Shown: piece after piece, positions 1 through 64,000 of the stretch
How positions within the stretch are numbered: the first letter of the stretch is position 1
How the letters are laid out: each line of letters opens with the position of its first letter
Assembly: GCF_000002075.1 (NCBI RefSeq)
Contig: NW_004797392.1
Span: 829,936 to 893,935, forward strand
DNA length: 64,000 bases
Source of the DNA: Aplysia californica
Lineage: Eukaryota
Reading direction: 5' to 3'
Made by a program: the position numbers and the translations under genes
The notes under the pieces: model-generated
Told to the model about the DNA's origin: nothing
What the model saw: only the letters and a program-made list of their open reading frames with translations
Databases searched by the model: none

Positions 1-12800: not shown

Positions 12801-15800
12801 GAATTAAATGAACCCAATCGTTAACCCTTTGACTTTACTGTTGTTACAGATAACCAGCCACCCAGTGCTCTGTAAAAGTATCCTGTATGGCGGCTAAAAC
12901 CCATGTTTTATGGCTTGTTCTATGCACATCTTGTCAACGGATGAATTCATTCTTCATTTCTCTGTCTAGTGATATAAGTTTTACTGATCTGTCTCTACTT
13001 ACAAGCAACTAAACATCAATTAAAGATTGGGACATGTCTCTCTTGTGCACAATATAACTTTCCATAGCATGTGGGGTGCATATACGGTTAGTAGTCAAGG
13101 AGTTCACCACAGATATATACCTGGTCTTTCTCTTTCTGGAGCAACATCATTTGTTCCTGGACCTCTCTGTTCCCTTTCTTCATGCTGTCCATCACCCACT
13201 CCAAAATACCCTGCAAGAGTCACAAGATCATGATTGCATCACTTGTGGGTAAGTGAAAAGCAATGGGTCTGATGAATATTTATCTATACTTACCCAGTAT
13301 ACATATCAACTGCTCATTGTAAAACTTTTCAAAATGGCATATAATGGACTCTTACACTAAGTATTCTATGTATTTATTCATCAATATACAGTATAACACG
13401 GATAGGTCGAACACAGAAGACTTGAAATCACGCATCCGTCGAACTGTGCTTGCAGTCCCCTTTTTTCTTCTTCTTGTTCTTTGTAAGATATCCTTCAAAC
13501 TACGGATCCCTCGAACTACTAAGGCCGGTCCTGACGAATTCGACCTATCAGTGTTATCTGTACATATCTATGACATTCGTATGTCTGCATTATATAGGCC
13601 TACATGAATGCCCTTGTGTGCTAATGCTTCATGTATTTTGATGCCATTGTAAGCTGTTAGTGTGCCTTTCAAATGCATTGTAAATTGTGGCAATGCACTA
13701 TGTAAATGCCAAGTATTTTTATGATTATTTCATGCTAGCAAAAACATACATCACCAAAGATTGTCATAATTTACTAGTACAAGCAGAATCAGAGTCTCCA
13801 GCTCTCTCCTGTGACAACTCATTAAGATAATAAAATTTATAAATAGAAAATGAACAACGTCCACTGATAAGAAAGAACCAAGACTCACACCTAGATATTA
13901 TTTAATAAGCTTATGTACCTTGCTTAGAGGCTTACATTGTCTACTCAGGCTTTTAGAGTTAAGAAAATATCTTCCATCCATCCCGAGTGAGCCGGCACAA
14001 ATCAGGATTTCCGCACTGAGTCATAATGAGTTATGAGCCATTTTGAGAATAGAATGCCAGGGCCATTTTGTACCTTTGGTATCTATTCCAAAATTTATTT
14101 ATATAGCTTCACTCAAAGTAGGTTGTAATTTGCTTACATAAGATTACATCTATCATCATCATCATTCCCTTTCTCACCCTGGATCAGGGTATAGGCAATG
14201 AACAAACACTTTCCACCTTTCCCTATCATGAGCTAGCCTCTTGATGTTATTCCATGTCTTCCCATTTTGCTGTACATCAATTTCTGTGACTCTTTTCCGG
14301 ATTCCACGCGGCCTTTAAGAACTTTTACCCTGTGGATTCCAATCCAACACTTTCTTTGTTATTCAGCTGCCTGACTTCCAGAGAGTCTGTCCAATTTATC
14401 AACACTGCCTTTCTTCCCACCTCATTTTAGCAAGTAAGAAATGATTCTGGGGTTTGAAAGCATTATACAGATTTTTGAAGATTCACACAAAAGGACACAT
14501 GACAACATCAGAGCTATTACCTTATTTGCCAGGTTAATTTTTCTTTCATCTTCGAATTTCGCTGACTGTTTTTCTTTCTCAGCCCAAGTCTGCTTCTTTG
14601 CAATTTCTAAATCTTGGATCAGAGCCTGTAAATATAACACAAAACATAATATAATGAAACGAAAAGAAATCCTCAAACAGTTTCGTTCCAACAAATTAAC
14701 AAAATGAAAAGAAAGAATAAATGTTACAATATACTAAGAAGTAAACTGTTAAGTAAGCCTTCAAAGTTTGGGCTTAAATACAGACAAGATGTTTCTGAAA
14801 TAATCTTGCAATAAAAAACCCCACCTAAATAAGCACTGACATTGACAACACATCATACCTCCATTTTTGCAACATCATCCCTTTCAGGCTGTGCAGCAGC
14901 TGCTATTTTATCCCTCAATCGCGCAATGTCCTGTCTCATCTCAGAAATCACATCTTGTGTGTCATCCTGGACGTGAGGTAAGGAGAAATTATTGAGGCAA
15001 ATATAACAGAATCTGACTGTTTTGTTTGAGTAAAGAGAAGCACACTGACACTATAATAGTCATTTAGTGCATGATAAAAGTAAGACAGACAGACAGACAG
15101 AACAACAGAAAGAATGTGAAGAAGAAGGACCTACCAGTGGCGTCCTCCAACCACCCGCTTGAACCTGATTGAACAACCACCTGTCCAGGACAATCACCTG
15201 TACAAATGACCACTTCCTCTTTCCCCCTTGATTTTTTTCTATATATTGTAATGACACCGTTAAACAGGACCACGTGTCTAAGATGACCACTTTTCCCCTA
15301 AAAATGGATGGCTGTCTTGGACAGGCATGACTGAACTAAAACAAGTACAAGACTTGTAACAGTCTCTTGCTTTAAACAATGTGCAACTTGTTGGATCAGC
15401 TAAGTCAGGATTTCCCTCCAGTGAACTTTCACATCTGTTTTTAAAAAATCATCAAGAAGCTCATGAACAAGTGCTGGCACATGAAGATTTCTCTAGTTTG
15501 AAAATTCTCAACCAAAAGAAAATAAATGAAGAAATTATAGGTCTCATTGTAAAGGTGAGTCTAGTTAGTATATTCCAACTCATTTTTCTGTGCAATAAAC
15601 ACTTTGATGAAACAGAAATGGATCCATCTAACAACACAAATGGAGAACCTTTGTGAACTCAAGCCATAAATGTTTGTCCTTCTTGAAATTGCTGTGCATA
15701 TTGTATTCATTTTTATTGTATTGTTAAGTGTGTATCCTTTTTTTTGTTTCAGTAAGAGTATTATGGCACTTGCAACACAATCAGGTCACATAACTTCATA

Positions 15801-18800
15801 TGTGCCAAAGATTAGAGGTGAAACCAGAGAGTAACAAACACAAAAAAGAAGGAGGGGAGATACGGATGATAGACGTATGATAAGAAGGAAGGATCATACC
15901 ACACCTGAGCACCTGTCAACCACCCACCTGTTTTTCTTTTTAAGAATCCAACAAAAAATTAGCTATCATAAATATAACCCCACAAAAGTTATTCGAAAGT
16001 AAACAATATTCAGTTCTGCAAATGACTGTTCAAAATATATAACTCTACTTGTAATGGTAGTGAAAAATTGTATCGATGAAAGAGAGAAGGTGGTCAGAAC
16101 CATTTTGCATAGCATGAATAATGCCAAGAATATGCTTCATTCAGAAGTTAACTAAAACTCAAATTGAACGAGTACTGCAGCCAAAGTAAGCTTCTCTAAA
16201 GGTAGAAATCCTGCTATTTTATTTTATGTAAGATCATAACAAGATACAAAGAAAACAAAAGCACCATAAGCTGACACAAACAGTAGATTTTGAACAAAAC
16301 TGCCATTATTGCACTAAGAGCTGGCAGAATTGACTCATATACAGGCACAGACTCACGTAATGATTTAAAAAATCAATGCGCATATATTACCAGATTTAAC
16401 TGTACTGTATTCTTGATGTTTTTAGCAAAACTGCAGTACTGAAGACAAGTAAGTGTGTCTTGGTAGCTTTTGTCTGCAACAAAAATTAATAAGCAAAAGT
16501 CAGAAACAACTTCAGAAACAAAACCACTACTACATTATAATGATGTCTGCCGTAGATTATTTCTTGAAATCAGAAAGCCACTACTTATCAATTGTAAGTA
16601 CAAGTTATATACTACAATACAAAGAATAATAATTCTATCTGATTTGATCCACAGCGCCATATATATATTATTTCTTGAAATCTGAAAGCCACTACTAATA
16701 AATTGTAAGTACAAGTAATATAGAATCTACTATAATTATAATACAAAGAATAATAATTCTATCTGAATTGATCCACAGCACCGTAGATTATTTCTTGAAA
16801 TCTGAAAGCCACAACTAATAAATTGTAAGTACAAGTAATATAGAATCTGCTAGAATACAAAGATTAATAATTCTATCTGAATTGATCCACAGCGCGGTAG
16901 ATTATTTCTTGAAATCTGAAAGCCACTACTAATAAATTGTAATTACAAGAAATATACTACAATACAAAGAAAAATAATTCTATCTGAATTGATCCATATA
17001 AACACTAGGCACTCCAATAACTCAGTTGTTATCATGACGAACTGGGGAGCAGATGGCCTTAGTTTGAATCCCAGACTGGGCGTTCTTGAACTCGAGTTGT
17101 TCTGTGGAGTTTTCATTAATCTCAACCCATTTGGCTCTCTCTTATTGGGGACATATATTAAATTTTGAAGTCCCACCTAACAGTATTGATAAGGGCATTT
17201 AGCCCATACACTTACTTACTGAAACTTCTGAACATGGGTTACAATGCTATCTCCCTCTATCATATAGCATCAGTTCTCTTCCCTTACTGCTACCCTTCAA
17301 TTTTCTACTTGCAATGTTTTAAATTAGGTCTTCTGAAAATATGCACGTATATAGAATGCAATACATAAAAATAAGTAAGAATCATAAATAATTTAAATAA
17401 AGAAACAATAGTCAGCAGTAGATACTATTCTATTGGAGCATTCAAAGACTTACTCCACAGACCTGATGTTTCATAAAGCTGTGCAAAAATATTTTAATCT
17501 ACAAACTTTCCAGACCTACAGACATGCAGACAGTAGTGATAAAAAACCATATGTCTAATTTCATTGCCAGTTTAATTTACACCAACAAGAGCTCAAATTT
17601 TATTTTACTGTCATCACTTTGCGAAATTCACAAGAGCTTTTCATAATTAATTATACCGAAATGATTAACAGTGTCAAATTTCAGAATCAAAGTATGTTGA
17701 GGTTGCAAGCACAAAACAGTCTAATTTTCAGTTCAAATTCAATAAGTTATGGATAAACAGCAACGATTTATTTATTAAGCTTAGCTCTGAGTTCTAAATG
17801 ATCCAAATTGTGTCAAAGGGAACACAGAACATCTACAAGTACATTAAACTCAGTCTGTGGATTTCACACAAGAAATTTACCTAGGGGAGAAAGCGCAGCA
17901 ATAATCAGCGTGGCAGAGTTTCCTCCCAGGGAATCCTGTAAAACAGAGACATTTTTACTAAAATTATTACGGAGTTGAATGCTCTTTCTTGGTAAACGTA
18001 CAGTGAAGTCCACTAAAACCAAAATCTGTTTAGATGGTTTTTGGTTTAGGAAGGTTGCTTGAAAAGAAGTTAAAACCTCAGGAGAATTTTTTTTCTTTCA
18101 GTTTACTTCTGTCTTCACATAAACCATGTGTGAAGTGTGCTGACAAAATGAGTTACTTCTCAGATTCAAGCCTCAAGGAAATAGACACATCACGCTTATA
18201 GGTGAAGTTTTTACAGTTTTTAAGTATGAAATAATAAAAGTCAGGTTATAGTTAAAGAACATGGCATCAATTGAAAACCTACAAGTTTGGCTAATGTCGA
18301 TTTTTGGCCAATATCTCCATTTGTGGATTGCGAGAAGTAACTCATTTTGTCAGCACGCTTCACATGTTTGGTTTAAAAGCGGCCTCTTCTATATTATTGT
18401 TTTCGTTCCTCTTCGTTACCTCCAGTCTTTCAAATCTTGTATCATCAATACTAACAGGCATGTCTGAACCTTAACACAATGCCAATACCTGTTTTATGAA
18501 AATACAAAGAAGATGGTACTGGCACAACAGGTGTTAATCAAACCACACTTATGTCTCCGTTCTCTTATCAGGATCTTTCAATTGGTTTAATCGAAAACAG
18601 AAGTAAAAATCTAATATCAAATTATATTGGATCTTTCAATTGGTTTAATCGAAAACAGAAGTAAAAATCTAATATCAAATTATATTTCTATTCCTTCTTC
18701 TTCTGATCTCCTTCAGTGGACACCATGATCACGGTCTTGTCAACCTACAGAATAATGAATTGTTCATACACTGACATAAAATTTGTCTTTTTAGAATCCT

Positions 18801-21240
18801 TTGCTTTTAATATAAAATATTCACACAAGTTCCAACAGCTGAATTGACCTGAAAAGGTCTGATTTTTAAAAACTCTCAACACATACATAACAGATAAAGA
18901 TATGTTTGAACTGTCTTAAATAATTGAAAACATGTAAAAACTAAGACTGTGATCAAACATTCCTACAACTAACATACCTGTAGCACCCTCGACACTTTGG
19001 AGTCTCGGTAAGGGATGTGTCCACCTTTTCTTTTTCCATCTCCAAGGGCACTGATAATGTTCAGAACTCCTCTGGCTCTGAATGACAGAGTAAAAACAAT
19101 TTTTTTTTTACTTCTATGGGCACACGTTGGCTTAAACATGATAAAATACATAGATTTACATCAACGAGATTCTACAAACTAGCCAGACTACAAACACTTT
19201 TCTCATTCACATTAAATAAACACCCCAGGCCTCAACAGCAATAGCTTCGAAATTCTTCCCCAGTTCTGCTGTTCCTTTAAGAGTTAGTATATGTATATTC
19301 TGGAAAAAATGACAGAGTCATCTCAGTTTCAGAATGAAACGATAAATGAAGCAGTTCCATTCATTATATTCTTCTCCTCATTGTCTAATACTATCATGAT
19401 CTGCACAACTGACTGGAAGTCAACTTTTCTTAACTAAAGGAAAAGATAAAGGTTAGAGCTTACCCAGCATTGATATTTGGATCTGCGCTGCTCTGGGCTT
19501 CACAACCTAAAAATAATTAAAAACCAAGAAAAATTCTTAAGATATAATCAGTACCTTTTTTGAAACAAACAACAACAACAACAACTGTATTTGTAAACCG
19601 ATAGTCATGATGTTCACACTTGAATAGGTTATTTCTGTATAATAATCCTCTGATCCCACCGCATCAAAGTGCATCAGAATCTACAAAGAGTGATGCTATG
19701 TGAGCAGGAAAATCGGGATCTGAGTACAACATTATCTAAACATTCAGATATTTTAAAAAAGTAGGATCCTAGGCAAACCAAAAAGACAGGCCAAGTGGTT
19801 GTATGTAAGATGTAAACCACAGTTGTCTTTGAATTTCAGTAAACTAAAACCAGATGAAAAAAGCTTTAAAAGTTGTTAGGTGTCAATTTTGACTGTATGT
19901 GTAGAATTACCTGCTAAATCTGCCAAAAGAATTGTTGACCTAAGGCCAACTTTACTTGACTGTCTTTCCTTCTGTTCAACGCAAACGATGAAAATAGCAT
20001 TTGCCCTGCAAAAGATGTAATTTGGAATAATTAAATCAATTTTTCATACTAAATTTCTCTTCAGCATTTAGATAGTCTATCACTCAAAATATAAAAAGTA
20101 CTCTTTATCCAATAAAGCTTCAATCACCAAAGGATAACATTTCCAGTGTGATTATAAAGTTTGCACATAATTCCAGATATAGATCAATCTACATTAGGTA
20201 GATTCTTTTATGGACTCTGAAAATAAAACCTTACAACAGTTCTCTTTCCCAATACTTCCTCGTCACTGCGGCAGGATATGTAATAATACAGAAACTGTAC
20301 CAATGTGTACATACCGGGAAGCAAATAAACCCTGTAATAAGAGTCACAGTCCAGGAGAGGAGTAGTCCAGATACAAACACCCAGCAAACACCCATACAGG
20401 GCGTGTCAGCCTGGTATACTCTAATTAATTACTTGGAAAATTTACAAAACTGTTGTAACTGGGGCACTTGATAAAAATCTATCTCGAAAGTGTCCATTTC
20501 CTTTCTTAGGCCTTTTCTGGATTTGCTTCAAAGGTTTTATAATATTAAAGTGGTTTTGATTGTGCTGTCAAAAAGAGAGACCAAATTAAGACGAAGGAAA
20601 GTAGAAAAAAAACCCAGTCTGCATTTAACTTTGGTCTGAAAAACAAGACATACCTGAACTGGTTTTGAATAAACTAATGTTTGAAGAATCAGAGACATTT
20701 AAAACACTCTGTTTATGAAATCACTAAGAGAAAAAAATTACATAATTGTGAACAATAATACAGCCTTGTTCCCATAACTAATTCAGAAAGAACAAAATCT
20801 TGCTTACTCCAACAGAATACTAAAACCTTCTATCACAAGTCACTTTCAATAACTAAAATCTCACATAAACAGAAATCAAGGTAGCCTCGTAGAACATTTA
20901 AATATCCTGACCATAGCAATTTATTTTGTAAAAGACATTTCTTTCCATAATTTCTGAATAGCAGTAAAAATGAATTTCCAAACATTTTGAAAAGTAAGCA
21001 TTCCAGAGACACCAGGAAATGTAAAGAAATGTCAACACTTGAACAGCAACATTTTGAAAGCCCACAAACCGTGCTGCATGAGTCTTGATATCTGATGATC
21101 CAAGTTTCCTGGCTCTAGTTCCTTGATCATACAAGAGTGCAATGTCATCACCAGTGTGAACAACCAACTCTGAGAGACCATCGATGAAACTGGAAAAATA
21201 CATTCAGAGAAGAAGTCAAACACACACATACACACGCATG

Positions 21241-21278
<38 letters not shown>

Positions 21279-24200
21279 AAACAAACCAACAAAACACAAA
21301 ACATTTCAGAGTCACAATATTTATACAAATTCTGAATCTTTTACCATCAGCAAATATTATTTTGTATACATATAAGACTAAAAAGAGAAGGATTCTTTCA
21401 GCTAAGAACATAGAAAAGAATTTCATATAATCAAAATCAATATCACTGATTTGTTTACCATTAAAATTAATATTATCAGTTTGTATGTCATGAAAATTGA
21501 TACTATTGAAGTTATTCAGCAGCTGACAGTGGTAGCATAGGTGCACAAGAAAAATATATCTGTAAAACTCACATTCCCTTGTGTGGATGTTGACGAATTT
21601 TCATGCTTCTAGTATGGGGGTTGAGAAGGTCAGTCATATTCTCATCCAGTATCTTTAGACAAAAAAAGCAATTATCCATTATTTATCAGTTTTCCAGAAC
21701 GAAAAACATGAAAAAGGTGAAATAAGATGAAAGGCTAAAATCTTGAAACAATAAATTATTCATGCCTGATAAAATATTGCACTGCAAATGCAACAGGAAT
21801 ATATTAACTCACCCAGCCCTAAAGCCGATAATGTCGATATACGCGAGCAACACTCCAACCCTAACGCCGACAGTATCGGTATGGAAAATTTCGCTCTCAT
21901 GACCAAAAACAATACTTTTGTGTGAAGCAGACTATAGCCTAATTGGAAGAGTATCCATTTTTTGTTTGAAACAGACTATGACCTGAAGTGAAAGCCAAAA
22001 TTAAGAACAACGAAAGTTATATTCGAGAACCATGTGAGGGAGTGCGAAATTTGAACGCACTTTCTGTCTTTGCTTTTTGCTTACTTTTTTACTCAGTACA
22101 GAACCTTTTTTCACGGAATATTGCATAAAAATTATGATATATTTAGCCTTCAAATTTTCACTGCACATAAAGGTTTGAATAAAATGAAATGTGTACCAAA
22201 TTTGGGTAGGATATGTTAAAATTTAGTATTTTTTTCAATTTTTCAAAAAGTGGTAAAAATCTCTAGGGAGAGCTGACAATTAACCCGGAAGTGTAAGCCT
22301 AGGGTTGAGTGAGTTAAGGTGTGAAACATAAATTTTGTAAGACAATTTTCAGATGTCCTTCTAAATAAGTGTTTACTCAGTAAGTGTCGATATGAATGCA
22401 ATCTTAAACTCATCAACTGACTTGCTCGTTATGAACTATTTTTTTTGGTGCTTTCAGTGTAGAAGAAAAACCTAAATGGCAGGCAATACAAAACAGTCTT
22501 CCCCTGAAAAAAAAAAGTTTTTTTAAAGTCCAAATGAGCATGTATATTTGCAGTCTATTAAGGGTAACCCGTCAGTTTTGCTTCTCACAGCGTAGTATTC
22601 TTTTTTTTAGCAGGCCTGGTCCTTATAGTAAAAAGCTTTACAATTGGTAGAGTGTCCTAAATTATCACAAAAAGTCATATAATCTCAAGTTTTTTTTTTC
22701 CATTCACAAAGACAAAAGGTGAAGAATCTTTATTGTCCTCCTAAGATCAGGGAAGTGAAGAGCTTGAGTAAAGTTTAAAGTTGTCCACTGTACCAGCAAG
22801 GCCCAGAAACAAAACCAGGGGCTCTGCCATGAGAGGTGAGCTACTTTAACCTCATGGAATTTTGAAGTGGACCATGAGAAGAACATACCTCAACATGTGA
22901 AACTGTGACCATGAACTCCTTGTTGCTCCTTTCCTGGATGTGCCGAAACAAATTCTGAGTCATCTGAAACAACAACCATAAACAACTCAGCTTTCGAATT
23001 CAGAACATACTGTACTGAGGTTGTCCCACCTTCTCCTTGAGGTCCAGCAGGTAATAGTAAGTGGAGTGTACAAGGAAATTTATCCCTATCCGTGCGCCCT
23101 GGGGTAATTTTGTACCCCTGGGGTTGTATTCTTCACATTTTAGAATACTTCTAGTGCAAAGATCTCTTTGAAACTTTCAGCATTTCTCAAAAAATCATTT
23201 TGACAGACTGTTGTGCAAAGCGTATGGGTCGGACTAGCGAGTAAGATTCCTCTTTGGAAAGTGGTGGCACAGAGTTCCCCACGTCGTATGGATACGATAT
23301 TCAAACACGACGTACGGATAGGGTTAACACACAACCAGGAATCTTCGGAATCAAAGAATTTTTACATGCAAATGTTTTAAGACCCCATCAAAGAATTTTT
23401 ACATGCAAATGTTTTAAGACCCCATCAATGCAATTCAGATCATTAAGGAGGCAGGCTGCTTTGACCCTGTCTGTTAGGGCCAAACCTTGTTGAGAGGGAC
23501 ACAATATCCCTGCATTCAAACAGATATGTGTCAAAATGCAGTGGAATCAGGCGCTCATCAATTTTTAGGCATGTGGAGTTACTGGTACCATCTTAAAGCT
23601 TGTTCACTTGTCTTGCCTTCAACAAAAATACCCATCTTTCTTAAATAGAAGTCGAGATATTTGTGATTGGAGATGGGAGCCGCCTCGTTTATGGGTAAAA
23701 TTAGCTAGATAATGGCCACCAAAATTTGAAGACTTACAAAGCTTGGGAGTCCTTGGAAACTGAAAATTTACATTTATTGGCCTTAAATCAACTGTTTTCA
23801 GTAAAATCCACACAGTAATGAGTTTCTAAATGGACATAAAAGGTGCTGAGTCAAAAAATAAAAGATAGATAAAACTTACGAAATGGGAAGAAAAATGCCG
23901 TTTTCTTTTATTTCATTATTTTAACGAGCGCCTCATGTTCCCATGATGCCTCACATATACATGTTCTTGACAAAAATTTTCCCCATTGGAAATTAACCAT
24001 TACACCACAGTTGTTGCACGAATCTTTGGTAAACATTCAAGAAGAGTAAGCAGGCGAAGAGACATATTACTTCCAAAAGATCACTGCAGTCACAGGGTTT
24101 CTTTGCAAATAAAGAAATACCTTTGCCCTCTCCCTTTTTTAAAACTTCAGTACATATCTATGACTTACCAGTGGAATGACACCTGGGTCTGCTTCTGATC

Positions 24201-27200
24201 CAGTCATGATGTGACTTTTCCCTCCACCAGTCTGTGAAGAACACCAAACTCATGAATAATCATTGAGACTAAATCAATTAATACATATCATTATTCATGA
24301 AAATTAAAGACTGAAATTTCATTTGTTTCCCTATTTTCATCTAAATCTGTCTTTTAAAAAGTAAAAAATAAATAAAGTAATAATAATTATTGCATTTATA
24401 AAGCGCATATCCATGCTGTAGAGAATAAACGCGTTTTACAACAATTATTACCCCAGCAGACCATCTTGAAAACATTCTCGGCTTCCGCGGAAGCATACAG
24501 TGCAAGCTGCAGATTTCTCGTACTCATACATTATCAAACTGATAAGATCGTTCACTTTCTATAGCCAGGTACTCATTTCCACCGGAATGAAGTGAGGAAA
24601 ATTCGTGCAAAGTGCCTTTCCCAAGGAAACCTAGGCCACCGATGCTACAATTGTATAAGGTCACAGTAAATGCTTTAACAAACAAACAAAAATGTGTTAG
24701 CTGAAAAGCTCACATGCAAGTAATTACATAGAGATAATGTTAGAAATAATGAAAACTGCATCATGATAATGTCTGTGCCACTCCAGACTCTTGCCAGCCA
24801 TTCACATTGACCTGGCTCCATACTAAGCTAAGCCAGGGACCCATAGATTCCGTATACGATACTAGATTGATTCATAAATGTCTATGCCAAATTTCAGCTT
24901 TTAGAAATGAAACACGCAGAATCTACAGCATTTTTTAGCTGAAAATCAAAGAAATGAAAAACAAAGGCAAAAAACAGGGGGAAAAAATCACCTAAAGCAA
25001 AAATTAAATTTTTTATAATCATCGAAAATTTGCAAATAGTTTGACGTTATCAAAGGAAAAGGGCCTTGAGCCACTAAAATTGTTTTTAAAAAATTCAATT
25101 TAATTTAGATAGTCTTATTCAATAACTTTCTGATTTAATATCAGGGAACAAGCAAGCTCTACTGTATTAATCATAAGGGCTCAACTTGATTTCCCTTTTT
25201 TTAAAAAGTTCTTACCGCTCCAAAGGCAAGAATAGAAACATTGTTGCCATCAAGAGCCTTTTGAAGAAGTGGTGTCACAGCTTGTTCGTAGACATGTCTC
25301 TGTGAAAAGAAATTTATGTCATAAAAGCATGTGAGTTTTCCACATTCTCTGACGATAAAACTTTATAAACATTTATAACACACACAAGCTGCCCACGTGA
25401 AGTTCTGCTATTTTTCTTAAATCTCATGAAAAACAATCTTGCCGGTTAATAATACAATGACTTGTTGTAACACACATGGATACCTACTTTGGACTTTAAA
25501 AATAATTGCTAAAAAGATCACTTTAAAAACCTAAAAAATCCACAAGTTTGCCCATGATCACTTATTTCTCTCATCTTTGTAGTGAGATAATGTAATTTAG
25601 AACTGTGTTAATCCTTCATTGAAAGATCTGACACATCTGTGATTCTGATATGACATTGCTAGTGCAGTTCTGTGAGTTCACCTTGCATGCTTTGTACATG
25701 GACAAGTCTTGAACAAGTTTTGCATCTGTTAAAAATACCATCATTCAAGATGCTAGAAACAGAGCATACAAAAATTTGTACAACCCAGTCTGTCTGCCAT
25801 TATCTCTCGAAAAAACTTTCAGTATTTACGCCCTATGCTCAAAAAAGACCATCAGAGACAGAGAAATTGACCAAATGCCCAAGCTGCTTCTTTCCAAAAC
25901 AATGCAAACCTTGTACAAAATTTCAATCCTCTCAATACATTTTTTAAAAAGACTAAGAAAGGCAGAGACAAAGGGAGTGACTTGCTGCCTAATATCTACC
26001 ATACATAGGATGAGTCTAAGGGAAAAGGGAGACATTAAAAAGTAGTCCAATTCCACCATTTAAGTAGATTTAAACAAAATAACGGGGTCACTTAAGCAGG
26101 TGGTCCTTAATTTCATCATTTGCAAATCTATGCAATTGATGCTATTTTATCATCTGGTGAAAGGTTTTAAATGCCTTGGAAGATAATACATTACATAATA
26201 TGTTTACTCACGTTACTTTTTTCTGGCCCAAAGACGCCATCAAATGAAAACGAGGATTCCTGTTGAAATAATAAATAACTTGAAAATATCTAATATAATA
26301 TTCTCATTCAAATCAAATAAATCAATGGGATTTTTGTTAAAGACACCCATAATATGTCTGTAAGTCTCTAAAATGACAAACTTCTGAAAGAACTTTGCAA
26401 AACTTCAAGATGATGTTTCACGTGTAACAAAAATTATTAGGCTTTGATTTAACACCCTTCTTTTAAAAAGTTTTGTTATTTCCTTCAGGTACTTCAAAGA
26501 CAATTTGAACATTCACAAACACACACACACACTATATGCATACGCACACATATATGCACACATGGTTATGAATATATTTTCCCGGTTGATTACTATGCCA
26601 ATTACTACTAATTCACAGAAATTGCGCATAGGAATGAATGTAAAAATGACAAAGAGATTGAAAGAGAGCTAAATGATCTTCGAGAGGTAGGCAAAGCCCA
26701 TGGAAGTGAATTATCTCATTTTTTTGTCCCCAAAAAGGATCATCATTTCAGAGAGGAACTTTCTGTGTACAGCATTTTACCAACCATGCAGAAAGCATGG
26801 TCATTGCGCTCTTCAAGTAGCCACATCCTATTTCCAAAGTTATTCTTGAGACCCAATGCTTTTTTTGTTAATGCTTGAATCAATCTAAGCAAGCACATAT
26901 ATCTCACAGGGGATAGTCATTAATTATATTCTCTAAAGAAGGCGAAGTTTCTCCCAGCCAACTTCATATTCCTTGATACCTTAAAAAAGACCCTTGGGAT
27001 GTCTTGGTAGATCACTTTGTGTTGTGCACACACAAGTTCTCAAAAGGGCAAATGCCGAGAGCCTGTATTCTAAGCTTAAATTTAAAGGATTCAGCTTTGC
27101 TGGGCTGGGTAAGAATGCCTGATTTCAGAATCTCAAAGGTAGTATTCTATTCTGAACTGTCCTCAGGGAAGCATATAAGGTTGGCACACCAAAACAAAAT

Positions 27201-28518
27201 AAGAGCTACAAAGACACCCTGAAAATGTCTCTGAAGGACTTGAACATAAATATTTCGACATCAGAAAGCAAATATATCATATGAGGTTTCAAGAATACAA
27301 AATTTTAAAAGTTTTATTACCTTTCCCGCACAGTTCACCTTGACTTTGTCACCAGACACAGAAACGACTGAATTTCCACCAGTGTCTTCCTCATCTGATG
27401 TCAAAGGCCGACATTTTGCAACCAACTTTACTCCAAAACTTTCGGAAGGCTTTGATCAAAGACAAGAGGAGGAGAAAGAGCAAATATAACTTTCATAGTA
27501 AACAACAAATAATAAAATATTTGCAAATAAATATGCAAAGTGTCGGCTAATGGATTGGATGACTGAATACTCTTTCAAATTGATTTATTTTATTCAATAG
27601 GTACTAAAATGTTTTTTGTAGGATGTGATATTTCAAAGCTGCACCCTCATCACTTTAAGTTACCAAGGACTAAGATGTGGGCCACCTTTTATTTCCAAGA
27701 ACCCAGCAAAATTGGGAGTTTCTAAAAAATCCATAACTCATATATATATATATGTTTGTCAATCAATTCTCTTATCATTCATGGATATATGTTGTTAATA
27801 ATTGAACGTTCTTTCAAGTACAGGAATAAAACTAAAAGGAACCTGTAGTACATAGTTTTACAAATAAGAGGGTGAGAATGAGGCCAAAGATTGAAACTGG
27901 AGAATGATCTTTCATTGTGCAACGTAATATGAATTATGTTTCTTGTTTAGGTTATATTCTTCGCCGTTATCGTAATCATAAATTCTTAAATGAATTTGAA
28001 TTAAGACTCTCAGCGTGCTCATTTGCCTTAAAGGTATCAAGAATGCTATGTTTTGATCTCATTTGTCGGTGATATATGTGGACATGGTGTACCAGGGAAT
28101 TTGCATTGAAATGGGGAAAATGCAACTCTGGTATGCCGCATAAAAAATTTCATTTAGAAATTACTCTGTCATGCAAGACATCTCTTTCTGGTTTCATTGG
28201 AAAGCAAAAGAATGCATCTTGTAACACCTATCAATTGAAATTGCATATCTACAATAGGCTACACAAGTACAAGTAATTCTGAAACAGAATGTAGAATTGC
28301 ACATTATTTAAAATGAGCCAATTTACCTATCATGTAGATTCTAGATCTAGATCTAGATATCTAGATCTAGGCTAAGTAAAGTTGGAAAATGGCACATTTG
28401 CGAAAATTAACCTCAGCGGGCCTTTGTGATTAAAGGGGCTCGAAGGTCGGGTCAAGGGCCTCGGGGACTGACCAAAAAATTTAACAGTGGAGAAATACAC
28501 AAGCAAATACAATACCAT
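3762..28518 (-). CDS. Divergent kinesin-like protein (N-terminal motor domain, kinesin-3-like neck, long coiled-coil tail), about 702 aa, spliced gene
   Basis: Hand-spliced GT-AG exons with consistent phase: [28518-28516 ATG, tentative], 27449-27321, 26259-26212, 25299-25216, 24231-24169, 22963-22889, 21652-21573, 21189-21070, 20005-19911, 19506-19464, 19077-18978, 17935-17881, 16473-16391, 14966-14859, 14625-14521, 13210-13121, 11108-11012, 10072-9930, 9328-9269, 8960-8859, 7836-7735, 7371-7267, 6022-5872, 3829-3762(TAA). Kinesin motifs: [18 protein letters not shown]-loop [41 protein letters not shown]. Confidence 0.93.
3960..4252 (+). mobile_element. RTE-clade LINE 3' fragment with (TAAG)n tail
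   Basis: ORF 3986..4210 [40 protein letters not shown], typical of the RTE ORF C-terminus. Confidence 0.85.
5872..6022 (-). CDS. kinesin tail exon [50 protein letters not shown]
   Basis: CAG/GTAAGT. Confidence 0.87.
7267..7371 (-). CDS. kinesin tail exon [35 protein letters not shown]
   Basis: CAG/GTGAGT. Confidence 0.87.
7735..7836 (-). CDS. kinesin tail exon [34 protein letters not shown]
   Basis: CAG/GTTAGT. Confidence 0.85.
8859..8960 (-). CDS. kinesin tail exon [34 protein letters not shown]
   Basis: CAG/GTGATT. Confidence 0.85.
9269..9328 (-). CDS. kinesin tail exon [20 protein letters not shown]
   Basis: CAG/GTAAGT. Confidence 0.85.
9930..10072 (-). CDS. kinesin tail exon [48 protein letters not shown]
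   Basis: TAG/GTAAAG; lies within ORF 9903..10268. Confidence 0.87.
11012..11108 (-). CDS. kinesin tail exon [32 protein letters not shown]
   Basis: CAG/GTATGT; coiled-coil composition. Confidence 0.85.
11719..11865 (+). repeat. About 150-bp dispersed repeat family X; + copies at 15767-15925, 53969-54125, 58621-58790; - copies at 11339-11497, about 46117-46312
   Basis: gcacttgcaacacaataaggtcat..gtgcc..aacaaacacaaaaaagaaggag..gagcacctgccaacca. Confidence 0.75.
13121..13210 (-). CDS. kinesin tail exon [30 protein letters not shown]
   Basis: CAG/GTATAT, phase 0. Confidence 0.85.
13387..13562. mobile_element. Tigger-like MITE
   Basis: tacagtataacacggataggtcgaa ... ttcgacctatcagtgttatctgta. Confidence 0.75.
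14150..14420 (-). mobile_element. RTE LINE 3' fragment with (GAT)n tail
   Basis: Minus strand encodes a degenerate ..LDWNPQG..GRPR.. region; the same 3' end is seen at 59540-59622 (-) and 55550-55645 (+). Confidence 0.7.
14521..14625 (-). CDS. kinesin exon [35 protein letters not shown]
   Basis: CAG/GTAATA; TWxEK motif. Confidence 0.88.
14859..14966 (-). CDS. kinesin neck-coil exon [36 protein letters not shown]
   Basis: CAG/GTATGA, phase 0. Confidence 0.88.
16391..16473 (-). CDS. kinesin exon [28 protein letters not shown] (end of motor domain)
   Basis: CAG/GTAATA; corresponds to ETLSTLRYA..AK.IKN. Confidence 0.9.
16551..16997. repeat. Tandem repeat, about 115-bp unit x4
   Basis: tatttcttgaaatctgaaagccactactaataaattgtaagtacaag...aattctatctgaattgatccacagc repeated. 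Confidence 0.9.
17881..17935 (-). CDS. kinesin exon [18 protein letters not shown]
   Basis: CAG/GTAAAT; DSLGGNS motif. Confidence 0.95.
18131..18362. mobile_element. About 230-bp MITE family S; further copies at about 37465-37697 and 63106-63337
   Basis: About 30-bp TIR gaagtgtgctgacaaaatgagttacttctc ... gagaagtaactcattttgtcagcacgcttc. Confidence 0.8.
18571..18686. repeat. 58-bp tandem duplication
   Basis: ggatctttcaattggtttaatcgaaaacagaagtaaaaatctaatatcaaattatatt x2. Confidence 0.9.
18978..19077 (-). CDS. kinesin exon [33 protein letters not shown]
   Basis: CAG/GTATGT; HIPYRDSK microtubule-binding motif. Confidence 0.95.
19464..19506 (-). CDS. kinesin exon [15 protein letters not shown] (switch II and short loop 11)
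   Basis: TAG/GTAAGC; phases 1/2 match the neighbouring exons. Confidence 0.85.
19911..20005 (-). CDS. kinesin exon [31 protein letters not shown]
   Basis: CAG/GTAATT; leads into switch II. Confidence 0.9.
21070..21189 (-). CDS. kinesin exon [40 protein letters not shown] (degenerate switch I)
   Basis: CAG/GTTTGT; lies within ORF 20898..21203. Confidence 0.9.
21573..21652 (-). CDS. kinesin exon [26 protein letters not shown]
   Basis: AAG/GTGAGT; DLLNP motif. Confidence 0.9.
21804..22317. mobile_element. MITE with TTAA target-site duplication (piggyBac-like)
   Basis: ttaa-ctcacccagcccta ... tagggttgagtgag-ttaa terminal inverted repeats. Confidence 0.8.
22889..22963 (-). CDS. kinesin exon [25 protein letters not shown]
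   Basis: CAG/GTATGT, phase 0. Confidence 0.9.
23080..23327. mobile_element. About 245-bp piggyBac-like MITE (family P), copy 1
   Basis: TIR ccctatccgt(a/g)cg flanked by TTAT/TTAA; homologous to 53705-53952 and 57580-57828 in opposite orientation. Confidence 0.85.
23527..23900 (+). repeat. Dispersed repeat family Y; copies at about 39728-40110, fragments at 7856-7900 and about 27630-27725(-)
   Basis: Shared gtggaatcaggcgctc.tcaattttt, gagtccttggaaactgaaaatttaca and taaatggacat blocks. Confidence 0.75.
24169..24231 (-). CDS. kinesin exon [21 protein letters not shown] (P-loop)
   Basis: CAG/GTAAGT; Walker A GxxxxGKS completed across the junction. Confidence 0.93.
24378..24648 (-). mobile_element. 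SINE family A copy, internally deleted in the tRNA region
   Basis: Shares ggaagcatacagtgcaagc, tgcctttcccaagga and ctaggccaccgatg blocks with 33487-33845. Confidence 0.8.
25216..25299 (-). CDS. kinesin exon [28 protein letters not shown]
   Basis: CAG/GTAAG; matches the GxNxxIxAxG motif. Confidence 0.92.
26212..26259 (-). CDS. kinesin exon [16 protein letters not shown]
   Basis: CAG/GTGAGT; FxFDxVF motif. Confidence 0.9.
27090..27260 (+). mobile_element. Degenerate RTE/BovB-like LINE fragment
   Basis: [30 protein letters not shown]-like translation. Confidence 0.65.
27321..27449 (-). CDS. kinesin exon [43 protein letters not shown]
   Basis: AG acceptor and GTAATA donor; matches the motor-domain start motif V..RxRP. 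Confidence 0.9.
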
Positions 28519-28519
28519 T

Positions 28520-29730
28520 TTAATAAATTCGATGAGCGTACGATGGCTGTCAAACTCGGAAAATTTCCTTGGTAGTTGTGTACATACACAAATTTTGATG
28601 ACGCGATATTTTTAAAAACCTGACCACCATAACGGAACAATACTTAAACTAAAGATACGTTACGTGTGCCGTGCGTCAGGCACCACGCGCGCCTATTCGA
28701 AACGACCTGTAGAAAAAAAAATATATCTACTGTTATGTTATGAAAACACAAACACAACGGTTAGGCATATGTCTTACTACATGGGTGGCGCTTGTTTTGT
28801 TGGATCAAATTTGTTCGATAAGCAGTGTAGGCCAAGCGCGAATGAGAATAACAGACTTGTCTTGTTGTGGGCCTGCATAGAAATACATGTAATAAGTAAA
28901 AATTGCCTGGAAGTAAATACTTAATTAGTCGTTGTCAAGCTAGGCTCTCATTCCCACTCATTGGCTGTTTGGTAGCTAGGCTAAAGGATTCCTTTTTAAA
29001 TACTCATGAACATTCGGCTCTAGTAATAAGTAATTGTGTGAGGTATGATCTAGAATCTCGTCTCCTTCCCTCATTCNNNNNNNNNNNNNNNNNNNNNNNN
29101 NNNNNNNNNNNNNNNNNNNNNNNNNNNNNNNNNNNNNNNNNNNNNNNNNNNNNNNNNNNNNNNNNNNNNNNNNNNNNNNNNNNNNNNNNNNNNNNNNNNN
29201 NNNNNNNNNNNNNNNNNNNNNNNNNNNNNNNNNNNNNNNNNNNNNNNNNNNNNNNNNNNNNNNNNNNNNNNNNNNNNNNNNNNNNNNNNNNNNNNNNNNN
29301 NNNNNNNNNNNACTTGTTGTAAGTGTTGTTATTGCTCTTCTACTTCTTCTTCTTCTGTCTTTGGAAGTGGGCCTATCGTTTGTGAGTGTATAGAGATTAA
29401 AGGAAAAGATAATGATTTCGTCTATCCTTTAAAAACCCCAAACAAAACAGTATAACAACACTCAACAGTTACCCAAAACACAAAACCTTTGACAGGGCTA
29501 CAAAACACATACTACAAAAATCCCCTTTTCACTTCCAGAGAATAGAGCGCATTTCGAAAATACTTATAGCTCTAGCTCTAGAGGCTCGCTAGAGAATGAC
29601 TCTGGAACAGGAAGAAGGCAGAGGCTGACCTTGTCTATTTTCACTTTCAATTGTTTTGTAAACTGGACTTGGATTGCTCGCCCAACTAGCAAAGTTGACG
29701 ACACTGCCCGACTCTTGTTTTCTCTTGAGT
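28520..29730. promoter_or_regulatory. Putative bidirectional promoter / 5' UTR region shared by the kinesin (-) and OCIAD1 (+) genes
   Basis: Divergent gene orientation with putative starts about 1.2 kb apart; local CpG enrichment (e.g. 28660-28710 cgtgtgccgtgcgtcaggcaccacgcgcgcc). The TSS cannot be determined from sequence alone. Confidence 0.5.
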
Positions 29731-29751
29731 GCAGCCTTGAAAGACTCCGAA

Positions 29752-29862
29752 ATGGCATCAGGTCAACCGCCATCACAAGTCTATTCGACTGCGCAAAGAG
29801 TAGGCCAAGATGGACAGCAGAATGTGCCAACTGATAATGCGAGTGCGGGGCCCGGTGGTCAG
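29752..29862 (+). CDS. OCIAD1: OCIAD1 first coding exon MASGQPPSQVYSTAQRVGQDGQQNVPTDNASAGPGGQ
   Basis: ATG in gaaATGG context, CAG|GT phase-0 donor; possible upstream acceptor near 29734. Confidence 0.7.
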
Positions 29863-32800
29863 GTTGTCTTTTAGTCTTAGTTGTTAAATTAAATTATTAG
29901 GCCTTAGAATATAGATCTAGATCTAGATCTAGATTATCTAGATTATCTAGATCTAGATCTAGATCTAGATCTAGTAGTGTCTGTCTTAGTTTTGATTCAT
30001 TGTAATTGTAAATTTACAATGTTATGGGCGGCAATACACTCTACACTTCACAACTTCACTGTAGGCCTACACTCTACACTACACCGATGGCCTTTCCCCA
30101 TTCCTGTCTCTCTGACTCTGAACATTTTATATACTTTTCCATTTCAGCCTTACACTTTATTTTATGGCCGGCTCTATTTCTCCGAATGCTCGGGAAAATA
30201 AACTTGAAAACTATTTCTCCGAACGGTTTCCATTCTCAAGATTTTTTGGATATTTGTGAATGGAGTGGCCGAGTGGCCCGTGTGTGTGTGTGTATAAGGT
30301 GTGAACGGGAGAGGGCGTGGGGGCGTGACGCGATTTTTTTTTTTTTTCGTTTTGCTGTAGGGGTGACTAAATGCAAACTAGATCTAGATCTAGGTTGCTG
30401 CCGAAGTCGAGCAGTCTTGTTTTCTCGCTGTACCTTTTGAAGGCATTAAATTCAAATTATGCAGTTTGGTCCGGGAACGTTGCCCCAACCACAATTGAAG
30501 TATCTGGATATTCAGACATCTAAAATCTCTGCTTGTTCTAGAAATTGAATTTGATGCGAAAAATGCTTCTTCCCAATCCTCGCAGAATGGCAGAATGAAA
30601 CATGACGCCGAATTCTCGCAAATAACCAAAAAATCTCAAGAACAGAAACCCTTAGGAGAAATAGAGGTCCAGTATTTTTCTGAGGGTTCGGAGAAATAGT
30701 AATAGTCACTTAGTTATTTTATTCAGCTTGTTCACTTTCGTCTGACTACAGGAAAAAAATTCCAGCTCATTGAGGAATTTACCAATGCCCATNNNNNNNN
30801 NNNNNNNNNNNNNNNNNNNNNNNNNNNNNNNNNNNNNNNNNNNNNNNNNNNNNNNNNNNNNNNNNNNNNNNNNNNNNNNNNNNNNNNNNNNNACTAGGTT
30901 GCTGCCGAAGTCGAGCAGTCTTGTTTTCTCGCCATACCTTTTGAAGGCATTTTTTCAAATTGGCCACCTCTATTCTCACCCGGGATGAGAATAGTGCAGG
31001 CTAGTCTTTTGGCTATTCTCACCCGGTGCGCGTTCACTGTTATAGCCTAGATCTAGGCCAACAAATTTTGCGTTCACCCTAAACCACAGAATTCTACACT
31101 GTGATAACAGAAAAACTGTAGAATTTTGTGCCGTGAACAAGCGTTCCATTAAAACTGTAGCCTGCTAAAAGCGTACAATTTTGTATGTGGGCAGTGGAGA
31201 GAGAGAGAGAGAGAAAGAGACAGAGAGAGGAGTAGCGCGAGAACTTCCGGTCAAAACAAAATGGCGACCCGCGTAGTTCGGCTCGATTCGAAAAGTTAAA
31301 TAGCCGTAGCATTTTTGTAGACAACCAAATTAATTTACTTTTGTGTTTTAACATCATTTTTTGCTTTGTTTTGGTCAATTTGATCGTCCACACCGATAGT
31401 CAGTATTCAGAAAGAAACAGAGAGAGAGAGAGAGAGGGGAGGAGTAGATCTTGCGAGAACTTCCGGACAAAACAAAATGGCGACTCGCGTAGTTCGGCTC
31501 GATTCGAACAGTGAAATAGCCATAGCATCTTTGAAGACGATCAAATTAGCTTACTTTTGTGCTATAACGTAATTTTTTCTTGGCTTTTATCAATTTGAAC
31601 ATCCACACCGATAGACAGTATTCCAAAATGAGGAAAAGCAGGTCTTGTTTCGCACCGTGTGAGAATAGCCTACGCTGGCAAGTCTCACCCGGGGTGAGAG
31701 GTAGATCGTTTTTCTATTCTCACCCCGGATGAGAATAGCCACTTCCTTTCAAATTATGCAGTTTGGTTCGGGAACGTTGCCCCAACCACAATTGAAGTAT
31801 CTGGATATTCAGACATCTAAAATCTCTGCTTGTTGTAGAAACTGAATTTGATGCGAAAAATGCTTCTTCCCAATCCTCGCAGAATGACAGAATGAAACAT
31901 GACGCCGAATTCTCGCAAATAACCAAAAAATCTGAAGAACAGAAACCCTTAAGAGAAATAGAGGTCCAGTATTTTCCCGAGGGTTCGGAGAAATAGTCAC
32001 TTTGTTATTTTATTCAGCTTGTTCACTTTCGTCTGACTACAGGAAAAAAATTCCAGCTCATTGAGGAATTTACCAATGCCCATGAAACTTTGCATGGCAC
32101 TTCTGCAGGCCAGCGTCCAAACAAAAATATTTTTTAAAAAATCTTGACCCCCAGTAAAATAGTGACTCTACGTTCACGATGTCCTGAATCATCCACCATT
32201 GGCAAAAATGGCACAGAGGCATGACGGAAATGCTACGGTTGCTCAAAGTGAATGAGGAAACAGCATATATAATAGGAATACTCGCTTGAAAAATAATGCA
32301 GCGGTGGTCCGAATGCAAAGGAGTTTACGGAGGGCTAAGGCGGGCACAGCAAAACAGCCGAGGTCGACAAGGCCTCGTTCGCTCAGCGCGCGGAACACGA
32401 CTTGGATCCTCTTCCCGTGTGCGGACCTGGTAACGCTCAACAATATGAAAATAAAAGTTGTTCGAAGAAACAAGGGAGAGTGGAAAGAAGGCCGAGGCGA
32501 GAAGAGGGGTGGGACTAGGGGGTGAAAAAAAGAAGCAGCAAAAGGGAAAAGAGTAGGGCCTTGGTGGGATGAAGTGAGCAAGACCATTCTTAATTGCAAA
32601 CTACATTCAGGGCGCCGTGAACTTAGCTTGCAAACTACGTTCACGGCGCCGTGATTGACGTAGTCACTGTGAATAAAAAAAGTTTTCTCTTTGGGCCCTA
32701 TATTATATATATATATATAATATTTCAATTTTGAGTAAGTGCTCTTTGGATGCATACACAGGATCACTAAAATAAATGACTTACAGTAGCCTTGCCTACA

Positions 32801-35800
32801 AATTGCTCATTTTGAGACATCGACACCGCCCTGCCCCCACATTTCAGCGTAAGCTTGTCGATTTCATGCCCCGGCTATCTAGACGTCTCCACGTGTTCCA
32901 CGCGAGTCTAGATAAATACTCATGCCGTCTCTTGAATCATGTTTCTAAGGAGAATTGTTAAAGAGGGGTGTTGAGGAAAATAGGTCCACTTTCAATTGTT
33001 TTAGGTGTGTGCTTTTAATCCCCTATTATTTTTTTGACCCGCTTTAGGCTTATATCAAAGAAAATGTGTGGGAACCTTAGTTTGCAGCACAGTGATTTTT
33101 AATACTTTTATGAATGGGTTTTCAGATTCTGTTGGTCATCCAACTTTTAGACCTGTATTCAAAGATTCGAGAAAATTGAACAAAGCAATTTCATTTTATG
33201 ATCTTGTTTTAACCAGGGCCAGACAAAGGTAAACCAGCTATAGACATCTGACATGCATGCTATTACTTACTATTGTTATATGGAATAAAATGTGAGATCT
33301 TTACCGGATGTCATAATTAGTATTCAGTCAGCAGGCCATACTCCTAATCTACAGACGTAGAGTTACAGCTTGTTTACTTTTATCTGACCGCTGTAAAAAC
33401 ATGAAAAAAACCCCCAAATTTCTCAATCTTTTAAGATCTTTGTATTGGCCTGCCGGTCTAAAAGTTGTTGAAGACATGAATGCATTTAATAATAATAATA
33501 ATAATAATAGCATTTGTATAGCGCAAATCCCCGCTCAACAGCAAACTCTCTATGCGCTTCACAATCTATACTATTAGCCCAGCAGACCTGAGAGCATTCT
33601 GAAACAACCTCAACTTCCTGGGAAGCATACAGTGCAAGCAGCCTTTTATAGGCGCTAAAACACTAACTTACAAGATCTTTCGCTGTCTATGGCCGGGTAC
33701 CCATTCCCACCTGGGTGAAATGAGGGAAATTCGTGTAAAATGCCTTTCCCAAGGACACAACGTCGGGCCCGCAGCTAGAACCCCCGAACCCGCAACCTCA
33801 CGATTACGAGTCTGGTAGCATAATCACTAGGCCACCGATGCCACAAACATTGAAGGGTTTCTAGTTTTTACTCTTGTGTCCCGGTTTATAGGTTGTCGTC
33901 TTCAGTTTTGCCCGGCTGCCAATCAAATGTTGAACTTGTTATTCTGAATGTTTGTTAATAGAAAATATATATATTTTTTTTTTCTGCTTATTAATTGTAT
34001 CATTATCAACCGTTGTGATTTCAGCCAATGCAGCTTACAGATGAGGAAAAAGACGTTATGAGAGAATGTGAAAGAGAAAGTTTCTACCTAAGAGGTATGA
34101 TGACATGAAGGGGAGACTACGTTTAGAAGTAATGTGAATTCTTTATTTAAGATTATAAGATAAGATGATACAGTCGAACCTGTGTAAGACGGAGTCGCAA
34201 GGGAGCCAGAAAAAGATTCTGTCTTAGACATTTTCCATCTTAGACAGGGGTATTTTGGGGGAAAGAGAGGGGGGTTTCAAATTCAAAGGCCCAGCTGGTG
34301 GATCTAGGTTTTCTTCTCCGGTCGGCAAGCAATGGTCAAAACTTCACACCTCTCAAGTGCTATCGTCTCTGATAATGGCATGTGTCAAGTGTCAGTCTTA
34401 CTTATCCATTGTCACCAGTGCTTGCGTTTCATAGGAGCATTGTTTGACCTAATAAAAACAGAAACGTTTGAACATATCCTTTGCTTCCACCCGTAAGGCC
34501 TTAGCTGTTATAAGCACAGACCAGCCAACGCCACCCCTCACAGCCTTGTAACAGATTTGAGGAGCTCTTTTGTTGGCTGGCCATCATGTGATCAGGGCGG
34601 CAGGCATTGGTCAAACGATTTTCACTCCTCTGGACTCTGACTAGCCATGAAAGCTTCCATGTTGGAGCGCCATGCGAGCACTTTCACTGGCACTGGTGAG
34701 ATTTCACACCCACACCACCCTGACCATCTGCACCGCTCAGGGCTTGTATAGATGGGGTAACAACTACCCCCAAGTTACATTCCCACTTCCCTTCCTCACC
34801 TGGCAGCATGGCGCAACGTTTAGAGCCGGAGGAACCCAACTTGTGAGATTTATTTCACGTCAGGGCTGAGGGGGCAATGCATTTTCCATCTTAGGCTGAT
34901 AAAATAAAACCATTGGAAGGGAGTAGATTTTTCTCTCCGTTTCCGCCTACTTACAGGTTTTGTTTTTTTGCAGGTAATTAAAGAGGACTTTATCAAAGGG
35001 GGAATGGGGAGATTCCGTTAAGACAGGTTTCCGTCTTACACATGTTTCCGTTAAGGCACGTTCGACTGTACTTAATGTCTCTGTGGGAATTCTTTCTGTG
35101 TCATGGGCAATTAATTATTGCTCTAAAATTTGATTGCAATCTCACTGTTGTTTAAGGGATGCTTCAGTTTAGATTATCTTTTAAATCATTTACTTTTCAT
35201 GAACAGTGTATAATTGGGATGACCTTTATCATGGATTGTCAGCCATCGTCTGCAATGCATATTATATTCAGTTTAAAACTTGTGCTTCATCAAAGGTTTC
35301 TTGCTGCCTGCTAAAATAAGTCACAAGTCATGGTCATGAAAAATGTGCTGAAAACTGGATTGAAAGTGAATGAAAAGCTTTGGAAAACAATCTCTGTGAA
35401 CGTCAAAAGATGAGCTGTGGTTGTTTATTTTAACTTAAGAAACACTTTTTTGTTACTATGCTTATGAATTCTTTTTTTTAAAACTCAGTAATAGTAATAT
35501 TTCTGATGTGTACAAGACACTAATGACAGTCATTCTTCTATAAAATGTCTACCTTATTGCATTTACCATTCGTAGCTGTTATAATGGTAGAGTAACGAGA
35601 ACGGGGACATACTGTAAAACTCCCACTCATTATTCTGATTATCAATTATTGAAACACACTCTAGAGCCAGCACTTGTATGATTTATTTGTGTTGCAAATG
35701 CCGTAAAGGTAAAAATCTTACTAAAACTAAACACTCTAGAGTCCAAGTAAGGTTAATATGTTTTTATGTGAAAACAAACTTCTTTTTACGTTTGAATTAT

Positions 35801-38800
35801 TAGTGGTTCATTGTCGGTGATTTACACATGAATGAAATGTTGTTTTCCATGGTATCATGTGTCCTCATCAAACTGGTGAAGTGTGTTTTCTATCATAGCC
35901 CTCCCAATGTCTGCTGGTGCCATGGCTGCAGCTCAGATGTTAGTAAGATCAGGTAAGTCTTTCAGATATTCACAATAGTTTGAACCTGTTCACTAACTTG
36001 TACGAGTCAAATCGCATGTCTTGTAGCTGAGCTTTGCACTGCTCTTGGGACATTATTTAGGTACCAAAAACTAAATTTTCAAAGTAGCTATATGCCAAAT
36101 GTATCAGTTCCATTTGAAATTCCTCTATATCTCCTGAGAATTTTGATACCGTTCTTTAACCTCTCTGTCAATTTTTTAAAAAATGGTAGCTGTTTTAAAT
36201 ATGATCAAATTTTCTTCAGTTGCTGTCTCGCTGCAACCCCATGTTTGACAGATAATAAAAGAGTACCAAGTGCACCAAACATCTGCACACCAACGAAGTA
36301 CAATCATTATAACATAGATAGGGAGCCTAATTTTTTTCAAGACTGTGAGATCATTACAAATCAGTATTTTATCGCTTCAAACACAATGGTCTGACATTCT
36401 TTCGACAAAAACTCCGAGCGTTGACCCGGCTGGCGCCCCACCGGGCCCCCGTGGCGAAGGCGTCGGCTTTATACAGTAGTGTACCGAGTGCTCCCCGCGT
36501 GGAGGTCACATGCTTTCCTAGTTTCGCGGAAGGAGTGATGCAAAATAATTCCAAGCCGATTACTTTATTCTAATAGAAAATGAACTGATCTTTCTGTTGG
36601 TACCTTTTTTGAGCCAGTATTTTACATATTTCGAGTAAAAAATGAAAACTGGTGGTATTTTTAAAGGCTTTCTATATAAACGCCAAAAATATATCACGGG
36701 AAAGCCCTTTTAAAGCTCTACAGTTCTCCGCCAATGAAAAGGCCGTATTTAATCATCAATCCTTCCGCAAAGCATTTAAATGCATGCATGATAATTTTTT
36801 AACTGGCCGACCATGCATTCCGTCCGCGAGGGGCTTCGCTTTCCACAACGATTCTCCAGCTCCTAATAATCGGACATATAAGCAACGTACACCATTGTAA
36901 CGAGGAAAGGCTGAACTTTTACAAGGTGTTCAGCATTTGATGTCTTATAGCGAAAGAGCGAAGAAACAGCGATCTGAATCACCACGAAACCACACGCTCA
37001 GAAGGCCGCGAGTGCCAGCGAGGCCGTGTTTACGCTACCTACATTATTATACTCAGTATAATTGTCCTGCCTCTACAGCATAAACAATAATTATTGAGAT
37101 GGTGTTTACTTCAGAGGAAAAAGTTCACTCCAGTTTTCTTTTCTGTCGGTGGTCTAATATGATAGTAATGATAATAATCACGAAGACTGAAGAATATTTA
37201 TGTAATAATTTCTATGTTTATAAAGATTAATTGGTGTCAAGACAAAGGTGTATAGGTTTGACCTAAATTTGAACTGATTTTCTAGGGATTAAAAAAATGT
37301 TGACTTCATAATGGAAATTCATGTCGATTTTACTTATCATATTTACTTCAAAATATTGTGCATCACATTATTCATGATTCTTATTTTTTTTAGGACGATG
37401 GCAGCCTCATCCAACACTGGGATCTTTTCCAAAGACTGCTGGTCAGTAATGGTCATTTGGGATGTTTGTTTACACAATGAGATACTTCTGTCAATCCAAG
37501 AATGGAGATACCTGCCAAAAATTGACACTGGGATGAGATTTGTAGATTTTCTATTGATGCCATTTTCTTCAAGAATTTAAAAAAAATTTAAAAATTCAGA
37601 CTTATAAATTGTTCAAACTCTGCCCATAGTTTTGATGCATCTATTTCCAGAGGACTAAAATCTGAGAAGTAATTCATTTTGTCAGCACACCTCTCATTTG
37701 TTCAGCTTTCCTCTTGATTCAGCCACTAATTTTATTTTTAATCAACACATGCATTTGTAGTAATAGATGTCCTCAGTTGTGATTATCTGGGGAGAAGCTT
37801 CAGGTTAGACAAAAGACATTTTATGCCCCCTTAACTCTCTGTCTTTATAATGTGTCATCATTTCATTCACTCCATACATTATATTTTGAGTCTTGATTGA
37901 AGAGGAGAGGCCATGAGGGTATTTAAGTTTCTTTTATTATTCTTTTGTATTTGTTAATGTCATTTAAACATTCAGACCAAATTGCTTGTCAGACATGTGT
38001 TTTAATTATGGAAGTGTGTAATGTGAAATTTAAAAAAAAAGTGTCTTAGCTCCAGAAACAAATGAGTGAGATCATGTTATCACTTTTAGCACATTGTTTT
38101 GCCTTTGACCTGGCATGACTCATCAGCCCTTGATAGCTTCCCGGCTTGAAATCATCGGGGTCAACTGGTTCGGAAAAGGGACAAGTTCACTGGTGGTGGT
38201 TATAAAGTTTCCATTTTTACCAGTATTTGAAACAATATGATTTCCTGCCCATCTCATGCAGAAAAGTGAATTGTAATGGACAATTCTTGTTTTGTTTTTT
38301 CTGTTTTCAGTCCTTGGGGCCATCGGGTACTTGGTGGGCAAGATCATGTACCTGCCTGTTTGCCAGCAAAAAATTCTGGACAGAATTCCGAACTCCAATC
38401 TTGGAGTAGCTGTGAGAAAAGCTAAAGGCATTCCTGATCCTGCTGCCCAGTACGTATGGACCTTAACTGTTTAATGGAATGATTTAGTGTGGTGCAGAGT
38501 GTTGAAAAAAGTGTTTCAGACCCTCCCCAGTCAAATCAATGCCATTTGAAGGTGTACTATGTGAAATCATGGAAAAACAGTCATGGGTCTTCTGTGGTCT
38601 AACAGTATAAATTTCTCCTTCATTCTGTTCAAATTTTGGCAGTCATATATTCTCACTATGTAGTGATGGACTATGATGTCTTCAGGGTTGGCATCATGCC
38701 CACAGGGAATACCAAGGAGAAGAGTGTCTGCTGTGCACCATTCCTCCAGGGACTGACATGCCTACAAAATGTGGCCTGGAGTTTGTAGCCCAGAACAGCC

Positions 38801-41800
38801 CGACCGGGAATTCAATCCGCAGGATCTCGATTGCAATCTCAATTTGATTCACTTTCCATTAATTCCGAGAGTTTTATGTCAAACTCTTTCCAAGACACAA
38901 AATGACTTTGTTTCCTGACATAATACATGACTTTCATGCTGAAGCTAGACATGTGTCATGTGAGTGCACAGGAAAGGCTAGAAACAAAAATCTATGTTTT
39001 ACTATGTTTCAAGTAGTGTTTGGTGTTCTTAGACTGATCTAGACATTGTATCATCTATGAAAGAAATTACTTTGATATTTTAACAGAAAGTGCAACCAAA
39101 TAAGTAATAGTCCGTGCATGCTAATAATTATCATTGAGTGGATTCACTTTTTAATAGTCTGTGCCTGGTAAATTAAAAAGTTCTTGATTGCCGCCATTTG
39201 TAAATACAGTGGAACCTGCTCTAACTATCACCCATACACATTATCACTTCCCAATTCCCCCCTTGTGTTTTTTCTGTGTTACAATGACACTATCCTAGTG
39301 AACCACTTGTCTAAGATGACCACTTTTCTCAACAATGGGTAGTCATCTTGGATGAGTTCGACTGTCTATCAATGCTGTTGTGCAAAGTTGACAAAATACC
39401 TTTAGAGTTACCGAATGGCAGTTGTTGGTTTTAAAATAAATAGATTTCACTTGATCATCGTGTTTCTGTCAAAGTTTGATTCAAGTGCTTTCTCGTCTTG
39501 AATTTTTTTTTTTCGAGTAGAGAGTCAGAGTGGGAGCCTCCAGCATCGCCCCCAAAGCTGCGTGATGAGTACAAGAGTTTCGATTCTAACCCTCCGTCCA
39601 GTAGTTCTCAACCGGAGGGCTTGGATGACAGGTTCCGGCCTTCAATGGATAGGGAAGGTGAAAGAAATAGAAAGAGACAATTTTCTCCTTTTAACTTGAG
39701 TCGTTCACTTATGTTGTCTTATGAGTTATGTGTTGCGACGTGGTGGAATCAGGCGCTCGTCAATTTTTGGGCATACAGATTTTTAAATTTTATCTTAAGG
39801 CTTGTTCATTTAATTTGTCTTGATTTTGCTGAAAAGAATATTCATCTATCTTGAATAGGATTAGAGTTATTTTGGGATTAAAGTGGGTGGGGGGGGGGGG
39901 GGGGGGGGGGCTTGCCTTGGGTCAAAGGAAAAATTAACAAGAAAATAGCTGCCAAAATTTGGTGACTTTCAAAGCTTAAGAGTCCTTGGAAACTGAAAAT
40001 TTACACTGTTTTTGCCTTCGTTCAAAGCTGTTTTTTCATGTAAATAAAATCCCCACAGAAATGTGTCTTTAAATGGACATTAAAGGTGTTGAGCCCCAAA
40101 CAAAATTCGGCAAACAACAGAAAAATGGAGGCTTCTTCAGTTTCATGATTTTGATGAGTGCCAGATTTCCCCACAATGTCAGACGTATTTGTTTTGTTTC
40201 ACAAGTCCTCGGAGAATTTCTAATGGCCATTTTTTATTCTTACACAAATACATTGTCACTTGCCCCACACTTGAGATGAATGGGGGGAACACATTTCCCC
40301 TGAATGGGATAACATGCTTCTTCTGAATGGGGTAATATGCTGTGCTCCTGAATGGGGTAATGTGCTTCGTCTGAATGGAATAACAAGCTTCTCCTAGTAG
40401 GGATGAAATACTCCTCCTAATTGGAATAATAGGCTTCCTCTGAATGGGGTAATATGTTGTGCTCCTGAATGGGGTAATGTGCTTCTTTTGAATGGGATAA
40501 CATGCTTCCCATGGACGGGATAACCACCTTCTTCTAGCTGGGATAACATACTTCTCTTGAATGGGATAACATGTTTCTCTGGACTTCAGTTCAAGTCAGG
40601 TCATTTCTTACCTTCTCTTTTGCATAGCCTTGACTGTTGTGGCCTGTCTGGGTTTTTTCAGGGGGGGGGGGTTGTTTTTGAGAATGGTACTATTGCTTTC
40701 AATTTTGAGGGTAGGATTTGAGGCTGTCTTTGCAGAAGTTGTAGGTCCTGTTGATACATCGTGTGACTCTATGTTATTTATCAGCAACAAGAGCTATGTT
40801 TGTTTTGTTTTGAAACTATGTGATTTCTTTTCTTTTTTTTTAGTCAAAGAACGAGAGCAGCAGGAAGAGAAAAAGTCCATCACATACGATGACTTGCGGC
40901 GACGCAACAGGCAGGAGTATGAAGACAACATGAATAAGAGGTACACCAAGACGCCGGGGACCCCGTCCTACAAGGACAGTCCTCTCATGCCCCAGAAGCC
41001 CTGGCCTGACTCGGATCACCCAAGGAGGACAGACCCTGATGATTTTTCAGAGCCACAGCAAGCTCCTAGCCCACCTCAAGCTCCAGCCAGAAGTAAGTAA
41101 ATGGTTATATTTTACAGCAATGAAATGTGACCCATAGGAAATACTGGCACCCAAGGGAAGAAAGAGAGGGTGGGGATTCTTTTTTTTAAAAATGTTAGTC
41201 GGTATCTGTGTGTGTGTTTGGGAGTGATGTGTTTTGTATTGAGTGGAAATGAGAACCGGTGGCTTAAGGCTTCTGAGGGAATTTTTAATCACAATGATTT
41301 AAGGCTATGAACTAGAACCAGTTGCAATGCTGCTTAAGTAAAGGGGCCAGCTTTTATAAATAAGATAATCTTGTGACCCTTGTGAAGGGAATGAGTATTT
41401 CAACCAGTCAAAAAAGTTCTCTCCGTTGACCCACCTAGCTGACGTCTTGTTCGTGCATTTAAAAAAACATGTGTCAGTGTGTACTTTACTTACTTTTACT
41501 TTTTCATCCTCTGTTGCCATTAAACGTTGAGGGGAGATGCAGTTTTCTATGGTAGGCCTGCTCCTCAGTTCTTTCAGTTGTGATGTTATGTTTTCTTAGG
41601 GTTTCCTCGACACCCTCGATCCACCTTTTGTGTTTGCAGTGTAAATTTCGTGGTCTGTTAGTCCCCCCCCCCCCCCAATCACCCCCACCACTCCCTTCAT
41701 CTTGACCCCACTTTCCGCCCATTTCCTTTGCTTTCATTAAAACTGTCTGCATGTTATTAGTTTCAAATCTTACCTCTTCTTGTGGCTGCCTCTATCAAGG

Positions 41801-41965
41801 AGTTGATGCTCTTGAAAGTAGGCATTGCCATTTTAAATAGGTGGAGTAGAGTGTGAGAATACCTACCATTGTTACAGTGCAATGATTTTTTAAATTATCA
41901 TGCATCAATTTTTTTCTTCTTCAGAAAAACGCACCAACATCTGGGGTGATCCAATTGACGACTAA
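29752..41965 (+). CDS. OCIAD1: OCIA domain-containing protein 1 (asrij homolog), 282 aa, spliced gene
   Basis: Exons 29752-29862, 34025-34094, 35899-35952, 37394-37441, 38311-38449, 39521-39657, 40844-41092, 41925-41965(TAA); 849 nt, all phases consistent. OCIA domain: LTDEEKDVMRECERESFYLRALPM...HPTLGSFPK...GYLVGKIMYLPVCQQKILDRIPNSNLG. Conserved ITYDDLRRRNR motif and terminal NIWGD. Confidence 0.93.
29912..29974. repeat. Palindromic (TCTAGA)n array; further arrays at 28335-28370 and 30378-30393
   Basis: tagatctagatctagatctagattatctagattatctagatctaga... Confidence 0.95.
30174..30699. mobile_element. MITE with long (about 85 bp) imperfect TIRs in OCIAD1 intron 1; right end repeated at about 31910-31996
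   Basis: ctatttctccgaatgctcgggaaaata...attttttggatatttg versus caaataaccaaaaaat...gggttcggagaaatag. Confidence 0.7.
30793..30892. other. Assembly gap (100 N); other gaps at 5177-5349, 6277-6599, 12464-12563, 29077-29311, 54129-54352
   Basis: N runs, several bordered by simple-repeat sequence. Confidence 0.95.
30962..31746. mobile_element. 785-bp non-autonomous DNA transposon with 9-bp TSD (Mutator-like)
   Basis: TSD tttcaaatt at 30953-30961 and 31747-31755; GG...CC ends; palindromic TIR ctattctcacccgggatgagaatag. Confidence 0.8.
32111..32700. mobile_element. Possible non-autonomous DNA transposon (CTA right terminus, Academ-like)
   Basis: CpG-rich, with an imperfect inverted agtgact..cgttcacg motif near both ends; ends in gggcccta then (TA)n. 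Confidence 0.3.
33487..33845 (-). mobile_element. Full-length tRNA-derived SINE (family A) with L2-type 3' tail and (TTA)n end
   Basis: Reverse-complement homology to 63832-64000; 3' end tgtgaagcgcatagag...gcgctatacaaatgc(tat)n. Confidence 0.85.
34025..34094 (+). CDS. OCIAD1: OCIAD1 exon PMQLTDEEKDVMRECERESFYLR
   Basis: CAG/GTATGA; OCIA domain start. Confidence 0.92.
34169..35070. mobile_element. Non-autonomous Tc1/pogo(Tigger)-like element with TA TSD
   Basis: ta-cagtcgaacctgtgtaagacgg ... ccgttaaggcacgttcgactg-ta; subterminal repeats ccgtcttagaca. Confidence 0.8.
35899..35952 (+). CDS. OCIAD1: OCIAD1 exon ALPMSAGAMAAAQMLVRS
   Basis: TAG/GTAAGT. Confidence 0.9.
37394..37441 (+). CDS. OCIAD1: OCIAD1 exon GRWQPHPTLGSFPKTA
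   Basis: TAG/GTCAGT; HPxxGxxPK motif. Confidence 0.88.
37465..37697. mobile_element. MITE family S copy (opposite orientation)
   Basis: Homologous to 18131-18362. Confidence 0.7.
38311..38449 (+). CDS. OCIAD1: OCIAD1 exon VLGAIGYLVGKIMYLPVCQQKILDRIPNSNLGVAVRKAKGIPDPAAQ
   Basis: CAG/GTACGT. Confidence 0.92.
39205..39366. mobile_element. Tigger-like MITE; related fragments at about 15140-15335 and 62640-62817
   Basis: tacagtggaacc ... gagttcgactgt; shared accac.tgtctaagatgaccactttt block. Confidence 0.65.
39521..39657 (+). CDS. OCIAD1: OCIAD1 exon ESEWEPPASPPKLRDEYKSFDSNPPSSSSQPEGLDDRFRPSMDRE
   Basis: TAG/GTGAAA; GLDD..RP motif. Confidence 0.88.
40276..40580. repeat. Minisatellite, about 23-25-bp unit
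   Basis: ctgaatggg(g/a)taa(t/c)atgcttct degenerate units, roughly a dozen copies. Confidence 0.85.
40844..41092 (+). CDS. OCIAD1: OCIAD1 exon VKEREQQEEKKSITYDDLRRRNRQEYE...PQAPAR
   Basis: TAG/GTAAGT; YDxLRxxNR motif. Confidence 0.92.
41925..41965 (+). CDS. OCIAD1: OCIAD1 last coding exon KKRTNIWGDPIDD*
   Basis: CAG acceptor; NxW/YGD C-terminal motif; TAA stop. Confidence 0.9.
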
Positions 41966-42949
41966 TTCCGTGAATGGATGAGGATGTTGTCCGTGCGAGC
42001 TTGTTCTTTACATCATGTAAACTATGCAGTACAGAGGACAAGATGGGAATTGGCTGAGTGGCATAGTTTCACAAATATGATAACAAATTTTATGTGCTTT
42101 TACATGTACGTCCTCTGAATGTGTGTTTGTTGAGAGTATTTGAATGAAAGTTTTATAAACAGAGCTGAGCTTGATGAATTGTGTGTTAGGTTCATATGAG
42201 TTCAATTTTTGTTAGAAACTATGGTTGTTTTTATGTGTGTCATCGATGTTAACATGTATCGCGAAGAAGCCATCACTGGAGGGTGAAATAAACTTTGGAC
42301 TGGTGACCTGTGCGTGTGCTTTATTTCTACTTGTTGACTGATTATCTGTTAAAGCACATCATTTGTCCTATCAGCGGGATGATCGATTTTGGTTGTAGAG
42401 TGATGATTTTTGCGGTAGCGTCTTGTGAGCTCTGCACACTTTCAAACTTCTCTGATCCTTCCTGTAGTTTGATGCTGATAAGATCTTATTCTTTGAAGGG
42501 AGGTTGAGTTGCTAAATAGCAGAAAGGTCTTCATGTTAAAAGAAGGAGGGAGTTATGGTTTGGAGAGACTGCTATACCTGAAGAATCAACCTCATAGGCA
42601 GTTTGCCCACCTTTGCCTGTTTTAGTCTTGGGTAGAAGTATTTCATGACCAGATTGGTATCGTGTGAAATCAGTCGTTTTCACAATCTTTCAATTTCAAT
42701 TTATCATGTATCCTTGTGTTTTGTCACAAAATTCGATTTGCCTTTGATTGAAGTATTATCATGCAAAGAAAGTTATTCCCATTTGTAAAAACTGTTGGAA
42801 GACAGGGCTGTCCATGTTATATTGTTGCTGAGTTAGAGACATAAATATGTTTATCTTCAGTAGAAAACATACATAGAGTTCACTTTTACATATAATCTCA
42901 AACATAACCCGTCACAAAGAACATTTATGAAGACTTTTCATGGACATAA

Positions 42950-43729
42950 TATATCGTCGCCTCATAACTATTTTTGTCCAAAGTGCCCTCTTTACTTAAC
43001 TGATTCCGTCCATTTGGCCGCTGACAGCAGCTCTGAATTTTTCCACTGCATCCATTCAACCGCTGTGAGTGGCTCAACGAAATCCGAAACAAAGGTGCAC
43101 TTTTTAACATAGTTCCTACCTTTTAAGTTGTCGAAAGGAAGTAGAACTTGTAAACAAACCTGACCTCAATCTCTGAGCGCCAGTATCGATGGAAACTCTG
43201 CGAAATTCTTGCAAAAATCGTTGTTTTATTGTTGCGATGTAGGCTAGATCTAAGGGTAAATTACATGGAGCCTGGTATAAGAAAAAGGCCCTTCAAAGAA
43301 AGATATTCAACTTAATTTGCGAAATTCTTGCATAAATGTGTGCTAGAGTGATATCGCTACAATTTTGTGTTGATTCCTATGGATTATAAGGACTTGTAGA
43401 GCTGAGAAAATGCGGTGAGTCGAAATTTTCGAAGAGGTGTTGCGCATTTTTTTTTTCATCATTCGTTTTTGTCTGACGGAAAATACAATACAAACAGATT
43501 ATAGGTCATTGTTATTGATATATAAACAGATTCCTCTATTTATTCCCATCACTTTGGTATATGACAATACCTATTCGAGTAACTTAGAGCTTCACAGTAA
43601 TGCATTAAATAGATGCACCCCAGGTCTAGAACTGAACAAGGAAAAGTAATTCTCTCCAGAGGCTGAAAAAATCATGGATGGAATCAGTTGAGTACACTTT
43701 GGACAAAATAGTTCTGAGGTGAAGATATG
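42950..43729. mobile_element. About 780-bp MITE downstream of the OCIAD1 stop codon
   Basis: TIR atatcgtcgcctcataactatttttgtccaaagtg ... cactttggacaaaatagttctgaggtgaagatat. Confidence 0.75.
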
Positions 43730-44219
43730 GCTACAGTCAGGATCTCTCTCAAGATTGTTTTCCTTTCTTCACGGTATAGATCTAAAGTCTTTCAGTATTA
43801 GTATTACTAGGGCTCAATTTATGGACCATTTATTTGACTGATAGTTTTTTTAAAACTGTCTCAGTTGTCATATGTTCTGTTGCAAACTTTTTGCATGAAT
43901 TTCATTTTTGTGAATTGACTTTTGAAGGGTATCGTTATGGCAAAATGTACTATATTCAATTTTCTTCACAGAGAAAAATAAGAAAATCTACTTGCTGGGT
44001 TGAACCATGACACTATAGGAGATGATTGAGAACACCAAGAGAAATGTACTGACAAAACATTTGAATCAAGTATTTGATATTATGAAGTCCATAGTAAGGC
44101 TATAAAAGAGCGGAAATATGGAATGGTATAGGTTTAAATCCCCTATCGACACTATTAGGTTATTATGAGGTAGAACCTTGTAACTCCCAGTTTAACACAT
44201 CCTTCTCAGAAAGGTTCTT

Positions 44220-44355
44220 ACCGAATAGGAAATTCATTGTGTAAAGTACCTTTCCTATGGACACAATGTTGGACCGAGCCGAGGCTTGAACCCCCGAATT
44301 GGCAATCTTAGGATTACGGGTCCCGTAGCTTAACCACAAGGCTACCGATGCCGCA
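44220..44355 (-). mobile_element. Degenerate tRNA-SINE (family A-related) head
   Basis: gaaattcattgtgtaaagtacctttcc..ggacacaatg..gctaccgatgcc; similar fragment at 53158-53250. Confidence 0.6.
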
Positions 44356-47318
44356 AAAGAGAGGAATAACTCAGTTTCTAAGAACTTGGTGCATAGTGTG
44401 TTTTGACATGAAACCCTTTCATTTGGTCAAGAAAGTGATATGATCTTAGAAGTCATGTTATATATATATACCTGTGCACGAAATTTGGTGCTCTAGTAGA
44501 AATAATTATTTTGCTTTTACTTAGATTAATTTTTTTTTCCAATGGAATGAAGCCAGTTTATTTATACCTTTAAAAAAGTAGAGTCACCATCACAGGATTA
44601 GTTTCTCCCAACAAAAAATGTATTTGTTTAAAAATCTCAAACATATATAGTAATGTGTTGTCACTGTCAAATAACTGTGGTCATCCAAAAAATAAGAAAA
44701 AGGAAGTATAAGTGGTTGATGAATTTTGACTTGAAGAACTAGAAAAGAAGCAAGCAGAACTAGTGTTTTGAATTGAAAGATTGTTCTTATTTGGTCTACC
44801 TTTAGTCTTTCAATCATAAATTGTACAGTCAAGCATGTACATAGTGAACATGCTGATAGCAAGAAACACACTTAGTGAACAGATTTCCAAGTGCCGAAAT
44901 TTTTCTTGCATGTATTCTTTGCATTAAAAAATGTACACATTGCAAAATTTGTACACAATGAAAAGATTTCAGTTTTCAGTGTCCCTCCAATTTCACTATG
45001 TGTGTGCTAGACTGTACTTTTTAATCTTCCTTTCTGCCTAAACCTTTGTTGATATCAATATTTTGTCTTAGATAGTTTGGTTGCGTGATGAATGTTGATT
45101 GTTCTAATAAAATATCAAATGGCTACTTGAAAACCAAAGGCTTTTCTGATTCTTAGTATGAATTTATCTCTATGTATTTCCAAAAGATGATATTCGTATA
45201 CTTGATTTAATTTAATAATCATGAGGGAGTTCTGGACGTTATACACATAACAAACGTGATGAAAAGGATAGATATGAGAGTCATGTGCTGCAGCATACTC
45301 GGTAGTGCGTGGTGTTCAATTCAAATTGATGAGTTTTATCTAAATTTGTTTTCTTTTTGGGTGGATAAGAGGTTTGTGAGTTTGCAGTAGATTCGAATGG
45401 TTCCAAGTAATCCAAGATCAAATTTTGGCATAGAAATCTTTTGACAAAAGTTACAGAATTCTGAAAGTAGAGAAAAACTATTAGTTCAAAGTGTCTTTCC
45501 AATGAACAGGATGCCCTACCCAACACAGCCTGGAATTGAACTCGCCAGTCTTTTTTTATTATTTTTATTTCCCTCATCGGTCTTGTCACTTTGCTCTTTA
45601 TCCAGAGCATAGAGTGCAGTAAAATGTCTGTCTTGTATGAAAAAGACTAGCTTACCTTGTTGCACTGCCTCAGTTATTTCATCAATGAATAAGTGTGATT
45701 GTTTCAAGTAACTGACTTTTACAGAAAATATTTTACATGTATATATGCAAAGAGTATGAGCCAGTTTATTTTCAGTCTATACTGGCTATCAAAGTCAAAA
45801 GAAAGGTACCACTTTTTTATTGCATAAAAAATAGTCTTTTGAGTTTCTAATGCTTCTCCTTTCACATGAGTAATACTGAGTAGTCTAAAAAGTAGGTCAT
45901 AATATAAAAATAACATTTTGGTGCTTCAATTGGTGTTTACAACTCCAACGCAAAAACTTAGAAAATTGACATTTTTCCCCCAACCAAGTGGCAGATTTTT
46001 TTTTCTATTCTTTGAATAGTATTTAAGTTGAGATCTTTGTCTATAAAAAAACGCATTTGATCGTTGTAAGCAAAAGAAAGATGGAAGGTTTAATTCAAAA
46101 TCAGAGAAATGGAGCCATCGGCAGGCTCCTTAGGTTTTTGCTATTACCAGGACAGCCAACGTCAGTTTTTGTTGTTGTGTTGAAAGTCCTGCAGGCAACA
46201 GCATCTATCGTCCATATCTTCCCTTTTCCTTTTTGTGTTTGTTACTGTCTTGTAATACCTCTAATCTTCAGCACTTATATGGCCTTTTTGCATTGCGAGT
46301 GCTATAAAACTCTTACCAAAAAATTATTTTTTTTTAAGCCACAACCCTCCCTCACCCTCCCCAAAAAAGAATAACCCAAAGCAAAAAAAAACCCACCCCA
46401 AGTTGTGGGGATGGCCTAGTCTGGACCACAAACAAGAAGACAACACCTCTGCTGGGGCAAGTCTGAACTTTATTGTTTACCTTGAGACATTCAAAACATA
46501 ACAGAGTCAAACTGTCACTGCAGCATGTACCGTACTCCAAGTATAGCTTACCGGTGATGGAGCAGCCAAAAGTGTACAATGAAGAGAAGAAATACAAGCT
46601 CATTATAATAGCTGTAGGCTGACTTGAGCATAATAAAACTGAGTCTCCTCAACACTATGAGACATTCTTGTACATTATGCAATATAAATGTGTGACTGAC
46701 GACTATTCTTATATGGTATGGAACTACCCTAAGACCCTGGAGAATAAGAAAGTGCAAGATTGTATTACCTGTTGCTCTCTGTACAGTAATAACCAATAAT
46801 TAGCCGCTTTTAAGCACAAGGGGGCTATCCCGAAAAATGCTGTTTTGAGAAAATTGAAGATAAAGTTTTTGCCCCTTGTTCAGTTTCTTTAAAAGTCTAG
46901 AAGAGTTTTCTCTTTTACCAAACAAATAACTCACCAATGAAACCAAACTTCTCCCACAGGTAGAGCATGCTCATGAAATCTGGGTAAGCCCGCTTGTCCT
47001 TAAATGTAACCATTATTCAAACTCAAGCAACATGGTACTGCTTTTGTAGCCTACTTTTTAAAAACTCGCAGTGATAAAGTGGGGGATACAAGAGAAAGCG
47101 TTTCAATAGTTGAAATGAGACTGCTATCACAGTTTTTAACAGCGTGACGGATCCTGAGAAGTAGTGCATGTGATTTTTATTTTCTCCTTTACGTTTTAAA
47201 GTAGCCAATATTTAAGTGATAAACTTTTTCATAAGGAAAATTTGTAAAAAAAAGGCAGGAGCTACTGTAGAACATTTGCACGATTGACTGAACAACAGGC
47301 AGACAGCCAAAAATCCAG

Positions 47319-47505
47319 AGTGCAGCCTCTCTATAACAACATCATCGGAACCGGAAAAAATGTTATAGAGAGTTGTCGTTATAGAGAGGCAACCAAATAT
47401 ATTACTACTAAGGATCATAAGGGAAAAAAATCGGGACCTGGGCACCATGTCGCTATACAGAGGATGTCGTTATATCGAAGGTCGTTATAGAGAGGCTGCA
47501 CTGTA
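47319..47505. mobile_element. Tigger-like MITE
   Basis: agtgcagcctctctataac ... gttatagagaggctgcactgta. Confidence 0.75.
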
Positions 47506-47515
47506 CATGACACTA

Positions 47516-47698
47516 CAGCCTGTCCTTGTGGTTTTATGCACCCCGCATAATTTAGCAAAATTTGATCAGTTTTTGCATAATTTCTGATTATTTTCCTTTA
47601 TCATTCTTCGTTAAAATTAACAGAATCGCATAATTTCACATTTTTGGGCTCAGTTTGCATAATTTACGAATTTTTCTTGCATAAAACGACAGGGACAG
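47516..47698. mobile_element. MITE (hAT-like CAG terminus)
   Basis: cagcctgtccttgtggttttatgca ... tgcataaaacgacagggacag; internal gcataattt repeats. Confidence 0.6.
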
Positions 47699-49241
47699 TA
47701 CAACACTTTATTATACTAGTAAACCCTCTTCCGATGAAAAAAGCGCTGCAGTCATAGTAATGGCATGTTGTAAACCTTGTTTCCAGATTGCCTGATCTTG
47801 ATATCAGTAGTGCCTGATCCCTGAAATCTACTACTTTCATTTCATAACCTGCACACAATAATGGGTAATGCTTTCTCTTGAGCAAAGAGTCAAATACTGG
47901 AGAATAGCTTATGCATGAGCAAACGCTTTCAATGGGCACACCTAGCAAGCCATCTATAATAGTGAAAATCCTACAAACAGTCATACATTTGGTAAAATTA
48001 ATTACTGAAGGTATCAAACTAAAGTAGAAATGGACAATTTGTATGCTTGTATAAACACAATGAATATATGATGAGCAACCATACCTGGTACGGATAATGC
48101 TTTGTAAATGTTGCATATGTTTATGTTTTTCAGCATAAAGAGACAGCAGCAGGTCTATTCTTGTATATATATATACACAAAGTATCACAGCAGTACAAGA
48201 TGAATATTTAATATTTACTCAAAATGTAGAGAAAATTGCATAGGCTGACAGCAGATGGGACAGGAACCGCAAGCAATGTCAAAATAGTAACAGCAGTACT
48301 AATGAGTAATTCATTCACACGCGCCAAGCATTACACTATTTAATCAGTTTCTACAATGCTGAAAGTACTGAAAGTAAAAATTAAAAAACCCAAAAACATT
48401 TGCTTATTTTAATGCTTGACATTACTGCAAGCTGCCTGTCGTTATGAATTTGGCGGGATCAGTATGATATTCAATTTTACGAAAATACGATCATAAAACC
48501 CCCTCATTCCGATTTTTTTTTAAAAAAGGCTACCCGAACCTATTGCCAACCTTCCCGGTGTAGAAAGAAAGAAAAACTACCAGACCCGGACAGTCTACAT
48601 CATTACATCACGTGCAGCTGTCTAACTTTAATACTGTCTTTGCATTGAGCCCTTGTAGTTGCCCAAAGCCACTTTGCCCAGAGACAATTATTAGACGTTA
48701 GAAGTGCCAAATTCAAGAGTAAGGCAAACGTTAGGTCGATATGGTGTTACAAAATTCCCACCCTTTGGATTGTGGGCGACAGCCTAGGCCAATGAGAGGA
48801 ATTTTTTTGAGAAAAGGTATTTGTCTGCGCTAACAAGAACCCAAACATAGGCAAAACCATGAGTACAGATTCATGCTCTGAATAAAGAATCATAAAGGAG
48901 AGGTAGGCTTCTGTGAAAAAGCTATGGGCAACATTCTTTCTTTGAAGTGGAGTTGATTTTAAAACAACATCACATTTGAATTATGACACTGCAACCATCA
49001 TGAATCCCTCATTGATATGCAACATTTATCATCTAAACATGCAATGAGATTCCATTCTTAAGTCTAAACAAATTCAAAATTTAAAAAAAGATAAAGAAGA
49101 AAAAAAATGAAACTGCAAACATCCAGATATCTAGTCTGAGAATATCTTTCTTACACTGATTCTCTTGCTGCAAGACCACAATTCAGAGGCACAGCAGTCA
49201 AATTCATTTAAAAAATCCACAGCCAATTCAAAAAGCTTGTT

Positions 49242-49398
49242 TCAGTCTACATAAAAGTCAAAAGGATCGTCTTTGTTCACACGCAGAGTAGGAGGAGTTG
49301 GTTGGGGTGTCTCTTCAAGTGGGTAGCAGTGAAGCATTTGGTATTCACTTGGTCCTCCCCAGTCTACCTTCACCTTCTTGTTTTTCTCGTGTCGCAAT
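49242..49398 (-). CDS. WD40 gene last exon LRHEKNKKVKVDWGGPSEYQMLHCYPLEETP...FDFYVD*
   Basis: CAG acceptor, phase 2 matches the previous exon, TGA stop. Confidence 0.83.
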
Positions 49399-52300
49399 CT
49401 GAAAAAGAATTGAAAAATAAAATCGTCTTCATTTCGGTGGAACACAGAATAGTGTTCAAAGGCACAGCAAGGTATCTACGTCTGAAATGGCTGTATGTCG
49501 CTCAGCGTTAGGATGGCAGTATAGCCCTGCTGCTGGTGAATCTAATAACATAATATGCACTTCATGCAAGATAGCCAAGCTATGAACCTTGTACTTTCCC
49601 TCAAGAGATATTCCCTAGCAAACACAAGGTATGCTGGTGACCCAGTGGCGATGGGAATGTAGTATACTTTTGATGACAATTGGGGTTTGTGGTTTTTTTT
49701 TGTTTTTTAGGGTTAATTAATTTTTCAGTTGATAGGAAATTTTTAATTTTGCCCTATGGTGGCGGCCAAATGTACCCTACTGTTATCGATTTTAGGACCA
49801 CCAAAGGATCTTTAATGTGTTCAATTTGAACACAGGATCTCCGAGATTTTTCGCCCTCATTGAAGAAGGCTAGGTGTTAGATCTCACCTACCATAAGATC
49901 AGGGGCGCGGAAGAAAGACAGCAGAGAGAACAAGCCGAGGAGTAGCAGTAGAAAGGCTGCAGAAAGAGTCAGGAGCCTAGAGGAGGGGGCAAAGGGAGGG
50001 GAAGAGGGCAGAGAGAGGAGATTAAAGCAGACGACAGAGCATGGTTAGAGAGCAAGAAAGGAGGTGAAAGAAGAAAATTTAAGAGAAGAAAATTTGCCGT
50101 TACAGTCTGGATTTGAACTTGGGACCTATTGCAAGAGAGGCAAAATCCATTACCTCTAGACCATGAGAGCCTCCCTGAGAATTGTTTGAAATGCTGACAA
50201 CATAAAATTCAATAACTGATTAAGCTAAAAATTCCTGGGAAGTTAATGACAATACTAATCAAGATTTACAAGACAAAAGTGTTCTTGCAAATACTAAAAT
50301 CAAAACACTCTTTGGGGCACAGACTCAGGCCTACACTAAAATAATCCAACTCGCTCATCTCTTCAGCACATTTTTTTTTCATGATGTCGAGAAAAGAGAC
50401 CTTCGAAAAGAACTAAATGAACAGTCTAATAATAATAGAATCAATCCGCTGAATATATATGAAAAGACCAATTCTACAAAGAAGAACAGAAGCACACCTA
50501 TAGATCAACTTGTTGATCATTATTTTTCAAAACATCATCTTTTGTCATTGGTCATTGTATAGATTAAATGACCCTTCCAACTCTGTAAGGTTATTAAATA
50601 AGCAGGACCTGTGAGTTAAGGTTTATCTCCAATAGGATAGCTTTAAAAATCCCTACAACAACCCAACGACAGCAGAATTGGAGAAAAAGATTCAGACAAC
50701 AGAGATGACATGATACCGAAAACTCCTTGACATCTCATACAAGGACCACATTTCAAATGCCGAGGTACGAAACATAATCACAAAAGCAACATGAAGATCT
50801 TCTGACCACAGTGAAATGACGAAAATTAAAACTGACAAAACAATCATACAAGGAACCGTACAAGGAAAGAGAAAGAGAGAAAGGCAGAGAAGGAGATGGG
50901 ACGACAACATCACAGAGTGGACAGGGAAGACGATGGGTGACAATATGAGGAAAGCAGAGGACAGAGAGAAATGGCGAGAGCCGGTTGTCAGATGCAGTGG
51001 GGCCACAGCGGTTGCCCCAACCACGGGATAGAAGAAAAAGAAGAACAAGAACAAATACAAGACCATAACCCAACTTCAAAACATTCCTGTCAGGATTCAA
51101 ACCAGGGCCATCAACTCCCTAGTCCAGAATGATACCAACTGAACTAACGGTGAGCCCTCTCGAAACATTGCAGACATTGATATCTTTATATCATAACGCA
51201 AAAAAGATTTATAGGATTTGAGGGCCGACCCTAGTCTTCTAAAAATAGAGGAAAAAAGACAAGTTTTTATAAGTCCGTGTGTAACTCTAAACTATTTGAC
51301 GTTTGCCTACCGTTTCCCAGTTCCTGTGTCGAAAGGTCGACTCTCCAGCATAGCCTTAATCATGTCATCGTCCACAACGTAGGTCTGCTTCATTCCATAT
51401 GTGACTTGTGGAGACACACTTCTTGGGCTCTGAAATATGCAAAGATGTAATCCTTGAACATATTCTAACACTTTTCTCCAATTATATTTTTGAACGAGGA
51501 AGTGAAAAAAAGTAGTTATCAGGAAGGCAAATTCAAAACTCAAAATGACACTGAAATTCCCAGGTCTCATGCATTTGATTTGTATTTTCACACAATCTCT
51601 CTCTCTATATATGCCTAAAAATTATGCCTCCAACAGCTAACCAACTGAGTAATTCTTCCTTTTAAAACTCTGTATTCATTTAGTAATCCGGAACACAAAA
51701 CAGGCTGGATGACCCATCAACAGGCCATTAATGCGCTCCACAAAATGAAAAGGATAAATTTACACAACATCCATTTTAGTAAAACATCTTTATAAAAAAC
51801 AACAACAACAAACAAACCTGTTCTCAGTCTCGCAATTAGAAGAAAGAGCAATAACACATTACCTTAGAATCATCCCTGGTTGAATCCTGATGGATGATCT
51901 CTAAGGTGGACTGCTTCTCCAGCAAAACAGGGTGAGTGGGTAAGCTCATGGGGTCAACCAGTACATCGTAGGGCACCATGGGATGTTGGTATGTAGCTGG
52001 GTTGTGAAGGTCCCACTGCTCCGGCTGGCCAAGAGTACCTGGAGGACAGTTTGTAGAGAGAGGTTTTTTAACCCTTTTTGAGCAATACCGGCCTCAACCG
52101 GCCTTCCCATCATGTTGCCACACCCGCTTTTACCAGCTTTCCCGCTGTTGAGCCATATCGGCTTTCACCGGCCTGACACCCCCCCCTTTAGTGCAGGCTT
52201 AGAAATAAGAACATTCCACTCTAAATTTAGACGCTGATGTCCTAGGTCTTGGTTTGTGACATTTCATTAGAAAGTATGGCTAAGATCAAAAGTAAAAGCA

Positions 52301-55300
52301 ATTTTTTTGCTGAACCTCTGAAAAACATTGAAATAATTTGGTTCTGGGAAGCCATCAGGTGGCTGCCATTCAATTTTTGGTTCTGCTCCGCTGATCTGCT
52401 GTGTATGGTGCTAAGAGGGTTGAAGAAACAAAGAGCAAAATTTACAGTTACAAGCACACCAAAGTGTGCATTCAATGTGGAGAAGGGTACAGGTAAAGTA
52501 CCGTAAAGTACATTCAGATGCGTGTGTGTGTGCTCGCGTCAGTTACGTGGTAACCGCCACTGAGAGGGATTTCAACAAACACTGGCTTCGATGTATTCCA
52601 GGGACATAATTCATCCCCACTCCCTAAGAACCAAGTTGACACAAAGTTTTCGAGCATTGGTTGTTTGAATCTAGATGTATAATATCTATACACACTGTGT
52701 ATCAAGGTATCAAATATCTTTGGGTGCAAAATAACTATTTTTGCCCAAATTCAAATAAGTGAAGTTCCATTAGAGCACAAACAAATTGAGTTTTCTGAGA
52801 GATGCAATGATTAGTGAGAGGATTAAAGGGAAAAAAAAAGTAAAAACTAACGTTGCAGGCACGTCGAGGAGTGTGTTGAATGTGGGGATGGGTACAGCAT
52901 ACAGGTAAAGTAACTCAAGTGTACATTCGGGCCAATGGGGTGTTAGCCTCCACACAAAAAGGATTATAACCAAGACTGGCAGCATTGTATTCCAGGGATG
53001 CAACTGGAATTTCTGAGAGATGATTAGCTCACAGTTTGTAAAGAGTGGTATGTGAAATGGCATAGATTCAAAGCCACTATCAACACAATAGGTGATTTAA
53101 ATTAAGAGGCGGGACCTCCGAGTTTAAAGTCTGTCTCCAAAAGGACTAAGCCAAATAGGAAATTCAAGTCAAGCGCCTTTCCAAAGGACACAGGCTGAGG
53201 CTTGAACACCCCAACCTGCATCTCACAATAAAGGGTCCTGTAGCTTAGAGAGACATTTAAAGCAACAAAAAGTCAAGTTTAAAGTTACACATACTAAGGA
53301 GTGCATTGAATATGGAGAAGAGGTTATAAGGTGTTAAGAAACAACCTTCGGCCCTTGCCAGATATGATCTAGCAACATAAAAGGCTGACACGCATACTGG
53401 TAGGGGGGACCCACTTTCACTACAATAACATGTCATCGTTGGCATACACGTAATTTTATATTTCGAACACATACATTTGCAGAACTGGATAATGTATACT
53501 TTCGTACACTTTCATGAGATAATGGCAGGAAGTATGGATGCACGTACCAACGTAGTGTCCCTCGGTGGTCCACAGGCGTACGGTGCAGTCGTTGGAGGCT
53601 GTGATGAGAACGTTGGAGCTCTCCACCAGATCCATGCTGGAGACGCTCTCCACATGACCACGCCACTTGCGCAGCACTGGAGAAGGAGAGGATTTACTTT
53701 TAGTTTAACCCTATCCGTACGTCTTGTTTTACTATCGTATCCATACGACGTGGGGAACTCTGTGCCACCAGTTTCCAAAGAGGAAATTTACTCGTTAATC
53801 CGATCTATACGCTTTGCATAGCAGTCTGTCAAAATTAATTTTTGAGAAATACTGAAAGTATCAAAGAGATCTTCGTACTAGAAGTATTCTAAAAAGTGAA
53901 GAATACAACCCCAAGGGTACAAAATGACCCCAGGGTGTACAGATAGGGTTATCAAGCATAGTTTTAGGATACTTGCAACACAAATAGGTCATATAAGTGC
54001 CAGCGATTATAGATCTAGGTGTTACTAGAGAGTACCATGCAAAGAAAAGAAGATAGAGAGATAAAGACGACAGATGTTTTATTGAAAAGAAGGAGAAAGC
54101 CATACTAGAGCACCTGCCAACCACACATNNNNNNNNNNNNNNNNNNNNNNNNNNNNNNNNNNNNNNNNNNNNNNNNNNNNNNNNNNNNNNNNNNNNNNNN
54201 NNNNNNNNNNNNNNNNNNNNNNNNNNNNNNNNNNNNNNNNNNNNNNNNNNNNNNNNNNNNNNNNNNNNNNNNNNNNNNNNNNNNNNNNNNNNNNNNNNNN
54301 NNNNNNNNNNNNNNNNNNNNNNNNNNNNNNNNNNNNNNNNNNNNNNNNNNNNGCACAGAAGGGGGTGGGGGTGCAAGGGGGGGGGGGGAGAAGATGAAAA
54401 TACATGTAACTGTCTTCTGCACTGTCTAAGAAAATACATTTTATAACCTTTCTTGACTTGAATCTTGAGGGGAAAAAAACATCAATATGAGACTTCAAAA
54501 ATATATGTATGTGAATGAAAAGCAAAAGCTGAGAAACATACACTCCGGGGGCTGCACTGCTGGCTCTGTGAGGCAGTAGGTGGCAATGTCCCACACGTAG
54601 ATGAAGCCAAAACTGTCACTCGAGAAGAGCAAAGTGTTGTTGCTGTTGCTGAGCAGGTGAGACACCATCCCCCCTTTGACCTTTGACTGAGAAAAAAAAA
54701 CGAACAGTGGGAAAATATTAAAAGTGAAAATTAAAACATAAAAATGTTGACACATCAACGGGTAAATATCAAAACACTACTGTTAGTAATGCTTTAGAAC
54801 AATTGGAGTGTCAGTATTTTTATTCAATATGGTGCAAAGCATCTTTTTTTACTTCTTTCAAATACCATTTTAATTCAATTCTCTCACGTTCATAACATTT
54901 TGGCAATTGCATTAGAAGAATTTCACAGGACCATTGGAGATGTGATAAAAAACTGAAAAGTCTCCAATTTACATTTTAGATCAGGACTTGACTATATCCT
55001 CCACATTTTAGTACCATTTTGACATATCTCCATAAAAGAAATTTGTCAAATCATAGAAGTCATGCTGAAAAGTAAATGGTTGACAAAGTGATAACATTGA
55101 GGTTAAAGATTACAATTTCACAATAGATTAAAATTATGAACTGATAGGAAGTGAGAGAACCAAGCTAGGCTTGACTTCACACTTTTAATGTTCTCAGTCT
55201 TTAATTGAAATCAAGCTTCACGAAACTCCTTTAAAAATAGCTACAGTAAATGATAAATTACAATTCTGATGAAGTATATAACATCTGTAACCCAGAATAG

Positions 55301-58300
55301 GAACACCTTCATAGTTAACATTGAGGCTGCTTCCATGAAATATATGCCAAAATAAGTACCAACATAAGTGACTGGAGGACACCAGCAATTGGATCTATTC
55401 CGTGTATATATACTCATCATTTCTGTCCATTGTCCTTTTTCTTCTAAAACTACGAAAAATGTGCTTTTGTTTCATTCAAACAATCACACACATGTCATTT
55501 CACTGGGTTTACGGGAAGTCTGCATGGTCTTCGCAGATAATGTTAGCATTAAGAGGCTAGCCCAGGATAGAGAAAGGTTGAAAGTGTTTGTTCGTGGCCT
55601 GTGCCCGGATCTAGAGTGAGAGAGGCAATGATGATAATGATGAAATAACATTAGCAGTAGGATTCAAAAGGAGCAGACCAAAACAAACATGCTTCGTATA
55701 AACGCCACCTGATACTTACACCCTCAAACTGAGCCATGAGGCTTCCTCCTTGAAACACGTTCCAGACATGAATGTGTGCCCGCGGCCCACTTGCCACTAG
55801 AGTGCCAGCATCTTTCTTGTAGGCCCGAGTGTGCAAGAACATCAGCTTCGAAATACTGAGGTCCCCATCCACTGCCACCATGAAAAGAAAGGACGATAAT
55901 TATGAGTGAGATAAAACTGAATCTCGATTGCCCGTGCACTTAAGAAATGCCAGAATGTAAGTGCTTATAACACCACAACTCTGTATATTAAAAAGTTCTT
56001 CATGGTCACTTTTAGATTTTGTACCAAAAAAAGGGCCCCAGGACAGTGGGTTTATCCCCCCTCGAAGATAAAGAGTTAAAAATTGATCAACTTTCGCACA
56101 AATGTTGTATCCAATTATATTCTCAACTTGAAAATTAGAAATGCCCACAATAGTAAATATTTACATCAGAAAAACATACATATATCATCGGCTAGCTGTT
56201 CAAAAGTACTAGGCCCTAAATTTTAATTTTAAAAAATATATATTGTTTTGTAATCTGTGGTATTAGTTAGTAGTAGTAGTATAGGGTTTTACGGCGCTCG
56301 CAACTGCACGAGCTCGAGAAAATATTTAATAGGTAACCAAACTTCAAATTCTGAAAGTCGAGAAAAAAAAGTACGGAAAATACATTTTAAAAAGTAAAGT
56401 TTTTTCTCCTCCCAAAATTTTTTGCTTTCTGTGTTCAGGGAAGCATTTTAACAGCTTGCTGACAATACATCATAGGTATATGTATAAGCAAAAAAGTAAT
56501 CCTCTCCTGCCTCAAAAGTAGCCAAATGCTGCAATTTTCAATATTAAGAGAGCATCCTTCTTTACTTCCCCTTTCACAAAAAAGTATATCAATTCAGTCC
56601 AAAAAAAACCAACAACCCCAAAACAAAATAATACACCCAAAAAGAGCAATAACTGTAAGCACATGGTCACCTACATGATTGATCTTCATATCCTGGTGGA
56701 GCTGGGGGGATAAGGTGGCAGAAGATGTGTCCTGAGACCATGTTCCAAACAATGACCTCTCCGTCATAGCTGGCCGTCGCTAAGAGATTGGGCAGACACT
56801 GAGCCACTGCCATCACGTCTTCCTTGTGACCATCTCTCTGAAATAATAATTGATATTAAAATAATAATAACAATACTACTACTATTACTACTAATAATAA
56901 TATTAATAATAACAATAATAATAATAACAACAATAATAATAGTGAGTTTGTATGTGCGTATGTAAGTATGTGTGTATGTATGTGCGTATATGTGTGTGGT
57001 GCGTGCATGCGTGAAAATTTTTGGGCACTCGTTTGTAATACTATGTGCCTTTAAAATTGATTTGTAAATCCATAATATGTATCATGTTAAGCGCATAGAG
57101 CATTGCATAAGTGGATATGCGCTATATAAATGCTATCCATTATTTATTAATAATAATAATAATAATAATAGATAGCATTAGTATAGCTTCAATTCCTGCT
57201 CTACAGCAAGCTCTATGTGCTTTACATTCTATATTATTACCCTAGCAGACCTGATAGCATTCTGAAACAATCTCAATTTTCTGGGAAGCATACAGTGCAA
57301 GCTGCCATTTTTTATAAGCAACACGCTGCATTTTATGTTTGGAGAATACGGAGCAACATAAAGTGCTCCATGCCCATATTTACTCCATTATATTATAACA
57401 AAAACAAAAAGACCTCATTTGGTATGCGTGATAAACAAAGGAAACCAGAACGCTGCTCCAACCCAGCAACAGAAAAATCTTGATGAAAGCATCAACACGG
57501 TTTTCCAAATCTTCTTTACCACTATATCTCCACACAAAATAAGAGCTGTCAAAACAACAGTAAAAAAACCTGGAAGTAATTAAACCCTATCCGTACGTCG
57601 TGTTTTACTATTGTATCCATACGATGAGGGGAACTCTGTGCCACCACTTTTTAAAGAAGAAATTTACTCATTTATCCGATCTGTACGCTTTGCATAGCAG
57701 TCTGTCAAAACGATTTTTTGAGAAATACGGAAAGTTTCAAAGAGAACTTCTTACTAGAAGTATTCTAAAATGTGAAGAATACAACCCGGGGGGTACAAAA
57801 TGAACCCAGGGCATAAGGATAAGGTTAAACAGTGTCCTTCTCTTCAACTTACAATATCATCGTTCCAATACGGAGTGGGATGCTGCACATGATGGATGTT
57901 GTTGTCGTTGTACGAGTCATAGTAGATGTTGATCCGGCGATCCCATCCAACAGATATCACGTACCTGAAAAGACAATTTTTCGTTGCTGGCTTTAGAATT
58001 ACATTTGTATGTATCTGCAATATCAATGACTGAACAGTTAATTGCAATGTGCACTTACCATACGGAAAAAAACTTATATTTCATTTTTCACCATTTTCTA
58101 TTACCTGGTTGTATACTGATGGTACAATTTAACAAAACAAGCAATAATTGCACAAACTTAGGAACAGTTTTAAATCTGAAGCAAACCATGAAGGTTGGTG
58201 ATGCTTATTTTAAAAATCCTGCAACGACCAAAGTGTATGCGCAGATATAAATACCTTTTTTAACTGTGGATTTCATTTGACCTGTAAGGAAAACATTGAA

Positions 58301-61300
58301 CTACTAATAAAATTGGAAAAGATTTCTTCCACTGTACAACATTCAACTGAAGTTATTACAATAAGTTATTTCACACCACACACAGCATTGTTTCAGGACC
58401 CTGTTTTATCATACGAGTTCTGTTGGGTAGTAATCGTTCGGATCTTGACTACCAGTTCAGTCTTTAAGTAAACACAAAGCTAAAATCAATCAGTTGTACA
58501 GCAACATCAGCACATGACATGAAAACACAACACTACAGGACAGACAAGGAAAGTCCCTGAAAGATAAATGAGTCAACCTTCTAAAGTATCAACAAACCAG
58601 ACTCTGTTTCATTTTTTAAAGTTTTAGTAAGAGTTTCACGGCACTTGCAAAACAATAAGGTCATACAAGTGCCGAAGAATAGAAGTCTTACAAGAGAGTA
58701 ACAAACACAAAAAAGGAGGAGAGATAAGGAAGATAGATGTCTGATAGGAAAGAAAGAGCAAACCACACCAGAACACCTGCCAACCACTTGCAGACTCTGT
58801 TTCAATACTATAATCAGGAATACAATCCTCAACACATCAGCAGAAGCCTCTTGTACCATCATACAGGGAGGTAGTACTGAATCAAAACTAGAAAAGGATA
58901 AATTGCTTGCGGACTCACCTATTTTTGTTCATCTCAATATACGTCACATCGCAAATTTCATCGCTGCTGGATTCTGAATAGAAAAAGAAAAAAGTAGATC
59001 ACTTTATGGACACTGGAAGATGAAGGGTGGAAATAAGTATAAAAGCATACTTTTTTTTCATGACATGTCAAGACCTATGTTAACATTTTCACATTAAAGC
59101 AACATATATTCTTGATATGGGTAGAAAGATTTTATTCGATGCACAAATGAATGAATCTTATCAGGCCCCCACCCAACATACACACAAACACACAGATGAA
59201 CACACACACAAACGAACACACACAGTCAAAAATTCCTCCAAACCAACAAATCTTCTTCGGTTTATTACACAAACTGAGAACAAAGTTAGTAGAGTAAATT
59301 TGGTCAAGAGTGTGACTAAACTAGAAGTGCAAACTTCTCCTTCATCCAGATTATGCATGTGGGAAACATTACAAGGCCACCATTCTTTGATATTGGATAG
59401 AAATTTGTGTAAAAACACACTTGAGCCTTCCATTCCAAACTTACTTAACCTACAAGGCACACCCACAGTCTCCACAGTCAGAGGGCCACATTTGTGTTGC
59501 TTTGACATCACTCAGGAAAGATGATTTTAACTTATTCTTAGAATCATCATCATCATCATTGCCTTTCTCACCCTGGATCAGTATAATATAGGCCACGAAC
59601 AAACACTTTCCACCTTTCCCTATTTTTAGAATGGGGATCCAAATCTACTTTTGCCAAAGTTTGTTTGTTTGTTTGAAAAAGACACAAACCCACCTGAATC
59701 AGACTTTCCTTTCTTCTTAAGCACCCGTAGACAGTGGCCATTGTTATAATTCCAGATTCTCAAGATTCCGTCTCTACCCCCTGTGATCAGCCTGAAGGGT
59801 TGAGGGAAAGAAAAATCACAAAGATCAGTAACGGAGAAAAGAATCTCTGAGTACATCTGTAGTGTATATGCATGTTTTATCCTTTTAAGAAAAAAAATAT
59901 ATATATTTCTCTGCACTAAATCATTTGAAAGGTTTTGTTGCTGGATCATGAAACTTATAAACAAAAAGGCACAAATCGAGAAGAAAAAAAGCGGTGACCA
60001 CAAACATAATACAATAAATCAACTTTGCAAGTTAAGTAAGTGTGTGGGTTTGATGTCCCTTTCATTACTGTAAGGTTATTTAAGAGGCAGAACCTCTGAA
60101 TTTAACATATATTTCCTACAGGATCAAACAAAATGAGTTGAGAGTCTAAAAAATTCAAGAAAATGACCAAAGTTCAAGAGCACCCTTTTTAAAATTCAAA
60201 CTAGGGCCATTCTCTCCACTTTACAGCAAGATACCAACTGAACTAATAGAGTGCCCAATTTTATATAGTGCCTCACACATACTTTAAAAATTCTATATTG
60301 CTTGTTCCCCCCCAAAAAAAAACCCAACAACAACAACAACAACAACCCCACATCAAATATTGCAATCCTGTAAATCCTTCATAATAATATAAAAATCCAA
60401 ATTCAAAACAAGTAGTTAGCGTTTCATATTTTTCTTGACCATTGATGAACATTCTTTGACCTTAAAAATAACCCATCATATGATTTTTAAATTATACAAT
60501 ACGCGTTTCAGAAATATTTGAATAACTACAAGCATGAGTCACACAGAGTTCATCTCAAATACTGTCACAAGGATAGGGTGTGCTGACCTTCGACCTGTAT
60601 TGTCAAAGGTCATACATGTAATGGCCTCCTCTCCATGGGCCTCTCCAAACTCAAAGATGGCTGAACCAGTCTCAAAGTCCCATAATTTTATCACCTGAAA
60701 GACAAATTTAAGAAAAATTGAAATAAAAAAACACAACAATAACTAAATATCAACAACGCTCGAGCATGTTAGCTTTTATCATGCAAAACTGAAAAAAGAA
60801 TAAAGGGCAAATTACACGTTTTTAAAATGGTGATTATGTGTTCTTTCAGAAATGGGGAGCTAAATAGGCCAACAATGCAAATTTGCGAACTGTAAAAGTG
60901 TGTGTGAGCAAAGCGACATATCGATTATGTTTCGTATTCATGACATTTTTCTCCTAAATAACTTTGACACATGAAAGGAAATTTACATATTTGTGTTCAG
61001 TATTATTTCCTCTTTTGAAATGTTATTCCTTTTTTCACACTGAGGGGGGTTTTGTCTTTCCACTCATTTGTATTTTCTTTTTTTTTCTTTTGAGTCAGAC
61101 GTATGTACATACAGATCTGTTGTCCTCATACCATTTTATTTGAATAGTATACTGATTCTTCCATTTTACTTTAGAAGTGGTTACCAACATGATGGCCAAG
61201 ACATAAAACATGGTTAAACAAATCGGAGTAAAACACCTAGGATTTCATTGACCATTCACAAATAATTTTCACAAATACTTCTGCTCTCAACTCAGTCCCC

Positions 61301-63522
61301 AGATATGGGGCACAAAGTAGTACTTTCAAAACAAACTTCAAAATGTTAAGTAAGACCTTGCAGATCACCAACATCAGGGTGTAATGGTTGGGCGCATATT
61401 CATCGCACACAGAACATATGAGTTTGATTCCAGAACATATGAGTTTGATTCCCATATGGGCAAGATGTGCTATCCAGTTTCTCAGTCTGTAGGCTGGGAT
61501 GTTGTATCCCTTTCATCTGGGTTGGTTGGCCTTGCAGACTGGACTGAAGCAGCCTATCTCCTAAATGATCTAAATTATATCGATGGCGGAGTAAAACATC
61601 TACATTTACAATAGCAACCTTCTTGATCAACTCAAAAAGAGGATGGAAACAAAATATATGAACATTATGGTAGTGTTGGCTGTCTGTTGTTCTTTGTTAG
61701 TCTGAGCGCTGGGCTTCAAGGTACCGCTTCCTCAGGTACCATAAGCTTTATGACCTCTACTTAAGGCATTTAACTAAGATAGGAGAGTTCATGGTGTGGA
61801 AACCAAGGCTTTGAATTTGAGTAAGTCGTAGCGTAAATGCGGGGTAGAAAGGATGTAGAAACTTTTGTGAGTGCCTTCTTATAGTGAATAAAACTACAGT
61901 TCTTGAACTCTGTGTTTGTTTTAATCTCAGTATACCTTAATAAATTCACACAAGGACACCACAATTATGATTTCCCTCAATCCTCACCGAGCCACTGCAG
62001 CATGTGATGACCTGCTTGAACTCCGGGTTATACTTGCAGCACGTCACCGGGTCTTTGTGAGTGATTACCATGTCTGCATTCAGCATGGCCCTGGCCGGGG
62101 AGGTTGGGGGGGGGGGAGGGAGGGGAGAATAGGTCATTATCAGAGAGGAACCAACTGGTAACTGAGTAATCTTCACAGATGGCTCTAAATCGGACTCAGC
62201 TGTGGTGCCGCCGCCCTGTCCTCAAAAAGTACACATCAGAGGAGACTCCATCCCGAAGCTTCCATTTTCTCTGTGGAGGCCACTGCCATTGACGTGGCAT
62301 TGGACTCCGTACAAAAATCCCTTAAAACATCCTTTTTTTATTCTGTCTGATTCCCTGTAGTGCATCACCTCACTCATAATTGCCGATGTCTGTTGCAGAT
62401 TTGGCACTTGATGATGATGAGGGACGAACCCATCTAAAAGGTATACTGTTGATACCCATCTCACATGGGATGCATATCTTTGTTAAGCATTTTTGGCTAG
62501 ATGTAGTGCTACTGCTGACAAAAAATTATTATTTCATGCCACTCGTGGAGCAATGAGCTTTGTTTTCTATGACATACACAAACATTGAAGAAGCATACCT
62601 TTTATGTGTTTTCGAAGTGAGCAGAATAGTGAAGTTTCAGGAGAAATTCAAAAGAAGGTCACCCACAATCAAAGAGAAAAATGCTTGCCCTAGACAGGTT
62701 AGCGTCTTGAACATTGTCATGATGGTGTAGAAAAAATACAAGGGAGGAAATTGAGAGAATTCTTTTGTACAGGTGATTGTTCTTGGACAGGTGACCATTA
62801 ATGCAGGTTTGACTGTACCTTTTCCTGTATAACATGTCAATTATTGCCACAGTATGCATCTCATTAAAAAAAACATGCATTCTCAGCTTTCATCTGATTC
62901 TTTTTACCCCACTTGTTCTCTGCAGATCTCATAAACAAAAACATCCATTCTAAGCTTTCATCTGTTCTCTTGCTCTCCACAGTTCAAGCGAGTGTTCATC
63001 TCCCTTTCACTCTGGTTATAAGAATAAAAGAAAACCTATTTTCAATTTTATCGCTGCCTTCACCACTTGTGTATCAAATCAAACAGAATCATAAGACACA
63101 AATGTAGTGCGTGCTGAACAAAAATGAGTTACTTCTCCGATTTGAGCCCTATGGAAATAGATATATCATGCTAATAGGTGAAGTTTTTACAATTGTATGA
63201 AATAATAAAAGGCATGTTATACTTTAAAAATATAGCATCAAAAGAAAATCTACAAATTTGAATCCAGGATTTATTTTTGGCCAATATCTGGATTTGTGGA
63301 CTGCGAGAAGTATCTCATTTCGTCAGCACACCTCTCATTAATCTCCGACAGGAGAAAGAAAGCTACTCACTTATGTCTCAGGTTGAGGATGGCCATTTGG
63401 TCTGTCGCTACTGCCAAGGAACGGGAGATGGATGAGTAGTGGATGGCCTGGAGGTCTCCGCGGATCTTGTGACTTTTGGGACGGATGGCAAGGAGACATG
63501 TGTGGTCTTGGATATCCCACAC
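49242..63522 (-). CDS. WD40-repeat protein of the WDR49(CFAP337)/WDR64/WDR95/WDY family, 3' portion (5' exons lie beyond the window end)
   Basis: Exons 63522-63371, 62090-61988, 60694-60588, 59791-59694, 58973-58919, 57964-57853, 56837-56675, 55871-55720, 54686-54542, 53676-53548, 52038-51863, 51429-51311, 49398-49242(TGA); phases consistent. WD repeats: THKDPVTCCKYNPEFKQVITC..VIKLWD, AHGEEAITCMTFD..RLITGGRDGILRIWN, GHKEDV..LLATASYDGEVIVWN, WRGHVESVSSM..LITASNDCTVRLWT..GTLGQ. Confidence 0.9.
49750..50175 (-). mobile_element. tRNA-derived SINE with Deu/Nin-like central domain
   Basis: Minus-strand head tggtctagagg (A-box) and gttcaaatcc (B-box) at about 50090-50175; central block (minus) ..tgagggcgaaaaatctcggagatcctgtg..cacattaaagatcc resembles the Deu/Nin consensus as I recall it. 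Confidence 0.55.
50690..51060 (+). mobile_element. RTE-clade LINE 3' fragment
   Basis: HISNAEVR..; KTIIQGTVQGKRKRERQRRRWDDNITEWTG..AEDREKWR; (AAG)-rich tail. Confidence 0.85.
51311..51429 (-). CDS. WD40 gene exon SPRSVSPQVTYGMKQTYVVDDDMIKAMLESRPFDTGTGKR
   Basis: CAG/GTAGGC. Confidence 0.83.
51863..52038 (-). CDS. WD40 gene exon GTLGQPEQWDLHNPATYQHPMVPYDVLVDPMSLP...DDSK
   Basis: CAG/GTAATG. Confidence 0.88.
52068..52423. mobile_element. piggyBac-like MITE (separate family)
   Basis: ttaa-ccctttttgagcaatac ... gtatggtgctaagaggg-ttga imperfect TIR. Confidence 0.6.
53548..53676 (-). CDS. WD40 gene exon LRKWRGHVESVSSMDLVESSNVLITASNDCTVRLWTTEGHYV
   Basis: CAG/GTACGT. Confidence 0.92.
53705..53952. 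mobile_element. piggyBac-like MITE family P, copy 2
   Basis: ttaa-ccctatccgtacg ... gtacagataggg-ttat. Confidence 0.85.
54542..54686 (-). CDS. WD40 gene exon SKVKGGMVSHLL...DSFGFIYVWDIATYCLTEPAVQPPE
   Basis: CAG/GTATGT. Confidence 0.9.
55720..55871 (-). CDS. WD40 gene exon DGDLSISKLMFLHTRAYKKDAGTLVASGPRAHIHVWNVFQGGSLMAQFEG
   Basis: CAG/GTAAGT. Confidence 0.9.
56675..56837 (-). CDS. WD40 gene exon RDGHKEDVMAVAQCLPNLLATASYDGEVIVWNMVSGHIFCHL...
   Basis: CAG/GTAGGT. Confidence 0.9.
57148..57320 (-). mobile_element. SINE family A 3' fragment with (TAA)n tail
   Basis: cagcagacctga..gcattctgaaacaa..ctgggaagcatacagtgcaagc homology. Confidence 0.75.
57580..57828. mobile_element. piggyBac-like MITE family P, copy 3
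   Basis: ttaaaccctatccgtacg ... ggataaggttaa. Confidence 0.85.
57853..57964 (-). CDS. WD40 gene exon YVISVGWDRRINIYYDSYNDNNIHHVQHPTPYWNDDI
   Basis: CAG/GTAAGT. Confidence 0.9.
58919..58973 (-). CDS. WD40 gene exon ESSSDEICDVTYIEMNKNR
   Basis: CAG/GTGAGT. Confidence 0.85.
59694..59791 (-). CDS. WD40 gene exon LITGGRDGILRIWNYNNGHCLRVLKKKGKSDS
   Basis: CAG/GTGGGT (donor position slightly uncertain). Confidence 0.85.
60588..60694 (-). CDS. WD40 gene exon VIKLWDFETGSAIFEFGEAHGEEAITCMTFDNTGRR
   Basis: CAG/GTCAGC. Confidence 0.9.
61988..62090 (-). CDS. WD40 gene exon AMLNADMVITHKDPVTCCKYNPEFKQVITCCSGS
   Basis: CAG/GTGAGG. Confidence 0.9.
63106..63337. mobile_element. MITE family S copy
   Basis: Homologous to 18131-18362. 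Confidence 0.75.
63371..63522 (-). CDS. WD40 gene exon VWDIQDHTCLLAIRPKSHKIRGDLQ...LNLRHK
   Basis: CAG/GTGAGT. Confidence 0.88.
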
Positions 63523-63831
63523 CTGATCAAACAGAACCCATAAGTCAAACAACAAAATATAGTCTGACATTTCAGGTTCTTTTATGGGGCCTTCAGGGAA
63601 TTTGTCTTAACAAACTACAATACTGTCCTAAGCTGACAAAATACCTGTTTTAATTTTTTGCACACAATTATAAAATTTGCTAAATCGATAGCCTGATTAG
63701 TTACCTTACTTGTGTGAAAAAATCAAAGTAAAACTGTGACTAGTTTTTTAATAGATTAGAATTCAAATTTCGGAAGAACACCTTTTTAAAATGGTAACAT
63801 TGAGAAAACATCTTTTTATCTCAAAACTGTT

Positions 63832-64000
63832 GTGGCGTCGGTGGCCTAGTGGTTAGTGGTTAGGCTCTCGGACTCGCAACCGTAAGGTCGTGGGTTCGAA
63901 TCCCGTCAAGGGCCCGACGTTGTGTCCTTGGGAAAGGCACTTTACACGAATTTTCCTCACTTCACCCAGGTGGGAATGGGTACCCGGCTATAGACAGCGA
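63832..64000 (+). mobile_element. tRNA-derived SINE (family A), 5' part, truncated by the window end
   Basis: A-box TGGCCTAGTGG, B-box GGTTCGAATCC, then body gtgtccttgggaaaggcactttacacgaattttcctcac..cacccaggtgggaatgggtacccgg, matching the minus-strand copy at 33487-33845. Confidence 0.85.

Follow-up and report, generated by a model that had tools for sequence, protein, structure and literature searches.

A catalytically degenerate motor in an unnamed single-copy kinesin family: the Aplysia californica ortholog as a probable microtubule-binding scaffold

The window analyzed here, a stretch of 64,000 nucleotides from Aplysia californica contig NW_004797392.1, carries on its minus strand a kinesin gene of 23 coding exons, running from 27449 to 3762 with an open frame and encoding 702 residues. 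The gene is single copy in the Aplysia genome, where the family has no second, canonical member. Translation of the exons yields residues 2-702 and the stop codon of the public A. californica protein P0052, which carries the automatic name KIF4A, and the 12 motor exons (27449-16391) join in frame into 325 residues with no stop and with AG/GT at all junctions. The features are the following.

28516..28630, minus strand: candidate ends of the ATG exon, ATG|GT at 28630-28628 and at 28518-28516
27321..27449, minus strand: coding exon 2 (first fully modelled), residues 2-44; beta-1, adenine-pocket RxRP-type motif AKCRPL
26212..26259, minus strand: coding exon, residues 45-60
25216..25299, minus strand: coding exon, residues 61-88; helix alpha-1 as far as AFGA; Pfam Kinesin hit of the single exon, profile 57-83
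24169..24231, minus strand: coding exon, residues 89-109; P-loop TGGGKSH with Walker A retained
22889..22963, minus strand: coding exon, residues 110-134; last residues SHVE, start of beta-4
21573..21652, minus strand: coding exon, residues 135-160; site of the canonical IYNE; L8 KIRQHPHKG
21070..21189, minus strand: coding exon, residues 161-200; alpha-3 helix, then the degenerate switch I (first part)
19911..20005, minus strand: coding exon, residues 201-232; ANAIF (canonical SHSxF), beta-6/7, switch II DLAG; synonymous SNP 19954
19464..19506, minus strand: 43-nt coding exon, residues 233-246; switch II end and shortened loop 11
18978..19077, minus strand: coding exon, residues 247-280; helix alpha-4 and L12, microtubule-binding face
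17881..17935, minus strand: coding exon, residues 281-298; DSLGGNS, alpha-5/beta-8
16391..16473, minus strand: coding exon, residues 299-326; helix alpha-6, then neck linker with the family-invariant N325
14859..14966, minus strand: coding exon, residues 327-362; neck coil
14521..14625, minus strand: coding exon, residues 363-397; kinesin-3-like CC1, QTWAEKEK, with W376 nearly invariant among family members
13121..13210, minus strand: stalk exon, residues 398-427; block conserved family-wide
11012..11108, minus strand: stalk exon, residues 428-459
9930..10072, minus strand: stalk exon, residues 460-507
9269..9328, minus strand: stalk exon, residues 508-527
8859..8960, minus strand: stalk exon, residues 528-561
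7735..7836, minus strand: stalk exon, residues 562-595
7267..7371, minus strand: stalk exon, residues 596-630
5872..6022, minus strand: stalk exon, residues 631-680; conserved C-terminal block
3762..3829, minus strand: final coding exon, residues 681-702 and stop codon

The intact 23-exon frame and canonical splice sites claimed in a preliminary description of this DNA are borne out by these junctions and by the identity of the translation with P0052, and the transcripts extend this to the loop 11 (L11) exon. Three separate studies supply spliced transcript contigs (4583, 2363, and 528 nt) that contain the junctions 19911|19506 and 19464|19077, together with four neighbouring ones (three in contig X12), and no alternative micro-exon was seen in them around this exon; the short L11 does lie within the single exon 19506-19464. 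Likewise, contigs X4 and X6 differ from the genome by 0 letters across exon 21070..21189, both junctions of which are confirmed, 21573|21189 being seen in transcript contigs. The sole recurrent difference between transcripts and genome is a synonymous A>G at 19954. The start codon is predicted on a separate upstream exon, with candidate ATG|GT sites at 28630 and 28518. The 4583-nt contig extends just ~8 nt past 27449, and homology between the 5' UTR of a relative and the Aplysia upstream region, sought to locate the ATG exon, was not found. The long ORFs upstream of the gene return no Pfam match. In Plakobranchus, the neighbours are an unannotated 100-aa call and an ependymin gene, neither of them conserved beside the Aplysia gene; its surroundings and synteny give no functional hint.

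P0052 matches the Pfam Kinesin profile PF00225 with 249.3 bits over profile positions 1-327 (cut-off 29.3), and because of this score its identity as a kinesin is far beyond chance. The AlphaFold model, one of the checks originally proposed, shows a kinesin fold with good confidence (mean pLDDT 86) and superposes on solved motors with TM 0.82-0.92, and its longest structural match, the top Foldseek hit, covers 406 columns of 6a20, the autoinhibited KIF13B motor-NC-CC1. On the spliced translation, the motifs of the P-loop, both switches, and the microtubule-binding elements all read as first reported. The P-loop GxxxxGK[ST] is present as GATGGGKS, a sequence shared with the 83%-identical relative P0075. 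Switch I reads K-T-H-A-A-R-A-N against the canonical NxxSSRxH, so that just the arginine is retained, and switch II reads DLAGCE, in which D, G, and E are kept, Ser is replaced by Cys, and the next Arg is lost. Between DLAG and helix alpha-4, the alignment gives 19 residues in Aplysia against 27-28 in canonical family members, a 9-residue deletion. In kinesins, the switch I serines touch Mg2+ and the gamma-phosphate, and L11 links microtubule binding to hydrolysis. In myosin, loss of the switch I Ser does not abolish the ATPase; because of this precedent, the switch I losses need not fully inactivate the motor.

The Aplysia gene belongs to a single-copy family of ~700-aa kinesins that spans protists to animals, with orthologs, full-length including the stalk, in echinoderms, hemichordates, amphioxus, nemerteans, annelids, a brachiopod, molluscs, cnidarians, sponges, and protists. 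N..SSR[ST]H is found in 120/120 scored members from sponges, holozoan protists, and other protists (20 aligned and 100 further), and the 20 aligned ones all display D.AGSE and a DLAG to alpha-4 distance of 27-28 residues as well. By contrast, SSR occurs at switch I in 0/36 bilaterians and 0/6 cnidarian-grade sequences, and the switch I Asn and both Ser are absent in all 36 bilaterians. There, they give way to R-A-R-K-x-G-x-x-D-I-x-x-H-R-x-R, at least 80% conserved across the 36 sequences, while L11 measures 10-20 residues and varies in length. D.AGSE survives in just 11/36 bilaterians, bivalves reading DCAGNN, EIAGFD, or DLAMGE, and the Pfam motor score falls from 378-398 bits in canonical members to 199-260 bits in bilaterians. 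Much of the motor is nevertheless kept in bilaterians: Walker A in 35/36, the switch I Arg, D.AG, the RxRP adenine pocket, and the microtubule-binding L12/alpha-5. Family-wide, R201 of switch I is at least 90% conserved, D230/A232/G233 of switch II are retained, and the neck-linker Asn N325 is invariant. As to the initial question whether orthologs share KxHAAR and the short L11, they share the short loop but not the motif: HAAR is private to Aplysia, others having H-R-x-R. DLAGCE is a state common to gastropods. Similarly, to call switch I lost is correct for its Asn and Ser but overstated, the Arg being retained and the replacement motif being itself conserved.

The gene tree of the family, rooted with KIF3-type outgroups only, follows the species tree, and when the trait columns are left out it requires one switch I state change, on a branch marked 100*. 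Because the replacement residues differ between cnidarians and bilaterians, this single change is a minimum, and two parallel losses, in Cnidaria and in Bilateria, after a shared relaxation are possible. Relative to the 83%-identical P0075, dN is ~0.10-0.12, equal in motor and stalk, and dS is saturated (maximum-likelihood dS >1.7 in all segments); at such saturated synonymous sites a Nei-Gojobori dN/dS is unusable, and the maximum-likelihood estimate and a bound were used instead, which place omega far below 1. Within Bilateria, neither orthologs with canonical motifs nor a dN/dS near 1 were found; purifying selection acts on the degenerate switch I and the short L11, both of which extend across the lineage, and they are neither an assembly error nor a private decay. 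Identity of motor and stalk amounts to 0.58 and 0.27 in canonical pairs against 0.53 and 0.57 in bilaterian pairs: among bilaterians the stalk is as conserved as the motor, which is no longer the better conserved part. Vertebrate, arthropod, and nematode orthologs are absent among the best 120 matches listed, within a length window of 0.55-1.75 times the query that excludes proteins above ~1,240 aa. A candidate insect ortholog, P0196, labelled mosquito and with canonical motifs, was rejected: it comprises two tandem motor copies, has no stalk homology, and is equally similar to KIF3.

On balance, we find it rather probable that the Aplysia protein is the ortholog, in an ancient single-copy ~700-aa family, of a eumetazoan-wide degenerate motor that is maintained by purifying selection and probably serves as a scaffold. 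The protein consists of an N-terminal motor, a kinesin-3-like neck coil and CC1, and a long conserved coiled-coil stalk, the motor being canonical in protists, holozoan protists, and sponges. On the branch to Cnidaria and Bilateria, the residues of switch I that sense the gamma-phosphate and Mg (Asn and both Ser of NxxSSR) would have been lost; Bilateria would then have gained the new conserved switch I motif and shortened L11 by ~8-18 residues, including the LKEG stretch, while keeping Walker A, RxRP, the switch I Arg, D.AG, the L8/alpha-4/L12/alpha-5 face, the neck-linker Asn, and the stalk. From this pattern, we infer that nucleotide and microtubules are still bound and that stepping and microtubule-stimulated hydrolysis have either ceased or become very slow. 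Such a protein would be a microtubule-binding scaffold under regulation, either static or cycling slowly, its specificity perhaps residing in the stalk. The corresponding history, for which we see the case as evenly balanced, would lead from an ancestral eukaryotic kinesin, whose canonical form extends from jakobids and oomycetes to sponges, to a hydrolysis-deficient, nucleotide-binding microtubule scaffold at the base of Cnidaria and Bilateria, with D-I-x-x-H-R-x-R as a new conserved pocket motif, kept ever since under purifying selection in most marine phyla and lost in vertebrates, arthropods, and nematodes. If true, these losses would account for the lack of any study of a pan-invertebrate microtubule-associated protein. 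Echinoderms, hemichordates, amphioxus, molluscs, annelids, and corals have conserved the family as part of their cytoskeleton; the standard model animals apparently lack it. The family is also a natural experiment, in which the same stalk is joined to canonical motors in sponges and holozoan protists, to intermediate ones in cnidarians, and to fully remodelled ones in bilaterians; this makes it possible to retrace how a motor becomes a non-motor and to examine the steps biochemically on natural proteins.

Few catalytically degenerate kinesins exist (KIF7/Cos2, KIF26, VAB-8, Vik1), each with a distinctive signalling or scaffolding role. KIF7 and Costal2, kinesin-4 proteins of Hedgehog signalling, are non-motile scaffolds using the motor as a nucleotide-dependent microtubule-binding module. 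KIF7 has a canonical NxxSSRSH, and its alpha-4/L12 sequence is very similar to that of the Aplysia protein, but KIF7 belongs to another family and bears other stalk domains. KIF7 displays a low but measurable ATPase on which it depends although it is non-motile, and its ATPase-deficient P-loop mutant binds microtubules constitutively (PMC12919046). Such a protein is the precedent for a second reading, unlikely though not negligible in our view, namely that the Aplysia protein is a still working motor in which H-R-x-R, the switch I Arg, D.AG, and Walker A support a non-canonical ATP hydrolysis, and which moves, or at any rate attaches to and leaves microtubules, at a slower pace, like KIF7. Judged from sequence, the kept R201, D230/A232/G233, Walker A (35/36 bilaterians), and invariant N325 would also fit a nucleotide-sensing motor with slow ATP turnover, and the strong purifying selection on the motor points the same way. 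Against it, both Mg/gamma-phosphate Ser and the Asn of switch I are missing throughout the 36 bilaterians, the switch II Ser-Glu is variable, L11 is truncated and of variable length, and conservation of the motor no longer exceeds that of the stalk.

By analogy with yeast Vik1 and Cik1, the partners of Kar3, the protein might instead be an obligate non-catalytic heterodimer partner of an active kinesin, an idea already raised in the preliminary description. Vik1 and Cik1 have a kinesin-like fold and bind microtubules without catalysis, possess no nucleotide-binding site at all, and cannot be identified as kinesins from their sequence, unlike the Aplysia protein, which keeps Walker A and the nucleotide pocket and scores 249 bits on the Pfam profile. 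In its favour stand the analogy itself, the long conserved coiled-coil stalk, and the kinesin-2A, 2B, and 2C genes that Lottia has beside the family gene. However, a paralog of the same family is absent from the Aplysia genome, which leaves room for another partner, and the stalk is conserved as far as protist members whose canonical motors have no evident need of one, so that this arrangement appears improbable. A further unconventional group, KIF26A, KIF26B, and VAB-8 (kinesin-11), comprises proteins of ~1,900-2,100 aa, above the length window of the protein search, with a long N-terminal region before the motor. A passage of PMC12919046 cites them as binding microtubules without motor ATPase activity. 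In the kinesin table of Wickstead, Gull & Richards 2010 (PMC2867816), KIF26-type kinesins form a separate clade, X7.

Regarding the placement of the family, Additional file 3 of PMC2867816 lists two orthologs of the Aplysia gene, Lotgi_235687 (P0068) and Capsp_221227 (P0054), as Kinesin-2 without subfamily, with low motor-HMM scores (274 and 156) and no remark on catalytic degeneration. Similar entries, putative orthologs, are given for Nematostella (337), Monosiga (517), and Naegleria (536), a gradient that parallels the Pfam scores found here. A Kinesin-17 identity was dropped in view of these two Kinesin-2 assignments. The model also superposes best on kinesin-2 motors (TM 0.92 to OSM-3, KIF3C, and GiKIN2a). 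Nevertheless, the family is none of the named IFT kinesin-2 subfamilies (2A/2B heterotrimeric KIF3, 2C KIF17/OSM-3): Lottia has separate 2A, 2B, and 2C genes (610-634), a branch marked 100* separates the family from KIF3-type sequences, and the family reads INKSLS where the KIF3 sequences in the set read INLSLS. A profile of the canonical members scores highest among solved kinesins with KIF1A (519 bits, motor-only), followed by KIF13B (496), KIF3B (490), OSM-3 (482), and KIF4 (429). It aligns to KIF1A 4-415 and KIF13B 3-433, NC-CC1 constructs gaining 37-41 bits over motor-only ones. The similarity to kinesin-3 (KIF1A, KIF13B, KLP-6) runs through the neck coil and CC1 as far as position ~430, a TWEEK-type segment is nearly invariant, and Pfam Kinesin_assoc gives sub-threshold matches in 8/62 members. 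Unlike kinesin-3, the family protein consists of ~700 aa with a family-specific coiled-coil stalk and lacks the lysine-rich K-loop, a PH or other kinesin-3 tail domain, and the FHA domain that is the kinesin-3 hallmark after the neck/CC1 (no Pfam match in 62 members at E<=0.1).

The orthologs bear a dozen different automatic names (KIF4A, KIF3B, FLA10, KIF13A, unc-104, and others). These public family names are misleading and the Aplysia protein is not KIF4A; that it is the chromokinesin KIF4A, or a different kinesin-4 (KIF7/KIF27, for instance), is very improbable. The attraction of this reading lies in the best PDB sequence match of the Aplysia protein (KIF4, 211 bits), in the alpha-4/L12 exon, which matches KIF7 best, and in the ESM Atlas search with the stalk, whose nearest named clusters are KIF27/KIF7 at 0.85/0.84, under the reliability line of the tool. 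Single-exon searches are of no use for family assignment, Pfam returning weak kinesin matches and PDB contradictory ones (KIF7 versus KIF13B). The canonical orthologs, however, score KIF1A, KIF13B, KIF3B, and OSM-3 above KIF4, orthology to the ~700-aa sponge and protist proteins is full-length, the kinesin-4 stalk families return no Pfam match, and PMC2867816 files the two orthologs under Kinesin-2, not Kinesin-4/10. The family is unnamed, and it is under-described, which the preliminary description had suspected; the literature search found no name for it and no paper describing its degeneration. Lastly, an artefact or decaying gene, through assembly error, a mis-joined model, or recent pseudogenization, is scarcely credible, since it has nothing in its favour but the unusual motifs themselves and is opposed by spliced transcripts from three studies that match the genome at the motif exons, by the 23-exon open frame, by the same states in 36 bilaterian orthologs, and by an omega far below 1.

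The kinesin gene lies on the minus strand, where its 12 motor exons (27449-16391) are bounded by AG/GT at each junction and translate in frame to 325 residues without a stop; every motif quoted in the preliminary description is found in this translation. A protein-guided exon chain comprises 23 coding exons for the whole gene, from 27449 to 3762. Since this chain translates to residues 2-702, plus the stop codon, of the public Aplysia californica protein P0052, the earlier estimate of 23 exons and about 700 aa is exact. The initiator ATG is carried by a separate exon further upstream, with two candidates (ATG followed by GT) at 28630 and 28518. The gene is single-copy in the 927 Mb assembly (4332 contigs), all high-identity genome matches falling on the contig of the window. 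The neighbouring genes give no functional hint, and ORFs of at least 75 aa between 28 and 64 kb, where a divergent neighbour was sought, return no Pfam match.

The gene is expressed. Transcripts from four runs were mapped to 16300-22299, and the exon-covering contigs come from three different studies; a raw-read run of 2026 gives no coverage of these exons. One spliced contig per study (4583, 2363 and 528 nt) spans motor exons, and all three carry the junctions 17935/18978, 19077/19464, 19506/19911, 20005/21070 and 21189/21573, while the two longer ones also contain 16473/17881. Both junctions flanking the 43-nt exon with the short loop 11 (L11) are thus present in the three studies, whose spliced contigs contain no alternative micro-exon around it. 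The switch I exon shows zero differing letters in the two longer contigs. The sole recurrent difference between genome and transcripts, at 19954 (A in the genome, plus strand; G in 3/3 transcript sets), is synonymous on the coding strand (Ser codon AGT to AGC), which makes it a polymorphism or a difference between strains, not a recoding edit. Together, the junctions and letters of these contigs rule out assembly error, mis-splicing and RNA editing as causes of the odd motifs.

Searched against 1.84 billion representative sequences, the 39-aa exon in which switch I begins returns 21 matches, mostly exon-sized fragments (51-66% identity), the one full-length match being the crinoid protein P0019 (709 aa). 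All 21 replace NxxSSR by S/T-D-I/V-K/R-x-H-R-x-R. Full-length queries with P0019, then with the database protein P0095, delineate a family of ~700-aa proteins alignable end to end, including the stalk. The family is represented in deuterostomes (crinoids, brittle stars, starfish, urchins, sea cucumbers, hemichordates, amphioxus), protostomes (nemerteans, annelids, a brachiopod, many molluscs), anthozoan cnidarians and four sponges, in holozoan protists (Nk52 and EukProt transcriptomes), and in oomycetes, brown and yellow-green algae, Cafeteria, a thraustochytrid, a dinoflagellate, the jakobid Andalucia and the metamonad Trimastix. Among the best 120 matches, restricted to 0.55-1.75 times the query length, there is none from vertebrates, tunicates, arthropods, nematodes, flatworms, ctenophores or placozoans; within these limits, long, short or very divergent descendants would be missed. 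A putative insect ortholog, P0196 (Culex quinquefasciatus, 1058 aa, named "kinesin-II 95 kDa subunit"), was rejected as mis-modelled: its motor is duplicated and it lacks homology to the stalk. The motor segment occurs in two near-identical tandem copies (about residues 81-470 and 479-870), a duplication that probably arose in the assembly or the gene model, and its motif FINYRDSKLTRILQ appears to resemble kinesin-7.

In an IQ-TREE phylogeny of 69 sequences that used KIF3-type outgroups, the family (100), Holozoa (97) and Cnidaria plus Bilateria (99) are supported, and the molluscs are monophyletic. The branching order (protists, Nk52, sponges, cnidarians, an unnamed clade, amphioxus, Ambulacraria, Lophotrochozoa) matches the species phylogeny, as is typical of orthologs. 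The unnamed clade (support 100), between cnidarians and bilaterians, consists of the environmental or unlabelled sequences P0082, P0084 and P0090, in which switch I is degenerate in a way of its own and the loop is of intermediate length (21 residues); medusozoans, xenacoelomorphs or another early-branching group are candidate sources. Members with N..SSR[ST]H are termed canonical here, those devoid of SSR degenerate.

Motif states across the family (the last entry is the distance from DLAG to alpha-4)
Sponges, Nk52 and protists, aligned (n=20): Walker A 20/20; N..SSR[ST]H 20/20; D.AGSE 20/20; 27-28 residues
Further non-eumetazoan sequences (n=100): Walker A untallied, some being N-truncated; N..SSR[ST]H 100/100; D.AGSE 98/100; 26-30 residues where the regex matched
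Cnidarians (n=3): Walker A 2/3; N..SSR[ST]H 0/3; D.AGSE 1/3; 25-26 residues
Unnamed clade (n=3): Walker A 2/3; N..SSR[ST]H 0/3; D.AGSE 0/3; 21 residues
Bilaterians (n=36): Walker A 35/36; N..SSR[ST]H 0/36; D.AGSE 11/36, D.AG.E 25/36; 10-20 residues

In addition, canonical members exhibit YLEIYNE/QE where bilaterians have E-I-L/M-D-E. In a tree computed without the P-loop, beta-4, switch I and switch II/L11/alpha-4 columns, one change between the canonical and degenerate states suffices, on a branch with a support of 100. The cnidarian replacement residues (D-K-N-S-G-G-T-K-S-D) are unlike the bilaterian ones. A single change is thus the lower bound, and parallel losses may have followed a shared relaxation of constraint. 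The bilaterian switch I consensus is G.RARKmGa.Di.aHRaRah.iF, with G, R, A, R, K, G, D, H, R, R and F each conserved in at least 80%; judged from these residues, the replacement is non-random. Across the 62 aligned members, at least 90% conservation is retained by R201 (the Arg of SSR), by D230, A232 and G233 of D.AG, by the L12/alpha-5 residues P269, Y270, R271, S273, T276, R277, Q280, G284, G285 and N286, and by W376 in the neck region, while the neck-linker residue N325 is invariant. DLAGCE is common to gastropods, GATGGGKS is shared with the 83% identical relative P0075, and H-A-A-R, confirmed in transcripts, is private to Aplysia (H-R-x-R in others).

The degenerate motor is under purifying selection. 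A transcript contig from a marine metatranscriptome (L001) codes for a relative that shares 83% identity with the Aplysia protein, and the codon alignment yields a dN of 0.10-0.12 and a maximum-likelihood dS of 1.7 to over 4. Synonymous sites are saturated (the Nei-Gojobori estimate is undefined). Omega therefore lies far below 1, to the same degree in motor, switch I-L11 segment and stalk. On the Pfam motor profile, canonical members score 378-398 bits, two cnidarians 308 and 233, and bilaterians 199-260. Identity between canonical pairs is 0.58 in the motor versus 0.27 in the stalk, and between bilaterian pairs 0.53 versus 0.57: constraint on the bilaterian motor persists, but other parts of the protein are now at least as constrained.

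Among solved kinesins, the best match of the Aplysia protein is KIF4 (211 bits), without clear preference. The public name of P0052, KIF4A, is rejected by a profile of 25 canonical orthologs, which ranks KIF1A (motor-only, 519 bits), KIF13B (496), KIF3B (490) and OSM-3 (482) above KIF4 (429). The alignment of this profile extends across the neck coil and CC1 of kinesin-3, a gain of about 40 bits; a domain scan of family members reports no FHA or other stalk domain over threshold. The orthologs Lotgi_235687 and Capsp_221227 were filed as "Kinesin-2" with no subfamily and low motor scores, Lottia also having 2A, 2B and 2C genes (Wickstead, Gull and Richards 2010, PMC2867816). Similar Kinesin-2 entries with no subfamily from Nematostella (motor score 337), Monosiga (517) and Naegleria (536) are candidate orthologs. 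KIF26A/B form a separate clade, X7 (PMC2867816). The sequences suggest at most a placement at the kinesin-2/kinesin-3 border. A literature search found no name or description of the family or of its degeneration. Orthologs of this one gene (P0052, P0022, P0026, P0029, P0033, P0041 and P0064 among them) bear at least 12 automatic names, including KIF4A, KIF4B, KIF3A, KIF3B, FLA10, KIF13A, KIF1B, unc-104, klp-20, KIN-4A, kinesin-II 85/95 kDa, osm-3-like and KIF21A; none of the name-transfer rules fits the kinesin family of P0052.

An AlphaFold2 model built on the 62-sequence alignment is confident, at a mean pLDDT of 86.3. Most of the motor consists of blocks in the 90s, and its values are lowest near residues 190-250. 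Foldseek returns kinesins only. The best per-target superpositions are with the kinesin-2 motors OSM-3, KIF3C and GiKIN2a (TM 0.92, rmsd about 2 A), and the longest match, over 406 columns, is the autoinhibited kinesin-3 KIF13B motor-NC-CC1 crystal structure. The remainder of the protein is predicted to form long helices.

In kinesins, switch I residues hold Mg2+ and the gamma-phosphate, and L11 relays microtubule binding to the active site. Here the nucleotide-pocket scaffold and the microtubule face appear to be kept; the switch I residues for Mg2+/gamma-phosphate are absent and much of L11 is gone. The expected product is a motor head that would bind microtubules in a nucleotide-dependent or rigor-like manner and whose stimulated hydrolysis would be low or absent. 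A slow, non-canonical ATPase is the chief alternative, and the Arg, D.AG, Walker A and neck-linker Asn found here are features that such an enzyme would be expected to retain. The hydrolysis-poor, microtubule-binding head is consistent with an ATPase-deficient KIF7 mutant that binds microtubules constitutively (PMC12919046). The kinesin-3-like neck-CC1 module may regulate this head, and the conserved stalk would supply specificity. A ciliary role is a guess from occurrence in flagellated lineages and kinesin-2 affinity.

Several repeats accompany the gene:
1-570, extended CA/GT-rich low-complexity stretch at the start of the window
11463-11580, two-copy tandem duplication of 64 nt, intron
16549-16996, four-copy tandem array of a 114-nt unit (84% matches), intron preceding the last motor exon
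18129-18364, element of 236 bp bounded by 33-nt terminal inverted repeats (97% complementary), in the intron that separates the L12 and DSLGGNS exons
18571-18686, tandem duplication, 2 perfect copies of 58 nt, intron
21213-21303, long (GT)n microsatellite, intron upstream of the switch I exon
23350-23428, tandem duplication, 2 perfect copies of 37 nt, intron

The element at 18129-18364 has an enormous summed depth in RNA-derived contigs, with many variant letters and loose ends; its appearance is that of a MITE-like transposon present in many copies and transcribed from some genomic location.
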